In this document: piece after piece, positions 1 through 64,000 of the stretch
Layout: each line of letters begins with the position of its first letter
Numbering within the stretch: position 1 is the stretch's first letter
NCBI GenBank assembly: GCA_035566895.1
Contig: DATMQA010000120.1
Coordinates: 15,436 to 79,435, forward strand
Length of the DNA: 64,000 nt
Reading direction: 5' to 3'
Source: Candidatus Binatia bacterium
GTDB taxonomy: Bacteria > Verrucomicrobiota > Verrucomicrobiia > Limisphaerales > UBA8199
Notes under the pieces: generated by a model
What the model was told of the DNA's origin: nothing
Seen by the model: the letters and a program-made list of their open reading frames with translations, nothing else
Databases searched by the model: none
Translations under genes and position numbers: made by a program

Positions 1-2
1 TT

Positions 3-1277
3 CAGCCTCAAGGATTAGACCCGGATGATTTCGAGCGATACGTCCGCCACTACGCGGGCCTGCAGGAACTCATTTCGACGGTGGCCCTCGGCGGCAAATT
101 GGTGACACCGGAGGAAGCGAGGCAGCTCTACACTCGCGAACATCAGGAATTGGCCACCGAGGCGGTGTTCTTTTCGGCATCCAACTATTTGGCCGGCGTC
201 TCAGTGCCGGCTGAGGCTCTCACGCAGTTTTACTCCAATAATCTGGCCGCCTACATCATCCCCGAACGCGTGCAGGTCAAGTATGTCCGGTTCAGCGTTT
301 CCAATTACATGGCCCAGGCTGAGACAGACCTCAAAACCAACCTGAACGAACTAGTAGAAACCAATTACCAGCACCTGGGAACCAATCTTGCCGTATTATT
401 CCCCGACGCTAAAACGCCCGAGGCTGCCAAGGCCAAGATTCGCGAACGGCTGATTCAACACAAAGCGATTGATCCCTACGCCAAGAGCAACGCCTTCCTA
501 TTCGCCAGCAAGCTGCTGGATATGAATCCTGTGCGCCCCTCCAATTTCGATGATTTGGCCAGGACCAACGGTCTCTCAGTCGGTGTTAGCGCACCTTTCA
601 GCCGTTCGGAAGGGCCGGAAGACCTCAACGTGGGGGCGGATTTCGTGAAAGCCGCCTTCGGTCTGACCCCTGAGGAACCATTCGCCGGCCCCATCCTCGG
701 CCAGGATGGCGCTTATGAAATTGCGATCAATAAAACGTTGCCTCGCGAGACTCCGTCCCTGGACCAGGTGAAAGCAAAGGTGACAGGGGATTACAAGCGG
801 CAGCAGGCCATGACCATGGCGTTTCAGGCCAGCCAGGCTTTTTATCCGGCGCTGACTAACGGACTGGCACAGGGCAAGAGCTTTTCGGCGATTTGTACTG
901 AGTCGCAACTCAAACCGGTACCACTGCCAGCATTTTCGATCAGCACCCGTGAACTGCCCGAGGTGGAGGAACATCTGAGCGTGGACCAGTTCAAAACGGC
1001 CGCCTTTGGCACTCCTTCCGGCAAGGCCACCAGCCCGATGATGACGAGCGATGGAGGCATGATTCTATTTGTCAAAGCCAAGCTGCCGGTGGATGAGGCC
1101 AAAATGAGGGCTGACCTTCCCAATTTCACCCAGATGGTGCGTCGGCGCCGCCAGGATGACGCCTTCAACCTCTGGTTCGGCCGCGAGATCGAAAGGGGTC
1201 TGCGCAATATCCCGCTGCTGGCCAAGCCCCAACAGGCGCCCCCGACGATGAGCCCCGGCGCAAAAGCCAAGTCCTAG
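3..1277 (+). CDS. PpiD/SurA-like periplasmic folding chaperone, C-terminal part (5' end outside window)
   Basis: The frame of the listed 81..1277 ORF stays open back to nt 3 (QPQGLDPDDFERYVRHYAGLQELIST...), so the gene enters from the left edge. Composition and layout resemble the non-PPIase chaperone region of PpiD-type proteins. No rotamase motif is visible in this part. Confidence 0.5.
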   Translation, partial: QPQGLDPDDFERYVRHYAGLQELISTVALGGKLVTPEEARQLYTREHQELATEAVFFSASNYLAGVSVPAEALTQFYSNNLAAYIIPERVQVKYVRFSVSNYMAQAETDLKTNLNELVETNYQHLGTNLAVLFPDAKTPEAAKAKIRERLIQHKAIDPYAKSNAFLFASKLLDMNPVRPSNFDDLARTNGLSVGVSAPFSRSEGPEDLNVGADFVKAAFGLTPEEPFAGPILGQDGAYEIAINKTLPRETPSLDQVKAKVTGDYKRQQAMTMAFQASQAFYPALTNGLAQGKSFSAICTESQLKPVPLPAFSISTRELPEVEEHLSVDQFKTAAFGTPSGKATSPMMTSDGGMILFVKAKLPVDEAKMRADLPNFTQMVRRRRQDDAFNLWFGREIERGLRNIPLLAKPQQAPPTMSPGAKAKS

Positions 1278-1302
1278 GGCAGCCTCCCGCGGATGCGAGG
1301 CG

Positions 1303-1374
1303 CGCAGATAACGCAGATTGACGCTGATGAAGCGGAGAAAAAGCCGGCATCGGCGGCAATCTGCTTTATCTGCG
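1303..1374. repeat. Intergenic inverted repeat (18-bp arms, 17/18 complementary)
   Basis: CGCAGATAACGCAGATTG (1303-1320) versus CAATCTGCTTTATCTGCG (1357-1374), with a 36-nt loop. It ends 20 nt before the rluA-like ATG. Confidence 0.8.
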
Positions 1375-1393
1375 GGGCTCTTCGGCATGGTTC

Positions 1394-2206
1394 ATGACTT
1401 GGAGCCCGGAAATGCCCATCAAGCTTTCTTCCCCCGCTACTCGCGAGTTCTGGGAAATCCCGGTGCTTTATGAAGACGAGCATCTGCTGGCGCTGGACAA
1501 GCCCAGCGGGCTGCTGACGTCACCGGACCGTTACGACGCAGACCGGCCGAACCTGATGAAGCTGCTGCATGCGGGGATTGCCGCCGGCAAGCCGTGGGCC
1601 AAGGAACGCAGCCTGGCTTACCTCATGAGTGCGCATCGGTTGGAGTTTCAAACCAGCGGGGTGCTCCTGCTGGCCAAGAGCAAATCTGTGCTGGTGAAAC
1701 TGGCGAACGTCTTTGGCTCGGAGAAACCCTCGAGAGGTTACATTGCCCTAGTGCAGGGTGCGCCCGAAGCCGAGCATTTCGAGGTTGAAGCCAAACTTGC
1801 CTCGCACGCGGTCAAAATCGGTTTAGTGCGCGTGGAGCCCAAGCGCGGGAAGCATGCGCGCACGCTTTTTGAGGTGTTGGAAAGATTTTCCGGCTGGACT
1901 CTGCTCAAATGCTTGACGGTGACCGGCCGACCGCACCAGATTCAGGTTCATTTGCGCCACGCCGGCTTGCCGATTGTGGGTGATGAGTTATATGGCGGGA
2001 AACCTTTGTGGCTCTCCCGCCTCAAGCGCGATTTTCGGCTCAAGCCCCACCATACCGAACGACCGCTAATGGCCCGCGTGGCGCTCCATGCGGAGAGACT
2101 GGCACTACCACATCCGGAAACGGGCGAACTCCTCAATATCACCTCCCCCTGGCCAAAGGATATGAATGTTGCGCTGAAATATCTGCGGAAATACGGGGCC
2201 CCTTGA
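1394..2206 (+). CDS. RluA-family pseudouridine synthase-like protein (motif II reads HRLE instead of HRLD)
   Basis: Family motifs LLALDKPSGLL, HRLEFQTSGVLLLAKS and GRPHQIQVHLRHAGLPIVGDELYG are present. ATG start, 270 aa. Confidence 0.85.
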   Translation: MTWSPEMPIKLSSPATREFWEIPVLYEDEHLLALDKPSGLLTSPDRYDADRPNLMKLLHAGIAAGKPWAKERSLAYLMSAHRLEFQTSGVLLLAKSKSVLVKLANVFGSEKPSRGYIALVQGAPEAEHFEVEAKLASHAVKIGLVRVEPKRGKHARTLFEVLERFSGWTLLKCLTVTGRPHQIQVHLRHAGLPIVGDELYGGKPLWLSRLKRDFRLKPHHTERPLMARVALHAERLALPHPETGELLNITSPWPKDMNVALKYLRKYGAP

Positions 2207-2209
2207 CAA

Positions 2210-2276
2210 GAACCCGAACTCCGAGGGCCGCGGCGCGAAAGAAGTTCGAACCTCGAAATCCGAAATTGGGCCCTCG
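2210..2276. repeat. CGAA-periodic palindromic element between convergent genes
   Basis: CGAGGGCC (2222-2229) pairs with GGCCCTCG (2269-2276). The interior TTCGAACCTCGAAATCCGAAATT is of the same sequence class as the arms at 4722-4848. It lies between the rluA-like stop (2206) and the argF stop (2309). Confidence 0.55.
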
Positions 2277-2308
2277 CAGGCATCGTGGGCTTTGGGGGGA
2301 ACCCTGGT

Positions 2309-3205
2309 CTAGGTCACAAGCCAATTCAGAACCGCCTTCTGGGCATGAAGCCGGTTTTCTGCCTCATCAAAAATCGTCTGGGCATTCGCTTCGAAGGTTT
2401 CATCGTCAATTTCTTTGCCACGATAGGCCGGCAGGCAATGCATTACTAACACCCCAGGGCTGGCGAGTTTGACCACACCCGCATTGATCTGATAGCCGGT
2501 CAATTGCCGAATACGATCGGCGGACTCCGTTTCTTTTCCCATCGACACCCAGACGTCGGTATAGAGCACGTCCGCGCCGGCAGCCGCGGCTTTGAGGTCC
2601 TCGGTGCAGATGACCGTTCCGCCCGCTCGTCGCAGCAAATGGGTCGCAGGGTGAAAACTCCGAGGGGCGGCGATTCGCAGTTCAAAGCCCAACCTGGCAG
2701 CGGCAAAGATCCAGGAGTTGACCACATTGCAGGCGCCGTCGCCGATGAACGTCACCACCTTGCCCTCGATGGGGCCGCGTTTTTCCTGGAAAGTAAAGAG
2801 GTCAGCCAGAATCTGGCAGGGGTGCTCGTCATCGGTCAGCGCGTTGATAGTGGGGATGCGCGCGTAACGGGCGAACTCTTCGACATCGTTTTGCGCGAAA
2901 GTGCGAAAGATGGCGCCGTGCACCATCCGGGCCAGCACCCGCGCGGTGTCTTTGATCGGTTCGCCCCGCCCCAATTGGATTTCGTTAGCTGGAAGAAAAA
3001 TCACCTGGCCTCCCAGTTCGCGCACCCCTACTTCGAATGAGACCCGGGTGCGGGTCGAGGACTTGGAAAAGAGCATCGCCCAGATCTGGCCGGCCAGAGG
3101 CTGGCGGCCGAGCCGCCCGCGTTCCCGTTTAATAAGCGCGGTATCGGCCAGGATACGCTCCAGGTCCGCCCGCTCCAGTTTCTCAATGCTCAACAGGTGT
3201 TTCAT
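2309..3205 (-). CDS. argF: Ornithine carbamoyltransferase
   Basis: STRTRVSFEVG carbamoyl-phosphate motif, HPCQILADL and HCLPAYRGKEI. I prefer the ATG at 3205 (MKHLLSIEKL...) over the listed TTG at 3211. Confidence 0.93.
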   Translation of the reverse strand: MKHLLSIEKLERADLERILADTALIKRERGRLGRQPLAGQIWAMLFSKSSTRTRVSFEVGVRELGGQVIFLPANEIQLGRGEPIKDTARVLARMVHGAIFRTFAQNDVEEFARYARIPTINALTDDEHPCQILADLFTFQEKRGPIEGKVVTFIGDGACNVVNSWIFAAARLGFELRIAAPRSFHPATHLLRRAGGTVICTEDLKAAAAGADVLYTDVWVSMGKETESADRIRQLTGYQINAGVVKLASPGVLVMHCLPAYRGKEIDDETFEANAQTIFDEAENRLHAQKAVLNWLVT

Positions 3206-3214
3206 TGGCAAGAG

Positions 3215-3350
3215 TGGTTACAGGGTTGCATTGGTTATAGCCACATGGGAAGCCCACGGTGGGCGGCCGGTGATGATGTAACGATGTAACCGTTTAACTA
3301 TGCAACCTTGTAATGATGTGACCATGCAACCAGTTCAACCGTGTAACCTT
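3215..3350. repeat. Degenerate GGTTRCA / TGYAACC short-repeat array
   Basis: Forward copies GGTTACA, GGTTGCA, GGTTATA lie at 3217-3237. About 8 reverse copies (TGTAAC, TGTAACC, TGCAACC, TGTGACC, TTCAACC...) lie at 3277-3348. The array fills the argD-argF spacer and runs into the last codons of argD. Confidence 0.7.
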
Positions 3351-4624
3351 GCGGCGACTGCTTCCAGAATGGCCAATCCCTCCTCCGCTTCGTTCTGACG
3401 CAAATTGAGCGGCGGTAAAAATCGGAGGATTTGGCCGCCGGCTGGAATCGTCAGCAGCCCGGCGGCATGCAACAGATTAGCAAAACGGAGCGCTTGCGTT
3501 TTATTCGCGTCACCCGGCAAGTTCGAAATGTTCGGGGCGAGTTCGAGGCCCAGCATCAGACCCAGGCCCCGGGCATTCTGGAAGAGCGTGGGGTGCATCT
3601 GGGTCAGGCGCAACAGCCCCGTCTTGAGATAGTCCCCGACCCGCCGGGCGTTATCGGCCAACTTCTCCCGCTGAACGACCTCGACGATTTTTAATGCCAC
3701 TGCACACGCCAGCGGTGAGCCGCCATAAGTCGTTCCGTGCGTACCGGTGCCCAGCACGTCGGCGAAGGGCGCCCGGACCCAGAACGCGCCAACCGGGAAG
3801 CCACCGCCAAGCGATTTAGCCATCGAAAGGCCATCCGGCAGGAATGAGTCGCTGCCGGGCAGGCCTTCGAGAATGCGGTGAAAGCTTTGGAATCTCCCGG
3901 TACGGAAATGGCCGTCCTGCACGCCGTCCATTAGCAGCAACAGTTTTTTCTCATCGCAGAGCCGGCGCAAGCCCAAAAGGTACTCCGGCGTGGCCGGCGT
4001 GACTCCGCCTTCGCCTTGGACCCCCTCGACCATGATCGCAGCGGTGGCGGGTGAAATGGCGGCGCTTATTGCGCCAAGGTCGTTATACGGCACCTGCCGG
4101 AACCCTGGCACCGCCGGCTCGAACCCCTTTTTGACCTTCTCCTGCCCGGTCGCGGCAATGGCCGCCAGTGTGCGTCCATGAAACGAATTGAACGTGGTAA
4201 GAATCTCGAAGCGTCCTTCGTCATGGCCGAATTTGCGCGCCAGCTTGAACAGCCCTTCGTTCGCTTCAACGCCGCTGTTGCAGAAGAAGCATTTGCCAGG
4301 GCCCAGCAGACTCACCAGCGTCTGGGCGAGGCGCCCTTGCGGTTCGTGATAATAGAAATTGGAAATGTGGATCAGCTTGCGGGATTGTTCGCTGAGAGCT
4401 TCGGTTATCGCCGGGTGGGCGTGACCCAGTGAGCTGACGGCGATGCCGCCGCCCAGGTCGAGATAGCGTTTGCCGGTAACGTCGTAGAGATAGCTGCCTG
4501 CGCCATGCGACAACACCAACTCGAAACGGCCATAGCTGGGCACGACATTTTTTTGGAACAGCGCTTTCACAGCAGCCGCTTCATTGCGCACGAGTGGCGG
4601 CGGTGACGGAACGATTTCTTTCAT
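3335..4624 (-). CDS. argD: Acetylornithine aminotransferase (class III PLP aminotransferase)
   Basis: YGRFELVLSHGAGSYLYDVTGKRYLDLGGGIAVSSLGHAHP and the class-III aminotransferase layout. ATG at 4624 (MKEIVPS...); the listed start 4648 is an alternative. It lies upstream of argF on the same strand. Confidence 0.9.
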   Translation of the reverse strand: MKEIVPSPPPLVRNEAAAVKALFQKNVVPSYGRFELVLSHGAGSYLYDVTGKRYLDLGGGIAVSSLGHAHPAITEALSEQSRKLIHISNFYYHEPQGRLAQTLVSLLGPGKCFFCNSGVEANEGLFKLARKFGHDEGRFEILTTFNSFHGRTLAAIAATGQEKVKKGFEPAVPGFRQVPYNDLGAISAAISPATAAIMVEGVQGEGGVTPATPEYLLGLRRLCDEKKLLLLMDGVQDGHFRTGRFQSFHRILEGLPGSDSFLPDGLSMAKSLGGGFPVGAFWVRAPFADVLGTGTHGTTYGGSPLACAVALKIVEVVQREKLADNARRVGDYLKTGLLRLTQMHPTLFQNARGLGLMLGLELAPNISNLPGDANKTQALRFANLLHAAGLLTIPAGGQILRFLPPLNLRQNEAEEGLAILEAVAARLHG

Positions 4625-4721
4625 GGTTGCGACTCGAAACGGAACCAAACTTTAACGGGAAATAGCGGGGAGGGAAGCGGAATATTGCGACGCGGATCAA
4701 AATGCTCGCCCATTTCCAGCC

Positions 4722-4848
4722 CCAAACCCGAAACCCGAAATCCGAAGCCCGAACGAGATCCGAACGCCGAAACCTGGTGACATGACAGATGATTCCGATT
4801 TCGCGCTTCGGCCTTCTTTCGGACTTCGGCTCGAATTTCCGGGTTTGG
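4722..4848. repeat. Long imperfect inverted repeat (about 55-nt arms) built from CCGAA/CGAAA units
   Basis: The left arm is CCAAACCCGAAACCCGAAATCCGAAGCCCGAACGAGATCCGAACGCCGAAACC (4722-4775). The reverse complement of the right arm (4791-4848) is CCAAACCCGGAAATTCGAGCCGAAGTCCGAAAGAAGGCCGAAGCGCGAAATCGGAATC. It sits in the divergent spacer between argD and the small membrane gene. Confidence 0.8.
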
Positions 4849-4909
4849 CATCCGGTTGCGTTCCGTCGTTTCCTGGGTTAAGGACAAGCGGGCCGATGAG
4901 TCCTCTGAA

Positions 4910-5158
4910 ATGAGACGGGACGTTGAAAATTCACTAAGGTCGTTTTTTGTGGAGTTGGTCGTTTATGCGGCGCTGGTGGCCGGCTATTACTTTCTGGTGC
5001 TGCACTTTCTCGGGACATGGCTTGAGCAATTGTTCCGAAATGAGCGCCGCGTCTATGCCTTTGTGGCGCTGGCTTTGATCCTCGGCCAGGGACTGGTCCT
5101 GGAGGTCCTCACGCGCCTGCTGCTGACCTGGATCAAACCGCACACGGAGGATGGATGA
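4910..5158 (+). CDS. Small two-helix membrane protein, unknown function
   Basis: Two hydrophobic stretches (VELVVYAALVAGYYFLVLHFLG and VYAFVALALILGQGLVLEVL). The stop overlaps the next ATG as ATGA (5155-5158). I prefer the ATG at 4910 because the listed TTG at 4856 abuts the repeat arm. Confidence 0.5.
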   Translation: MRRDVENSLRSFFVELVVYAALVAGYYFLVLHFLGTWLEQLFRNERRVYAFVALALILGQGLVLEVLTRLLLTWIKPHTEDG

Positions 5159-6075
5159 CCTTCCCGATTTCCGGTGTTCACATCAATCCGATCTACCTCA
5201 TTGCGGTGGGGTTTGTCGTGGGAATTCTCGGTGGGTTCTTCGGCGTAGGCGGCAGTTTTCTGGCGGGGCCGGCGCTCTTTGTGGCTGGCGTACCAATGAA
5301 TTTTGTCGTCGGCACGGACCTGGCTCATATCGTGGGCAAATCGATCGTCGCGGCGCGGAAACACCGCACCCTGGGCAACATTGATATCAAGCTAGGTTTG
5401 ATCATGGTGGCAGGAACCATCGCCGGGGTGGAAGCGGGCGCCCAGGCCATCCAAGCCTTGAAGCGCACCGCGCATATGGATTCCGTCGTTGGCCTGAGTT
5501 TTGTGGTCATCCTCCTGGGCGTCTCCGGATTCATGACCTGGGAAAGCGTGAAAACCCTGCGAGGGCAGCGCCGGGCCCGCGCCGCCGGCCGACATTCTTC
5601 AAGGCGTGACCATTCGGCGGTGGCATTTATTGCCCGGGCGGTGCATCGGATTAATTTGCCGCCGCACATTCGCCTGCCCGTTTCGGGCATCGCGCGCGCC
5701 TCGCTTTGGGCCATTTTACTGGTCGCCTTTATCGGCGGCTTCTTCAGCGGCTTCCTGGGCGGTGGAGCTGGTTATATCCGAATGCCTTGTTTGGTGTATT
5801 TGCTGGGTATTCCGACCCACATCGCTGTCGGGACCGATTTGTTTGAAATTATTATTTCGGCGAGTTACGGGACCATCACGCACGCTTTCAAAGGCAATGT
5901 CGATATTCTCATTGCCCTGGTGATGCACACCGGCGCAGCCATCGGCGCCCAAATCGGCGCCACGCTCACGCAATATTTCGGTGGTCCCCGCATCCGGCTG
6001 GCTTTCATCCCGCTGCCGTTGCTGGGCGCGGCGCTAATGATTTACGGACTGGTGACGGGCCACCCGACTAAATAG
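5155..6075 (+). CDS. TauE/SafE (DUF81) family anion exporter
   Basis: Polytopic membrane protein with GGFFGVGGSFLAGPAL and GGFLGGGAGYI repeat halves typical of TauE/SafE. It has a long basic central loop. Confidence 0.8.
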   Translation: MTFPISGVHINPIYLIAVGFVVGILGGFFGVGGSFLAGPALFVAGVPMNFVVGTDLAHIVGKSIVAARKHRTLGNIDIKLGLIMVAGTIAGVEAGAQAIQALKRTAHMDSVVGLSFVVILLGVSGFMTWESVKTLRGQRRARAAGRHSSRRDHSAVAFIARAVHRINLPPHIRLPVSGIARASLWAILLVAFIGGFFSGFLGGGAGYIRMPCLVYLLGIPTHIAVGTDLFEIIISASYGTITHAFKGNVDILIALVMHTGAAIGAQIGATLTQYFGGPRIRLAFIPLPLLGAALMIYGLVTGHPTK

Positions 6076-6077
6076 CC

Positions 6078-6965
6078 ATGAAGCTACTGATTTGCAGCGA
6101 TGGTTCTGAGCAGGCGGAGCGCGCCATTCGCCTGGGAGCCGCGATTGCCGCAGGGTCGCAGGCAGAGGTCACCCTGTTCGGTATCATGGAAGCTAAGGGA
6201 CAAGCGGATGCGCTGCTGGATTCGCTCAAACGCGGCCAGGCGTTGCTGCAGGAAAAGAAGATTCAGGCCGAGCTGATCACCAAGTCAGGCGAGCCCATTT
6301 CCGAGATTGTTAAACGCACCCAGGAGGCCCACTACGATTTGGTGGTCATTGGGGCGGTGCGCAAAGAGACACACGGATTGTTTTGGATGTCCTCCAAATC
6401 TTATAAGATCATCAAAGCCATCCGGCCCCCGGTGCTCCTCGTAGCCGGCAACAGCACGGCCCTGAAGCGGGTGCTGATTTGCAGTGGCGGCCGTCGCTAC
6501 ATCGATACCGCAGTGCAGTTGACCGGACAAATCGCCCGCGGCACCGGTGCCGCCGTCACGCTGTTGCACGTCATGCCCGAACCCCCGGCTCTCTACGCCC
6601 ACTTGCGCCGAATGGAAGAAACCGTCGCCGGATTACTCGCTTCCAATTCCGAGCTGGGTCTGAATCTGCGGCACGAAAAGGAAATGCTGGAATCGTTCGG
6701 GGTGGCAACCGAGGTCCGTCTGCGGCGGGGCTCGGTGCTGGAAGAAATATTACGTGAAATTCACGAGGGCAATTATGACCTGATCGTCACGGGCTCGGCG
6801 CTCAGCCAGCGTTTGCGCACTTACGTGCTGGGCGATATCAGCCGCGAGATTGTTAATCGTGCCGACCGCGCGGTCCTGGTTGCCCGCAGCCAGCAAATCC
6901 CGGACGACGGCCCTCATGGGTTCCGGGACTGGTTGAGTCGGTTCGGCCCGTTGAAAAACTGGTGA
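6078..6965 (+). CDS. Tandem universal stress protein (two UspA domains)
   Basis: Two Usp-like halves (MKLLICSDGSEQAERAI...DLVVIGA and RVLICSGG...DLIVTGS). It starts 2 nt after the TauE stop. Confidence 0.8.
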   Translation: MKLLICSDGSEQAERAIRLGAAIAAGSQAEVTLFGIMEAKGQADALLDSLKRGQALLQEKKIQAELITKSGEPISEIVKRTQEAHYDLVVIGAVRKETHGLFWMSSKSYKIIKAIRPPVLLVAGNSTALKRVLICSGGRRYIDTAVQLTGQIARGTGAAVTLLHVMPEPPALYAHLRRMEETVAGLLASNSELGLNLRHEKEMLESFGVATEVRLRRGSVLEEILREIHEGNYDLIVTGSALSQRLRTYVLGDISREIVNRADRAVLVARSQQIPDDGPHGFRDWLSRFGPLKNW

Positions 6966-7717
6966 AACTCATTTCGTGGAACGTCAACGGCCTTCGCGCG
7001 GTGCTCCGCCGGAATTTCCTGGAATATTTCGCCGAAGAAGCTCCGGACGTTTTTTGTCTCCAGGAAACCAAGGCCGGGCCAAACGATATCGAGCAGCTCT
7101 GGCCGGCGGCTTACACCACCTATTGGAACATCGCTCAGAAAAAGGGCTATTCGAGCACCGCCCTCTTCACCAAGATACGCCCGCTCAAAATCACACTTGG
7201 CCTGGGTCTAGCCGAACACGACTCGGAAGGCCGCGTTCTGACTGCTGAGTATGCCAGCTTTTTCCTGGTTAATGTGTACGTGCCCAACTCCAGGCGCGAC
7301 CTGAGCCGCCTGGCCTACCGGCAGGTCTGGGACCTCGAATTCCTAAAGTACATTAAAAAGCTTGAGCGAAAAAAGCCGGTCGTGTTCTGCGGCGACCTCA
7401 ACGTTGCCCACACTGAGCTGGACCTTGCCCGTCCCCAGGCCAATGTCCATAATCACGGCTTCACCACGGAAGAACGCGCTGGCTTTGAGGCTTTCATCCG
7501 GTCGGGTTTCCTCGACACCTTTCGTGAATTTGAAAAAGGCGGCGGCCATTATACCTGGTGGAGCCCGATGCTGGGCCGGCGCCAGCGCAACATCGGCTGG
7601 CGCATCGATTACTTTCTCATCTCCGCCTCGCTTCGCCCCCGGCTCCGCGACGCCTTCATCCGTTGTGACGTTCTCGGTTCAGACCACTGCCCCGTCGGCA
7701 TCGAGTTGGACCTGTAA
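6962..7717 (+). CDS. xth: Exodeoxyribonuclease III
   Basis: MKLISWNVNGLRAV..., FCLQETK, GDLNVAH and SDHCPV are ExoIII/AP-endonuclease motifs. GTG start, overlapping the usp stop by 4 nt. Confidence 0.92.
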   Translation: MKLISWNVNGLRAVLRRNFLEYFAEEAPDVFCLQETKAGPNDIEQLWPAAYTTYWNIAQKKGYSSTALFTKIRPLKITLGLGLAEHDSEGRVLTAEYASFFLVNVYVPNSRRDLSRLAYRQVWDLEFLKYIKKLERKKPVVFCGDLNVAHTELDLARPQANVHNHGFTTEERAGFEAFIRSGFLDTFREFEKGGGHYTWWSPMLGRRQRNIGWRIDYFLISASLRPRLRDAFIRCDVLGSDHCPVGIELDL

Positions 7718-7751
7718 ACCAGACATCAGGTCAGGGATCAGCCACAACCGA

Positions 7752-7819
7752 GAAGGACGCGAAGAAGCGAAAATATTTCCCAAAAGTTCCAAGTTTTCTT
7801 CCCGTCTTCGCGTCTTCGC
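7752..7819. repeat. Intergenic hairpin element (GACGCGAAGAA class) between convergent genes
   Basis: GAAGGACGCGAAGAAGCGAAAA (7752-7773) pairs imperfectly with TTTTCTTCCCGTCTTCGCGTCTTCGC (7794-7819). It lies between the xth stop (7717) and the nitrilase stop (7823) and could act as a bidirectional terminator. Confidence 0.65.
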
Positions 7820-7822
7820 TGT

Positions 7823-8611
7823 TCAATTTAACCTTTTGCCTGTGTCTTTTTCCACATCCGCCAAAAAGGGCAGGCCCTGCCGGTACCTGCGCAAACCAGC
7901 TAAATCCAATTGTGCGGAAATGACGCCTTCAGCCGCACCGGCGTCAGCCACGAGGTCGCCGTTGAAATCCACGATTACAGAACGGCCGGGGTAATTGTAA
8001 TACGGGTCACGCCCGATTCGGTTTACCCCCACAACGTAGGCCTGATTCTCAATGGCACGGGCCTGCAACAACCGAACCCAATGGACAATGCGCTTCTCAG
8101 GCCAATTCGCGATTACGACAAACAGTTCCGGCTGGTGCGCCGCAGTCACCTCACGAAATAGTTCCGGAAAACGCAAATCATAACAGACGAACGGGGAGGC
8201 CTTGCAGCCGCCCCAGGTAAAAACCACCGGCCGCTCACCCGCCGTGTAGTGGTCGGCCTCGCCGCCCGGCGCAAACGGGCGCAGCTTGGCATAGAAAGCG
8301 AGTAGGTCGCCCGTGGGTGAAAAAACCAGCGCCTTGTTCCGCACCTGGCCATCGCGTCCGCGCATTGCGGCTCCGCCCAGAACGTACACGCCAAATTCCT
8401 TCGCTGCTGCCGCCAAAAATTGCTCCGTCTCGCCGCCGTAGGATTCGGCCATCGCTCCGGTGTTCATGCTGAACCCGGTGGCAAACATCTCCGGCAGCAC
8501 CACCAGCGAGTTTTTCTCGGGAGGACTTTCGGATAACAGGCAGCGCACTTTGGCAAAATTCGTCGGCTTATCTTCCCAGGCAATGTCGATTTGAAGAGCG
8601 ATTACCTTCAC
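7823..8611 (-). CDS. Carbon-nitrogen hydrolase (nitrilase/omega-amidase superfamily)
   Basis: The Glu-Lys-Cys triad context is present: LVVLPEMFATGF ... CYDLRFPELF. GTG start. Confidence 0.85.
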   Translation of the reverse strand: MKVIALQIDIAWEDKPTNFAKVRCLLSESPPEKNSLVVLPEMFATGFSMNTGAMAESYGGETEQFLAAAAKEFGVYVLGGAAMRGRDGQVRNKALVFSPTGDLLAFYAKLRPFAPGGEADHYTAGERPVVFTWGGCKASPFVCYDLRFPELFREVTAAHQPELFVVIANWPEKRIVHWVRLLQARAIENQAYVVGVNRIGRDPYYNYPGRSVIVDFNGDLVADAGAAEGVISAQLDLAGLRRYRQGLPFLADVEKDTGKRLN

Positions 8612-8752
8612 CGGCGCCTACCCTAGCCGTGACCTATGTCTGAACCAAGTCACAAACGAAGCTGATTGATCATTACCCATCATTTCCCCCCAATTCTCCT
8701 CCGCTTTCTACTCGCTTTAGCACCCCTAAACGCGTACAAAATCAGCTTTGTT

Positions 8753-10573
8753 GTGAGCACAACGACCTTCGAGAGCAGCGATACCGCGAGGCATGCCCGG
8801 CCTCTGCGTTTCGGCAAGTCCGTCACTTTGGACCAGCCGCTGGAGTTGGAATTGGGCAGGCATCTGCCCAGCATCACCGTCTTCTACGAAACCTACGGAC
8901 AGCTTAACGCCGCCCGGGACAATGCCGTCCTGGTGTGCCATGCCATCAGCGGCGACTCGCATGTCGCCCAGCACGAGCCCCAGGACGATCCCGGCTGGTG
9001 GGATATTGTAGTAGGCCCCGGCAAGGTCATCGATACCAACCGGTTCTTCGTGATTTGTCCCAACCTGTTGGGGGGTTGCCGCGGAACCAGCGGCCCGGGC
9101 AGCCTCAACCCCATCTCCGGCAAACCTTATGGCCGGGATTTCCCTACCGTGACGGTCGGTGACATGGTGGAGGTGCAACGCCGACTGCTCAACCATCTCG
9201 GCATCGACCAACTGCTGGCGGTCGTCGGCGGCTCCCTGGGCGGGCACCAGGCGCTAACCTGGGCCATCCGTAATCCCGAGCGAGTGCGCGGTGTCGTCGC
9301 GCTGGCAACGTCGCCCCGACTCACCAGCCAGGCGCTGGCCTTTGATGTTGTCGGCCGAAACGCCATTCTCCGCGACCCTCATTTTAATGGCGGCCAGTAC
9401 TACGGCCATCAACCGGGCCCCACCGTAGGCCTGGCCCTGGCGCGCATGATCGGCCATATCACCTATCTTTCGCCACAAGCCATGACCGAAAAATTCGAGG
9501 CTGACCGGCTGCACCCGCGCGACGTCGCCGTTGAGTTCGAAAAGAAATTCTCCGTCGGCTCGTATCTGGGGTATCAGGGGGCAAAATTTGTCGAACGTTT
9601 CGACGCCAACAGCTATGTGACTCTCTCCCTGGCCATGGACTTGTTTGACCTCGGTGGTACCCCCGAACAGCTCGCTGCGGCTTTCCGGCCGGCCCGGTGT
9701 CGTTGGCTGGTCGCCAGCTTCTCCAGCGACTGGTTGTTTCCCCCCGACCAGTCCCGCGCCATCGTTAACGCCCTGATTGCCAATAAGGCCCCCGTCAGCT
9801 TCTGCAACGTGCAAAGCGCCTGCGGGCATGACGCCTTTCTGCTGCCGGACGAACTGAAGATTTACGGTGAGATGATGCGCGCCTTCCTCGAGAACCTCGC
9901 CCCCGCCGGCAACTTGCACGCGCCGGTGAAAGATGGCCCGCATGGACCGACCAGCATCTTCCACCAACACCGGCTCGACTACGACCGGATCGTCGAACTC
10001 GTCCCGCCAGGGGCCAGTGTGCTTGACCTCGGTTGCGGCTCCGGGGGTCTGCTGGCGCGGCTAAGGCAGGGCGACCACCGGCGGCTGGTCGGCGTGGAGC
10101 TGGATGAGAAAAACATTCTCACCTGCATCGATCGCGGGTTGGATGTCGTCCAACTTGACTTGAACCAGGGACTGGGCGTCTTTGCGACAGCGGAGTTCGA
10201 TTGCGTGCTCCTCTCCCAGACGCTGCAAGCCATCTATGATGTCGAGCGCGTGCTCATGGAAATGGTTCGCATCGGCCGGACTTGCATCGTCAGCATTCCC
10301 AATTTCGCCTATCATCCTCTGCGCCGGATGCTGGCCGAAGAGGGGCGCGCCCCCAAATCCGGCGGCGTCCTTCGCTACGAGTGGTACAACACGCCGAACA
10401 TCCGTTTCTTTACCCTCGCGGATTTCGAAGATTTTTGCCTCCAGAAACACCTCCGCGTCCACAAACGCATCGCTCTGGATACCGAAGCGGCCAAAGAAGT
10501 CTTTGACGACCCAAACCGGAATGCGGATCTGGCGATTTTTGTCATTAGTAAAGAACCGCTGGGCAGTCGTTGA
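8753..10573 (+). CDS. metX: Fused homoserine O-acetyltransferase (MetX) and MetW
   Basis: N-terminal alpha/beta-hydrolase MetX (VLVCHAISGDSH, VVGGSLGGHQAL). C-terminal MetW (HRLDYDRIVELVPPGASVLDLGCGSGGLL ... YEWYNTPNIRFFTLADFEDFC). Both lie in one uninterrupted frame. GTG 8753 is more plausible than the listed TTG 8666. Confidence 0.88.
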   Translation: MSTTTFESSDTARHARPLRFGKSVTLDQPLELELGRHLPSITVFYETYGQLNAARDNAVLVCHAISGDSHVAQHEPQDDPGWWDIVVGPGKVIDTNRFFVICPNLLGGCRGTSGPGSLNPISGKPYGRDFPTVTVGDMVEVQRRLLNHLGIDQLLAVVGGSLGGHQALTWAIRNPERVRGVVALATSPRLTSQALAFDVVGRNAILRDPHFNGGQYYGHQPGPTVGLALARMIGHITYLSPQAMTEKFEADRLHPRDVAVEFEKKFSVGSYLGYQGAKFVERFDANSYVTLSLAMDLFDLGGTPEQLAAAFRPARCRWLVASFSSDWLFPPDQSRAIVNALIANKAPVSFCNVQSACGHDAFLLPDELKIYGEMMRAFLENLAPAGNLHAPVKDGPHGPTSIFHQHRLDYDRIVELVPPGASVLDLGCGSGGLLARLRQGDHRRLVGVELDEKNILTCIDRGLDVVQLDLNQGLGVFATAEFDCVLLSQTLQAIYDVERVLMEMVRIGRTCIVSIPNFAYHPLRRMLAEEGRAPKSGGVLRYEWYNTPNIRFFTLADFEDFCLQKHLRVHKRIALDTEAAKEVFDDPNRNADLAIFVISKEPLGSR

Positions 10574-10697
10574 GCCAGATGACGCCTCATTTGGAATCCA
10601 AGGTTCCCTTGCCCGCCAAATGAGAAATAAGTGCCGAACCCGACGCACTTTGTCGAGGTCATTAGCATAAACTTGTGGCGATACAAAGTTGATGCTG

Positions 10698-12290
10698 TCA
10701 ATGCATTTTCTCGAAATAGCAGAGTTCGTCATAGGCGACGGGTATTGAAACTCGGGCAGGCCCGGCGTACCGTTTCCCGTCAAATCCTTTCCAAGCTCCA
10801 ATAGGAAGGATAACGTCTCTGTGGCACGCGCCTCTCTCCAAAACCGGCGCAACGAGGATCCTATCGCCCAACATGAACTGATCGTTCACTCGCTCATACC
10901 ATTGATGTGGAAAGACATATTCCATGGAGCGAACCGCTGGTTCGCCGGTCAAAGCCGATTCCCGCACCAGACCTAGAATATAATTTTTATGCTTCTCCCT
11001 TACCCTAACTGCTTTGAGAACGGCCTCGAGGTGGGATTTATCCAGAACACGCCAGGGCGCCACTGAGAACTGCATCATGGGCATCAGAGCGTGGCACTGT
11101 GCGGAACGCACGACCAACTCCTGGTCAAGGGTCGAGCCCGTCTGAAATGATTTATATTCGCCCCCTCCTATCATGTCGGGGCAGGAAAATGGGTAACCCA
11201 TCAATCCCTCAAGTAGCATGTTTGGCACTAGCTTTCTAAGATCCGACCAGGAGTGATCTTTGTCCCTCAGACGTTCCGCCAGGGGCTGGCCCCCCATTTT
11301 CCACATGGCCCGGTATTCATTGAGCGGATATTGAAGCCCAATCTTCCCATACAACTCGGATTGAGTATTGGGTGGCACCGACTTGGACGCCATCGCCCCC
11401 TTGTAGAAGGAGCTGTCGCCCCCGTCGAACTTGAATCCATCTACTTGATAAGTTGACTGCAGATGGTCCAGCCGCGAACGAAACCAGGCCGCGGCCTCAG
11501 GGTTGGTAAAGTCGAGCAAGGCGCTCTCGCCGTTCCACCACTTGATCGACGCGACGGCGCCCGAAGGCTCTTTCAAGAGAAGATTCCGCCTCGCTAGCTC
11601 TTGGTAAACTTCGCAGTTGGTATTAACAAAAGGGCAGATCCAGAGCATCACTTTGAAACCGCGCTGGTGCAGATGGTCGATCATCGCTTTCGGATCGGGA
11701 AACTTGTCTCTCTTAAATTCCCATTGCCCGTAATTCTGCTGCCAGTTGTCATCGATCATCAAAACTCCCGGAGGAAAACCATTGTCCTGAATGCCCGTGG
11801 CGTATTTCAATATGTCCGTTTGGTTCTGATCATACTTCAATTCAATCCACGTATTGTACTGCGGGGCCAAAAACAACAGTTCGTCGGGGATCCTTCCGGA
11901 AGGAGGAAAATATGTTCTACTCGCATAGAGAAATGCGTCGCGAAGCGAATCGCCGCATTTTGCTTGGCGCAACCGGCCGCCTCTGGTTTCGACCGTCAGG
12001 CTGCTTTGCGACAATTGAATCGCGAAGGCGTCGTCAGACCATATGACATCGCCCTGACTCGACAAGAGCAAAGGTTGGCTCTGATTTCCGTAAGTATCGC
12101 CGCACATATCTGCCTGATAACCGTCGGCCAGCGGCATCCGGAAGCCATGTTCAATAATGCCCGCCCACCAACAGGCGTTGGTTGAGGTTGAAACAGCGAC
12201 GCGAGTCACATCCAGGCCGGGTAAAGATTCGGCATCGACCCAATAAGGACCTGCGGCGAGCATCAGAAACAGGAATCGTGAGGCTTTCAT
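10698..12290 (-). CDS. Glycoside hydrolase, GH31-like (clan GH-D TIM barrel), secreted
   Basis: Signal peptide MKASRFLFLMLAAG. LMIDDNWQ...FPDPKAMIDHLHQRGFKVMLWICPFV and VDGFKFDGGD resemble the GH31 VDxFKTDFGE nucleophile region. ATG at 12290. Confidence 0.7.
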   Translation of the reverse strand: MKASRFLFLMLAAGPYWVDAESLPGLDVTRVAVSTSTNACWWAGIIEHGFRMPLADGYQADMCGDTYGNQSQPLLLSSQGDVIWSDDAFAIQLSQSSLTVETRGGRLRQAKCGDSLRDAFLYASRTYFPPSGRIPDELLFLAPQYNTWIELKYDQNQTDILKYATGIQDNGFPPGVLMIDDNWQQNYGQWEFKRDKFPDPKAMIDHLHQRGFKVMLWICPFVNTNCEVYQELARRNLLLKEPSGAVASIKWWNGESALLDFTNPEAAAWFRSRLDHLQSTYQVDGFKFDGGDSSFYKGAMASKSVPPNTQSELYGKIGLQYPLNEYRAMWKMGGQPLAERLRDKDHSWSDLRKLVPNMLLEGLMGYPFSCPDMIGGGEYKSFQTGSTLDQELVVRSAQCHALMPMMQFSVAPWRVLDKSHLEAVLKAVRVREKHKNYILGLVRESALTGEPAVRSMEYVFPHQWYERVNDQFMLGDRILVAPVLERGACHRDVILPIGAWKGFDGKRYAGPARVSIPVAYDELCYFEKMH

Positions 12291-12369
12291 GGGCACTCGG
12301 AGGGGCCGTTTGGCAAGAGCTGAGTCTGACTAAGCGGGCGCCGGCCAGGCTGGCGCCCACGGAATTTCA

Positions 12370-13980
12370 TTACTGGTGGAATAATCCGAAGAAACAATTC
12401 GTGGGCGCATGGGAAAACACCTGATTGAGCGCGGATTGATTCACGACGACCATCCGCTGAACCCCAGCCACGTTAAGCCAGCCTGTGGCGGCCGCTGGCA
12501 GACTCGCCCACTGGGAGTTTCCGAGTTTATATTTCAGATTGTCCGTTGCGTAGAGATTCGTGAAGCCTGCGTCCGGCAGGGGCCACGTCACCACGTATTT
12601 CGCGTCCGGCGCAGTGATGAAAACACCGTTGGGATCGGCAGCGTTAAAGGCCCAAACGTTGGTATTAAGAACGTAGGGCTGGCCGGGCGTTCCACTGGCG
12701 ACGAAATTATCGTCGATGGCGCCTGCGGCGCCTGTGATCGAGATTCGACTGAAGGTGGATAACTGCCCAATATTCGCATTGGCGGTCGGCTCGGTTCCAA
12801 AGTAGGCAAAGAGAGGATCGGCGAAGCGCGCTGCATCACTGGCGGGGATGGTGAGGTTCGTGCTGGTCCCGTTCGGAGCTATGAGCATAACGTTCGTATT
12901 GTGGTCAAAGCTTAAGCTCCATTTTCCCAAAGGACCGGAAGCACACTGTAACACGAGGTTGGAAATTAAAGTTCCATCGCTGGGGTCACTGACCTTGTAT
13001 CCGAAATGGCCGCTCGCGGTATTGTCTGGGTTCACGCTGACGTAAAAGTCCACGACATCGGCCGAATCCCAGTCAATGTTCAGGTCAATGGGGGGGCCGA
13101 TCATGCCCGCTTTGGGTACGAGGTAGAGTTGGGATTGAAATCCCGAATAATTGGTTCCCGGACAAGCGGCGATGTCCATGGAATACGTGGTGGTATTGGA
13201 AACGGCCGTGGCCGTATTCCAGGAATAGTTGTCGTTGACCGTGGCGACCATCTGGCGTTGCCACGTACCTCCGGGTTGGCTGGCGACGCAAGTCAGTCCC
13301 GCTGGCCGCGCTGGCGCGATGGACAGCGCCGGTCGGTTCGTGTGGACCGTGGCTGGAGCAGTAAATACGATGTTATCAATCCAACAGGCGACGGTATTGG
13401 TAAAGCTGCCTCCGCCGTTGGAAATAAGCCCAATAACGGCTTCGCTATTTGTTCCGGCTGGCACTCCGGAGAAGTAGCCGCGAATGTGTTGCCAGCCGTT
13501 TGTCGCAGAAAGCGGCGCCCAGCCGAGCACCGTGGTCCATGGATTATTTACAATGAACTCGATCGCCCCGTAGGTTCCATCCACCGCTGGAAACGAGTTG
13601 GTGACATCAATCTTAACGTCAACGTCAAAGTTTATGTAGTCGGCAGGGTTGAACGGCGGCGTGTAGAAAGCGATTTGGACATCGTTCCAACTCTGGTTCC
13701 AATTGGGATCGCTGTGAAGCGGCCAGTTTACGGTCAGGTACATCGAGCCGCTGCTTGGATTCCCTGTGGAATCCTGGTTCGGATCCCAAACTTCAGTGTG
13801 GCTATAAGCATAGCTTCTAAAGTTCTGCCAGTCAATTCCGCTGATGGCGGTATCGAAGCTATTGACGACTAAGTCATCAGCCATTGCCAGTCGCGCCAGG
13901 CACAGCAGCGCAAGGCTAACGAAGCCTGGGAGGAGACCGCGCTGGGTAATCGATTTGCGTCTAATATTTCGTGTTTTCAT
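12370..13980 (-). CDS. Secreted hypothetical protein (CBM-like N-terminal region, beta-rich)
   Basis: Signal peptide (LLPGFVSLALLCLARLAMA). Asn/Thr/Trp-rich beta-sandwich-like composition and no catalytic motif that I recognise. It sits inside the CAZyme gene string. Confidence 0.6.
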   Translation of the reverse strand: MKTRNIRRKSITQRGLLPGFVSLALLCLARLAMADDLVVNSFDTAISGIDWQNFRSYAYSHTEVWDPNQDSTGNPSSGSMYLTVNWPLHSDPNWNQSWNDVQIAFYTPPFNPADYINFDVDVKIDVTNSFPAVDGTYGAIEFIVNNPWTTVLGWAPLSATNGWQHIRGYFSGVPAGTNSEAVIGLISNGGGSFTNTVACWIDNIVFTAPATVHTNRPALSIAPARPAGLTCVASQPGGTWQRQMVATVNDNYSWNTATAVSNTTTYSMDIAACPGTNYSGFQSQLYLVPKAGMIGPPIDLNIDWDSADVVDFYVSVNPDNTASGHFGYKVSDPSDGTLISNLVLQCASGPLGKWSLSFDHNTNVMLIAPNGTSTNLTIPASDAARFADPLFAYFGTEPTANANIGQLSTFSRISITGAAGAIDDNFVASGTPGQPYVLNTNVWAFNAADPNGVFITAPDAKYVVTWPLPDAGFTNLYATDNLKYKLGNSQWASLPAAATGWLNVAGVQRMVVVNQSALNQVFSHAPTNCFFGLFHQ

Positions 13981-14014
13981 ACTGCGTTCATTGGTTTGGT
14001 TGATTCATTGGTGT

Positions 14015-15604
14015 TTACTGCGAGCCGACCACACGGTAGAAGCGCGCTGGTGATGAAATCCCATCGGTAACGCGCCATCCCGACGTGCTGGTATTTGTTG
14101 ATAGTAATTGAGACCAGACCACAAAATCGGATGTGCCCAGAACGGCCCAGGCTCCGGGCGCCGCATTGCTGACGTCGAGGTCAAAGCCGGAGGGGGACAG
14201 ACTGCCATGTAACGATGGCTTCGCCGGAGCAGACACAATCGACACCTGTCCCAGGGTAAGCCAGCCGGGAAGGTCAGCGCCTTGCGCGACGTTTGCTAAG
14301 GAGAGCGGCACACCGTTGGCAAGCGGATTTTGCCCGCGCAGCAGGAGCTTATATTGGCCGGTTCCCAGGCCGTGATTTGCTTGGGACCAACTCCAAACAC
14401 TATTCGTCCCCGCGGGAAGGAGGGACGAAAGTTTCCAGGTCGTGGTCCATGTCCTTACGAGCGAGTTGCTGCCGTTAAGAGCACCCAATTGCAGGGGCCA
14501 GTCATAGTAAAACGGCGCCACGCCCGTGTTCCAAATTTGTACGCTTAGGTTCAGCGGCCCGGAAACAGCAGCATCCACAAGGATCGCGTTGGAAACATAC
14601 AGTTCATAGCCCAACATGCCGCTGCCCGCCAGCGCCAGGGCCTTCTGCTGTCCGGTGAAGCCGGGAGAGAAAACGCCCTGGTTCAACATCCACGAAGCGT
14701 GGGTGAGAGCGACGCAATTGGTGAACTCCTGACCCGCTGGCACACAATTCGCCTGCGTGGGGTCCCACAGGCACAGTTGGTTCGGGGGGTAAACCTCGCC
14801 GCCGATGGGCTGGGTGCGCCACTTGTTTGTTTCACTCGCGGCCTTCAACAGGCCCAGAAACATCCAGCCTGGGGGGTCGATGGTTTGATAAGCAAATGAA
14901 TCGTCATGGTACCCGAGTTGCCGCGCGGACGGATTTGTTCCAGCCGGCCTGCGGACGAGCAATTTCGTCTTGGCGAAGGCGGCTCCGTACGCCGTCAGGA
15001 CTTCGTCCTGCACGGCCGTGGAAGCAAACCAGTTCGTGTATGGATAGTTATGCCATTCGCCCCAGAAGCCGAGCAGCCCAACGGTGATGAAGCCGATCCT
15101 GGGATCGCCATCGTAGCGCGCCCCCAGCGCAGCGATAAAATTGGTCAAGGCCTGGTCCAGGAGCGGGTTCTCGTAATCCGGCGACACGCTCAGGCCGTTG
15201 TTGCCGTAATCGGTATAACTGTGCGTCACGAGGCCCGCGTCCAGCAAATACTGGGGTATGCCGGTAGGTTCTGCCGGATAATCCAAATAAACGCGAAACA
15301 CGGTTTGATGCCCGCGACTGGCGACGGTGCTGAGCAAAGCATCAAGACTGGACCAGTCGAAGTTCGTTGGCCCGGTCATCAATGAGCGCAACGGGAGATA
15401 ACTCCACTCCATGCTGTAAGGGAAAGTCGAGTAACTGCCGACATACGGCATAAAGCCCTTCAGGGGATTGTTCGTCAACGGCGCAGAGCGCAAGAGCGAA
15501 TAAGAATTCGTTGCTGCCACTGCCAACCCTCCGGGACAGAATAAACACGCCGCGCAGAGCAGCCCGGGGGCAAACTGAAGCGGTCTTACCACGACGGGGT
15601 GCAT
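14015..15604 (-). CDS. Secreted DUF4832-like putative glycosyl hydrolase
   Basis: Signal peptide. RVYLDYPAEPTGIPQYL...GFITVGLLGFWGEWH resembles the DUF4832 GxWGEWH signature. The C-terminal beta domain ends ...RFYRVVGSQ. Confidence 0.55.
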   Translation of the reverse strand: MHPVVVRPLQFAPGLLCAACLFCPGGLAVAATNSYSLLRSAPLTNNPLKGFMPYVGSYSTFPYSMEWSYLPLRSLMTGPTNFDWSSLDALLSTVASRGHQTVFRVYLDYPAEPTGIPQYLLDAGLVTHSYTDYGNNGLSVSPDYENPLLDQALTNFIAALGARYDGDPRIGFITVGLLGFWGEWHNYPYTNWFASTAVQDEVLTAYGAAFAKTKLLVRRPAGTNPSARQLGYHDDSFAYQTIDPPGWMFLGLLKAASETNKWRTQPIGGEVYPPNQLCLWDPTQANCVPAGQEFTNCVALTHASWMLNQGVFSPGFTGQQKALALAGSGMLGYELYVSNAILVDAAVSGPLNLSVQIWNTGVAPFYYDWPLQLGALNGSNSLVRTWTTTWKLSSLLPAGTNSVWSWSQANHGLGTGQYKLLLRGQNPLANGVPLSLANVAQGADLPGWLTLGQVSIVSAPAKPSLHGSLSPSGFDLDVSNAAPGAWAVLGTSDFVVWSQLLSTNTSTSGWRVTDGISSPARFYRVVGSQ

Positions 15605-15628
15605 ATTGAGTGTGCGACGAAAGCGAGG

Positions 15629-16438
15629 TTATTTAGGCGCCGGTATCGTGGAGGGAACCACCCAATTTTTGTGCCAATCTAAAGTCCAAAGATTTTGCAG
15701 CCTGACCGGGCCCGTGTGGCCGTCCAGGAAGGCAATCTCTATCCCGCCAACCAGACCCGAACTCAAGGTGATGTTTCTCGGCGCTGCGGTGGGAGCCACT
15801 CCGAGATGTCGCGCTACGGAGTATCGTCCCATAAACGACATGTTGCTGCCGTTGTACAAATCTTTGGCAGGTCCTTCGGTCTCTGCCGGCCACCCATCCA
15901 CCCACACGGCGTCCGCGAAGAGCGGCGTGTTCGATGATTTCAGCACACTGGCTTCGGAGGCGAATTTCCAGTCGTCCGACGCGCCGAGCATTAACCCACT
16001 GATGGAATAGTTGCCGGTATAAAGCCACCCATTATAGGCGTAACTGCCCGTGAAGTTGGTTTTATAAGGAAACCACTGCCACTTTTGGTCCGCGGCCCCA
16101 AACGTGTATTGCGGGCTTATAATCATGCGAGTCGTGGGGGCGCTCGCTGAAGGGCAGACCCGCGCGGCGTCCACCCGAGCATAATAAGTTAGCAGTGTAT
16201 CCATCCACAAATTCTCGTCGTACGTGTACTGAAATGATTTGCTAAAGTCACTGAGATACATTGCATGCGCCAAACACAATTGTCTGACGTTGTTGACACA
16301 CTGGATATCTTTGGCTTTTTGTTTGGCTCGCGAGAGGGCGGGCAAAAGCATCGCTGCCAGGATGGCAATGATGGCAATGACGACCAGCAATTCGATCAGT
16401 GTGAATGCTGTCCAAAGTGACTTCTTTCTTGTTTTCAT
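15629..16438 (-). CDS. Prepilin-type N-terminal cleavage/methylation protein (DUF1559 / H-X9-DG type)
   Basis: [39 protein letters not shown]... and a C-terminal FLDGH motif. Confidence 0.85.
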
Positions 16439-16559
16439 GACAAGCTGATTTTATGCGCACGCGGTCCGGGAGCCGAATACCCGAGCCGTAATCTGGCTGA
16501 TAGAATGCCATTAACGAAGCGGTCTTGACTACCTGCACAATGATGTAGCTTGAAGACGC

Positions 16560-16588
16560 TTGTTGCCGTGGCCCAGCAATCTTATAAT
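16560..16588 (+). promoter_or_regulatory. Candidate sigma70-type promoter for the kinase/regulator operon (near-leaderless)
   Basis: TTGTTG (16560-16565), a 17-nt spacer, then a perfect TATAAT (16583-16588). The kinase ATG is at 16600. Confidence 0.35.
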
Positions 16589-16599
16589 TCAACGTCCGA

Positions 16600-19500
16600 A
16601 TGCAAACTCCCGCCACTCAATCCAGGCTGTATGCGTTGACGAAATGGTGCGCCGTGGCTCTAGCGGCTTGGGTTTACGGGGGCCTGAATGCAGGCGGGCA
16701 GCCAGACCCCACGCTCGCGCAAACTCAAGCCAAATCTACCATCAAGTCCTGGTCGATGGCCGACGGTCTGCCGCACCTTTCGGTGACCTCGCTGGCGCAG
16801 ACCAGGGACGGTTACATTTGGGTCGGCACTCTGGCTGGGCTGGCTCGATTTGACGGTGTCAGGTTCAAAGTGTTCACGCCGCAAAATTGCCCGGAACTGC
16901 CCAAGAGCCGCATCGGCGGGCTCTTCGAAGGAGCGGACGGCACGCTATTTATCGCCACCGAACGCGGGGGTGGTTTGGTGGGTCTCCGCGGAGGCAGATT
17001 CGAGCGATTGCTGGGCTCCGGCCACGAACAAGACGAGATTGTCACCTGCTTAAATGAACGCTCAGGGGACTCGTTGTTGGTGGCGCGTTCCGGGGCTTTG
17101 TGGCGGTGGACGGGTGGAAGCTTGACTGAGGTCTCCACGAACCGAGCTTTCTACCCGGTATCTCCCAGCCATGTGTGCCAGGACGAACGAGGCACGGTAT
17201 GGATGGTCAGCCGCGTTGACGAACCTGGCCGGCTGCTTCGGTTAAGCTCGGGCCGGCTTGAATCCATCGCCCTGCAGGGGGCTTTGGCCGGAGGGCAGAT
17301 TCACGCGATTGCCCAGGATAAGAGCGGTCGAGTGTGGCTGGGCACTTCGCGCGGATTGGCGGTGTTGCAAGAGGACCGATTCGAGTCGGTCGAACTGCCG
17401 GAGCTGGGCACGAAGGTTGATATCAGGGACTTGGCTGCGTGCCGCGACGGCGGATTGTGGGTGTGCCGCACCAACTACTGGCAAAGGAAATACAAAGCCG
17501 GGCGCTGGGTTGGCCCTGCGACCGAGATTGCCGGCGTGCAGACCTCGCTGCAGATCCTGGGCGAAGATCGCCGGGGGAATCTCTGTTTGGGCCGATACCC
17601 TGAAGGCCTCGTCACTGCTTCCACGGATGGCCTGGTCGCCAGGATTGACTCAGCCAGCGGACTGCCTGGAGCCACCGTCTCCTGCTACCTGGAGGATCGC
17701 GAGGGTAACGAATGGCTTGGGCTCTTTGATGGAGGCCTGGTTCGCCTGCAGCCACGCCGCCTGAGCATTTTGGGCGGAAGCGCCTTGACGACCCCGGTCT
17801 ATTCGATCTGTGAAGCCCACGATGCGAGCATTTGGGTGGGCACAAGTTTTGGAGGCGTTTACCGATTCCAGGGGACCAATACGACGCGGTATGGCGCAAG
17901 CGATCTGCCCTTAACCGACATTTGGTCCTTGTTCGAGGACAGTCGGTCCAATTTATGGGTCGGCACCTCCTCCCACGGCGTCTATCAATTCCACGGCGAT
18001 CACTGTGTTCCGATGTTCGACCGGGCCCGCATTTCCGACCGGGTGGACGCCATTTATGAGGATCCGCAGGGTCGAATCTGGTTCGGACATTGGAGCGGCC
18101 TCGCTTGCTATGCCAACGGGCAGTTAACCAAGATGTCCATGCCTTGGTTCTCGGATGAGTACGAGGTGGTGGCGATTGTCGCGGACAGGCAGGACCGGCT
18201 CTGGCTGGGCACAAAAGGAGCGGGGTTGTTCTGTCTGCACGATGGCAAGTTCACCGCTTACACCACCGCGAACGGCCTCTTGAGCAATTTGGCCTGGTCC
18301 CTTTTCGTGGATCACGACGACCGGCTTTGGGTCGGCACCGCTGACGGCGGATTAAGTTGCTTGCACGACGGCAAGTTTGCGAACTTCACGACCCGTGACG
18401 GTCTGGCGGACGAGACGGTTTGCCACATCATCGAGGATTCAAGAAGGCGGCTGTGGTTGAGTTCACCGCACGGGATATTTTCCGTGGATAAAACAGCCCT
18501 CGAATCCTTCGCGCGCGGGGAGACGGGGAGTTTTTCCTGTGCCAGCTTCGATCAGTCTGACGGGATGCTGTCCGCCGCCTGCACGTGCGCCTTCCAACCC
18601 TCCGGCTGCCTGACCCGGGATGGCCGTTTGCTTTTTCCAACTCTAAAGGGAGTCGTCGTCGTGGGTCCGGAGGCAGTAGAGGCTAACACGCTGTCGCCCC
18701 CAGTGCTCATTGAAGAAGTAACTGTGGATGGAAAACCCTACAGCCTCGCGGGACCAGCCACAATTATAGCGCCTGCGGGCAAGACCCGCTTGGGAATTCG
18801 CTACACGGCTCTCAGCTTTTCGGCACCGGAGAAAGTGCGCTTCAAGTATCGCATGGAGGGCTTGGACTCGGCCTGGGTGGACGGTGGTACGAAGCGGATT
18901 GTGGACTATTCGTACCTGCCGCACGGGCGCTACAAATTCCAGGTGCAGGCTTGCAACAATGATGGGGCTTGGAGCACACAGGGGGCAAAGTTTGAACTCA
19001 TCATTCCGCCCCACTTTTGGCAGACGTGGTGGTTCGTCGGGACAGCGTTGCTTAGCAGCGGCGCGGGCATCGCGTTCGCCGCCCGGCGCATTGAGAATGT
19101 CAAGGCGCAACGAAGGCTTGAGCGCCAGCAGCAAGCGCATCTGGTCGAACTCGAACGCGCGCGCATCGCCAGGGATTTCCACGATGACATCGGTTCCTGT
19201 CTGACGCACGTGATCGTGCTTAGCGAACTAGTCAAGGGAGATAAATCGCGGCCCACGGAAGTCGAAGCTCATGCTGCGATGATTGGCAACACAGCCCGGA
19301 ACGCCGTGCGAGGGTTAGGGACGATTATTTGGGCCGTTAACCCCCGAAATGACACGCTCGACAGTCTCGTGCAGTACATCAGCCAATACTCGTATGACTT
19401 TTTCCAAGCAACGCCGATTTGCTGTCATCTGGACCTGCCGGCCGAGGTCCCACCTGTGCCGCTCACAGCCGAGGTGCGGCATAATTTATTCATGGTAATC

Positions 19501-19791
19501 AAGGAGGCGCTAAACAATATCCTCAAACATTCCCAAGCCTCGGAAGCGCGTTTGTGGCTGAGACTGCAAGATGGGGTTCTTGAGATTCGCGTGGAAGATA
19601 ACGGGCGCGGCTTTAATGTCGGCCTTGCCGCGGCAAGCCAGCGTAGCGGCCTGGCAAATATGCGTCACCGGACCGAGGCGATTGGCGCCTCGCTGCAAAT
19701 TGACAGTCGCCAAGGGGCCGGAACCTGCATTCGCGTGCAACTGCCATATCCAACGAAGGAAGGTTCCGTTTGCACAATCCGTGGAAGCTGA
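16600..19791 (+). CDS. Sensor histidine kinase with periplasmic beta-propeller repeats + Y_Y_Y domain, HisKA_3 + HATPase
   Basis: Many repeats of the type LWVGT..GL..., then a Y_Y_Y-like region (YKFQVQACNNDGAWS), a TM segment, the H-box ARDFHDDIGSCLTHV, and an ATPase N/G box (HNLFMVIKEALNNILKH...DNGRGF). Confidence 0.9.
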   Translation: MQTPATQSRLYALTKWCAVALAAWVYGGLNAGGQPDPTLAQTQAKSTIKSWSMADGLPHLSVTSLAQTRDGYIWVGTLAGLARFDGVRFKVFTPQNCPELPKSRIGGLFEGADGTLFIATERGGGLVGLRGGRFERLLGSGHEQDEIVTCLNERSGDSLLVARSGALWRWTGGSLTEVSTNRAFYPVSPSHVCQDERGTVWMVSRVDEPGRLLRLSSGRLESIALQGALAGGQIHAIAQDKSGRVWLGTSRGLAVLQEDRFESVELPELGTKVDIRDLAACRDGGLWVCRTNYWQRKYKAGRWVGPATEIAGVQTSLQILGEDRRGNLCLGRYPEGLVTASTDGLVARIDSASGLPGATVSCYLEDREGNEWLGLFDGGLVRLQPRRLSILGGSALTTPVYSICEAHDASIWVGTSFGGVYRFQGTNTTRYGASDLPLTDIWSLFEDSRSNLWVGTSSHGVYQFHGDHCVPMFDRARISDRVDAIYEDPQGRIWFGHWSGLACYANGQLTKMSMPWFSDEYEVVAIVADRQDRLWLGTKGAGLFCLHDGKFTAYTTANGLLSNLAWSLFVDHDDRLWVGTADGGLSCLHDGKFANFTTRDGLADETVCHIIEDSRRRLWLSSPHGIFSVDKTALESFARGETGSFSCASFDQSDGMLSAACTCAFQPSGCLTRDGRLLFPTLKGVVVVGPEAVEANTLSPPVLIEEVTVDGKPYSLAGPATIIAPAGKTRLGIRYTALSFSAPEKVRFKYRMEGLDSAWVDGGTKRIVDYSYLPHGRYKFQVQACNNDGAWSTQGAKFELIIPPHFWQTWWFVGTALLSSGAGIAFAARRIENVKAQRRLERQQQAHLVELERARIARDFHDDIGSCLTHVIVLSELVKGDKSRPTEVEAHAAMIGNTARNAVRGLGTIIWAVNPRNDTLDSLVQYISQYSYDFFQATPICCHLDLPAEVPPVPLTAEVRHNLFMVIKEALNNILKHSQASEARLWLRLQDGVLEIRVEDNGRGFNVGLAAASQRSGLANMRHRTEAIGASLQIDSRQGAGTCIRVQLPYPTKEGSVCTIRGS

Positions 19792-19807
19792 TTCGAAACG
19801 TGAAAAT

Positions 19808-20434
19808 ATGAGCATCTCGGTGGCATTGGTGGAGGACAACGATGACCTGCGGATGAGTATGAAGAACCTTCTCAAGAGGTCGCCTCGGCTTCGGGTCGTG
19901 GCCGACTATGCGGACGCCGAATCAACCCTGGCAGATATCGCCCGGCACAAACCGGACGTGGTTCTGATGGATGTCAAACTGCCGAAAATGGATGGAGTCG
20001 AGTGCGTCAGGGTCTTGAAAGGCCTTATGCCCACCGTGGTCATCATTATGCTGACAGTTCATGACGACAACGATTCCCTCTTCAACTCCATCCTGGCAGG
20101 CGCTGATGGCTTTCTGCTCAAAGACACTGTTCCGTCCCGGCTCGTGGAAGCTATCGAGGAAGTCAGCCATGGCGGTTCACCGATGACGCCACAAATTGCT
20201 CGCCGCATTGTGCAGCGCTTCCGCAAAAGCGACCCGGTACCAGCCGACATGGAGAATCTCACGCCTCGCGAACGGGAGGTTCTGGAGGAACTCGCCCTCG
20301 GGAATCGATATAAGGAGATTAGCGACCGATTGGGCATTAGCCTGGATGGCATCCGTTTCCATATTCGCGGCGTCTATCAGAAGTTACATGTCCACTCCCG
20401 AACGGAAGCGGTGTTAAAGTACCTGAGGCGGTAA
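19808..20434 (+). CDS. NarL/FixJ-family response regulator (REC + LuxR HTH)
   Basis: [15 protein letters not shown]...[13 protein letters not shown], followed by [43 protein letters not shown]. The ATG at 19808 is 17 nt after the kinase stop. The longer listed ORF (19571) overlaps the kinase gene. Confidence 0.92.
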
Positions 20435-20558
20435 TTGGCAAGGTTGGAAATACGCGCTCGCATTCCGACGATCACAAAAAGGCAATGTCGCGCACGCGAT
20501 TCATCGCTCTTTTTTGACGTTGCAACCCGCACCGGATAGCTTAATTACAGAAATCGCT

Positions 20559-21905
20559 ATGCCCTACAAAGCCTGGTTTCAATGCATCAACCCTGAATGC
20601 GGCGCCACCTATCCGCTTAACTCTATCGTGTACCAATGCGAGCGCTGCCAGTCGCTGCTGGAGGTGAAGCACGATACCCAGGCCCTGGCTCAGCGCAGCG
20701 CCGCCGCATGGATGAAACTCTTCGAGGACCGTTACAAAAGCAACGAGTGGCCCTACGGCTCTGGTGTGTGGGGCAAAAAGGAATGGATTCTTCCCCAAAT
20801 CGACAACAACAATATCGTTTCGCTTTACGAGGGAGGCACCAACCTCTTCTGGGCTGAGCGCTTCAGCAAAGTCATCGGCCTTAAGGACCTTTGGATAAAA
20901 CTCTGCGGCAACACCCACAGTGGGTCCTTTAAAGACCTTGGCATGACTGTCCTGGTTTCCCAGGTCAAACAAATGATTTCCGAAGGCGCCCCCATTAAAG
21001 CCGTCGCCTGCGCCTCGACCGGTGACACCTCAGCCGCGCTCGCCACTTACTGCGCCGCCGCTGGCATTCAATCGATTGTCCTGTTGCCACGCGGCAAAAT
21101 TTCGCTCGCCCAATTGGTTCAGCCGATTTCCAACGGCGCACTCGTGCTTTACCTGGATACCGATTTCGACGGTTGCATGAAGCTCGTGCAGGAAATCACT
21201 AAAGACCCAACGCTTTACCTCGCCAACTCGATGAATTCCCTGCGCGTCGAAGGCCAGAAGACCGTCGGCATCGAAATCGTCCAGCAGTTCGACTGGGAAG
21301 CGCCCGACGTCATCATCATTCCTGGGGGCAACCTCGGCAACGTCTCCGCTCTGGGCAAAGGCCTGATGATGATGAAAGACCTCGGGCTCATCGCCAAGCT
21401 GCCGCGGATTGCTGTCGCGCAGGCTCAACGAGCCAACCCGCTATATCGCTCTTATCTGCGCAACTTCGAAGTTTTCGAACCCATCGAGGCTCAGAAAACC
21501 CTCGCCAGCGCCATCCAGATCGGCAACCCGGTCAGCTTTCAAAAAGCGGTGCGCACGCTCAAACAGTTCAACGGGATCGTCGAGCAGGCCAGCGAAGAGG
21601 AACTGGCGGATGCCGCTGCGCTCGGTGACCGAACCGGCATGTTCAACTGCCCTCACACAGGCGTCGCGCTGGCGGTTCTGCTGAAACTGCTCAAGGCCGG
21701 CAAAATTGACAAAGCCGAGCGGGTGGTGGTGATCTCCACCGCCCACGGCCTGAAATTTGTCGAGATGAAGGTCAAATACCACAAGGGCGAACTCGACTTT
21801 CCGGCCCGTCACGCCAACCAACCGCTGGAACTACCAGCCCGGCTCGACGCGGTCAAAGACGCCCTGCATAAATCGCTGGAAAGCCGCAGCGAGTTCCAGG
21901 CTTGA
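20559..21905 (+). CDS. thrC: Threonine synthase (with N-terminal Cys4 zinc-ribbon)
   Basis: [30 protein letters not shown]..., a PLP-lysine region [11 protein letters not shown], and the threonine synthase fold throughout. Confidence 0.92.
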
Positions 21906-21981
21906 GGGCGACATCAACGAACCAACGCGGTTTAACCCGAGGAACGCCGAACCAGTACCCGTGAATCGCCGACGGTGGACT

Positions 21982-22923
21982 TCATGGCGCCACTTCCTGC
22001 GGCCCCTTCCCTCCATTGACCAAAAACAACACTGCCATCCGCACCGCCAGCCCATTCGTTACCTGTTCCAAAATCACTGAGCGACCGGAGTCGGCTATCT
22101 CGCTGTCGATTTCCACCCCCCGATTGATTGGACCGGGATGCATGATGAGTGCATCGGGCTTCGTGCGCGTCAGCCGTGCTTTGGTCAGCCCGAACAGGTT
22201 GCTGTATTCGCCCAGACTCGGAAACATCGTCCTGCGCTGCCGCTCGTGCTGGATGCGCAGCAGGTTGATAATGTCCGCGTCACGAATGGCCTCTTCCACA
22301 TTGTGAGTCACCCGGCAGCCCATCTGCTCAAACACCCGCGGCACCAGCGTCGAGGGTCCGCACAGCGTCACCTTCGCCCCGAGCTTCGTCAGCGCCCAAA
22401 TGTCCGAGCGTGCCACCCGGCTGTAAAGAATGTCCCCGAGAATTGTCACGTTCAGCCCTTCAATCCGCCCTTTCTTTTCGCGGATGGTGAAAACATCCAG
22501 TAAGGCTTGCGTCGGATGCTCGTGCGCCCCGTCTCCTGCGTTGATCACGCTGGCATTGAGAACCCGCGCCAGGAAGTGGGGCGCCCCTGAGGCGCTGTGG
22601 CGGATGACGATGAAATCCGCATTCAGAGCCTCCAGATTGCGCGCCGTGTCTTTGAGCGTTTCGCCTTTCTTCAGCGAAGAGGCTTCCGCGGTGAAATTGA
22701 TGATGTCGGCCGAAAGCCGTTGCTCGGAGAGCTCGAAACTGATGCGCGTCCGGGTCGAAGGTTCGACGAACAAATTCACCACGGTTTTACCGCGCAAGGC
22801 CGGGACCTTCTTAATCGCCCGTTGGCCCACCTCCTTGAACGCGCGGGCGGTGTCCAGCGCCGTGAGGATTTCTTCCGCGGTGAGCGACTCTATATCGAGC
22901 AGATGTTTGCGTTTCCAGCTCAT
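21982..22923 (-). CDS. pyrB: Aspartate carbamoyltransferase catalytic subunit
   Basis: [19 protein letters not shown] and [12 protein letters not shown] motifs. ATG at 22923 ([14 protein letters not shown]...). Confidence 0.93.
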
Positions 22924-23002
22924 CGGGGCAATGCTGCGATGACGGAAAGGGGGGTTGAGCAAGTGGGGTTGCAAGCTCTCCAATATCTACTCCAATACTG
23001 CA

Positions 23003-23545
23003 TCACGGCGCTCCTTTTTTTTCCACCACGACCTCATCCACGCCGCCCATTTCGGTCAATCGCACGTGGATGTCTTCATCCAGAGAGGTGGGTACGTTTT
23101 TCCCCACGAAATCAGCCTTGATGGGGAGTTCACGGTGCCCCCGATCAATTAAGACCGCCAATTGAATACATTTTGGACGGCCAAAATCATTTAGCGCATC
23201 CATCGCTGCCCGGACGGTCCGCCCGCTGAAAAGCACATCATCTACCAGCACAACCGTCTTGCCGGTCACATCAAACGGAATGATCGTCGGCTGCATGTTA
23301 GGAGCGACTCGTTGGTCCAGATCATCGCGGTGCATGCTCACGTCCAGGCTGCCGATCGGAACTGGTTGCCTCCAGATTCCCGTCAGCAGCACGCCCCACC
23401 GCTGGGCCAACGGCACTCCCCCACGCTGGATACCCACCACCACCACCTCGCTTCCGGCTTCGTTTCGTTCGGCGATCTCGTGAGCGATCCGCGTTAGGGC
23501 CCGCTGCATTGCCCCGGCATTCAGAATAAGGGTGGATTCAGGCAT
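23003..23545 (-). CDS. pyrR: PyrR bifunctional pyrimidine regulatory protein / uracil phosphoribosyltransferase
   Basis: [19 protein letters not shown]..., [13 protein letters not shown], and the PRPP motif [24 protein letters not shown] at 23545. Confidence 0.9.
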
Positions 23546-23569
23546 ACCGTGGGAGAAGCTCCAAATTCC

Positions 23570-23595
23570 AAAAACTGCCGCCAGCAATTGGCGGC
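23570..23595 (-). terminator. Intrinsic terminator-like hairpin 25 nt upstream of the pyrR ATG
   Basis: In the minus-strand RNA: GCCGCCA-AUUGC-UGGCGGC (7-bp perfect GC-rich stem, 23595->23577), followed by AG UUUUU (23576->23570). Confidence 0.6.
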
Positions 23596-23649
23596 GCTAC
23601 GGAACCGGGGCGATTCCCCGACGAAAACAGCCCGGGAAACGGTGGAATT

Positions 23650-23702
23650 GGAGCTTGGTGTTTGGAGCTTTTCTGGAGCTTGGTGTTTGGAGCTTGGTGT
23701 TT
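23650..23702. repeat. Tandem 14-bp repeat GGAGCTTGGTGTTT (3 full copies + 1 truncated) in the pyrR leader
   Basis: Full copies at 23650-23663, 23675-23688 and 23689-23702. A truncated GGAGCTTTTCT lies at 23664-23674. A complementary AAGCTCCAAATTCC sits at 23556-23569. Confidence 0.85.
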
Positions 23703-23732
23703 GCTGAAGGGGATCCATCGTGAGGCACAATA

Positions 23733-23745
23733 GCTCTCTCTCGGG
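23733..23745 (-). promoter_or_regulatory. PyrR-binding-loop-like motif (weak resemblance only)
   Basis: The minus-strand RNA reads CCCGAGAGAGAGC, against the PyrR box core UCCAGAGAGGCU. The match requires two indels. Confidence 0.2.
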
Positions 23746-23829
23746 CGCTCCGCCCTGTCCTCGAACAAATTGTTTAGCATCAGTTCCTTAGCAGCCTCGC
23801 GGGACTGCCTTAAAGGAGCCGCAGCACGT

Positions 23830-24054
23830 CTAACGGCTTGCTGCTGCGGCCTGCCGGCTCTTACGCCATTTCGAGCGGTGCTTGATGATCCAGTCGGTCA
23901 AGGCCCGCTCAAAACCAATATCCCGCCCCGCTTTTTCCGACTCAATCCACTTGTGCTTAAGGATTTCCTCTCGCTCGGCCTGAAACTCGCGGTAGAGCGT
24001 CGAGTTCTTCAGCAAATCACTCGCCGAGAGGGCCTCTTTCGTGTCGTCAGCCAT
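23830..24054 (-). CDS. Small conserved-looking protein of unknown function (KHKWIESEKAGRDIG motif)
   Basis: 74-80 aa, charged and helical: ...EREEILKHKWIESEKAGRDIGFERALTDWIIKHRSKW... ATG at 24054 (alternative 24072). Confidence 0.55.
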   Translation of the reverse strand: MADDTKEALSASDLLKNSTLYREFQAEREEILKHKWIESEKAGRDIGFERALTDWIIKHRSKWRKSRQAAAASR

Positions 24055-24224
24055 AATCGCGCGCTCAAACATTGTGTTGCGAAATCAAATCTAAGCATTG
24101 TTAAGGAACTTTGACAACGTCAAAGTGCAACTTTTCGCTCGTATGTTTGCACTATCTAAAAATGTTCTCAAACTTCCAGCTTGTTACTTAAAGTCTACCA
24201 CGAAAACGCAAAAAGGCCTTCAAA

Positions 24225-25283
24225 TTATTGGAGTTTCTCCCGCAAGGCTTCGGCAATTCTAATGAAAGCGCTGCCCGGCGGTTGCTTAGGCGCCGATACA
24301 ACCACCGGCAACCCTTTGTCTCCACCTTCCCTAACTTCCGTGAAAATAGGAACTTCCCCAAGAAACGAGACATTCTGGCGCTTCGCTTCGGCTTGCCCCC
24401 CACCGTGCCCAAAGATTTCCACACGTTCCCCGGTAGGGGTAGTGTAGTAACTCATGTTTTCCACGATACCGAGGATAGGAACATTGACCTTCAAAAACAT
24501 CGCAATGCCCTTCCGGACCACCCCCAGGGATGCCTCCTGGGGGGTGGTCACAATTACCCCACCGTCCAGCGGTACGGTTTGGCAGAGTGTAAGCTGGGCA
24601 TCCCCGGTGCCGGGTGGCAAATCCACCAGCAGAAAGTCCAGTTCGCCCCACTCAACGGCGCTGAAGAATTGCTGGATGGTCTTCATGATCATCGGCCCGC
24701 GCCAAATCACTGGTTGATCTCCTTCCAGGAGCAATCCCATGCTCATGAGTTTCACACCGTGATTAGCGGGCGGGACCATCTTATCCTCGTCACTAATCGT
24801 CGGTTTCTGGTGGACGCCCATCATCAACGGAATGGAGGGACCGTAAATGTCGCAGTCCAAAAGGCCCACTCTCGCCCCCAGATGTTTCAGTCCGCAGGCA
24901 AGGTTGACCGAAACGGTCGATTTGCCCACGCCACCCTTGCCGCTGGCTACCGCCACAATCCGCCGGATGCCCGGCACTCGAGCCTGCTGGGACCAAGGAG
25001 TTTGCGCTCCGGCAGCCGCCGGTGCCGGCGCCGCGCTCGGTTGATTGACCTCTACGTAAACGGCTTTTACCCCGGGCAAAGCACGCAGCGCTTGTTCGCA
25101 TTCGGTTTTGATTTGCCGCGCGGCTTCCGGGTTGCCGCTGGTCAGATTCATACTGACGCTGACTGCACCATCCTTGACGGCGATCTGTTTGACCAGCCCA
25201 AACGAAAGGATGTCGCGCGTGTAACCGGGGTATTTCACCGCCTTAAGAGCGGTTTTAACATCGTCTTCGGTGAGCATGATCAC
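24225..25283 (-). CDS. apbC: Mrp/NBP35-family Fe-S cluster carrier ATPase
   Basis: N-terminal DUF59-like region (TEDDVKTALKAVKYPGYTRDILSFGLVK), a deviant Walker A motif ASGKGGVGKSTVSVNLA, and a CxxC-containing C-terminal half. Confidence 0.92.
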   Translation of the reverse strand: MIMLTEDDVKTALKAVKYPGYTRDILSFGLVKQIAVKDGAVSVSMNLTSGNPEAARQIKTECEQALRALPGVKAVYVEVNQPSAAPAPAAAGAQTPWSQQARVPGIRRIVAVASGKGGVGKSTVSVNLACGLKHLGARVGLLDCDIYGPSIPLMMGVHQKPTISDEDKMVPPANHGVKLMSMGLLLEGDQPVIWRGPMIMKTIQQFFSAVEWGELDFLLVDLPPGTGDAQLTLCQTVPLDGGVIVTTPQEASLGVVRKGIAMFLKVNVPILGIVENMSYYTTPTGERVEIFGHGGGQAEAKRQNVSFLGEVPIFTEVREGGDKGLPVVVSAPKQPPGSAFIRIAEALREKLQ

Positions 25284-25395
25284 GTCTTCAATTATCGTCT
25301 CCGTGATTTATAGCGTGAAATTCCAATATTGGCACTCTGTCAATGTGCCGGACAGGCTGGCGATCACAACCCCAAATGTCTATGTTGCCGGGTAG

Positions 25396-27111
25396 ATGAA
25401 AACATCACCTTCCATCGGCGGATACATCATCCAACGCCTCTATGGAGAAGGCGTCCGGCATGTCTTCGGCATCCCGGGCGATTACGTCCTGGGCTTTTAT
25501 GACCTGCTGGCCAAAAGCAAACTGCGGCTCATCAATACTTGCGACGAGCAGGGGGCGGGCTTTGCGGCGGACGCCTACGCCCGCGTGCACGGCTTGGGTG
25601 CCGTCTGCGTTACTTACTGCGTCGGTGGACTCAAGGTCGCCAACACCACGGCTGAGGCCTTCGCAGAAAAATCGCCCGTCGTTGTTATCAGCGGCGCGCC
25701 CGGGATGAAGGAACGTGAGAAGAACCCGCTGCTCCATCACAAGGTCCGAGAGTTTGATACCCAAAAGAAAGTTTTTGAACAGCTCACTATCGCCTCGGCG
25801 GTTCTGAGCGATCCGCAAACTGCCTTCCAGGAAATTGATCGCGTGCTGCACGCTGCCGTTCGCTACAAACGCCCCGTTTATCTCGAGTTGCCGCGGGACC
25901 AGGTCCTCGTGCGTGGGATTCCTCACCACAAGACTCCGAAAATCCACGAGCGCAGCAACCCTCAGAGTTTGCAAGCCGCGCTGGCCGAAGCTGAGGAGAT
26001 GATCAATCGTTCGCGCCAACCGGTTATCCTGGCCGATGTTGAGGTTCACCGTTTCGGTCTGCAGGACCAAGTCATTGAATTAGCTCGCAAGACGCGCATC
26101 CCCGTGGCCGCCACCGTGCTGGGCAAATCCGTGATCGGCGAACAGCACCCGTTTTACCTGGGCGTTTACGAAGGTGCGATGGGCCGCGATGATGTGCGCC
26201 AATACGTCGAGACCAGTGACTGCGTCGTTCTGCTAGGCACATTCATGACGGACATCAATCTTGGTATTTACACTGCACACCTGGATCCCGCCCGCTGCAT
26301 CTCGGCCACCAGCGAGAAACTCTCCCTCGGCTATCACATCTATGAAGATGTGCGCTTCAAGGATTTCATGCGCGGTTTGCTCCGCCTCCGGTTCCGCCGT
26401 CGCCCAACTCCGAAAATACCAAGACCCGCTCCTCTCGGGGGCGGAGCGCGGCAGTCCCCGGCAGTAGCAGCGCTAACAGCGAGGAGCCAATCAAAGGTCC
26501 GACCGCAGTTCAGCAAGCTGGGCCGAGCTGGGGACGGCCTTGGTCCGCTCACCGTCAAGCACCTCTTCCAACGCCTCAACGCGTTCATTTCCGAGAGCAC
26601 CATCGTCGTCGCTGACGTGGGCGACGCGCTGTTCGGCGCCACCGATCTTTTCATCCGGGGCCGCACTGAATTCATTAGCCCCGCCTACTATACTTCCATG
26701 GGCTTCGCCGTGCCCGCCTGCATCGGCGCTCAACTCGCCAAGCCTAAATCCCGACCGCTGGTGCTGGTGGGCGACGGCGCTTTTCAAATGACGGGCATGG
26801 AGCTCGCCACTGTAGCCCGGTACAAACTCAATCCGGTCGTGGTGGTGTTGAACAACTTCGGTTATGGCACCGAACGGCACATGCAGGATGGTCCGTACAA
26901 CGACGTCTGGCCCTGGCGGTACAGCCGCCTGCCCGAAATCCTCGGCGCCGGGCGTGGTTTTTTGGTGAAGACCGAACGAGACCTGGACCATGCTCTTTCG
27001 CAGGCCCAGGGCTGGACTGAGGGTTTCTGTCTGCTGGACGTACACCTGTCGCCCTTGGACCGGTCTCCCGCGCTTGACCGCCTGGCCTCCCGCCTGGCCA
27101 AACGGCTGTAA
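25396..27111 (+). CDS. TPP-dependent alpha-keto-acid decarboxylase (indolepyruvate/phenylpyruvate decarboxylase-like)
   Basis: N-terminal PYR domain (GIPGDYVLGFYD...NTCDEQGAGFAADAYAR). TPP-binding motif GDGAFQMTGMELATVARYKLNPVVVVLNN. There is an unusually long basic/Pro-rich linker at about 26383-26550. Confidence 0.85.
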   Translation: MKTSPSIGGYIIQRLYGEGVRHVFGIPGDYVLGFYDLLAKSKLRLINTCDEQGAGFAADAYARVHGLGAVCVTYCVGGLKVANTTAEAFAEKSPVVVISGAPGMKEREKNPLLHHKVREFDTQKKVFEQLTIASAVLSDPQTAFQEIDRVLHAAVRYKRPVYLELPRDQVLVRGIPHHKTPKIHERSNPQSLQAALAEAEEMINRSRQPVILADVEVHRFGLQDQVIELARKTRIPVAATVLGKSVIGEQHPFYLGVYEGAMGRDDVRQYVETSDCVVLLGTFMTDINLGIYTAHLDPARCISATSEKLSLGYHIYEDVRFKDFMRGLLRLRFRRRPTPKIPRPAPLGGGARQSPAVAALTARSQSKVRPQFSKLGRAGDGLGPLTVKHLFQRLNAFISESTIVVADVGDALFGATDLFIRGRTEFISPAYYTSMGFAVPACIGAQLAKPKSRPLVLVGDGAFQMTGMELATVARYKLNPVVVVLNNFGYGTERHMQDGPYNDVWPWRYSRLPEILGAGRGFLVKTERDLDHALSQAQGWTEGFCLLDVHLSPLDRSPALDRLASRLAKRL

Positions 27112-27246
27112 GGCGGAAAGGCGGAGTGAGGTCCCCTCCAATCCTCCTGTTTACGGCTCCAATCGTTGACTTGCACTCCTCCCTCGGCGGTGAGACACTA
27201 CCAAACTCAATTTGACTCTCACGAGGAGCAAGACAAGTGTGCAAGT

Positions 27247-28605
27247 ATGGTTCAGGCAATGGAAAAAACGCTATTAACGGAAAACGAGCCGCGTCTCGAA
27301 GAATTCGAACGGTTCGAACACGAAGCCAGGCAACCGGCGTGGATCTTCCCGCTACGCAAGGCCGGCATCGCCCGCTTCGCCGAATTAGGCTTCCCGGCCC
27401 TTAAGGATGAAGACTGGCGTTTCACCAATGTTGCCCCGATTGCCAAACTACCGTTTAAACCCCTCTTTGAGGCCTCCGGGAATGGTCTTACCCGGGAAAC
27501 CCTCAACGAGCTCACCTTTAGCCGCTTGCCGGGAGCACACCTGGTCTTCGTTAACGGCCACTTTATTGAATCTCTTTCTTCAGCGATTCCACAAGCGCAA
27601 GGCGTAACGGTCACAAGTCTGGCGGCCGCCTTGAACTCGCATTCGAGTCTGCTCGAACAGCACCTGGGCCGCTATGCCTCCGGGGCCGACAACACGTTCA
27701 CCTCGCTGAACACCGCGTTCTTCCAGGATGGCGCTTTCATTCACGTCCCGGCCGGCAGGGTGGTCGAAACCCCGATTCATCTGCTGTTCATCTCTACGGC
27801 AAAGGAGGACGGCGCCACCTCCCACCCGCGGAACCTTGTCCTCGTTGATAAAGGCGCGCGGGCGACTCTCGTCGAGAATTACGCCTGCGCCATCCAGGGG
27901 GCGTATTTTACCAACGCCGTAACCGAATTGGTGCTGGGCGAGGGCGCGGTGGTTGAGCATTGCAAGTTCCAGGATGAAAGCCTGAGCGCCTTTCACATGG
28001 CGGCCATCCACGCGCACCTTGGGCGCGGCTGCAATTTCATTTCCCATTCAGTTGCCACGGGAGCGAAGCTCTCGCGCAACAACATCCGCACCACGCTGGC
28101 AGGCGAAGGTGTTGAGTGCGTGCTCAACGGACTTTACCTGACCCGGGGCGACCAACTCGCCGACCACCACATGGTCGTCGATCACGCCCAACCCCACTGC
28201 AATAGCCACGAATATTACAATGGCATTCTCGATGGCCGCTCCAAAGGCGTTTTTCATGGCCGCATCCTGGTGCGCCAGCCTGCCCAAAAGACCGACGCCA
28301 AACAGACCAACAAAAACCTGTTGCTCTCAGAGGAAGCCACGATCGATACCAAACCGCAATTGGAAATTTACGCCGACGATGTCAAATGCACCCATGGCGC
28401 AACCATCGGCCAATTGAATGATGAATCCATCTTCTATCTGCGAACCCGAGGCATCGACTCCGAGACGGCCCGGCGTATGTTGATTCACGCCTTCGCCGGC
28501 GAGATCATCGAGCGCATTCGCTGTATCCCCGTTCGGGAAGAGTTGGATAAGTTGATTTGGGAACGGTTGGAAGCCAACCCGCACCTCGGAGAAAAGGCCA
28601 AATGA
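27247..28605 (+). CDS. sufD: Fe-S cluster assembly protein SufD
   Basis: SufD-type N-terminus (PAWIFPLRKAGIARFAELGFPALKDEDWRFTN) and the beta-helix core shared with SufB. ATG at 27247 is preferred to the listed TTG at 27166. Confidence 0.88.
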   Translation: MVQAMEKTLLTENEPRLEEFERFEHEARQPAWIFPLRKAGIARFAELGFPALKDEDWRFTNVAPIAKLPFKPLFEASGNGLTRETLNELTFSRLPGAHLVFVNGHFIESLSSAIPQAQGVTVTSLAAALNSHSSLLEQHLGRYASGADNTFTSLNTAFFQDGAFIHVPAGRVVETPIHLLFISTAKEDGATSHPRNLVLVDKGARATLVENYACAIQGAYFTNAVTELVLGEGAVVEHCKFQDESLSAFHMAAIHAHLGRGCNFISHSVATGAKLSRNNIRTTLAGEGVECVLNGLYLTRGDQLADHHMVVDHAQPHCNSHEYYNGILDGRSKGVFHGRILVRQPAQKTDAKQTNKNLLLSEEATIDTKPQLEIYADDVKCTHGATIGQLNDESIFYLRTRGIDSETARRMLIHAFAGEIIERIRCIPVREELDKLIWERLEANPHLGEKAK

Positions 28606-28610
28606 ACTCA

Positions 28611-28694
28611 ACCACAAAGCACTCGAAATACACGACAGAAAAAGCCGGTTTGGGGCACACCCGCGCGTCGCTTCTTTCCGTGTATTTCGTGGTT
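28611..28694. repeat. Intergenic hairpin element (CGAAATACACG core) between sufD and sufU
   Basis: CGAAATACACG (28624-28634) is perfectly complementary to CGTGTATTTCG (28679-28689). Flanking imperfect pairing runs from ACCAC...AGAAAAAGC to GCTTCTTTCC...GTGGT. Confidence 0.8.
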
Positions 28695-28704
28695 ACCTCT
28701 TTTC

Positions 28705-29163
28705 GTGTTTGACGATCTATCGGAGCTCTATCAGCAGGTCATTCTTGAGCACTGCAAGCACCCGCGCAATTTTCATGAATTGGCGCGGCCCACCTGTTTT
28801 GCCCAGGGCCATAACCCGCTCTGCGGGGACCAGTTGAAGCTGTTCCTGCTGACGGAAGGTGAGACCATCAAAGACATCAGCTTCACCGGTTCGGGCTGCT
28901 GTATTTCCAAAGCCTCTGCCTCACTGTTGACCGAAACGGTCAAGGGTAAAACAAAATCCGACGTGCACAAAATGTTTGATCAAGTCCACGAAATGGTTAC
29001 CACCGGCCGCGTCGTGGGTGAGGTCGGTAAACTGGCTGTTTTTGCCGGCGTGCACAAATTTCCAGCCCGGGTCAAATGCGCGATCCTGGCCTGGCACGCA
29101 GTGCTGGCTGCCCTCAAAGGCCAAGGCGCTCAAGCAGTCAGTACTGAGACCGAGGACATATAG
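28705..29163 (+). CDS. sufU: SufU-type (NifU-like) sulfur acceptor/scaffold
   Basis: LYQQVILEHCKHPRNF, HNPLCGDQL, GSGCCISKASASL and ARVKCAILAW motifs. GTG start. Confidence 0.9.
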   Translation: MFDDLSELYQQVILEHCKHPRNFHELARPTCFAQGHNPLCGDQLKLFLLTEGETIKDISFTGSGCCISKASASLLTETVKGKTKSDVHKMFDQVHEMVTTGRVVGEVGKLAVFAGVHKFPARVKCAILAWHAVLAALKGQGAQAVSTETEDI

Positions 29164-29202
29164 CAGGCAGGAATTGCACGGATCGGCTATATTCCCTTTA
29201 TT

Positions 29203-29751
29203 ATGACTAGCAGCGAACCTATCACTCTCTCCCGCGACGTTGAGGCGGCAATCATCCCCGTCGGCACCAAGGTCACCTTGCAGAAAGGCGAACAGGCCCA
29301 TATCACCCAATCCCTCGGTGGCAGCTACACCGTCATCGTCAACGGCAACATGTTTCGCATCGAAGGCAAGGACGGCGACGCCTTGGGCGTTGAGGCTACA
29401 GCCAAGCCTGCAAGCACCGGCGCCCCAGTCAACCAGGAGACGTTGGAAAAAGAAATCTGGAGCCAGTTGCGCACCTGCTACGACCCGGAAATTCCCGTGA
29501 ACATCGTCGATCTCGGCCTCATTTATGATTGTCACCTCTCGCCCCTTGCCCCCGACACCTACAAAGTCGATGTGAAAATGACTCTCACCGCTCCCGGTTG
29601 TGGCATGGGCCCCACCCTCGCCCAGGATGTCCAAAACCGCTTGCTCGGACTCGAAGGCGTCGATGATGTGGCCGTCGAACTGGTCTGGGACCCGCCCTGG
29701 AACCAGGCGATGATGACCGAAGCCGCCAAGCTCCAACTCGGCCTATTGTAA
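29203..29751 (+). CDS. sufT: DUF59/MIP18-family Fe-S assembly protein (SufT-like) with an N-terminal extension of about 85 aa
   Basis: IWSQLRTCYDPEIPVNIVDLGLIYD...TLTAPGCGMGP is the DUF59 signature. Confidence 0.8.
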   Translation: MTSSEPITLSRDVEAAIIPVGTKVTLQKGEQAHITQSLGGSYTVIVNGNMFRIEGKDGDALGVEATAKPASTGAPVNQETLEKEIWSQLRTCYDPEIPVNIVDLGLIYDCHLSPLAPDTYKVDVKMTLTAPGCGMGPTLAQDVQNRLLGLEGVDDVAVELVWDPPWNQAMMTEAAKLQLGLL

Positions 29752-31019
29752 TGATGACTGAAGCTCCAGCTCCTCCGAAGCAAAAGATGAAGAAACCGGA
29801 TTGGTCTGCCTTCCGCGCCGATTTCCCGATCCTTGACCAGAAGGTCCATGGCCACCCGCTGCTCTATTTCGATAACGCCGCCACCACACAAAAGCCGCTC
29901 CCCGTCCTCGAAGCTCTGCGCCACTATTACGAGCACGATAATGCCAACGTCCATCGCGGCATTCACGAGCTGAGCAACCGCGCCACCACCGCTTTCGAGG
30001 CGGCCCGCACGCGCACCGCACAGTTCATTAATGCGCGCAGCGCCGACGAAATCATCTTCACTCGCGGCACCACCGAAGGCATTAACCTGGTGGCGCAGGC
30101 CTGGGGTTCAAAAAACGTCAGGGCCGGCGATAAAATTCTACTGACCGAGATGGAGCACCACAGCAACATCGTCCCTTGGCAGCTCCTGGCTGAGCGCACT
30201 GGCGCCAAACTCACCTTCCTTCCCGTCACCGGCGACATCGGCCTGCTCGACCTCAGCCACCTCGACGAATGGCTGACCAGGGACGTCAAGCTCTTCGCCT
30301 TGACCCATGTTTCCAACTCCCTCGGGACTATCAATCCCGTTGCCGAGCTCTGTGCCCGGGCCCGCAAACTCGGCATTACCACCTTGGTGGATGCCGCCCA
30401 GAGCGCCGGCCATCGCCCGCTGGACGTTCAGGAAATCGGCTGTGACTTCCTCGCTTTCTCAGGTCACAAAATGTGCGGTCCGACCGGCATCGGCGTCCTT
30501 TATGGGCGCCAGGAAGTGTTGGAAGCCATGCCGCCTTACCAGGGTGGCGGCGAGATGATTCTCAGCGTCGATTTCCAAAAGAGCACCTGGAAACATGCCC
30601 CGCACAAATTCGAGGCCGGCACCCCTGACATCTCCGGCGCCATTGGCTTGCACGCCGCGATGGATTACCTCGACAAAATCGGCCGGCACCACATCGCCCA
30701 ACACGACCAGGAATTGGGCGCCTACGCCTATTCGCAACTGTCCCGTTTCAAAGAAGGGATTCGTCTCTTTGGCCCGCACATCGGCCGGGCAGGCCTGGTT
30801 GGATTTCTGCTCAAAGACGTTCACGCGCACGATGTGGTCACGGTTGCCGACCAGCGCGGGGTGGCCTTGCGTGGGGGCCACCATTGCAACCAACCGCTCA
30901 TGCGCAAGCTGGGTGTCGAATCAACCGCCCGAGCCAGCTTTTACTTCTATAACACCGTCCAGGAAATCGATCGCTTCATCGAAGTTGTGGGCGAAATTCA
31001 GAAGTTTTTTGGAGTTTAG
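29751..31019 (+). CDS. sufS: Cysteine desulfurase SufS (class II)
   Basis: YFDNAATTQKP, HHSNIVPWQ, AFSGHKMCGPTGIGVLYG (PLP Lys) and RGGHHCNQPL (catalytic Cys loop). The start overlaps the sufT stop as TAATG. Confidence 0.93.
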   Translation: MMTEAPAPPKQKMKKPDWSAFRADFPILDQKVHGHPLLYFDNAATTQKPLPVLEALRHYYEHDNANVHRGIHELSNRATTAFEAARTRTAQFINARSADEIIFTRGTTEGINLVAQAWGSKNVRAGDKILLTEMEHHSNIVPWQLLAERTGAKLTFLPVTGDIGLLDLSHLDEWLTRDVKLFALTHVSNSLGTINPVAELCARARKLGITTLVDAAQSAGHRPLDVQEIGCDFLAFSGHKMCGPTGIGVLYGRQEVLEAMPPYQGGGEMILSVDFQKSTWKHAPHKFEAGTPDISGAIGLHAAMDYLDKIGRHHIAQHDQELGAYAYSQLSRFKEGIRLFGPHIGRAGLVGFLLKDVHAHDVVTVADQRGVALRGGHHCNQPLMRKLGVESTARASFYFYNTVQEIDRFIEVVGEIQKFFGV

Positions 31020-31020
31020 T

Positions 31021-31569
31021 ATGGTCGTCCAGGAACAAATAACGGCCTCTTCCACAATGCGGGAAGTGCTGGAAATGTACCCCGGCGCTCAGCGCGCGCT
31101 TTTCCGCCGCTACCACATCGGTGGCTGCAGCAGTTGCGCCTTTCAACCGGACGAATCCCTCGAACAAGTTTGCGAGCGCAACGGCAACCTGAACGTGGGG
31201 GAAGTCCTGGCGCATGTCCAGGCGAGCCACGAGCAAGACGCCAAAATCCTGCTCAACGCTAAGGACCTCGCTGAGTGGCTCAATCACGATAAATCCATCC
31301 GCCTGCTTGATGTTCGCTCCCGGGAGGAATTCGAGGCCGTCCAAATTGCCGGTTCGGTCTTGCTGTCTCAGCCGACTATGCGTGACATCCTGGCCGAGGG
31401 CACTAACGCGCGCCCACTGGTCATCATCGATCATCAGGGGCGGCAGGCCCTGGACGCGGCCGCCTATTTCCTCGGCCATGGTCTCCAAAACGTTCGCTGC
31501 CTCCGCGGCGGGATCGACGCCTGGGCAAAGGAAGTGGACCCGACGATGCGACGGTACAGGGTGGGGTGA
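31021..31569 (+). CDS. DUF1858 (redox-disulfide, CxxC) :: rhodanese-homology domain fusion; rhodanese active-site Cys replaced by Asp
   Basis: N-terminus: TMREVLEMYPGAQRALFRRYHIGGCSSCAF. C-terminus: IRLLDVRSREEFEAVQIAG...VIIDHQGRQALDAAAYFLGHGLQNVRCLRGGIDAW. The ATG is 1 nt after the sufS stop. The listed 30595 start overlaps sufS out of frame. Confidence 0.8.
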   Translation: MVVQEQITASSTMREVLEMYPGAQRALFRRYHIGGCSSCAFQPDESLEQVCERNGNLNVGEVLAHVQASHEQDAKILLNAKDLAEWLNHDKSIRLLDVRSREEFEAVQIAGSVLLSQPTMRDILAEGTNARPLVIIDHQGRQALDAAAYFLGHGLQNVRCLRGGIDAWAKEVDPTMRRYRVG

Positions 31570-31587
31570 ACGAATGAAGACAGAACC

Positions 31588-32088
31588 ATGACTGACGACC
31601 TTCAAAAGCGCATAGCCGAGGCCCTGCGAAACCCGCAGAATCTGGGTGAATTGCCCGGCGCCGACGCTATCGGCACGGTCGGTAATGCCGATTGCGGTGA
31701 AATGCTGCGCCTCTGGGTGAAATTCAAAGAGGACAAGGGCCGCAAAGTCATCGACCGCGCCACCTTTCAATCCTTCGGCTGTGAAACCGCCATCGCGGTC
31801 GCCAGCCTCGCCACCGAATTGATTCGCGGCAAAACCGCCGAAGAAGCCCTCGCGCTCAAAACTGAGGAATTAGCCGGTGAACTCGGCCCGCTGCCCCCGA
31901 TGAAAATCCATTGCGCCCAACTTGTCGAAGGCGCCCTGCGTTCTGCTCTTGACCCCGACGCATCCGAGTCCCGCGCCGCAGCTCCGCCGGCCACGGACTC
32001 CGGCTTTAGTCCGCTCGACAGTTTTGCCAAACCCAAAACCGGCGCCGTCAAACTCACTTTCGTGGACCCAAAAGCTCCGGAAGCTTAG
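31588..32088 (+). CDS. IscU/NifU N-terminal-domain-type scaffold protein with a C-terminal Pro/Ala-rich tail
   Basis: Three-Cys scaffold pattern: GNADCGEMLRLWV, FGCETAIAVAS and KIHCAQLVEGAL. Confidence 0.85.
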   Translation: MTDDLQKRIAEALRNPQNLGELPGADAIGTVGNADCGEMLRLWVKFKEDKGRKVIDRATFQSFGCETAIAVASLATELIRGKTAEEALALKTEELAGELGPLPPMKIHCAQLVEGALRSALDPDASESRAAAPPATDSGFSPLDSFAKPKTGAVKLTFVDPKAPEA

Positions 32089-32217
32089 TCCGGTTTCTGT
32101 TTGCCCTAAGCCGCGGCGCCCCGGTAAGCTCCCTTCGCGCGGTGAGGAACGTAGTTTGCAGCAGGCCTTCCGAGAACCCTGGCCACTCGGCTGCAAGCTT
32201 GCCGCGCGCAGCCGGCA

Positions 32218-32619
32218 ATGAACATTCAAGTGGCAGTCCTGTGCGACGCGGCGACAGACGACAATGGCAAGCTGAACTTGCTTGGCGCCTTTGATACCAT
32301 CTACACCCAGCAACTCCCCGCGGCGCACCCGCAATGCTCGATTGCTTTGCGCGTCATTTTCGGCAGCGAAGATGAAGGCGCCCACAAACTCAAGTTGAAC
32401 TTCGTTGATGCCGACGGGCGCTCCATCCTGCGCTGCCCGGATATTCCGGTGGAAGTCGTGGTCCCGGGAGATGCGCTGTTCAGCACTCGCAACTTCATCG
32501 TCAATATCCAGCAACTCAGGTTCGAGAACCCGGGCCATTACTCGATTGATCTGTCCCTGGATGACCGGCCGCAAATCAGCATCCCCTTGCTGGTGAGACA
32601 TAATCCGCCGGCGACCTGA
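32218..32619 (+). CDS. Hypothetical 133-aa protein (beta-rich, conserved-looking; function unknown)
   Basis: Clean ATG ORF: MNIQVAVLCDAATDDNGKLNLLGAFDTIYTQQLPAAHPQCSIALRV... I recognise no motif with certainty. Confidence 0.55.
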   Translation: MNIQVAVLCDAATDDNGKLNLLGAFDTIYTQQLPAAHPQCSIALRVIFGSEDEGAHKLKLNFVDADGRSILRCPDIPVEVVVPGDALFSTRNFIVNIQQLRFENPGHYSIDLSLDDRPQISIPLLVRHNPPAT

Positions 32620-32659
32620 CGGCGGGATAGAATAATGGAGCCCGCGCGGATGGGAATCT

Positions 32660-33397
32660 ATGGCTGACACTCTCCTCCTTACCCTGCTCATCTTCATCGC
32701 CGCGCTGCTCTACTCGACGGTGGGCCACGGCGGAGCGTCCGGTTATTTGGCCGCGATGGCCTTGTTCAACCTCGCGCCGGAGGTGATGAAGCCGACCGCG
32801 CTGGTGCTGAACTTGTTTGTGGCCGGGGTGGGCACGTTTCGTTTTGCACGGGCGGGTTGTTTTGCCTGGAATATTTTTTGGCCATTTGCGGTGCTCTCGG
32901 TTCCTTTTGCTTTCTTGGGCGGGTCGTGGAAGCTGCCGGTCCACGTTTACAAAATAATCCTCGGTCTCGTTTTACTCTTTGCAGCGTGGCGGCTGGCCAT
33001 CAAGCAATCCGCTCATTCGCCGCTGGTTCAAAAACCCGCTCCATTGCCAGCGGCACTCTCCCTGGGCGCTGCCATTGGTTTACTGTCGGGCCTGACCGGA
33101 GTGGGCGGGGGAATTTTTCTCAGCCCCCTCCTCTTGCTTTTCGGTTGGGCGGACGTGCGCAAGACCGCCGGCGTCTCGGCGGCTTTCATTTGGGTAAACT
33201 CGATGGCTGGCTTACTGGGCCATTGGCAGAGTGTACGAGCACTGCCGCACGAGGTTCTTTGGTGGGCTCCGGCGGCGTTGATTGGCGGGTTGATAGGCGC
33301 GGAACTGGGCAGCCGTCGCCTCAGCCCCCTGATAATGCGCCGGCTCCTCGCCACGGTGCTTGTCGTCGCCGGTCTGAAAATGCTGCTCACGAAGTAA
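32660..33397 (+). CDS. TauE/SafE (DUF81) family anion exporter, second copy
   Basis: Polytopic membrane protein. VGHGGASGYLAAMAL and LTGVGGGIFLSPLLL are the repeat halves. Confidence 0.82.
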   Translation: MADTLLLTLLIFIAALLYSTVGHGGASGYLAAMALFNLAPEVMKPTALVLNLFVAGVGTFRFARAGCFAWNIFWPFAVLSVPFAFLGGSWKLPVHVYKIILGLVLLFAAWRLAIKQSAHSPLVQKPAPLPAALSLGAAIGLLSGLTGVGGGIFLSPLLLLFGWADVRKTAGVSAAFIWVNSMAGLLGHWQSVRALPHEVLWWAPAALIGGLIGAELGSRRLSPLIMRRLLATVLVVAGLKMLLTK

Positions 33398-33405
33398 GCA
33401 TGAGG

Positions 33406-35328
33406 TTACCTCGCTGGTGTCAGTTTAACCAAGACCACCCCATGCCGCGGCACTGAGATTTGGAACTGCCCGTTGAATGTGCCCAGGTCCTTTTGGCGCC
33501 AAAGGTCGCGCGCCACTTGTTTTCCTGTTAAACCGAGGTGGGCCCAATTGGCGGTCAGCATCGCCTCGTCCTCACCACGATTGAACAAGCCGACCGCTTT
33601 CGAGCCGTCCTCCAGTTCCTTGGCCCACACCTCCCACGAGTCTTCTTTGGCAACACGGCCCGCCTGGCGGCCCAGCGGGTCCTGGTTGACGTCAAGCACT
33701 TCGTCATTGGTGAGCAAGTTAAGGGTGAAATCGTCCAACCGGGTCATGTCGCAGCCGATCAGCAGCGGCGAACACAGCAGGCACCACAAAGAGATGTGCG
33801 TGTATTGCTCGTTGGGTGAGAGGCGGGTAGGCCGCACCTTGGCGCTCCAGCCGACATAGCCCACCACCAACATGTCGGGATCATTCCAGTGGCCCGGCCC
33901 GGCGAACTTTTCGTGGCCGGCCTGGCCGAACCCGATGCCGGACATGCTCGACCAGGTGTCGCTGATGTCGCCGGTGGTGCGCCAGCAATTGCCGCCGACC
34001 TGCGCGCCCCATTCCCAGACATTGCCCATGCCATACTGGCACAAGCTGAAGACGATATCCCGCGGCGCCTTGGCCAGCGCGGCACGCATCACCTGGTAAG
34101 GTTCCAGCAACTCCTCATGGTTGGGACGCGGCTTGATTCCGCCGTAGCTGCACCAATCATATTTCAGGTAATCGAAGCCCCATTCAGCATAACGGCGCGC
34201 GTCTTGTTCCTCATGTTTATAGCTGCCTTCGTGGCCGGCACAGGTCGTCGGCCCTGGCGAGGAATACAAGCCGATTTTCAGGCCCTTGCCATGAACATAG
34301 TCGGCCAGCGCCTTCATGTCCGGGAACTTCGGGTTGGACTGAACGTTGCCCTCCCCATCCCGGCCGGCCTCCCAGCAATCATCGATGTTGATATAGGTCC
34401 AGCCGTGATTGATGAGCCCGCTGGCGACCATCGCATCGGCGGCGGCGCGGACATTGGCTTCTTTCACGTCGCAACCAAAGCCGTTCCAACTGTTCCAACC
34501 CAGTGGCGGGGTCAGCGCGATGGTATCGCCGCAGACAATTTTGAATTCACGTTGAGTTGAACCGCTCGCGTTTTTGGCGTGCAGTGTGACCAGGTGAGAG
34601 CCTTTCTCCTTGAGGACTCCGGTGATGCGGCCGGTCAGCGGGTCCAATTGCAAGCCGGAGGGCAGGTTATCTGCCGCAAAAGCAATCGGACGTTGCCCCG
34701 ATGCCGGAATCGTGAAGAGGAATGGGGAACCGGGGCGAACACCAAAAAGTTTGGCGCCATTAATACGCGGCTGGGGCGAAGATTTGGGCGTCAACACGAC
34801 TGCCGGTTCCCGCGGTGGAGCGAACGCTTGCGGCTTGCCTTCGGTCATTACAATTTGCGCGTCCGCCCAGTCGCCGTGGTCATGGTCGATGCCATCACCG
34901 GCGTCGCCGACGCTGAGAACAAGCGTTTTTATGCCATGCAAGTCCACCGCGACGTGTTTGGCGGGATCGCCGCCGCGCATCACGCCGCTTTCCCAAAGGG
35001 TTTTGCCATCGCCAACGACCCTGAAAGTGATGCTGCCGCGGTGCTCCACTTCGTCATCAGCGCCCACGACAGCCGTAAAGCGTTCGGCTTTTCCGCCGAG
35101 GGCAATGCGGAACGTGCTGGTGGCGTGCGTGCCCAGGCCATGCTCGAACCGCTGCCCACCCAGAAGCAAAGGATGGCCCTCGACGGATTGATTGGCGTGG
35201 GGCTGGCCCCATTCCTGTTCGACCTGCTGGAGGTCGAGCGTCTCGAGGCCAAAGGTCGCTGCGGCGGCGGCGCCCGCAAGCGTGAAAGAAGCCAGTGCCG
35301 CAGTGAGAGGTGCTTTTTGGGTTAGCAT
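33406..35328 (-). CDS. Alpha-galactosidase (GH27) with N-terminal NPCBM-like carbohydrate-binding module
   Basis: Signal peptide. NPCBM-like LETLDLQQVEQEWGQPHANQSVEGHPLLLGGQRFEHGLGTHA. GH27 core PPLGWNSWNGFGCDV...WTYINIDDCWE...YLKYDWC. ATG at 35328 is preferred to the GTG at 35364. Confidence 0.88.
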   Translation of the reverse strand: MLTQKAPLTAALASFTLAGAAAAATFGLETLDLQQVEQEWGQPHANQSVEGHPLLLGGQRFEHGLGTHATSTFRIALGGKAERFTAVVGADDEVEHRGSITFRVVGDGKTLWESGVMRGGDPAKHVAVDLHGIKTLVLSVGDAGDGIDHDHGDWADAQIVMTEGKPQAFAPPREPAVVLTPKSSPQPRINGAKLFGVRPGSPFLFTIPASGQRPIAFAADNLPSGLQLDPLTGRITGVLKEKGSHLVTLHAKNASGSTQREFKIVCGDTIALTPPLGWNSWNGFGCDVKEANVRAAADAMVASGLINHGWTYINIDDCWEAGRDGEGNVQSNPKFPDMKALADYVHGKGLKIGLYSSPGPTTCAGHEGSYKHEEQDARRYAEWGFDYLKYDWCSYGGIKPRPNHEELLEPYQVMRAALAKAPRDIVFSLCQYGMGNVWEWGAQVGGNCWRTTGDISDTWSSMSGIGFGQAGHEKFAGPGHWNDPDMLVVGYVGWSAKVRPTRLSPNEQYTHISLWCLLCSPLLIGCDMTRLDDFTLNLLTNDEVLDVNQDPLGRQAGRVAKEDSWEVWAKELEDGSKAVGLFNRGEDEAMLTANWAHLGLTGKQVARDLWRQKDLGTFNGQFQISVPRHGVVLVKLTPAR

Positions 35329-35401
35329 AAGAATCAAATCAGCTGTGCGGAGAAGGAAAGTCACATGCAGCCACGAAAGTCAAGGAGGTCCCAAGCTTGC
35401 C

Positions 35402-37348
35402 TTACTTTGTCACCTCGACCAGCGCGACTTTGCCATCGAAATCTGTCGTCAGCACCTGCGTTGCGTTCAAGGGCACGACCGTGTTGAGCACGCCGACGCC
35501 GAGCTTATGCTGCCATTGAATGGCGCCGGTTTTGGCATCCAGCGCAAAGAGCAGGCCGTTTTTGGTGCCGTAAAACACCACGCCACCTTTCTCGGCCAGC
35601 ATCGCCGAATTGATATCGTAACCGAAATGGGCATTGCACTCCCAAAGCTTCTCCGGCTGGGAGGACGAGGTGGAAAACGCATAGAAAAAATCATTCATCG
35701 CGCGAACGTAAAATCGGCTCCGGTCTTCAGAGAGACCGATGGATTCACGCACGACATAATGGCCCGTGCGCCAGAGTTGCGCTCCGGTTTTTGCGTTGAG
35801 CGCGGTCATCTGCCGGTCTGGCGCAACGATGAAAACCTTGTCTTTTGCGGCAATGGGCCAGCAGGCGGCCGGGGAGAGCAACGTGCCCGGGCGGTCGCCC
35901 TTCCATTTCCAGGCGAGGGCGCCGGTTTTAGCATCGAGCGCATAGAGGTGCTGGTCCCACGCGCCGAAAATCACCTTGCCTTGATATACCAGGGGCCGGG
36001 TCTCGACAAAGCCGTTCAGGCCTGGGAATTCCCAGGCGAGTTTGCCCGAAGCGAGTTTCAAGGCGCGGAACTTCCCTTCGCTCGATCCCACATAAACCGT
36101 GCCATTCGCAATGCCCGGCGAGGCAACAATCGGCCGGCCGGTGGTATAGCGCCAAAGCTCCTTCCCATTGGCGGCTTTGAGGCCATAGATGTTGCCATCG
36201 GTGGATGTGACTGCAACAACATCACCGGCGACGGCAGGGGTTGAATAGACGGCGTTCTGCGTCTTGAATCGCCACCTCACATCGCCAGTTTTGACACCAA
36301 ACGCATAGACGATGCCCGAGGCGTCGCCGATGATCACCAGCCCCTTCCAAAAGGCGGGCGAGCTGGCGATGGTGTAGCCGGTCTGGAAACTCCACCGCTC
36401 CTTCACCTCCGGACACCGCGAATTGATTGAAAAATCGGGGCGGGGATATCTGTTGGTATCGCTGGCGTAATCATGTTTCTCCAGCACCACTGAGTGCCAG
36501 GCGGGTTTGGTCTCCTGACCCGTGACCCGTTCGCAAAAGGTCATGGTTCCATCTTTGACTTCAACGAGATTGAAGCCGCCGACTTCAGCTCGAGCGCGGA
36601 GGTTGGAGCGGCCCATAACTCCAGGCATTCCTTCAAACAGGAGCTTGTGGTTGGCATGACCGTGCCCGCACAACACCACCTGGGTGTTGTATTGCTTGAG
36701 CAGGTCCAAAACGATGTACCAGTTGGCGATCCCGTCATCGAGGGGATAATGGGTGATGAAGATGATGGGCTGGTTTTTGTCAGGAAGGTGTTCGAGTGTT
36801 TCTTTGAGCCAGTGCACGTCCTGCGGCGCCCAATGGCCATCCGCCATTTTCATCACCGGCCCTTCGTGCATCGCGATAAAACGAAACCTGCCGTGCTCGA
36901 ACACAAACCGGTCCTCACCCCAAAGCCGCGCAAAATCCGTCGCCCCGGACTCCGACCATTTGGTGTCGTGATTGCCGGGAACCAAATGGAAGGGGATCTT
37001 TACTTCGTCAAAAATGCTCTTCGCCAGCCTAAGCTGTTCAAGCGAACCGTATTCGGTGATATCGCCCGAGACCACCACGAAGCTCAAACCCGTCATTGAA
37101 TTGATGTCCCGCACGGTCGCTCGCAGGTCCTGCTCCCCCGTCGAGGAGCCGACGTGGCTGTCGCTCAGAAAGGCAAAACGGAACGGCTCGGCGCCGTCTG
37201 AAAGGGCCGGAGGGAACAGAAGGCAACAAAGGAAAAACCAGCGATTGAGCAGAACTTTGGCCACGGGTGCAAAAGTAGCGCGCGGGTGGGCGAGTGACCG
37301 GGCAAGCGCGCGGGAATCGGGCCTCGAATCTGTGGGGTTTTGCAGCAT
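35402..37348 (-). CDS. Calcineurin-like metallophosphoesterase fused to a PQQ-like beta-propeller
   Basis: The N-terminal half has FAFLSDSHVG, VVVSGDITEYG, VPGNHD and LCGHGH. The C-terminal half has repeated propeller blades (...G.VYA....TG...W.F). Confidence 0.8.
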   Translation of the reverse strand: MLQNPTDSRPDSRALARSLAHPRATFAPVAKVLLNRWFFLCCLLFPPALSDGAEPFRFAFLSDSHVGSSTGEQDLRATVRDINSMTGLSFVVVSGDITEYGSLEQLRLAKSIFDEVKIPFHLVPGNHDTKWSESGATDFARLWGEDRFVFEHGRFRFIAMHEGPVMKMADGHWAPQDVHWLKETLEHLPDKNQPIIFITHYPLDDGIANWYIVLDLLKQYNTQVVLCGHGHANHKLLFEGMPGVMGRSNLRARAEVGGFNLVEVKDGTMTFCERVTGQETKPAWHSVVLEKHDYASDTNRYPRPDFSINSRCPEVKERWSFQTGYTIASSPAFWKGLVIIGDASGIVYAFGVKTGDVRWRFKTQNAVYSTPAVAGDVVAVTSTDGNIYGLKAANGKELWRYTTGRPIVASPGIANGTVYVGSSEGKFRALKLASGKLAWEFPGLNGFVETRPLVYQGKVIFGAWDQHLYALDAKTGALAWKWKGDRPGTLLSPAACWPIAAKDKVFIVAPDRQMTALNAKTGAQLWRTGHYVVRESIGLSEDRSRFYVRAMNDFFYAFSTSSSQPEKLWECNAHFGYDINSAMLAEKGGVVFYGTKNGLLFALDAKTGAIQWQHKLGVGVLNTVVPLNATQVLTTDFDGKVALVEVTK

Positions 37349-37441
37349 GGGGAGATTGTCAGCTATGCCGCCGTAAAGTCAATCAATAACGGACAGGGTT
37401 AACCAAAGAGCGACCCATCCTCCAACCCGGAATTGAACAGC

Positions 37442-37497
37442 GAAGAAGGAAGACGCGAAGAATAAAATGGCCACAAAAGCACGAGAAGGCACAAGAA
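37442..37497. repeat. Unpaired half-copies of the intergenic repeat families
   Basis: GAAGAAGGAAGACGCGAAGAA (37442-37462) resembles the 7752-7819 arms. CCACAAAAGCACGAGAAGGCACAAGAA (37471-37497) resembles the left arm at 28611. No inverted partner lies nearby. Confidence 0.5.
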
Positions 37498-37565
37498 CAT
37501 TTCAGATCTTGCGGAGCTGTTGCGGAACTTGCCCTGTATTGGTCCGGAAGGTAAGCTTTGCGCCA

Positions 37566-38492
37566 ATGTCCGATCCGTATCACCAACTTCTCGACGCCAC
37601 GATTCAGCATCTCCAGGGCCTCAAAGCGCACGGGGTCCGTTTCGTCACCGTTTCGACCGAGATTTTGACTGGCTTGAGCCAGGGGCGAGAGACGGTTTCT
37701 CGCAAAAGCTCAGAAACCCCGGTCCAAAGCCTTGCTGCAAAGCCAACCGCTTCGGCGGCAGTCCCCATGTCCAAACCTGCGCTGTCGAAAGGGACCACCG
37801 AGCAGGCGCCGCTCCTCTCACTGCCCGGGGAGGCGCCCGCTCCGGCGGCTGGACCTGAGCTGAGCGCCGAAGCCAAAGCGGCCGCCTTTGCCGAATTGCG
37901 CCAGCGAGCCATGGTTTGCGTTAAATGCGAGCACCTGGCAGCGGCCCGCAAGAATGTTGTTTTTGGCGTGGGCAATATCAACGCCCAGCTAATGTTTGTG
38001 GGGGAAGCACCGGGAGCCGACGAAGATAGGCAAGGTGAGCCCTTTGTCGGCCGGGCCGGGGAGTTGCTCACCAAAATCATTCAAACGCTGGGCCTGAGCC
38101 GCGACACGGTCTATATCGCCAACATCTTAAAGTGTCGGCCGGATACGCCGGGCCAGGCAAGCGGAAATCGGAAGCCGACGCCCGAGGAAATGCAAACCTG
38201 CATTCCGTATTTGCACGAACAGATCGATTTGATTCGGCCGAAGGTGCTGGTGGCCCTTGGCGGTACGGCGGTGGAGGGACTCCTGGGAAAAACCGCCGGC
38301 ATCACCCGGTTGCGCGGCCACTGGCAAACCTACCGCGGCATTCCCTTGATGCCGACTTATCATCCGGCTTACCTGCTGCGTAACCAGGCCCCGAGTGAGA
38401 AACGCCGTGTGTGGGAAGACATGCTCCAGGTGATGGAGAAGCTTGGGATGCCGATTAGCGAACGGCAACGTGGCTATTTTCAAAAAGGATGA
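37566..38492 (+). CDS. udg: Family-4 uracil-DNA glycosylase with an N-terminal extension of about 120 aa
   Basis: CVKCEHL...[37 protein letters not shown]...[11 protein letters not shown] at 37566. Confidence 0.88.
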
Positions 38493-38521
38493 TGGCTGGT
38501 GGATGATGGATGATGGACCAC
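38487..38521. repeat. Degenerate 7-bp tandem repeat (GGATGAT)n overlapping the udg stop codon
   Basis: The units are GGATGAT GGCTGGT GGATGAT GGATGAT GGACCAC. The udg TGA (38490-38492) lies inside the first unit. Confidence 0.7.
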
Positions 38522-38593
38522 TCTCGATGCCTGCGGCCTCGGTGCCGTTTTCTGCTTGGGCCTCGCACGGGATCGCCCTAAATTCTGCGCCGC

Positions 38594-39565
38594 ATGGAAG
38601 CTGTCCGCCGCGCGGTGATTGACGTCGGCACCAACTCGATCAAGTTGCTGGTGGCGGATATTGCCGGCCGGCAGGTGGACCCCGTTTGCGAGGAGAGCCA
38701 GCAGACCCGGCTCGGGGAAGGCTTTTACGACACGCATCGGTTGCAACCCGGGCCGATTGCGAAAACCGGCCGGGCGGTGGCCGATTTTGCCGCGAAGGCG
38801 CGCGAGCACAAGGCTGCGGCTGTGCGCGTCATCGCCACCAGCGCGGCACGCGACGCGGTCAATGCCGCCGAACTCACCAGCGCCATCGAGCAGGCCAGCG
38901 GGCTAAAAGTCGAAATCATTTCCGGCGACCAGGAGGCGGACTGGGTGTTTCAGGGAGTGACGACCGATCCGGCGCTGGCACGCGAGCCCTTGCTGTTGCT
39001 GGATGTGGGCGGGGGCAGCACCGAATTTATCCTAGGCCAGGGAGCGGAGAAGCATTTTCGAAAAAGTTTTCCCCTGGGCACGGTGCGGCTGCTGGCAAAG
39101 TTGTCGCCCGGCGACCCGCCTAAGCCGGAGGAATTAACCACGTGCCGCCAATGGGTGCGGGAGTTTCTGCAGACGAAGGTGAAACCCAGTTTAGACACCG
39201 CCATTCAACGGGAGGTGAAACGACACGCGAACCAGGGGCATGCGCAATTGGTCGGCACCGGGGGCACGGCAAGTATTTTGGGTGGGATGGAGGCTAAGCT
39301 CGATAGTTTCGACCGGCAACGGCTGGAAGCAACGCGGCTGAGCCTTGAACGGGTGCGGTGGCAGGTTGAGCGGCTCTGGAGCCTCCCGCTTGAAAAGCGG
39401 AAGGAAATCACCGGCCTGCCGCCCAATCGCGCCGATGTCATCCTGACCGGCGCGGTCATTTACGAAGGAGTGCTGGAGGAATTCGGGTTTGGTGAACTGC
39501 GCATCAGCACTCGCGGGCTAAGGTTCGCGGCGGTGATGGCGGACGGAGGGAAGGAATCGGAGTGA
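38594..39565 (+). CDS. ppx: Exopolyphosphatase / pppGpp phosphohydrolase (Ppx/GppA family)
   Basis: RRAVIDVGTNSIKLLVADI, VIATSAARDAVN and LLLLDVGGGSTEF are ASKHA-fold Ppx/GppA motifs. Confidence 0.88.
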   Translation: MEAVRRAVIDVGTNSIKLLVADIAGRQVDPVCEESQQTRLGEGFYDTHRLQPGPIAKTGRAVADFAAKAREHKAAAVRVIATSAARDAVNAAELTSAIEQASGLKVEIISGDQEADWVFQGVTTDPALAREPLLLLDVGGGSTEFILGQGAEKHFRKSFPLGTVRLLAKLSPGDPPKPEELTTCRQWVREFLQTKVKPSLDTAIQREVKRHANQGHAQLVGTGGTASILGGMEAKLDSFDRQRLEATRLSLERVRWQVERLWSLPLEKRKEITGLPPNRADVILTGAVIYEGVLEEFGFGELRISTRGLRFAAVMADGGKESE

Positions 39566-39660
39566 CGTCGCCCGCCGTCACTGACGGCCCGGCACTTGCA
39601 TGGCAGTCGATAGCGGTTACAGTGCGTCAGGTTGGGCGGCATCGGGGCGTTTCGACCTGC

Positions 39661-40623
39661 ATGAAACGTCTTCACCTAATCGAAATTGAAGACCAGGATT
39701 GGTGCCCACGCTCGATTCGGGACGCGGTCACTGATTGCCTTCAATTTTCATTGGCCACAACGAAGCCCTACGCGGCGATAATCCCGGTTCTGGTTACCGC
39801 GCTTCAGCGCACCGGCACACGCCGCATCCTTGACTTGTGTTCGGGCGCGGGCGGGCCGTGGGTTTGGCTGCATCCTGCCCTGGTCGAGATGGGAGTGAAT
39901 GTGTCGGTTTGCCTGACTGACAAATACCCAAACCTGGAGGGAATTGGCCGGGCGAACCGCTCGACCAATCAGGCCATCAGCTATCGTCCTCAACCCGTGG
40001 ACGCGACGCAAGTTCCCGGCGACCTGACCGGATTCCGGACGATGTTCACTGGTTTCCATCATCTCGGCCCTGAGCAGGCATGCGCAGTGCTCGCCGATGC
40101 CGTTCGCAAGCGCCAGGGAATCGGAGTTTTTGAGGCCACGCAGCGTCGCCCCTTGGCGCTGCTTCTTATGCTGCTGGCACCGGTCATCGTGCTGGCTGTG
40201 ACCCCGTTCATTCGACCGTTTCGCTGGTCAAGGTTGTTCTGGACCTACCTGCTTCCGGTGGTGCCGCTGGTGACGCTATTCGACGCTCTGGTCTCGTGTT
40301 TGCGGACGTACAGCATCCAGGAGTTGCACGGCCTCACCACAAGACTGGGCACGAACGATTACCAATGGAACATCGGCACAGTGAAAGGCAGAATGACACC
40401 GATCCCGATTACCTACCTGGTTGGAGTGCCGATTGAAACAGGTTTGCCGCACACTTTGTCGAATCGGGCCGTGGCGGGCCATTTGGGACAAGGTGAACCG
40501 ACAAAGTACGCGATAAAGGTCGAAAAAGCGTTTCGTGGGGAAGTTTACTTGAGCACGGTGGTGCGTTCGCGCAGCCAGGCGAGGTCGGGGTTGCCGGGCG
40601 AGGGTTCGTCGTGGCGGTGGTAG
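39661..40623 (+). CDS. Class I SAM-dependent methyltransferase-like protein with an embedded transmembrane hairpin
   Basis: Motif I is [13 protein letters not shown]. Hydrophobic [16 protein letters not shown] and [19 protein letters not shown] at 39661. The 3' end overlaps the convergent gene by 79 nt. Confidence 0.6.
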
Positions 40624-41345
40624 TCTGAGGACAAAGCCCGAATGGTCCGCTGATCCATCCAGCGGTGGCGCTCGACGTGTCCATCGGCAAACGCGAGCAC
40701 CCCGCCGCGATTATGGGAGCTGTTCGGGAAATTGAAAAAGCTGTCCTTAGTCATGTACATCCCGAAATACGGCCAGCAGATGCTGTCCGGGTTCACGTCG
40801 ATGAAGGTAAAAGTGCCCTGGGGCATTTTCGCGCTGAGCTGCGAATACTTGGTGAAAATTTTGTAAGCGGTGGACATGCGCGTGTCCCACGCGCCGAGCC
40901 AGCCCAAGTACGCATTGAGCGAATAGCTCCGGATTTTTGGGTAAGATAAGGTGAACACTTTAACGGTGCCTCGATCACTTGGGCAGACATAGACCTTGGT
41001 GTTCTGCAAGTAGTTGGCGAAGAGCGCGAAGCCGGGATCCAGGAGGTAAGTGGTATTGGTGTTGTCCTGGAGGTTATAAAAAGCGCCCTGGACCCAAAAC
41101 CTGGTAACGGTGTCCGGCGGGTCATGCATGCCGTTGGACACGAGGGAATCGTTATTGTCCGTTGCGTACATGGTCCACACCATCGCCAACTGTTTCTGGT
41201 TATTGGTGCATTGGATGCGCTTGGCGGCATCCTTTCCTTTTGCCAGGGCCGGCAAAAGCATCGCGGCCAGAATGGCAATAACGGCAATCACGACCAACAA
41301 CTCGATCAGAGTAAAGCCCCGACAGCCTGAATTCGGCCTGCGCAT
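40545..41345 (-). CDS. Prepilin-type N-terminal cleavage/methylation protein (DUF1559 / H-X9-DG type)
   Basis: [38 protein letters not shown]... and a C-terminal [12 protein letters not shown]...[13 protein letters not shown] at 41345. Confidence 0.85.
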
Positions 41346-41498
41346 AAGGTCTTTGGAAAGGCGTTTTGAAACTTTATCATACGTCGGCGCGCTTAACAAA
41401 CGGTTTCGACCTGAAAGACCTGAAACGGGCGCATCTGCGGTACTGTGCGGTGAAATGCACACTTCCCTTTGGCGGCAGGCCTGATATATTTCTTGACC

Positions 41499-42365
41499 AT
41501 GACAGGGTATCGCGGACGGTTACCCGGCACGGGTTTCGCAACAGGCACGAAACCGGCCCTTTATCCAGCTTTCACGCTGATCGAACTTCTGGTGGTGATC
41601 GCGATCATTGCGATACTGGCGGCGATGTTGTTGCCGGCTCTCTCGAAAGCCAAGGAGACGGCCTTGCGCACCGCGTGCGTGAACAACGAGAAGCAATTGA
41701 TCCTGACCTGGGCACTCTATTCCACGGACAACCGGGAAACACTCGTGCCGAACGGCGGCGGACCTGTCAAAGGCAGCGCCTATCTTTGGGTCCAGGGGAG
41801 CAATCATGGCGATCCCACCACGCTGGAGAATGATCAATATCTCGTGGGCACCACTTATGCGTTGTTTTCACCGTACATCAAATCCGTGCAGACCTACAAG
41901 TGCCCTTCCGATCGGTCTAATTGGCCAGTGTGGTCGACCGGTGGAAAAAACGCGCCCGAGCTGCGGAGCTACGACATGAACAGTTATGTGGCAACTCCAA
42001 GCGCTAATGTGGAGTCGCCGCTGCAACTGAATCCTTTCTACCGGGATTATATGAAGACGGCCGAGCTGGCCGCCGATTTCCCGGCCAACCACTTTGTTTT
42101 CATCGATGTCAACCCTGCCAGCATTTGCACTCCGGCATTTGGAATTGATATGACCGGGGACGATTTCATTCATTACCCATCCACTTTACACCTGGGGCTG
42201 GGGGTATTGTCTTTCGCGGACAACCATGCCGAATCCCACAAGTGGCTGGATCCCAGGACCAAGAAAAACCTTGCGGGTGGAGCGCAGTATATTCCTCATA
42301 ACGATCCGTCGCCGAACAACCACGATCTATATTGGATTCGCGAACGGGCGACCTCGAAGAAATGA
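41499..42365 (+). CDS. Prepilin-type N-terminal cleavage/methylation protein (paralog of 40545-41345, divergent)
   Basis: ...[30 protein letters not shown]... and a C-terminal [12 protein letters not shown]...[13 protein letters not shown] at 41499. Confidence 0.85.
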
Positions 42366-42453
42366 GCGAGGTGGCAAGACCTCGATGAAGATGCGCCGGC
42401 CCGGTATTGCTGGACCGGCCCGATTGTCGTTTCCCATCCGTTATGCTTTTCGG

Positions 42454-43473
42454 CTACTCCCGACCCACCGCCTGCAGCAGCGGGCGCAGTTCCTGCATCA
42501 GTTGGGCGAAAACTTCCAAGGAGACTTGCTGGGCGCCGTCGCTCCAGGCCTGGGCCGGATTCGGGTGCACCTCGATCAGGAGGGCGTCGGCGCCCATGGC
42601 CACGGCCCCCTTGCAGAGGGCTTTGACAAGGTCGGCGCGGCCAGCGCCCTGGCTGGGGTCGATGACAATGGGGCAGTGCGACTCGTTCTTGATGATGGGA
42701 ATGGCGGCCAAATCGAGAGTGTTGCGGGTGTAGGTTTCGAAGGTGCGGATGCCGCGCTCGCAGAACATGAGGTTGGCATTGTGGTTGGCGAGGACGTATT
42801 CGCCCGCCAGCAGCCATTCTTCGATCTTCATCGAGAGCCCGCGTTTGAGGAGAATGGGTTTGCCGGTTTTGGCGGCGGCGATGAGGAGTTGGAAGTTCTG
42901 CGCGTTGCGCGCCCCGATTTGGATGATGTCGGTGTACTCGGCGACGAGGTCGGCGTGATTCTCGGAGAGCAACTCGGTGATGACCGCCAGGCCGGTTTCT
43001 TTGCGCGCCTTGGCCAGAAGCTTGAGCCCCTTTTCGCCCAGACCCTGGAATTCATAAGGTGAGGTGCGGGGCTTGAAGGCGCCGCCGCGCAGGATGGTGG
43101 CGCCGGCGGCCTTCACGGCTTCGGCGGTTTTGAGCAACTGTTCGCTGCCCTCGACGGAGCACGGCCCGGCCATGACGTGGAATTTCCGGCCGCCGATGAG
43201 GTGTTCGCGGACCGCGACATGGGAGTTTTCCGGGTGGCCTTCGCGGCTGACGAATTTGTAACGCTTCTGCACCGGCATGACGCTCTCGACGATGTCGGGG
43301 AAGACCAGGGCCAACGTCTCGAGCGACTGGTGGGTCAGTTCGTCGCCGATAGCGCCGATGACGATGCGGGCGACACCGCGCATGACGTGAGGTTTGTAGC
43401 CTCGTTTTCGGATTTCATTCAGAACGATGGTTTCCTGTTTTTTGACGATGCCGGGTTTAAGGACAATGATCAT
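42454..43473 (-). CDS. 3-deoxy-7-phosphoheptulonate (DAHP) synthase, type I-beta with an N-terminal regulatory (ferredoxin-like/ACT-type) domain
   Basis: MIIVLKPGIVKKQETIVLNEIRKRGYKPHV... is the regulatory domain. It is followed by a KDO8PS/DAHPS TIM barrel (VMAGPCSVEG, ILRGGAFKPRTSPYEFQGLG, IQIGARNAQNF, DPSQGAGR). The ATG at 43473 is verified as CAT at 43471-43473. Confidence 0.9.
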   Translation of the reverse strand: MIIVLKPGIVKKQETIVLNEIRKRGYKPHVMRGVARIVIGAIGDELTHQSLETLALVFPDIVESVMPVQKRYKFVSREGHPENSHVAVREHLIGGRKFHVMAGPCSVEGSEQLLKTAEAVKAAGATILRGGAFKPRTSPYEFQGLGEKGLKLLAKARKETGLAVITELLSENHADLVAEYTDIIQIGARNAQNFQLLIAAAKTGKPILLKRGLSMKIEEWLLAGEYVLANHNANLMFCERGIRTFETYTRNTLDLAAIPIIKNESHCPIVIDPSQGAGRADLVKALCKGAVAMGADALLIEVHPNPAQAWSDGAQQVSLEVFAQLMQELRPLLQAVGRE

Positions 43474-43505
43474 ATTTGGTGTTTTGGTTGGCCGGAGGTC
43501 TCCAC

Positions 43506-43533
43506 AAAAAAACCGCAGGTGGGGGACCTGCGG
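43506..43533 (-). terminator. Strong intrinsic terminator 32 nt upstream of the DAHP synthase ATG
   Basis: In the minus-strand RNA: CCGCAGGU-CCCCC-ACCUGCGG (perfect 8-bp stem), followed by UUUUUUU (plus-strand A-run at 43506-43512). Confidence 0.8.
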
Positions 43534-43582
43534 CGGAGTTGGTGATGCGGGGTGTTTATGGTTGCCGCAAGCGCCAATCCGC

Positions 43583-43633
43583 CTAGCTGGTAAAGTAATA
43601 CCAGTAAGCGCTGGCAAAATTCTGACGGCTCAT
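43583..43633 (-). CDS. Candidate attenuator leader peptide MSRQNFASAYWYYFTS (16 codons, 6 aromatic)
   Basis: Codon-by-codon reading on the minus strand: ATG AGC CGT CAG AAT TTT GCC AGC GCT TAC TGG TAT TAC TTT ACC AGC TAG. It is not in the supplied ORF track because it is too short. Confidence 0.6.
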   Translation of the reverse strand: MSRQNFASAYWYYFTS

Positions 43634-43815
43634 AATCACAAGCACAGGCTATCAAAACCCGGCGGGAGGTCAAGCCCTGGTTTGCGGGTGCTTAACGCAG
43701 CAGGATCCCAAACTCGCAATCGAAACGGCTGCGCGGAGCCGGTTACTCGATTAGAATGTCAAGCAACAGAGCCCGCGGGGGCGAAAGTTTGCGGCGGCTG
43801 GGCGGGGTCTTGACG

Positions 43816-44580
43816 TTAGTCGGGTTTGGGCAGGTAATTGCGATAAGGGATATTGGGGTCGCGGGGACTTTCTCCAATGGTGGAGCTATAAGTTTCCCTC
43901 ACAATTTCAATGTCCTTTTCTTCTTCACGCTTGACGCGTTCGGGATAATGGCTCTGGCCGAGTTCCTTGGCGGAATCGTCGCGGTATTTTTGGAGGGCCT
44001 GGATTTGGCCGGAGAGACGGCAAAGGGAAGCCAGCGTACGGCAATACTTTTCGGGCTGGGTGGTGAGCTGCTGGGCGGCTTCGGGCCGGAGAAGGAATTG
44101 GACGAGGTGGGTGGCGGCGAGCTGGAGGCCGACCTCCGGGACCTGGCTGGCGTCGTGCTGGCGAAGGTAATCGGTGAGGTTGTCCTGGAGCAAGCGGAAC
44201 TGGAGGGCGTGTTCCTGCTCGAGACACCATTCTTTGAAGCCACCGCGCGTTTTCCAGTTGGAGACGTTGCGCGGGGTGACAGTGAAACCGATGTCAGAGA
44301 GGGCCGAGGCGATTTGATTATCGGGGATGTGGTTGAAGAGCATGCGATTGACCATGTCACGCGCGGATTTGGGAAGGCGGGCGATTTTACCGTTGCGGGT
44401 GAGTTTCCTTAGTACCGGCGGGAGGCTCGGGGCTGGTTGCGCGACGGCGGAGCCGTTGGAGCCGGGCGGCGGGGCGACCGGGTGCGGGAGGATTTCAATC
44501 TGCGGATTGGAGGGTTGTTCAGGGTGCGGAGGTTCTGAGCGAGGAGAGCAGGAGGCGGATGCAGAGTTTGGAGTGTCCAT
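43816..44580 (-). CDS. Hypothetical protein: Pro-rich N-terminus, possible helix-turn-helix, helical C-terminal half
   Basis: ATG ORF of 254 aa. NGKIARLPKSARDMVNRMLFNHIPDNQIASALSDIGFTVTPRNVSNWKTRG has an HTH-like pattern. I recognise no family. Confidence 0.6.
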   Translation of the reverse strand: MDTPNSASASCSPRSEPPHPEQPSNPQIEILPHPVAPPPGSNGSAVAQPAPSLPPVLRKLTRNGKIARLPKSARDMVNRMLFNHIPDNQIASALSDIGFTVTPRNVSNWKTRGGFKEWCLEQEHALQFRLLQDNLTDYLRQHDASQVPEVGLQLAATHLVQFLLRPEAAQQLTTQPEKYCRTLASLCRLSGQIQALQKYRDDSAKELGQSHYPERVKREEEKDIEIVRETYSSTIGESPRDPNIPYRNYLPKPD

Positions 44581-44650
44581 ATGATTATCGAGTTTTCAGG
44601 TTATTCAGTTTTCAGTCTGGAAATGTCGGATGGGTGGCGAAAAAGTTTTT

Positions 44651-44708
44651 GGTTACCAGCGGTTACCAGGGGTTACCAGCGGTTACCAAAACGGGGGGTA
44701 TGGTTACC
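44651..44708. repeat. Helically phased GGTTACC array (4 copies at exact 10-bp spacing + 1 copy 21 bp further)
   Basis: GGTTACCAGC, GGTTACCAGG, GGTTACCAGC and GGTTACCAAA start at 44651, 44661, 44671 and 44681. A fifth GGTTACC is at 44702-44708. Confidence 0.9.
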
Positions 44709-45237
44709 GGAGGGATGGGTCCCGGGTGACGAAGAGAGTGATGGGAAGCGGGAGTTGGAACCCTTCGAGATTCTCGGCTTGGCATAAAACAACTTGCCTT
44801 ATTAGTCTTGAGCCGACGGGTTTTTGTGACGGGAAGGAGCAGCTGAATTCCTTCAGTCGCGTCCAGCCCCCGAGCCCGCCGGGACGGTTGAAGGATTGAA
44901 GCTTGGGCCGTGCCATGGTTTTCGAGGGCAAGGGAGCGCGGATAGAGGAAGCGTGATGCGTGGAGATGATGGGCGAAACAAGCAGTTTTGAGTGAATCCT
45001 GACAAGGGTGGGGCATGGGAACTGCTGGTTTGGGGGTTGGGGGAGTGTCCTCAAATTGGTGGAAGTGTAGGAGAAGTGGACACAAACAGACGCAAGGATG
45101 TCGTCTGCACTGGCAGGCTGGAAGCCCGCCTCTACGTCTCGATTTTGGTTTTTCAATTCCTGCAGCGCTCGGGTAAACTCCGGGCCGGTTGCGATGTCCG
45201 AGCCCGAAAGCCAGGCGTGCGCATACGCTGCCGAGCT

Positions 45238-46335
45238 ATGGATTTTATCGATCTAAAGGCCCAATACCGGCGGTATCAGAACGAGATTGACCAGCGGATG
45301 CGGCAAGTGCTGGAGCACGGGCATTTCATCATGGGGCCGGAGATCATTGAATTGGAGAAGACATTGGCGGCGTACGTTGGGATGGCGCACTGCATCACGG
45401 TGGCCAGCGGCACGGCGAGTCTCGAGATTGCGTTGCGGGCGCTGGGCGTCGGGCCCGGGGACGACGTGATTACCGTACCGTTCACGTGGATCAGCACGGC
45501 GGAAGTGATTTCTTTAGTGGGCGCCAAGCCGGTATTTGTTGATATCGAGCCGGCGACGTATAACCTGGATTTGGCCAAACTGGAGGCGGCGTTTTCAGCA
45601 CGGACCAAGGCCGTCATTCCGGTCAGTCTTTTTGGGCAAATGCCGGATTACGAGCAAATCAAGACGATGGCGGGGAGGCGCGGAGTTCCGGTGATCGAGG
45701 ATGGAGCGCAAAGCTTTGGAGCGCAGCAGAAGGGCAGACGAAGTTGCGGTGTGACGGCGGTGGCCAGCACGAGCTTTTTCCCGGCTAAGCCACTCGGGTG
45801 CTATGGGGATGGCGGGGCGCTGTTCACCAGCGATGACGCGCTGGCGGAACGGATGCGGGCGATTCGAACGCACGGCGGACTCAAGCGTCATCATCATCCG
45901 TGGGTAGGAACCAACGGGCGTTTTGACACGCTGCAGGCGGCGGTTCTGCTGGCGAAGTGGCCGCATTTCGATTGGGAAGTGAAGCAGCGCGGCAGGCTGG
46001 GGGCCCGCTACTCGGAAAAACTACAAGACCTGTGTGGAGTTCCCGAAGTCATGCCGGGGAATACACACGTTTATGCGCAGTACACCATTCGCGTGGGGCA
46101 ACGAGAACAAGTGGGCGAGAAGCTGAAGGCGAAGGGCATCCCCACAGCAGTTTATTATCCGAAGTGCCTCCACGAACAGCCGGTTTTCGCCGGGCTGGGT
46201 TATCGAGCGGGGGATTTTCCGGAGTCGGAGAAGGCCGCGCGCGAAGTGCTGAGCCTGCCGATGCACCCGTTTTTGAGCGAGGCGGAGCAGGACGGTGTAG
46301 TGGCAGCTTTGAAATCGGCCCTCGAGCAGAAGTGA
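45238..46335 (+). CDS. DegT/DnrJ/EryC1-family sugar aminotransferase (WbpE/WlbC-like)
   Basis: MDFIDLKAQYRRYQNEIDQRMRQVLEHGHFIMGPEI..., the PLP-Lys region SFFPAKPLGCYGDGGA, and LSLPMHPFL. ATG at 45238. Confidence 0.88.
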   Translation: MDFIDLKAQYRRYQNEIDQRMRQVLEHGHFIMGPEIIELEKTLAAYVGMAHCITVASGTASLEIALRALGVGPGDDVITVPFTWISTAEVISLVGAKPVFVDIEPATYNLDLAKLEAAFSARTKAVIPVSLFGQMPDYEQIKTMAGRRGVPVIEDGAQSFGAQQKGRRSCGVTAVASTSFFPAKPLGCYGDGGALFTSDDALAERMRAIRTHGGLKRHHHPWVGTNGRFDTLQAAVLLAKWPHFDWEVKQRGRLGARYSEKLQDLCGVPEVMPGNTHVYAQYTIRVGQREQVGEKLKAKGIPTAVYYPKCLHEQPVFAGLGYRAGDFPESEKAAREVLSLPMHPFLSEAEQDGVVAALKSALEQK

Positions 46336-46337
46336 CC

Positions 46338-48266
46338 ATGAAAACAACTGAGACACTTTCACAGCCGCGCGACCTGGCGCTGATCGGGGCAGGTTATTGG
46401 GGCAAGAACCTGGCTCGCAATTTCAACGCGCTGGGAGCGTTGCACACGATTTGTGATTCCAGCGCGGCTGCGCTGGCCAGCGGCGGCGCCGATTACGCGG
46501 CGGTGGCACGGGAACCGGATTTGGCGCGTGTGCTCGGGAACAAGATGATCCGGAAAGCAGTCGTTGCGACTCCGGCGGTGCTGCATTACCAGTTTGCGAA
46601 GGCATGCCTGGAGGCCGGAAAAGATGTCTATGTGGAAAAGCCTTTATGCGTTGATTTAGCCCAGGCCGAGGACCTGGTACGGCTGGCCGAAACCAAGGGA
46701 CACATCCTGATGGTGGGCCATTTGCTGCAATATCACCCATGCATCGAGCGGCTGCGTTCGCTGGTGAGCGCGGGAGAACTAGGCAAGCTCTGTTACATTG
46801 CTTCCAATCGGCTGAATCTGGGCAAAATCCGCCGCGAGGAGAACGCGCTGTGGAGTTTTGCCCCGCATGACATCTCGGTGATACTGGCGCTGGTGAACCA
46901 CCAGTTGCCGGAGCAGGTACGATGTTCCGGGGGCTCATTCCTGCACTCAGGAGTGGCCGATACGACGATGACGACGCTGCGGTTTGGCGGCGGGGTTCGC
47001 GGCCATATCTATGTTTCCTGGCTTAATCCGTTTAAGGAGCAAAAGCTGACGGTGGTCGGTTCGGCCGGGATGGCGGTATTTGACGACACCAAGCCCTGGG
47101 CGGAGAAGCTGGTGGTGTATCGGGATTTCCTGCGGTGGAAGGAGGGCCAGACACCGACGCCTACGAAGATTGCCGGCGAGTGGGTGGTGGTGCCAGAGAA
47201 CGAACCCTTGCGGGAGGAATGCCGGCATTTTCTGGAGCGTTGCCAGGACCGGCGCCCGCCGCGCACCGACGGGCGCGAAGGTCTGCGGGTGCTGCAGGTC
47301 TTGCAGGCAGCGCAGGACAGCCTGGAGAAGGACGGCGAGGCTGTCGCACCCGCGCCGCAATCCACCGACCACGGACATACGCCTCTGTCGGCTCCACTAC
47401 CCGCGGCAGCAGCACCCGATTATTTTGTCCATTCTACCGCTACAGTCGATGAGGGCGCCAGCATCGGGGCCGGGACAAAGATCTGGCACTTCAGCCATGT
47501 GCAGAAAGGTGCCCAGATTGGGGCACAGTGCAGTTTGGGACAAAACGTGAATGTGGACAGGGCCCAGATCGGCAACAATGTCAAAATCCAGAACAACGTC
47601 TCGCTCTACACCGGCGTGGTGATCGAGGATGACGTCTTTTTAGGACCATCCTGCGTGCTGACAAACGTGACCAATCCACGTTCGCAGGTAACGCGGCGCG
47701 GTCTTTACGAGCAAACGGTCATCCGGCGCGGCGCGACGATCGGAGCCAATGCCACCATCCTGTGCGGGGTCACCGTGGGACGCTACGCCTTCGTGGCCGC
47801 CGGGGCGGTGGTGACCAAGGACGTGCTGGATTATGCGCTGGTGCGAGGCAACCCGGCGCGGCAGGCCGGCTGGATGAGCCGGCACGGGCAGGTGCTCACA
47901 GCAGGCGCCGATGGTCGCTTCCGGTGCCCGGAATCAGGGCTGCGGTATGAACTCAACGGCGAGCAAGGGTTGCATTGCCTCGATTTACCCGAGGAATCGC
48001 CGTTGCCGGCGGAGCTGGCGCTCGGCAGGACAGCTTACGCGCGGTTCAAGAGCGGGCGCGCTCCAGCGGCCGAAAAAAGCGGCGGCGAAGGCCGCCTGCA
48101 GGGAACCACGGTGGCGAGCGCAAAGCGCTTGGAGACGGGCTCGGCGTCACCTGCGAGCAGAGGCAGTAATGGGCCGGCCTCGAGGCTGAAGAAAGAAAAG
48201 AGCGCGGCCCGGGCCGTACGCACCCCAAAGGTTTCGCGCGGTTCGAAGGCAGCCCCGGAAGCGTGA
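46338..48266 (+). CDS. Fusion: Gfo/Idh/MocA sugar 3-dehydrogenase (WbpB-like) + left-handed beta-helix N-acetyltransferase (WbpD/WlbB-like) + basic disordered tail
   Basis: N-terminus: LALIGAGYWGKNLARNF...VYVEKPL. Pro/Ala linker. Hexapeptide domain: HSTATVDEGASIGAGTKIWHFSHVQKGAQIGAQCSLGQNVNV...GNPARQAGWMSRHG. About 80 aa of Lys/Arg/Ser/Ala tail. The ATG at 46338 is 2 nt after the upstream stop. Confidence 0.85.
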   Translation: MKTTETLSQPRDLALIGAGYWGKNLARNFNALGALHTICDSSAAALASGGADYAAVAREPDLARVLGNKMIRKAVVATPAVLHYQFAKACLEAGKDVYVEKPLCVDLAQAEDLVRLAETKGHILMVGHLLQYHPCIERLRSLVSAGELGKLCYIASNRLNLGKIRREENALWSFAPHDISVILALVNHQLPEQVRCSGGSFLHSGVADTTMTTLRFGGGVRGHIYVSWLNPFKEQKLTVVGSAGMAVFDDTKPWAEKLVVYRDFLRWKEGQTPTPTKIAGEWVVVPENEPLREECRHFLERCQDRRPPRTDGREGLRVLQVLQAAQDSLEKDGEAVAPAPQSTDHGHTPLSAPLPAAAAPDYFVHSTATVDEGASIGAGTKIWHFSHVQKGAQIGAQCSLGQNVNVDRAQIGNNVKIQNNVSLYTGVVIEDDVFLGPSCVLTNVTNPRSQVTRRGLYEQTVIRRGATIGANATILCGVTVGRYAFVAAGAVVTKDVLDYALVRGNPARQAGWMSRHGQVLTAGADGRFRCPESGLRYELNGEQGLHCLDLPEESPLPAELALGRTAYARFKSGRAPAAEKSGGEGRLQGTTVASAKRLETGSASPASRGSNGPASRLKKEKSAARAVRTPKVSRGSKAAPEA

Positions 48267-48296
48267 AGGAGCGTTGGTTAACTTTTTGTTTTTAGG

Positions 48297-49229
48297 ATGA
48301 AACGACTGATCCGACTGGATTTTTGCGATTTCTGGCCATTTTTCGACAAGCACGACAATTTCTTTTTCAACCTGCTGAGCGAACGGTTTGACGTCCGAAT
48401 CTGCGATCAGCCGGATTTTATCATCTACTGCAACAACGGGCATGTGCACCGGCTGCACAATTGCGTGAAGATCTATTTCACGCACGAGCCGATCCGGGCG
48501 GATTTCAGGGAATGCGACTGGGCCTTCACCGCTTTCTACGAAGACAATCCCAGGCATATGCGGCTGCCCTATTACGTGGTACTGCACGAATCACCCGAAC
48601 CACTCATTCACCGGTCGGAGCGGTCCGACGCGCTGTTGAAGCAGCGGGCGAAATTCTGCTCGTTTGTGGTGAGCAACCAAAACCCGAAGCGAAACCGGAA
48701 CCGGCTGGAAATGTTCGAGAAGCTGTCAGCCTATAAGCGGGTGGATTCCGGGGGCCGGTTTATGAACAACATCGGCGGACCGCTGGTGGGGTATGACGGC
48801 AAGATCGAATGGATGCGCAATTACAAGTTCCACATCAGCTTTGAGAATTCCTGTCTCCCGGGATACACGACCGAGAAGCTTTGCCAGGCATTGATGGCCC
48901 GGACCCTGCCGCTTTACTGGGGCAACCCGCGGGTCGCAGCGGATTTCAACCCGCGGAGCTTTCTCAATGCGAGCGACTTTCCGGACCTGGATGCGCTGGT
49001 GGAAAAAGTCGTTGAGCTGGACCGCGACGAGGCGAAGTACCTGGAATATCTTTCTGAGCCCGCGTTTCCAAATAACCAACCTACCGAGTGGTACGACCGG
49101 CGGCGGCTACTGGAGCAATTCGAGCGCATTTTTGAAACGACAGGGCCTTCGGTCGCGGCCCAACGCCGCCGGAAGCGTTTCGTTTCATTGGGCCGCTGGA
49201 TTCTGGTCAAACGTCACCGGGTTCCCTAA
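48297..49229 (+). CDS. GT10-family alpha-1,3-fucosyltransferase-like glycosyltransferase
   Basis: FCSFVVSNQNPKRNR...LSAYKRVDSGGRFMNNIGGP...YKFHISFENSCLPGYTTEKLCQALMARTLPLYWG matches the GT10 FucT motifs (FENS..GYxTEK, IPxYWG). Confidence 0.85.
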   Translation: MKRLIRLDFCDFWPFFDKHDNFFFNLLSERFDVRICDQPDFIIYCNNGHVHRLHNCVKIYFTHEPIRADFRECDWAFTAFYEDNPRHMRLPYYVVLHESPEPLIHRSERSDALLKQRAKFCSFVVSNQNPKRNRNRLEMFEKLSAYKRVDSGGRFMNNIGGPLVGYDGKIEWMRNYKFHISFENSCLPGYTTEKLCQALMARTLPLYWGNPRVAADFNPRSFLNASDFPDLDALVEKVVELDRDEAKYLEYLSEPAFPNNQPTEWYDRRRLLEQFERIFETTGPSVAAQRRRKRFVSLGRWILVKRHRVP

Positions 49230-50461
49230 GGCAGGCGGCCGGCTGCCGGGTGGGCCACGACGTCGTCCAGGAGGGCGGCCAGATGTTTGGCCTGAGCGCG
49301 GCGGGAGTAACGGGCGATTTCATTCTCGTTGCGGCTGGTGATGGAGTCCTCACCTGCGTGCCAGGCGGCGAACCAACCGGTGAGTTGCCGGGCAATGGCC
49401 TCGGGCTGGGTGAGGGCGACCCCGGCGCCGGTGCGGCGCAACAACGCGGCAATCTCTCCCAGGTCATCCGGAATGGCCAGGATCGGCCGGCGGGCGGCCA
49501 GATAATCAAAAACCTTCCCGGTTAACACGCCTTTTTCTGTGGCGTGGGAAAGCAGGAGCAGAACGGAACTGGCCATTTGGGCGCGGAGAATGTCGCCATG
49601 GGGAACACGCGGGAGCACTTTGACAGGAAGCCGCCGGGTCGCACCGGGGAAGGCCTGTTCGAGCAGGTCTGGGTCCGACCCATAGAAGCAGACCTGGAGC
49701 TGGTCGCGCGGGATCAGCTTTCGTTCGAGGCACAATTCAATGGCTCGGAAAAGCGGCGCCGGATTGCGATGAGGCAAAACCAGGCAGCCGGCATAAAGGA
49801 TGGTGAAGCGCGGTTGGCGCGGCGGCAGCGTTTCGGGGAAGAGGGTTGGATCAAAGCCGTTGTGAATGACGGTGACCGATTTGCCGATTCGGCGGCCCAG
49901 CCCCTGGGCGAGCCCTTCGGAGACCGCCACGACGCGGCTGGCTCGCGCGCACAAACGCCGTTCGTGACGCGCATAGAGGGGGCGTTTATACCACGAGCCC
50001 AGGCGCTGCACATTGAAACAGTCGCGAATATCGGCAACCCAGGGAACGCCGCCAACATCAGCAGCCTCCGCCGCCAGCGCCAGGGGTACCATCGGATCGG
50101 AAGTGGCCCAGATGGCATCGAAATGTTTTTGTTGAAGGAGCGAGAGAATCCTGGAGCGGGCCTGTCTCCACCAGAGGATGGGCGCGCGATAGGGCCAGAA
50201 ATAAGGAGCAACTTTGCGCAAATAAAAGCGTTCGTACATACCGCGAGGCTCCGGGTTCAGCACCCGGTGGATTTCCACGGCCTCCGGAATGACACCGACA
50301 AAATTCGGGTCATAATTGGGCCGGCCGGCCGGCCAATCATCACAAACGACGGTGGGCAACCAGCCGTTCTCGGGGAGGAACTTGGCGAAACACCCGGAGC
50401 GGTAGCTCGCGATGTGATTGCGTGGAGGAAAATAAAAGGCCAGGAGTAGAACGGTTCTCAT
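49226..50461 (-). CDS. Glycosyltransferase (GT4-like, GT-B fold)
   Basis: MRTVLLLAFYFPPRNHIASYR... with an N-terminal acceptor domain and a C-terminal donor domain. It is the last gene of the coupled minus-strand operon and overlaps the convergent GT10 gene by 4 nt. Confidence 0.75.
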   Translation of the reverse strand: MRTVLLLAFYFPPRNHIASYRSGCFAKFLPENGWLPTVVCDDWPAGRPNYDPNFVGVIPEAVEIHRVLNPEPRGMYERFYLRKVAPYFWPYRAPILWWRQARSRILSLLQQKHFDAIWATSDPMVPLALAAEAADVGGVPWVADIRDCFNVQRLGSWYKRPLYARHERRLCARASRVVAVSEGLAQGLGRRIGKSVTVIHNGFDPTLFPETLPPRQPRFTILYAGCLVLPHRNPAPLFRAIELCLERKLIPRDQLQVCFYGSDPDLLEQAFPGATRRLPVKVLPRVPHGDILRAQMASSVLLLLSHATEKGVLTGKVFDYLAARRPILAIPDDLGEIAALLRRTGAGVALTQPEAIARQLTGWFAAWHAGEDSITSRNENEIARYSRRAQAKHLAALLDDVVAHPAAGRLP

Positions 50462-51558
50462 TTAGCATCGCCGGAGCGGGGCTCGCTGGAGGCGCGAAGA
50501 AGAGCAGCAATCTGCTTCGCCGCTGTGCCATTGCCATATAGGGGGGCCGACTGGACCTGCCGTTGGGAGGCTTCCAAGAGGTGGGCACAAATCCTGCGAG
50601 GATCCGCAGGCGGGCAGAGCTGGTTGGCGCCTGCTTCCACCAATTCAACCCACTCGGTTTCGTCCCGCAAAGTTACGCAAGGAACGCGATGCCAGAAGGC
50701 CTCCTTTTGCACGCCGCCGGAATCCGTCGCGATCATTCGCGCCTCCATTTCGAGCCGCTGCATGTCGAGAAAACCCAGTGGCTCGATTACCCGCAGGTTG
50801 GGCGAGAACGCCAGGCCGAGTTTTTGCACTGCGCGGCGGGTTCGCGGGTGGAGCGGAAGCACACCCGGCAGGGTTTGGGCCACCAGGTTGAGCCCGTCAA
50901 CAATCGCGCGGAGCCGTGCCGGACGGTCGGTGTTCTCGGCCCGATGAATCGTCGCCAGAAAATAGCTCTTGGGGGCCAACTGCAAATCCGTCAGCGCCTT
51001 TGAAGACCGCAGGACGGTTTCCCGGAACGCCAGAATGGCATCGAACATCACGTCGCCGACGCAGTGAACCCGGTTTTCAGGATGGCCCTCGCGGCACAGG
51101 TTTTCACAAGCGGCAGGGGTGGGAGCAAACAGCAGCAGGGACAGGCGGTCGGCGACGATGCGATTGATTTCTTCGGGCATACCGAGGTTAAACGAACGCA
51201 AGCCCGCCTCGACATGGGCAACCGGCACGTTGAGTTTGCTGGCAGCCAAGGCCCCGGCCAAAGTTGAATTCGTATCGCCATAAATCAGGGTCCAATCAGG
51301 TTTGTGCTGGAGGATGGCCTTTTCGACGCCGATCAGCATGGCGCCGGTCTGCTCGCCATGGGAGCCGGAGCCAACTCCCAGATGAATATCCGGAGTTCGC
51401 AAGCCAAGCTCGCGAAAAAATACGCCCGACATATTGTCGTCGTAGTGCTGGTCCGTGTGGAGCAGGATTTCCCGCAGGCCGGCGTCAGCCAGGGCGGCGC
51501 TGACGGGTTTGGCTTTGATGAATTGGGGTCTTGCCCCAAGCACAGTAAGAATGACCAT
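50458..51558 (-). CDS. wecB: UDP-N-acetylglucosamine 2-epimerase (non-hydrolysing family; WecB/WbpI-like)
   Basis: MVILTVLGARPQFIKAKPV...HTDQHYDDNMS...IYGDTNSTLAGALAASKLNVPVAHVEAGLRSF...EEINR. The ATG at 51558 is 2 nt after the asnB-like stop. The listed longer ORF start is rejected. Confidence 0.9.
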   Translation of the reverse strand: MVILTVLGARPQFIKAKPVSAALADAGLREILLHTDQHYDDNMSGVFFRELGLRTPDIHLGVGSGSHGEQTGAMLIGVEKAILQHKPDWTLIYGDTNSTLAGALAASKLNVPVAHVEAGLRSFNLGMPEEINRIVADRLSLLLFAPTPAACENLCREGHPENRVHCVGDVMFDAILAFRETVLRSSKALTDLQLAPKSYFLATIHRAENTDRPARLRAIVDGLNLVAQTLPGVLPLHPRTRRAVQKLGLAFSPNLRVIEPLGFLDMQRLEMEARMIATDSGGVQKEAFWHRVPCVTLRDETEWVELVEAGANQLCPPADPRRICAHLLEASQRQVQSAPLYGNGTAAKQIAALLRASSEPRSGDAK

Positions 51559-51560
51559 GA

Positions 51561-53561
51561 TCAAACGGCGACGTTGAACCGGCGGAGCCATCCGCCAAAG
51601 ATGAGCATGCGCCAGACCGCCGGATCGTATTTTGCCCGGCCAGCGCGGACCTTGGCAAACTCCGTGGTGGCCTGGGGCTTTAAGACACCGCGGCTGGCGT
51701 CCACCGCGTGGGCCAGACGTTGCTCCAACTCGGCGGCGCTCTCCTGCGCCCACATCTCTTCCGGGGTCACGAATCCGATTTTGTCGCGGCGCGCCAGGAC
51801 TTCGGCCGGCACCAAGCCTGACATACCTTCCCGCAACACGGCCTTGGTTAACCCCGACCGGATTTTGTAGCGGTCAGGCAGTCCGGTGACGAACTCCACC
51901 AAGCGATAGTCCAGGAAGGGCACGCGCGCCTCAATGGAGTGCGCCATCGAGTTGCGGTCTTCCCAGTGTAAGAGCATCTGCAAGTGCGCCCCGGTCAGCA
52001 ATTCCAACGAGAGTTCCCGGGCCGAGGTGTGGCGGTTGAATCGCGCGGCCAAGGGGCCGGGAAACGAGGCGCCCAACGCCTCCGGTGCGAGCCAAGCCGG
52101 GGACCTCTGGTTGCGGCGGAGCTGGCGGAAGCGCCGCTGCCAGGCCATGGGCATGGCGCCGTCCACGAGGGCGCGTCCGAAAGCGCTGAGGGCGCCGTTC
52201 CACTGGCGGCGCGCCGCGAGGGCTTCACGCCAGGCGCACAGGATGCGGCCCTGGCGGAGCATGCCTCCCAGGAACGCGCGGTGGAAATTCGGGTAACCAT
52301 AGAGTTGCTCATCAGCGCCCTGACCATCCAGCATGACCTTAATCTTCCGGGCGGCTGCGAGTTGGAATACGCACCATTGGGCGTAGATGCTCGTGCTGGT
52401 AAACGGCTCGTCCTGGTGCCAAATGACCTGGTCGAGGAGCGCAAGAAAATCCTTCAGCGAGGGAAAAACGTAGTGCGACTCGACGCCCGTGGCGGCAACC
52501 ACTTTTTCGATGTAATCCCGTTCGTCATAGCATTTGATTTCCGAGCAAGCCGAGAAGGTCTTATGTGCCAACCGAGCCTTGGTTTGGCGCAGCAGCAGGT
52601 GCGTCACGGAGACAATCGAGGAGGAATCGAGTCCGCCGGACAAACAGGAACCGACCGTCACATCCGAGCGCAGCCGAAGCCGGACGGAGTCAATGAGCAA
52701 CTCGCCGAAGCGCGTTGCTGCGTCCGCAAAACTGCCGTTGAAAAGTTGCGGTTCGAGCTGGTACCAGCGCGTTACATGCAAATCGGGGACAGGAGCGGTG
52801 CCTGTTCGAGCCGACCTGGTGTTCAAGCGGGCGTAGCACCCCGGCTCAACCTGAAACACCCTGGCGAACATGGTTTCCCGGCTGTGGTCCTGGAGACCGG
52901 CGAGCAGGAAGTCGTAGGCAGCCTGGCCATTGAGACGCGGATGCCAGCCGGGCAGGCAGGTGAACGCTTTGATTTCGGACGCAAAGGCAAACAAATCGTC
53001 CGTCGCCCAGTAATAAAGCGGCTTGATCCCAAAGCGGTCTCGCGAAAGAACAAGTTCATTCGTATGGGTGTCATAAATCGCCAGGGCCCACATCCCGTTG
53101 AACCGCGGAAAGCACTCCAAGCCCCATTCGGCATAGGCCGCCAAGATCACCTCGGTGTCGCAGTGGGATAGGAACTGGCGGCCGAGAGTTTCCAACTCGC
53201 TCCGGAGCTCGAGGTAATTGTACACTTCGCCGTTATAAACCATCCAATAGCGGTCCTGGTAAGACATTGGCTGGTGGCCCAGCGGGGACAAATCGAGGAT
53301 TGAAAGGCGGCGATGGGCAAGCCCCAGGCGAGCCTCCAGCCGGCCAGGCAATTCATCGAGCCGGCCGATGGGCCGATAGGGCATGTCGGCTCGAAAGACT
53401 TCAGGTGGAGTTTCTCCACCTCCCAGGCAGACCGGTCGACCCGGTTGCGCGAGCAAATAGCCTTCGTCGTCCGGCCCGCGGTGGCGCAACAATGTGTTCA
53501 TTTGCTGCAGTTGCGCCCCGGCATCGCCTTTGAGCGTGAGGAGTCCGGCAATTCCGCACAT
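51561..53561 (-). CDS. Asparagine synthase-like glutamine amidotransferase (WbpS-type candidate sugar-carboxylate amidotransferase)
   Basis: MCGIAGLL gives the N-terminal nucleophile Cys after Met. The synthetase domain has SGGLDSS. ATG at 53561 overlaps the upstream stop as TAATG. Confidence 0.88.
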   Translation of the reverse strand: MCGIAGLLTLKGDAGAQLQQMNTLLRHRGPDDEGYLLAQPGRPVCLGGGETPPEVFRADMPYRPIGRLDELPGRLEARLGLAHRRLSILDLSPLGHQPMSYQDRYWMVYNGEVYNYLELRSELETLGRQFLSHCDTEVILAAYAEWGLECFPRFNGMWALAIYDTHTNELVLSRDRFGIKPLYYWATDDLFAFASEIKAFTCLPGWHPRLNGQAAYDFLLAGLQDHSRETMFARVFQVEPGCYARLNTRSARTGTAPVPDLHVTRWYQLEPQLFNGSFADAATRFGELLIDSVRLRLRSDVTVGSCLSGGLDSSSIVSVTHLLLRQTKARLAHKTFSACSEIKCYDERDYIEKVVAATGVESHYVFPSLKDFLALLDQVIWHQDEPFTSTSIYAQWCVFQLAAARKIKVMLDGQGADEQLYGYPNFHRAFLGGMLRQGRILCAWREALAARRQWNGALSAFGRALVDGAMPMAWQRRFRQLRRNQRSPAWLAPEALGASFPGPLAARFNRHTSARELSLELLTGAHLQMLLHWEDRNSMAHSIEARVPFLDYRLVEFVTGLPDRYKIRSGLTKAVLREGMSGLVPAEVLARRDKIGFVTPEEMWAQESAAELEQRLAHAVDASRGVLKPQATTEFAKVRAGRAKYDPAVWRMLIFGGWLRRFNVAV

Positions 53562-54682
53562 TATTGGACTCCTTTCGCACCCCGAGGCGGAGTTAGAGGA
53601 CGCCAAGATCGAGTTGAACGGAGCGGTGCCCCGTTGCCAGCCGCATCGGTTAAATCTTTGTAGATGTCGATGAGCCCGGCGGCAACTTTGCGCGCATCGT
53701 GGTATTGTTCGATATACTGGCGGCCCCTGATACCGAGGTCGTGCCGCTGCCGGCCGTTTTTCAGCAAGGGAGCTATCGCCTCAGTCAGCGTGGTTTGATC
53801 GGCGGCAACAATCGGCAGGGTGTCGGGATAGCGTGGCCGCAAGGCGGGTTTGATGAAACAGACCACCGGCTTGCCCAAAGCGAGGGCTTCGTGTGAAGCC
53901 AACCCTTCGGCGCCAATGGTGAATTGGTCCAGAAAGAGATCACACTCAGCAACTGTTTTCAAGGCCTGGCTTCTGGGTATCTGGTGGATGAGTTTAAAAT
54001 CAAACGTATGCGTTCGAGCCAGATTATCCAGCGTACTGAGGACCGCTTCGGTCCCTTTTTTGGCTTTGTCCGAAGGCGCATGGACCACGAGAGGGCGCGC
54101 TTGGCTGGCGTCCGGATAACGGGGTTCGTAATCTTCAAGCATGAGGCAAGCTTGCGTCTGGTAATAGCCAGCGAAGGCTCCAGCGTCCAGATAGTCGGAG
54201 AGTTCGTAACCAGGAATCAGGCATTGAAAGCCGAAGCGACCGAACATCCGCTGAGTGGATTGGGAACGCGGCCAGGTCAGTTCGGGATTTTGCTCATACA
54301 TTCGGGCGAGGGCCGGATTATCGCGTGAAGCCACGCGGGGGTCACGCACATCATCGCCCCAGAACTCGACCAGGCGTGGCTTGCGCAACCAAGCAGCCAG
54401 GCGGAGGTCCATTCCTCTCCAGGTCGTTCCACCCCAATGCCAATGAATCAGATCCGCCCAGGCCATCAAGCGCATCATTTTGAGCCGCCATCGAAGGCCC
54501 CGCCAAAGGCGGCTCGCCGGAGCGGGCTTCCCGAACCAGTCCATGGTCTCAATGCCGGAATAATCCTGGATAGGCGAAAACCTCCGGGCCAATCCACGCG
54601 CCTGGACCCCCAGGGCACGCAACCCGCGCACGGTGATCGAAATCTGAGAGGCGACGTTGAAGGGGAGGTGAAGGATTTTCAT
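53561..54682 (-). CDS. Glycosyltransferase-like protein (divergent GT-B, GT4-like C-terminal motif)
   Basis: MKILHLPFNVASQ... and C-terminal EGLASHEALALGKPVV. The ATGA overlap with the upstream gene is at 54679-54682. Confidence 0.6.
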   Translation of the reverse strand: MKILHLPFNVASQISITVRGLRALGVQARGLARRFSPIQDYSGIETMDWFGKPAPASRLWRGLRWRLKMMRLMAWADLIHWHWGGTTWRGMDLRLAAWLRKPRLVEFWGDDVRDPRVASRDNPALARMYEQNPELTWPRSQSTQRMFGRFGFQCLIPGYELSDYLDAGAFAGYYQTQACLMLEDYEPRYPDASQARPLVVHAPSDKAKKGTEAVLSTLDNLARTHTFDFKLIHQIPRSQALKTVAECDLFLDQFTIGAEGLASHEALALGKPVVCFIKPALRPRYPDTLPIVAADQTTLTEAIAPLLKNGRQRHDLGIRGRQYIEQYHDARKVAAGLIDIYKDLTDAAGNGAPLRSTRSWRPLTPPRGAKGVQ

Positions 54683-55860
54683 TGAGCGGCGCTGCAAATA
54701 GCCTCGACGACCTGATCAATTTGAGACTCGGTCATTCCCGGGAAAATGGGTATAGCGAAGGCCAGCCGGGAGGCTGCGTAAGCACCAGGGAACAGAGACG
54801 GCACACGCCCTTGCTCGAAAACAGGCAGTTCCGGAAGGTATTGGGCAGCGTCCGAGACTGCCACGTCCCTTTGACGCAAGGACTCTTTGAACCGATTCAG
54901 CCTGCGTTCAGCAGCCTGAAGAGCGCCGGCATCTGCCGCCAGGTCAACGAGCGGACCGTCAGCCCACGTGCAAACGTAGGCCTGGAACACGTGCTCTTCC
55001 AGCGATGCTGGCAATCGGGGAGGAATCAGGCAGCAACAGGAAGACAGTTGATCGGCGTAACGCTGCGCTATATGGCGCCGTTGGGAAAGGAATTGAGGCA
55101 AGCGTGCCAGTTGGGCCAGCCCGACCGCCGCCTGGAGGTCAGTGAGCTTGCAGTTAAAGGCCAACCGGCTGAATCCGCAAGGACTGCCGTCGCCGGTTTG
55201 AAAGCGCGCCCAGGCGGTCCGCGCGGCTCCATAGTTGCGGTCGGCGCGAATGTTGGCCGCCAGAGCAGGGTCGTTGGTGCAGACAGCGCCCCCCTCACCG
55301 GTGGTCAGGATCTTTCGCGGATGAAAACTGAAGCAGCCCGCGACGCCAAAAGTCCCGGCCAACCGGCCGGCTTTCCTCGCACCGAATGCCAGGGCGGTGT
55401 CTTCCACCAGGGCTAGATTGCGCCGCCGGCACTCGGTTGCAACCACATCAATTTCCGCAGCCTGACCAAACATGTGGACTGCAATCACGGCCTTGGTATC
55501 CGGGGCCAGCACAGCAGCGATGGTGTCCCAAGTCACATTGAATGTGGCCGGGTCAATATCGGCAAACAACAACCGCGCGCCGGTTTCGAGGACGGGCAGG
55601 GCGGTGGCAGCGCAGCTCAAAGCCGGCACTACGACAGAATCCCCTGGGCCAACGCCGAGGCCCCGCAAGGTGAGCATGAGGGCGGAGGTGCCGGAATTGA
55701 CCGCACACACCTCGCGGCAGCCGAGCAGGTCGGCCAGGCGCTTTTCAAATTCCTCGACCTTTGGGCCCTGCGAAACCCACCCTGAGTGCAGGACTTCTCT
55801 TACAGCAGCTTCTTCTTCCGGACCGAAAAAAGGCCGCGCCAACGGTATGCCGTTTGTCAT
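54679..55860 (-). CDS. DegT/DnrJ/EryC1-family sugar aminotransferase
   Basis: IPLARPFFGPEEEAAVREVLHSGWVSQGPKVEEFE..., and FSFHPRKILTTGEGGAV (PLP Lys). Confidence 0.88.
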   Translation of the reverse strand: MTNGIPLARPFFGPEEEAAVREVLHSGWVSQGPKVEEFEKRLADLLGCREVCAVNSGTSALMLTLRGLGVGPGDSVVVPALSCAATALPVLETGARLLFADIDPATFNVTWDTIAAVLAPDTKAVIAVHMFGQAAEIDVVATECRRRNLALVEDTALAFGARKAGRLAGTFGVAGCFSFHPRKILTTGEGGAVCTNDPALAANIRADRNYGAARTAWARFQTGDGSPCGFSRLAFNCKLTDLQAAVGLAQLARLPQFLSQRRHIAQRYADQLSSCCCLIPPRLPASLEEHVFQAYVCTWADGPLVDLAADAGALQAAERRLNRFKESLRQRDVAVSDAAQYLPELPVFEQGRVPSLFPGAYAASRLAFAIPIFPGMTESQIDQVVEAICSAAQ

Positions 55861-56498
55861 GACCGGGACTCCTTTCGGAGCGAACGAGCAGGAACTCCAA
55901 CCGCCAAGCAGTGAGGCGCCAGGTTATGCAACACCACCGCCCCGGCTCCCACGGTGCTCCAACCGCCGAGTCTAACAAACGGGCAGACCTTGGCACCGGT
56001 CGCGACGAACACGCCTTCCCCGGTCACCACCGCTCCGGCGAGCACGGCCCCGGGACCGATATGGCAAAACTCCCCTACGATGCAATCGTGCTCGATGATA
56101 CAACCAGTATTGAGGACGGCATGTGACTGAACTACGGCACCGGCGTTGACAATGACGCCCGCCAGAATTTGGGCTGTCGGATGGACCCGGGCATGGGGTG
56201 AGATAATTGCCGATGGGTGACGGACGCCGCAAGGCTTTGCGCCGCGGCGGTTCAGGTCCAGGGCGATGCGCTTGCGCAGGTCGTTGATCGCTATGGCAAT
56301 CAGAACCGCATAACGACTGAGGTCGTCGGGCGAAAGCTCCTGCATAGGTCCCCTCACGGTGGTTTGGAGGATGCGCTGTCCCTTCTTTCCCGGATCATCA
56401 TCTACGATAAAGGCGGGCTTGTGCCCACCGGCAAGCAGGGCATCCACCACCGAGGTCGCATGCCCGCCGGCACCGTAGAGGATCACATCATTGCTCAT
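55857..56498 (-). CDS. NeuD/PglD-family hexapeptide sugar N-acetyltransferase
   Basis: MSNDVILYGAGGHATSVVDAL... is a Rossmann-like N-terminal domain, followed by left-handed beta-helix repeats. ATG at 56498. Confidence 0.85.
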   Translation of the reverse strand: MSNDVILYGAGGHATSVVDALLAGGHKPAFIVDDDPGKKGQRILQTTVRGPMQELSPDDLSRYAVLIAIAINDLRKRIALDLNRRGAKPCGVRHPSAIISPHARVHPTAQILAGVIVNAGAVVQSHAVLNTGCIIEHDCIVGEFCHIGPGAVLAGAVVTGEGVFVATGAKVCPFVRLGGWSTVGAGAVVLHNLAPHCLAVGVPARSLRKESRS

Positions 56499-56516
56499 GA
56501 GCTTCAAGGAAATCCA

Positions 56517-57173
56517 TCAAAACGCCTGGCGAGTCACTCGCGCCGGGTTGCCTACGACCACCGTTTTCGGAGGCACATCCTGGAGCACGACCGCGCCGAT
56601 CCCGGCGAGGCTGAAGTCGCCTATCCGCACGCCGTTGCTAACGGCGCACTGGGCTCCCAAATAGCAGGCTTTGCCGATTTGGACGCCTCCGGCCAGGCAA
56701 GCGCTTGAAGCGATGCAGGTGTGGTCGCCCACGACAGTATCATGGCTGAGCACGGCGTTGGGCAGGATGATCACATGGCAGCCGACCCTGACACCTGAAT
56801 TGATGGTGGCGTTCTGCAGCACTACAGTTCCGCGCCCCAGCGCGGCAAACCGTGAAACGCTTGCCCGTGGATGAACAATGCTGACAAAGGCCTCGTCGGG
56901 CAGGCCCGTGGTCGCAATAATATCTGGCTTCCGCCAATAATTGTGGAAGCTGCCAATGCCATTGGCAAAGAGGCAATCGGAATAATTACGGGCGTGCGAG
57001 AGCGGCCCGAGCACCCGGCAACCCTGCACCTCTTGTCCCCATACCTCTTTGTTGTCGTCCAGAAAACCGCGCACGCGATATTGCAGCATCCCCCCAGACT
57101 CGTTCAGAGCGAGGACCGCATCCAGAATGTCGATACAGTTGCCGCCGGTGCCCAGGATAATGAGGTCTTTCAT
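56517..57173 (-). CDS. NeuD/PglD-family hexapeptide sugar N-acetyltransferase (second copy)
   Basis: [20 protein letters not shown]...GFLDDN... followed by hexapeptide repeats. ATG at 57173 overlaps the upstream stop as ATGA. The listed 397-aa ORF start (57710) is an out-of-frame overlap with the aminotransferase gene. Confidence 0.85.
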   Translation of the reverse strand: MKDLIILGTGGNCIDILDAVLALNESGGMLQYRVRGFLDDNKEVWGQEVQGCRVLGPLSHARNYSDCLFANGIGSFHNYWRKPDIIATTGLPDEAFVSIVHPRASVSRFAALGRGTVVLQNATINSGVRVGCHVIILPNAVLSHDTVVGDHTCIASSACLAGGVQIGKACYLGAQCAVSNGVRIGDFSLAGIGAVVLQDVPPKTVVVGNPARVTRQAF

Positions 57174-58342
57174 CGCGTCCTCGAGGCTGGAGGAGACGTC
57201 TCGGCGGCGGGCGCCTCTGTGGACAAGGTCCTTTGGAGGACGGAGCAGATAGCTGCCGTTACTTGCGGGACCTGGGATTCCGCCATCCCGGCGTGGAGCG
57301 GCAGCGCGAGCCCTTGATAATGGAGGTTCTCGGACACGGGCAAGGCGGGCTGGGGCTGAAGATGCTGTGCGAGATGGCCGGCAACTGAGCCCGGCCCCGC
57401 CTCGATGCCCTGGGCAGCGAGTTGATCGATGACCGAAGTGCGTTGGGCACTTTCCGGCAGGACCGGCATGAAGGTTTGCCAAGTGTGTTCGGCGTGGTTG
57501 GCTGGGAGCCGCAGACCCGAACAGCCTTGAAGCAGGCCCAAGTACTGGCGCGCTAATAAACGCCGTTTCTGCAGGATGCCCTCGCACTTTCCGAGCTGCA
57601 CCCGGCCAATCGCGGCCTGAATTTCTGTCATCCGATAATTCAACCCCGGCAGCACAAAGTCGCGGCGGCCACGCGTGCTTTGTTGGCCGTGGTTTCGCCA
57701 GAGCCGACAACGCTCGGCCAACGCAGCGTCATTGGTGACAATCGCGCCGCCTTCGCCGGTCGTGATTGATTTACGGGGGTGGAAACTGAAAATCCCGAGC
57801 TTGCCGAAGGTCCCAACCGGTTTTGCATGGTAGGTGGCTCCCAGCGCGCAGGCGGCATCCTCGATCACCTCCAACGAATATTTTGCTGCGATAGATAAGA
57901 CTTCTTCCATGTCGGCCGCCAGGCCAAACTCGTGGACCGGCACAATAGCGCGCGGTTTACCCCAGCCGTGCCGACGGCAATCTCCGATACGACGGAGGAG
58001 GTCTTCGGGAGCAAGATTGCAGGTGTCCGGCGACACATCGACAAAGACAGGCCGGGCGCCAACCAGTTTGGCCATGTTGGCGGCGGAGGGCCAGGCGAAG
58101 CTGGGGATGAAGACCGCGTCCCCTGGGCCGATGCCCAGCGCCAAATAGCAGATGTGCAGAGCCGCCGTGCCGGAGGAAACCGCGATGCAATGGCGCGCCT
58201 GGTGCAACTGCGCAATTCCGGCTTCGAACGCTTCGACCTCCGGCCCCTGAACCACCCAGCCGCTGGCGAGCACGCGACGGACAGCCTCCGCCTCCTGCTG
58301 GTCGAAGAATGGCCGGGAGAGTGGAATTCTTTGGCCCATCAC
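57170..58342 (-). CDS. DegT/DnrJ/EryC1-family sugar aminotransferase
   Basis: [35 protein letters not shown]..., and [17 protein letters not shown]. Start is GTG 58342 or ATG 58339. Confidence 0.88.
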
Positions 58343-59301
58343 GCAATTTGGGTTTTATAAAATTCCCCCGTGCGGCGGATGCCTTCTTCGAGGTCCACCT
58401 TGGCTTCAAACCCAATGAGTTCTCTGGCTTTCTTCACGCTCGGCACCCGCAGTTCCACGTCGGCGTATGATTTAAGGGTAAAACAAATGGCTGATTTGCT
58501 TCTGAGAACGCGCACGACAGCTTGCGCCAGGCCGAAGATGGTCACCACCGCTCGCGAGTTACCGATGTTGAGACTTTCACCGACCGCATGGGGATGGGTC
58601 ATCGCCAGCAAGAGCCCTTCGATGAAATCATCGACGTAGCACCAGGCGCGGATTTGGTTGCCGTCGCCGTGAATCTGGATTTCCTGGTTCTGGAGCGCGC
58701 GGAGGATAAAGGTGCGGAGGGCGCCCTCGCCGACCTGGCCCGGGCCATAGATGTTGAAGGGGCGCAGGGTCACGGTTGGGAGACCGAACTCCTGATGGTA
58801 AGCCTTGGCGAGGTGTTCGCCGGCCAGTTTGCTGACGGCGTAAGTCCAGCGAGCCTCGCCGACGGCGCCAATCTCGGTGCGGTCGGCCTCATCGGCGCGG
58901 AACGCGGAAGTGCCAAACACTTCGCTGGTGGAGAAATCAACGAATCTTTCGAGCTGTTTGAGGTCTTTGGCCGCTTCCAGCGCGTTGGCCGTGCCGAGCA
59001 TGTTAATGCGCATGGTCTCGGTGGGCCGCTTGATCACCGTATCGATGCCGGCGATGGCGGCGCAATGCACGACGATATTCGCACCGTCCATGGCCTGGCG
59101 GAGGGCGTGAAGGTCAAGGACATCGCCTTTGACCACCTTTAACCGGGGATGCTTTGCGTAGGCGCGTCCGGTCAGGGCATCGCGGCGCAGGTTGTCATAG
59201 ACGGTAATGTCGTTCTCCTCGATTAGCCTGCCGATCAGAGTCGAGCCGATAAAGCCAGCGCCGCCGGTGATGAAGATGCGTTTGTCGGTTAGTGGTTCCA
59301 T
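58339..59301 (-). CDS. NAD-dependent sugar epimerase/dehydratase (extended SDR)
   Basis: [12 protein letters not shown] (GxxGxxG), STSEVFG and YAVSKLAGE (YxxxK). Confidence 0.88.
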
Positions 59302-59316
59302 GAGGGTTGAGCGGGT

Positions 59317-60048
59317 TCAGGCGGATATAGATTTGTGCCGGACCTGCTGGCGTACATGCCGCCATTGGCGGAATCTGCGCAGAGGATAGCCGACGAAAAC
59401 CTTGCGCCAAAGCGACAGCCGTTCGCCGAAGCTGGTCATTTCAAACCGGGTTGCGCGCGGCACATACCAGTTGTTCAATTGGGTGCGTTTGACGAGTTTG
59501 TAGCCGTGCCGAACCAAGTGACGGTGTTTGTCGAGCGAGCGGCCTTTATCTTCCAACAGAATCAACGCGGGCTGATGTGATTCCAGGCTAAATCCCCGCA
59601 GCACGTCCAATTCGGTGCCTTCGGTATCAATCGAAACAAAATCCACCTTTACGCACCCGGCCCGCTTGAGCAATTCGTCGAGCGTGACGGCTTCCACCTT
59701 CTCGGTTCGCTCGTATTCGACCGAGAAATCATCGACATTGCGTTCCAGCGTGGCGAAATCCTCCAGATGACGGGGAGGGATGTAAAGGTCCACCAACCCT
59801 TGCTTGCCCGGTGCGGTGCAGGCGGCACAGACCACCTGTGAAGCCGGGCGCTGGCGCTGGAGCATTTCGTAAAGGTTGCGTTGCGGTTCAACCAGCAGCC
59901 CGCGCCAGCCATTTTGCTCCAGCAACCACGTCAGCGAGCCATCCACCGGCTCGTTGGCGCCGACCTCGACGAAAAAGCCTTCGCGCCGGCAGTCGAAAAA
60001 CTGCCACACGAACTCGTCCTGATGGCCGGCATAACTCACACTCGTCAA
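59317..60048 (-). CDS. FkbM-family methyltransferase
   Basis: FFVEVGANEPVDGSLTWLLEQNGWRGLLVEP and VDFVSIDTEGTELDVL. Only TTG 60048 or GTG 60039 are available as starts. Confidence 0.8.
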   Translation of the reverse strand: MTSVSYAGHQDEFVWQFFDCRREGFFVEVGANEPVDGSLTWLLEQNGWRGLLVEPQRNLYEMLQRQRPASQVVCAACTAPGKQGLVDLYIPPRHLEDFATLERNVDDFSVEYERTEKVEAVTLDELLKRAGCVKVDFVSIDTEGTELDVLRGFSLESHQPALILLEDKGRSLDKHRHLVRHGYKLVKRTQLNNWYVPRATRFEMTSFGERLSLWRKVFVGYPLRRFRQWRHVRQQVRHKSISA

Positions 60049-60100
60049 TCGCTCGCCTGATGCTTAACATGGCGGGCATTGACTCTCAATAAAAACAGAA

Positions 60101-61705
60101 ATGCTGTTTAGCTCCTACATATTCCTTTTTGTTTTTTTGCCGGTCACGCTGGTCGGTTTTTGTCTGCTGTCCCGATGGTGGGGAGCGAAGCCGGCGAAGA
60201 TCTGGCTGACGCTCGCCTCGTTGTTTTTCTACGGCTGGTGGAATCCCATTTATGTGGGCCTGATCATGGCCTCGATGCTGTTCAACTACTGGCTTGGCCG
60301 GCAAATCGGCCGGGCCATTCGGTCGGGCGGAAGCGGCGGGCCGCAACTTTTCATGGGCGTAGCGGCTAACCTGCTGTTGTTGGGGTATTTCAAGTACGCC
60401 AATTTTTTCGTCAGCAACGTCAATGCTGTCCTGGGCGGCAATTGGGCGGTGGGAAAGGTTATCCTGCCCCTGGGGATCTCGTTTTTCACGTTCACCCAGA
60501 TCGCCTATTTGATTGACGCCCGTCGCGGTGTTGTTTGCGAGTACGACCTGGGTGATTTTCTCTTGTTCATCACATTTTTTCCGCATTTGATCGCCGGCCC
60601 GATTATTCATCATTCCGAGATGATGCCTCAGTTCGCCGAACCAAAGACTTATCGCTTTCAATGGGAGAACCTGGCAGTTGGTCTGGGGATTTTCTCCATC
60701 GGCCTTTTCAAGAAAGTGGTCATCGCGGACGGGTTGAGCGGTCATGCGCTCAAAGTCTTTGACGCCGCCGCGGCGGGAACGGCGATGTCAGCGTCAGACG
60801 CCTGGGCGGGGACGCTTTCCTACACTTTCCAAATCTATTTTGATTTCTCCGGCTACTCGGACATGGCCATCGCGCTGGCGCGCATGTTCGGCATCACGCT
60901 GCCGTTGAATTTCAACTCACCCTATAAGGCGGTCAATATCATCGAATTCTGGCGGCGATGGCACATGACGTTGTCGCGGTTCCTGCGCGACTACCTGTAC
61001 ATCTCGCTGGGCGGCAACCGGCGCGGGACCTGGCGGCGCTATTTGAATCTGCTGGTGACGATGACCATTGGCGGGCTTTGGCATGGGGCGGCCTGGACGT
61101 TTGTTCTGTGGGGCCTGTTTCATGGGGCCTGCCTGGCGTTGAATCACCTGTGGCAGGCGATCTGGACGGAGAGTAGCGCAAGCGTCTCGCCTGGGGGTTG
61201 TGGCGGCGTCGCGTCGGCACGGCCAACAGGGGTGCGAGGCGAGACGCCCCCGCTCACTCGCAGGCGAGACGCCCGCGCTACTTTGCGGCGCTGGCCCTTA
61301 CCCGGCTGGTTGACCTGCGGGCTGGGGCGCTCGCTGACCCTTTTGCTGGTGGTGCTTGGCTGGGTGTTGTTCCGGTCAACGAATCTGCACGCGGCCCAGC
61401 ATTTGTTGGCCGCAATGTTTGGCTTCGGAGTCGCACCGGTGGCCGGTGCTGCCGCTTTGCTCAAGATAAAGATCTGGGTCTGGCTGGCGGGTCTGCTGAC
61501 GTTTGTGTGGTGGCTGCCCAACACCGCCGAGATACTTAGCGAGCAGCAACCTTACCCGGCGGTGCTCGAGGGCAGAACGCTTTCCAGCAGCCGGTGGTGG
61601 GGTTGGCGGCAGAACGCGGCGTGGGCCTGTCTGGCGGGTTTGCTGCTGGCGGCGGCTGTCCTTTCGCTCTCACGCTCCGGTGAATTCCTGTATTACAATT
61701 TCTGA
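60101..61705 (+). CDS. MBOAT-family membrane O-acyltransferase (AlgI/DltB/PatA-like)
   Basis: MLFSSYIFLFVFLPV..., FDFSGYSDMAIALARMFG, and FWRRWHMTLSRFLRDYLYISLGGNR (conserved His region). Confidence 0.9.
   Translation: MLFSSYIFLFVFLPVTLVGFCLLSRWWGAKPAKIWLTLASLFFYGWWNPIYVGLIMASMLFNYWLGRQIGRAIRSGGSGGPQLFMGVAANLLLLGYFKYANFFVSNVNAVLGGNWAVGKVILPLGISFFTFTQIAYLIDARRGVVCEYDLGDFLLFITFFPHLIAGPIIHHSEMMPQFAEPKTYRFQWENLAVGLGIFSIGLFKKVVIADGLSGHALKVFDAAAAGTAMSASDAWAGTLSYTFQIYFDFSGYSDMAIALARMFGITLPLNFNSPYKAVNIIEFWRRWHMTLSRFLRDYLYISLGGNRRGTWRRYLNLLVTMTIGGLWHGAAWTFVLWGLFHGACLALNHLWQAIWTESSASVSPGGCGGVASARPTGVRGETPPLTRRRDARATLRRWPLPGWLTCGLGRSLTLLLVVLGWVLFRSTNLHAAQHLLAAMFGFGVAPVAGAAALLKIKIWVWLAGLLTFVWWLPNTAEILSEQQPYPAVLEGRTLSSSRWWGWRQNAAWACLAGLLLAAAVLSLSRSGEFLYYNF
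61173..61281. repeat. Palindromic repeat element lying in-frame inside the MBOAT coding sequence
   Basis: GTAGCGCAAGCGTCTCGCCTG (61173-61193) versus CAGGCGAGACGCCCGCGCTAC (61261-61281), 19/21 complementary. Internal direct repeat GGCGAGACGCCC at 61238-61249 and 61263-61274. Confidence 0.8.
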
Positions 61706-61706
61706 C

Positions 61707-62774
61707 ATGAACGCGGCCGCTCGCCGTTATGTGCTGCTGGCGCTCGGCCTGGCCGTGGGTTTAGCGGGCGGTCTGGCTCTCTTGAATTACCTGGTGGACC
61801 CTTATAACCGATTTGGCCTTAACCGGCTTGGGGTTTATATCTCGGCCGACCGCGAGTTCAAAGCCACGGAAGTGCGGCGTTATCCGCACAACGCGCTTTT
61901 AGTTGGCAATAGCCGCATGGGCGTGGTTCAGCCCGAACAGCTCAACGGCTTTCGCTTCTTCAACGGCGCGTTCGCGGGCGCGACCGCCGAAGAAGCATAT
62001 TACTTCATTGCCCACTTCGCGCGAACGCAGGAGTTAGTCATCCTGTCGGTTGACCCTGGAGCAGGGGACCCCGCTGAACTCAAAGGGGATATTTTCGGGC
62101 CGGCCAGTTGCACGGCTATCCTGAATAATCTCTTCAACCTGCAGACAGTCGAGTATTCCTTCCGAACAATCTCCGAGCATCTGGCCGGTATTCCGGACCC
62201 CATGCGCGCCGATGGCTCGACGGATATGGCTTTTTGGCTCAAGACCGCCGACCAGGACAGGCCGGCTTACCGCGATTGGCAATTGGAACTACTGAAGCGC
62301 GGCTACGCCACCAGCCTCACCAACGTTACGAAAGCGGGGATGTCTTCCTACAAACGCATCCGCCAATGTTTGCAGGAACGTCGTATTCTCTGTGTCGTGT
62401 GGGTGCCGCCATTGCATGAGGCCATCGCCCAACATCTGCAAACCCAACCCGCTGTGGCCGCCGCATACCAACATTGGAAACAAGAACTCAAAGCCATTTT
62501 TCCGTATGTGGTGGACCTGTCGGGAAGCTCTTACTGTGCGCACGAGAATTTTTTCGGGTCAGACCCGGCACACTTCCGCGCAGAGGCCGGGGCGCGGATG
62601 CTCAATGCCGAAGTGATTCCGGCAGCGCTGCGCATGCTTCGCGAAGGAACGAACACAGTAAAACACGTTCTCAGAGGAGCTGACGGTACAGAGCGAGGAC
62701 CTTCTCCACCGGCGCCAGCAAGGAGAACCGCGCGCTCAGGCGCTGATGAAGGTCGATTTTTTCCAGCAGGCTGA
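61707..62774 (+). CDS. N-terminally anchored extracytoplasmic protein, probable partner of the MBOAT (DltD/AlgJ/PatB-role candidate)
   Basis: The ATG is 1 nt after the MBOAT stop. Signal anchor YVLLALGLAVGLAGGLALL. No family is recognised with certainty. The 3' 104 nt overlap the convergent GT4 gene. Confidence 0.6.
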   Translation: MNAAARRYVLLALGLAVGLAGGLALLNYLVDPYNRFGLNRLGVYISADREFKATEVRRYPHNALLVGNSRMGVVQPEQLNGFRFFNGAFAGATAEEAYYFIAHFARTQELVILSVDPGAGDPAELKGDIFGPASCTAILNNLFNLQTVEYSFRTISEHLAGIPDPMRADGSTDMAFWLKTADQDRPAYRDWQLELLKRGYATSLTNVTKAGMSSYKRIRQCLQERRILCVVWVPPLHEAIAQHLQTQPAVAAAYQHWKQELKAIFPYVVDLSGSSYCAHENFFGSDPAHFRAEAGARMLNAEVIPAALRMLREGTNTVKHVLRGADGTERGPSPPAPARRTARSGADEGRFFPAG

Positions 62775-63888
62775 GGCGCCGCCGGGCGGCCCAATGCGCC
62801 AGCGCGCCGGCGAGTTCGTCCACCTTCTCCGGCTGGACCAATTGGCCGTAATTGCCTGCGCTAAAAGCTTCGGGAATCCCATCCAGCGCCGAGGCAATCA
62901 CCGGTTTGCCGCAGGCGAAGGCTTCCAACAGGACGCCGGGAAAAGCTTCGGTCCCCACTTGTGGATGGACCAGGCAGTCGATCGCATTCATGGCCGCAGG
63001 CATATCCTGGCAGTACGGTGTCAGCCAGGCCTTGTCCTTCAACCCGAGTTGGGCGAGGTCGTGCTCCAACAGGTCCTTCATGTTGCCGCGTCCGACCACG
63101 AGGAAACGCGCTTCGGGGATGCTTTCGTGCACTTGTGCGGCCGCCCGCAAGAATTCGCGCTGACCTTTCCCGCGCGGCAGGTCGTAGCCGCCGATGACCG
63201 CAAAGGCAAAATGTTCCGGGGCCAGGCTCCAGGCCTGCCGCTGGGCCGCGGCATCGAACGGGCGGAACCGCGCCGTATCAATGCCGCCATGGATGACGTG
63301 AATTTTGGAGTGGTCGCCCAGCAGCGGGGGACGGCAGCGGCGCTCCGGTTCCGGGGAATCCGGTTCGCAGGCTCCTTCGCGGAGCACTTTGGCCACAAAG
63401 TGTGACACCGCAATCAGCGCATCGCATTGCCCGAGCAAAAACCGGCGGCTGAACCAGGAGCTGGGACTTTTAGCCAGGTGGCGGGTGAGGACAATTTTTG
63501 GGCGCACACCGGAGAGTCTTGCGGCGAGGATGGCCGGCCAGAGGTCGCGCCCATGATGGCCATGGACAATTTGGATGCGTTCCTGGCGCAGCAGTTTGGC
63601 CGCGCTCAAGATGAACCGCAGTTTGAGCGGTCCTTCCGGCGGGGTGGGATGGAACGGCAGGCTGAGGTCGCGCACGGCTTTGGCAAGCTCGCGGCCGGCC
63701 GGCCCGGCAATCCAGACCGACTGGCTGAGTTGGCGCAAGCCGCTGGCCAGCTTGAGGCACTGGTCGTCGGTACCGCCACCGGTGAGGAGCGAATTCAAAT
63801 GCGCCACGCGGACGAGCGAAGGGTCAGCAGGCCGAGGAGCAGTCACGTGATGAGGGTTGCCGAAATCCGAAGCAAATTCAAATGTCAC
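62671..63888 (-). CDS. Glycosyltransferase family 4 (GT-B)
   Basis: VAHLNSLLTGGGTDDQ... and C-terminal EAFPGVLLEAFACGKPVIAS (E-x7-E region). GTG start at 63888. Confidence 0.82.
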   Translation of the reverse strand: MTFEFASDFGNPHHVTAPRPADPSLVRVAHLNSLLTGGGTDDQCLKLASGLRQLSQSVWIAGPAGRELAKAVRDLSLPFHPTPPEGPLKLRFILSAAKLLRQERIQIVHGHHGRDLWPAILAARLSGVRPKIVLTRHLAKSPSSWFSRRFLLGQCDALIAVSHFVAKVLREGACEPDSPEPERRCRPPLLGDHSKIHVIHGGIDTARFRPFDAAAQRQAWSLAPEHFAFAVIGGYDLPRGKGQREFLRAAAQVHESIPEARFLVVGRGNMKDLLEHDLAQLGLKDKAWLTPYCQDMPAAMNAIDCLVHPQVGTEAFPGVLLEAFACGKPVIASALDGIPEAFSAGNYGQLVQPEKVDELAGALAHWAARRRLSLLEKIDLHQRLSARFSLLAPVEKVLALYRQLL

Positions 63889-63934
63889 AATTGATTAGAA
63901 TCTTACGCGTGCTCTCACGATTTTGCGACGTCAG

Positions 63935-64000
63935 TCAGCGGAGGGCGTGCACCACGGCATCATCGGCCGCAAAGAGGCGAAATCCGTGCCCCTCCAGGTA
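63935..64000 (-). CDS. 3' end of an unidentified gene continuing beyond the right edge
   Basis: The minus-strand frame is open from the window edge to TGA (63937-63935): ...YLEGHGFRLFAADDAVVHALR*. It is too short to identify. Confidence 0.3.
   Translation of the reverse strand, partial: YLEGHGFRLFAADDAVVHALR

Follow-up and report, generated by a model that had tools for sequence, protein, structure and literature searches.

DAHP synthase is the entry enzyme of aromatic amino-acid synthesis. Among the regulatory leader peptides of E. coli, trpL senses Trp and pheL senses Phe, and the aromatic attenuators known to us are single- or dual-input. Gene regulation in Verrucomicrobia is, to our knowledge, almost unstudied. 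In E. coli, DAHP synthase is subject to control by the TyrR and TrpR repressors and not by attenuation (PMC11802643). The closest precedent for the element described here is aroR-aroF from Corynebacterium glutamicum, where a leader-peptide attenuator is located before a DAHP synthase gene (Neshat et al. 2014, as summarized in PMC11802643). According to that summary, the aroR run is Phe-Tyr-Phe and lacks Trp, stalling raises transcription and the system responds to Phe, not to Tyr (PMC11802643). Leader peptides that are leaderless, with mapped transcription starts, have been documented for Deinococcus deserti (PMC4007540), as have polycysteine leaderless short ORFs with mapped transcription starts for mycobacteria (bioRxiv 10.1101/834739), and in both cases the short ORFs are situated upstream of amino-acid or tRNA-synthetase genes (PMC4007540; bioRxiv 10.1101/834739). 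For the trp operon of Chlamydia, a member of the PVC superphylum, trpL attenuators have been predicted (PMC3937554). A first, sequence-only reading of the DNA studied here had known of no precedent for an aro gene from the PVC group or Verrucomicrobia; a literature search likewise found no leader-peptide attenuator for Verrucomicrobia, and for another PVC lineage the Chlamydia prediction qualifies that statement (PMC3937554).

In the window, i.e. the whole stretch of 64 kb of DNA that was analysed, a DAHP synthase gene is preceded by an element that is very likely a ribosome-mediated (leader-peptide) transcription attenuator of the trp/phe/his type controlling this gene, as judged from comparative sequence analysis and folding models. 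An aromatic leader-peptide attenuator of DAHP synthase was also the central proposal of the sequence-only reading, and it is supported by conservation among orthologs. The features are, in the order of transcription:

43668-43673, minus strand: -35 hexamer TTGACC (TTGAC at least 90 % conserved in 78 aligned upstream regions)
43646-43654, minus strand: extended -10 element TGATAGCCT (TGnTAnnnT), 16-nt spacer to the -35 hexamer
43583-43639, minus strand: putative leader ORF of 16-18 codons, from GTG 43639 or ATG 43633 to TAG 43585-43583
43622-43629, minus strand: segment 1, anti-antiterminator strand GCCGUCAG, codons 4-6, pairing with segment 2
43592-43606, minus strand: candidate regulatory codons UAC UGG UAU UAC UUU (Tyr-Trp-Tyr-Tyr-Phe), located at the leader hairpin apex
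43587-43604, minus strand: apex hairpin CUGGUA-UUACUU-UACCAG within the aromatic codons
43574-43583, minus strand: segment 2a, GGCGGAUUGG, complementary to CCAACUCCGCC (43544-43534)
43564-43572, minus strand: segment 2b, antiterminator strand GCUUGCGGC, a near-copy of the terminator 3' arm
43556-43558, minus strand: ancestral leader stop TAA, kept in frame beyond the premature TAG
43506-43534, minus strand: intrinsic terminator, GCCGCAGGU (43534-43526), CCCCC, ACCUGCGGU (43520-43512) and U7
42454-43473, minus strand: type I-beta DAHP synthase, 339 aa, ATG 43473, the regulated gene

The synthase contains PF00793 and an N-terminal ferredoxin-like PF18152 domain, in agreement with the N-terminal regulatory domain ascribed to it earlier. 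Its gene appears to be monocistronic, as the next gene is convergent. The reading frame is open back to TTG 43617, and a start at this codon was rejected because the Pfam domain begins at ATG 43473, as do 80 of 80 tblastn alignments; that start would also place the terminator inside the synthase gene, which was counted against it.

Comparison of 80 loci of the Limisphaerales/Pedosphaera type, with DAHP synthases of 79-90 % identity, revealed a conserved arrangement ahead of the synthase genes, consisting of a short ORF with an aromatic run, the antiterminator segment and the terminator; of 86 orthologous loci from Limisphaerales, about 75 have this anatomy. It is also shared by three additional metagenome loci and by two relatives with 95 % identity. 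Besides the loci compared, roughly 465 more DAHP synthase loci were found in the genome collection. The set of 73 leaders used below was derived from 71 leaders by adding six that were placed by hand and removing two spurious ones. A profile search with nhmmer through 1.29 Mb of DNA yielded strong copies solely directly upstream of DAHP synthase. When metagenomes were scanned with a leader-only pattern for other targets, a search of low power, at least 120 matching stretches were obtained; among the matches listed, 117 lack the aromatic run or the terminator and look like chance, and three are real leaders, all preceding DAHP synthase. The matches listed in a protein search for distant DAHP synthases all had at least 85 % identity. 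Two loci have a leader without a terminator (L072 and L074), and one has a non-aromatic leader (L040).

The promoter TTGACC-N16-TAGCCT at 43673-43646, suggested before any alignment was available, turned out to be the conserved promoter of the family. Its motif is found in 71 of 81 sequences, and within the -10 element the G, T, A and last T are at least 90 % conserved in the 78 aligned upstream regions. The promoter combined with a start codon 6-7 nt past the -10 element occurs in 71 of the 80 loci. Start codons are GTG in 58 and ATG in 12 family members, located 6 nt past the -10 element in 47 sequences and 7 nt past it in 16. Judged from this promoter spacing, the leader ORF may well lack an untranslated leader, or nearly so. 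The aligned family sequences have no Shine-Dalgarno sequence before the leader start codon, and when the 64 kb window was scanned for leaderless-type spacing between promoter and start, only the leader site came up. In the window, the family-type start is GTG 43639, 6 nt past the -10 element. The sequence-only reading had opted for ATG 43633; this start may also be used, since its equivalent, 11 nt past the -10 element, serves as the start in the two closest relatives.

The 16-codon ORF originally pointed out, from ATG 43633 to TAG 43585-43583, exists and encodes MSRQNFASAYWYYFTS followed by the stop; with both starts considered, the predicted peptide is (V/M)IMSRQNFASAYWYYFTS. Its distance to the downstream DAHP synthase ATG is 110 nt, and an ORF of this kind is conserved in 73 of the 80 orthologous loci as well as in the window. 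When all six frames of the 64 kb window were scanned for at least five aromatic residues in six codons, only two places emerged, the leader ORF and a site inside a 540-aa ORF. Across the family, Phe, Tyr and Trp are all encoded in 70 of the 73 leaders. The maximum number of aromatics per six codons averages 4.9 in family leaders versus 1.5 in shuffles, and at least four aromatics in six codons are reached by 0.9 % of shuffled leader ORFs versus 90 % of the real family members. Aromatic content is 24.6 % in frame, whereas the two other frames have 6.4 and 8.1 % and the synthase itself has 5 %. Synonymous codons are used side by side (TTT 200, TTC 54, TAT 87, TAC 46), and what is conserved in the middle of the leader is aromaticity in one frame, whereas the aromatic residues themselves vary in order, number and codon. 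Start codon and segment 2 are separated by a multiple of three in 52 of 52 cases, with five different lengths; for the distance from the start codon to segment 3, all three phases occur (28/28/15). Indels within the leader ORF are all in frame, whereas downstream of it they are not restricted to multiples of three. The family stop codons are TAA (33), TAG (21) and TGA (17).

The terminator with a CCCCC loop and U7 at 43534-43506 is present just as the first reading had it, with a GC-rich stem of 9 bp and a folding energy of -15.2 kcal/mol, and it was also picked up by a terminator scan. Its hairpin, GCCGCAGG...CCTGCGG, is unique within the 64 kb window, and the leader as a whole folds 3.9 SD better than dinucleotide shuffles. 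Sixty-nine of 71 aligned leaders keep the terminator, and the two others (L021 and L027) have a replacement hairpin. Variants comprise a compensatory A-U to G-C change in L022 and G-U variants in several sequences. RNAalifold recovered the terminator as the sole consensus structure from 71 sequences, because ORF indels blur the alignment columns upstream of it.

Competing pairings upstream of the terminator had been proposed as well. The middle segment GGCGCUUGCGGCAA is located at 43575-43562, and its pairing as antiterminator (2:3, CUUGCGGC with GCCGCAGG) is real, amounting to -12.3 kcal/mol as 8 bp and -13.5 kcal/mol as 9 bp, the latter value being that of segment 2b with 43534-43526. The partner of segment 2a, CCAACUCCGCC, ends at G 43534, the first base of the terminator 5' arm; in the nearest relative, L201, the equivalent of segment 2a, GCGGCGGAUUGG, is the main antiterminator strand. 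Complementarity of 2 and 3 is seen in 93.3 % of family cells versus 28-55 % in slid registers. The antiterminator columns and the terminator core are nearly invariant, synonymous positions of the antiterminator included; as both strands hardly vary, this pairing is supported by conservation and by the slid registers, not by covariation.

For the 1:2 pairing, the register put forward first (UUGCC/AGCGC with GCGCU/GGCAA) can form but is disfavoured, with a best fold of -23.6 versus -36.8 kcal/mol. In the favoured register, which gives the minimum of -36.8 kcal/mol, CUUGCGGC pairs with GCCGUCAG in codons 4-6, and for the window leader this pairing of segments 1 and 2 is the ribosome-free minimum-energy fold. 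The hairpin CUGGUA-UUACUU-UACCAG, which had been noticed within the aromatic codons, was found at 43604-43587 and forms the tip of the long 1:2 hairpin in the window's subclade. This subclade, in which a spacer hairpin competes, was inspected by hand. With helices scored from per-sequence folds mapped onto alignment columns, the 1:2 consensus helices are paired in 81.9 % versus 29-49 % in slid registers, and seven of ten pairs exhibit double changes. This covariation is modest, as it is matched by 17-18 of 500 shuffles and the sequences are phylogenetically related.

Taken together, these elements suggest the following mechanism. The conserved promoter, of sigma-70 type, would initiate transcription directly at the start codon of the short ORF or a few bases ahead of it. 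The first part of the ORF would provide the 5' strand (segment 1) of a long hairpin whose apex carries the aromatic codon run (Phe, Tyr and Trp) and whose 3' strand (segment 2) is approximately a copy of the terminator 3' arm. With aromatic aminoacyl-tRNAs scarce, the ribosome would stall on the run, segment 1 would be melted and segment 2 set free to pair with segment 3, such that the terminator would be blocked and the synthase gene transcribed. With charged tRNAs, the ribosome would reach the stop, which in almost all members is located just past segment 2, and would cover segment 2, whereupon segments 3 and 4 could form the terminator. Without translation, segments 1 and 2 would pair and segments 3 and 4 would again form the terminator. 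The sequence data establish the anatomy, its conservation, the coding signatures and the conserved complementarities, and the folding contrasts are computed; where transcription starts, that the leader ORF is translated, that the switch responds to charged tRNA and that termination takes place in vivo are points that we infer.

Capture of the terminator 5' arm was computed for 71 leaders by ensemble folding at the stage before the 3' arm exists, counting only partners at least 20 nt upstream and thus leaving out weak local spacer pairs. Median capture is about 0.95 with a stalled ribosome, about 0.00 with the ribosome at the stop and 0.45 without a ribosome. Because the equilibrium value of the ribosome-free state is only intermediate, efficient termination without translation would depend on co-transcriptional kinetics according to the model. 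Stalled capture exceeds at-stop capture in 70 of the 71 leaders. The exception is the leader of the window, where stalled capture ranges from 0.25 to 0.86 depending on the codon and at-stop capture is 1.00; the modelling does not predict the classic on/off contrast for this copy.

The deviation stems from a peculiarity of the window's reading frame. Its TAG at 43585-43583 is situated eight codons ahead of the ancestral TAA and is unique among about 76 leaders. Relatives end at the ancestral TAA, as exemplified by ...WYYFTNAADWCLRRP directly before the stop in L201, and the nearest relatives, with synthases of 95 % identity, keep the long ORF and do not have the premature TAG, which judging from these comparisons is a derived premature stop. 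The sequence-only reading had assumed that a ribosome at this UAG masks segment 2, and this assumption finds no support: in the model, a ribosome that covers 12-15 nt past the A-site codon leaves CUUGCGGC accessible for pairing with the terminator arm, at P = 0.8-1.0, while P at the stop is about 0-0.5 in the 70 of 71 modelled leaders whose stop lies later. Upon in-silico reversion of the TAG, capture at the ancestral stop is 0.10. As a ribosome at the premature TAG leaves segment 2 uncovered, termination in the window copy would have to rely on ribosome release and refolding of 1:2. We infer from the modelled states that this copy reads through more at the basal level and can be regulated over a narrower range, i.e. 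it may be leaky.

It could therefore be argued, on the strength of the unique TAG, the behaviour predicted at this codon over the whole range of +12 to +15 and the singular position among 71 leaders, that the family element is real and the window copy decayed or constitutively open, in which case the synthase would be transcribed largely regardless of aromatics and controlled mainly via its allosteric N-terminal domain, for which PF18152 is a candidate. We consider this unlikely, even though it is the strongest of the alternatives. No damage is seen in the promoter, the aromatic run, segment 2, the terminator or the U7 tract, and the ancestral frame with its TAA persists downstream, suggestive of a recent change. 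In E. coli trp, the 1:2 hairpin re-forms after ribosome release and restores termination; the very stable 1:2 hairpin of the window (-36.8 kcal/mol) could do the same. The TAG is possibly an assembly error.

A second alternative, which appears very improbable to us, takes the peptide for an aromatic-rich functional micropeptide, or the U-rich apex for the binding site of a protein or ligand in the manner of TRAP or a riboswitch, with stalling not being the signal. The N-terminal 'NS..Q' and the C-terminal 'LRLR' indeed look conserved as peptide, and terminator plus antiterminator by themselves would also fit a protein- or ligand-controlled switch. However, the conserved peptide ends correspond to the two mutually pairing RNA strands and are invariant even at synonymous positions (TTG CGG CTG), a sign of constraint at the RNA level, and between these ends aromaticity is kept in one frame with order, number and codons left free. 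Rfam yielded zero matches at E values up to 10 for 43300-43950 and up to 0.1 for the whole loci of six relatives, T-box and riboswitch families included. TRAP-type trp attenuation as in Bacillus would call for an array of 9-11 spaced GAG/UAG triplets that overlaps the antiterminator, and such a (G/U)AG array with 2-3 nt spacing is absent from 43639-43534, where one GAG and the UAG stop are the only triplets of this kind. Finally, there is hardly any chance that the hairpin merely terminates the upstream gene (43816-44580), downstream of which it resides on the same strand with only a weak candidate (43741-43726) in between, and that the aromatic ORF is a chance open frame, given that a conserved promoter separates gene and leader, that ORF frame, aromatic run and stop position are conserved, and that the leader is not tied to this neighbour: all 80 loci have another upstream gene, with homologs of the window's neighbour absent, while leader and terminator are kept.

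The attenuator reading thus remains preferred. Going one step further, we tentatively propose, as a possibility that we rate somewhat below even, that one leaderless leader peptide jointly reads out the charging of all three aromatic tRNAs (Phe, Tyr and Trp) and gates entry into the shikimate pathway across a verrucomicrobial order, the window copy being a naturally rewired variant whose stop has shifted ahead of the antiterminator. If this held true, a three-input attenuator would act on the enzyme of the common pathway, and termination in the window would rest on ribosome release rather than on ribosome masking. The mechanism itself is textbook, and the gain is one of breadth and annotation, not of a new principle. 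It consists of a new, well-defined cis-regulatory family comprising about 75 examples and suited to automatic annotation in genomes and metagenome-assembled genomes of Limisphaerales, and of two levels of control for the DAHP synthase of this clade, predicted transcription attenuation and the allosteric N-terminal domain. The geometry of the leader suggests leaderless translation in Verrucomicrobia, and the premature stop of the window together with L021/L027, L072/L074 and L040 provides natural variants from which design rules of attenuators may be deduced.

Compared with known systems, the family resembles aroR-aroF, as the latter is described in PMC11802643, in that an aromatic-codon leader peptide lies ahead of a DAHP synthase gene. 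It differs from this actinobacterial case with its Trp-less run by its occurrence in Verrucomicrobia and by a leader that in 70 of 73 members encodes all of Phe, Tyr and Trp. As aroR is known here by description, the likeness is one of mechanism only and says nothing of common descent. Chlamydia trpL likewise represents predicted leader-peptide attenuation in a PVC lineage and an aromatic pathway (PMC3937554), but its peptides of 40-59 aa have Trp-only hotspots and its targets are trp salvage genes unrelated to DAHP synthase (PMC3937554). With the D. deserti and mycobacterial cases, the family would share a transcript whose first base is that of the AUG or GUG of a short regulatory ORF, or the one just before it; here the start is predicted from promoter spacing, and phyla and target genes differ. 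Unlike Rfam Trp_leader, Phe_leader and His_leader, the DAHP synthase leader has no covariance-model match. E. coli trpL, pheL and pheM exhibit the same four-segment logic of 1:2, 2:3 and 3:4, with codons in or near segment 1 and an intrinsic terminator before the first structural gene (PMC11802643, PMC4007540), and share with the family a stop placed such that a terminating ribosome blocks 2:3 (PMC11802643, PMC4007540). In contrast to these E. coli leaders, the family has no Shine-Dalgarno sequence and a start 6-7 nt past the -10 element and may well be leaderless; it carries its regulatory codons at the hairpin apex and not inside segment 1, and it combines three amino acids in one run ahead of the entry enzyme of the common pathway.

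The sequence-only reading had placed a leader-peptide attenuator in front of the DAHP synthase gene. Comparative, coding and folding evidence at the level of the family indicates that this finding is real, and a ribosome-mediated attenuator is strongly supported for the family. All feature coordinates proposed were recovered when the minus strand of 43380-43900 was read:

ATG 43633 to TAG 43585-43583, minus: leader ORF encoding MSRQNFASAYWYYFTS
43606-43592, minus: aromatic codons UAC UGG UAU UAC UUU
43604-43587, minus: small hairpin CUGGUA/UACCAG
43575-43562, minus: middle segment GGCGCUUGCGGCAA
43534-43506, minus: terminator GCCGCAGGU-CCCCC-ACCUGCGGU plus U7, also found by a terminator scan
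43473, minus: start ATG of DAHP synthase

The synthase (339 aa) combines PF00793 with an N-terminal PF18152 ferredoxin-like domain. Folding of the 210-nt leader yields -74.1 kcal/mol, which is 3.9 SD lower than for dinucleotide shuffles; both the leader hairpin and the terminator are part of the centroid structure. A scan of all six frames of the 64 kb window identified this leader as the only short ORF with at least five aromatics in six codons; the GCCGCAGG...CCTGCGG hairpin also occurs just once there, and an Rfam scan of the leader region gave no match at E up to 10.

A one-genome-per-species scan yielded 545 relatives of the synthase, and the best 80 of these (79-90 % identity) stem nearly all from Limisphaerales or Pedosphaera-type Verrucomicrobia MAGs. 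Several MAGs with this clearly Verrucomicrobial locus go under the names Bifidobacterium/Bifidobacteriaceae, Acidoferrum, Haliangiales, Omnitrophota or Binatia (record titles of L001, L009, L020, L024, L042, L047, L057, L061, L070, L073 and L077, and the name given for P0001); mislabelling or contamination of these bins is probable. After six leaders had been placed by hand and two spurious ones discarded, 73 were analyzed. As the earlier comparative check envisaged, the upstream regions align into one consistent plan. It opens with a family-wide promoter, in which 16 nt separate a near-invariant TTGAC from TGnTAnnnT; in the window this is the promoter suggested at 43673-43646. The start codon (GTG in 58 sequences, ATG in 12) follows the -10 hexamer by 6 nt in 47 sequences and by 7 nt in 16. 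The ORF comprises 23-32 codons with an aromatic run (e.g. QYFFYWF, GWYYFT, RYFYFYF) and a nearly invariant CTTGCGGCTGCG directly 5' of the stop; an A/C-rich spacer leads to the terminator GCCGCAGG...CCTGCGG with its T-run, which occupies about -65 to -38 relative to the synthase ATG. Between the U-tract and this ATG lies a conserved block, GGAGACCTCCGGCCAACC (window 43486-43503, minus), the "CGG" and "CCAACC" parts of which are 70-90 % conserved across the family (alignment columns about 207-222). No Shine-Dalgarno-like motif was seen within 15 nt of the synthase ATG, and the block may act either in initiation, as an A/C-rich stretch without structure, or as a further regulatory element.

Several signatures argue that the ORF is a translated frame under selection for aromaticity, as judged from sequence comparison. 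Phe, Tyr and Trp occur together in 70 of the 73 leaders, and aromatics make up 24.6 % of the leader frame vs 6.4 % and 8.1 % of the other two frames (5 % in the synthase protein); the best 6-codon window holds 4.9 on average vs 1.5 in shuffled ORFs. Aromatic codon use is mixed (TTT 200, TTC 54, TAT 87, TAC 46, TGG 108), as is that of stop codons at the conserved position (TAA 33, TAG 21, TGA 17). Counted from the start codon, the YTGCGGY motif lies 69, 72, 75, 78 or 81 nt away, a multiple of three in 52/52, while the distance to the terminator arm, untranslated spacer included, is spread over all three phases (28/28/15). A merely U-rich RNA motif does not fit these frame, phase and stop-codon signatures.

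At the RNA level, the RNAalifold consensus consists of the terminator only (9 pairs), in which one locus (L022) carries a compensatory A-U to G-C change and others have G-U variants. When the folds of single sequences were mapped onto alignment columns, two consensus 1:2 helices emerged, i.e. pairings of the anti-antiterminator with the antiterminator strands, that are 81.9 % paired vs 29-49 % in slid registers. Both-side changes affect 7/10 pairs, a covariation reached by 17-18/500 shuffles, and together register and covariation lend these helices moderate support. The proposed 2:3 antiterminator helix (CUUGCGGC with GCCGCAGG) holds across the family, being 93.3 % paired vs 28-55 % when slid; since the two strands hardly vary, it exhibits no covariation. 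The "LRLR" codons share this invariance even at synonymous positions, pointing to a constraint on the RNA. The apparent peptide conservation at both ORF ends (NSKQV... and ...HLRLR) arises because these stretches are the mutually pairing RNA strands.

Ribosome positions were modelled via capture, the ensemble probability, calculated for each leader, that the terminator 5' arm is paired with RNA lying 20 nt or more upstream when the transcript stops short of the 3' arm. Median capture was 0.95 with the A-site on aromatic codons (12 nt masked downstream), 0.00 with the ribosome at the stop codon and 0.45 with the ribosome absent. It was higher stalled than at the stop in 70/71 leaders, a consistency check rather than 71 independent trials as the sequences are related. 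Given the intermediate value without a ribosome, an untranslated leader would need the 1:2 hairpin to form co-transcriptionally in order to terminate.

The window copy departs from this scheme. Its TAG lies eight codons 5' of, and still in frame with, TAA 43558-43556, the position where the relatives' ORFs end. In the two nearest relatives found, whose synthase is 95 % identical, the ORF encodes MSRQYFASTVAGWYYFTNAADWCLRRP followed by the stop. The 1:2 register originally drawn can form, but the best fold containing it reaches -23.6 vs -36.8 kcal/mol for the register of minimum energy, where GCCGUCAG (43629-43622) is the partner of CUUGCGGC. The antiterminator amounts to -13.5 vs -15.2 kcal/mol for the terminator. 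A ribosome at UAG had been thought to mask segment 2. With footprints of +12 to +15 nt, however, the antiterminator strand 2b remains available and pairs with the terminator arm (P = 1.0-0.82). This part of the sequence-only reading is therefore unsupported, and the window copy is predicted by the model to be leakier or to rely on ribosome release and 1:2 refolding. In silico reversion of TAG to GCG gave a capture of 0.10 at the ancestral stop; for comparison, the nearest relative's locus (L201) gave 0.09 without ribosome, 0.25-0.85 stalled and 0.00 at the stop. It is possible that the TAG is an assembly error. The start at ATG 43633 is used by the nearest relatives, 11 nt after the -10, but the family usually starts with GTG; as these relatives lack GTG, the start in this subclade may be either, and "leaderless" is to be taken as a putative 5' UTR of 0-6 nt.

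That the hairpin merely terminates the upstream gene is ruled out, since none of the 80 loci contains a homolog of that gene. Its product (43816-44580, minus; 254 aa, Pro/Ser-rich N-terminus) is a lineage-specific neighbour without Pfam match; the 3 kb preceding the synthase in these loci hold no homolog of it. A weak terminator-like hairpin, CGGCUCCGCGCAGCCG followed by UUUCG (43726-43741, minus), sits between the gene's stop at 43816 and the leader promoter and may be its own terminator. Downstream, the neighbour of the synthase is convergent and no conserved same-strand gene was seen, so regulation appears to concern the synthase alone. When metagenome contigs were scanned with a pattern for the leader DNA only, the matches listed included three genuine leaders, all followed by DAHP synthase; the 117 others listed are without leader anatomy and look like chance. 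A profile search of 1.29 Mb DNA found no extra copies.

Exceptions among the 80 loci comprise four without leader, one non-aromatic leader, two leaders without terminator and two with a replaced terminator. The first four are L002, L036, L064 and L071; in L002, L036 and L071 a long upstream open frame ends some 0-150 nt short of the synthase ATG, suggesting that the attenuator was lost through an operon fusion or a rearrangement. L040 (2761-3003) keeps promoter, GTG start and GCCGCAGG terminator around an ORF without aromatic run (MKSHAAKMIWLSHVSLARAAVGTADSVRF) and may be degenerate or re-purposed. L072 (280-522) and L074 (1969-2211) possess aromatic leaders (...FAGWFYY... and ...FAAWFYYW...) and neither GCCGCAGG terminator nor U-tract before the synthase; they may use a different read-out, e.g. 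translational control, or have lost attenuation. In L021 and L027 the stem is replaced by GCCCCGAA-N4-TTCGGGGC-T6, about 60-35 nt before the synthase ATG, with GCCGCAGG retained 14 nt upstream. Here, an extended antiterminator helix again captures the new terminator arm (0.92 with the stall on the first aromatic codon, but just 0.05-0.10 with the stall on the last).

For a PVC/Verrucomicrobia aro gene, leader-peptide attenuation had tentatively been regarded as undescribed. In Chlamydia, a PVC lineage, trpL attenuators have been predicted (PMC3937554), and for Verrucomicrobia we found no literature on attenuators or leader peptides; two broad comparative surveys mention neither aro leaders nor Verrucomicrobia. 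The mechanism is textbook, and the combination of phylum and gene was not previously catalogued. Its particular traits are the three-amino-acid codon run, a probably leaderless ORF and the unique premature stop in the window. Both Deinococcus deserti (PMC4007540) and mycobacteria (bioRxiv 10.1101/834739) provide documented cases of leaderless leader peptides. An established example of a DAHP synthase gene under leader-peptide attenuation is C. glutamicum aroR-aroF (PMC11802643), where aroR carries a Phe-responsive Phe-Tyr-Phe run, whereas nearly all of the Verrucomicrobial leaders combine Phe, Tyr and Trp.
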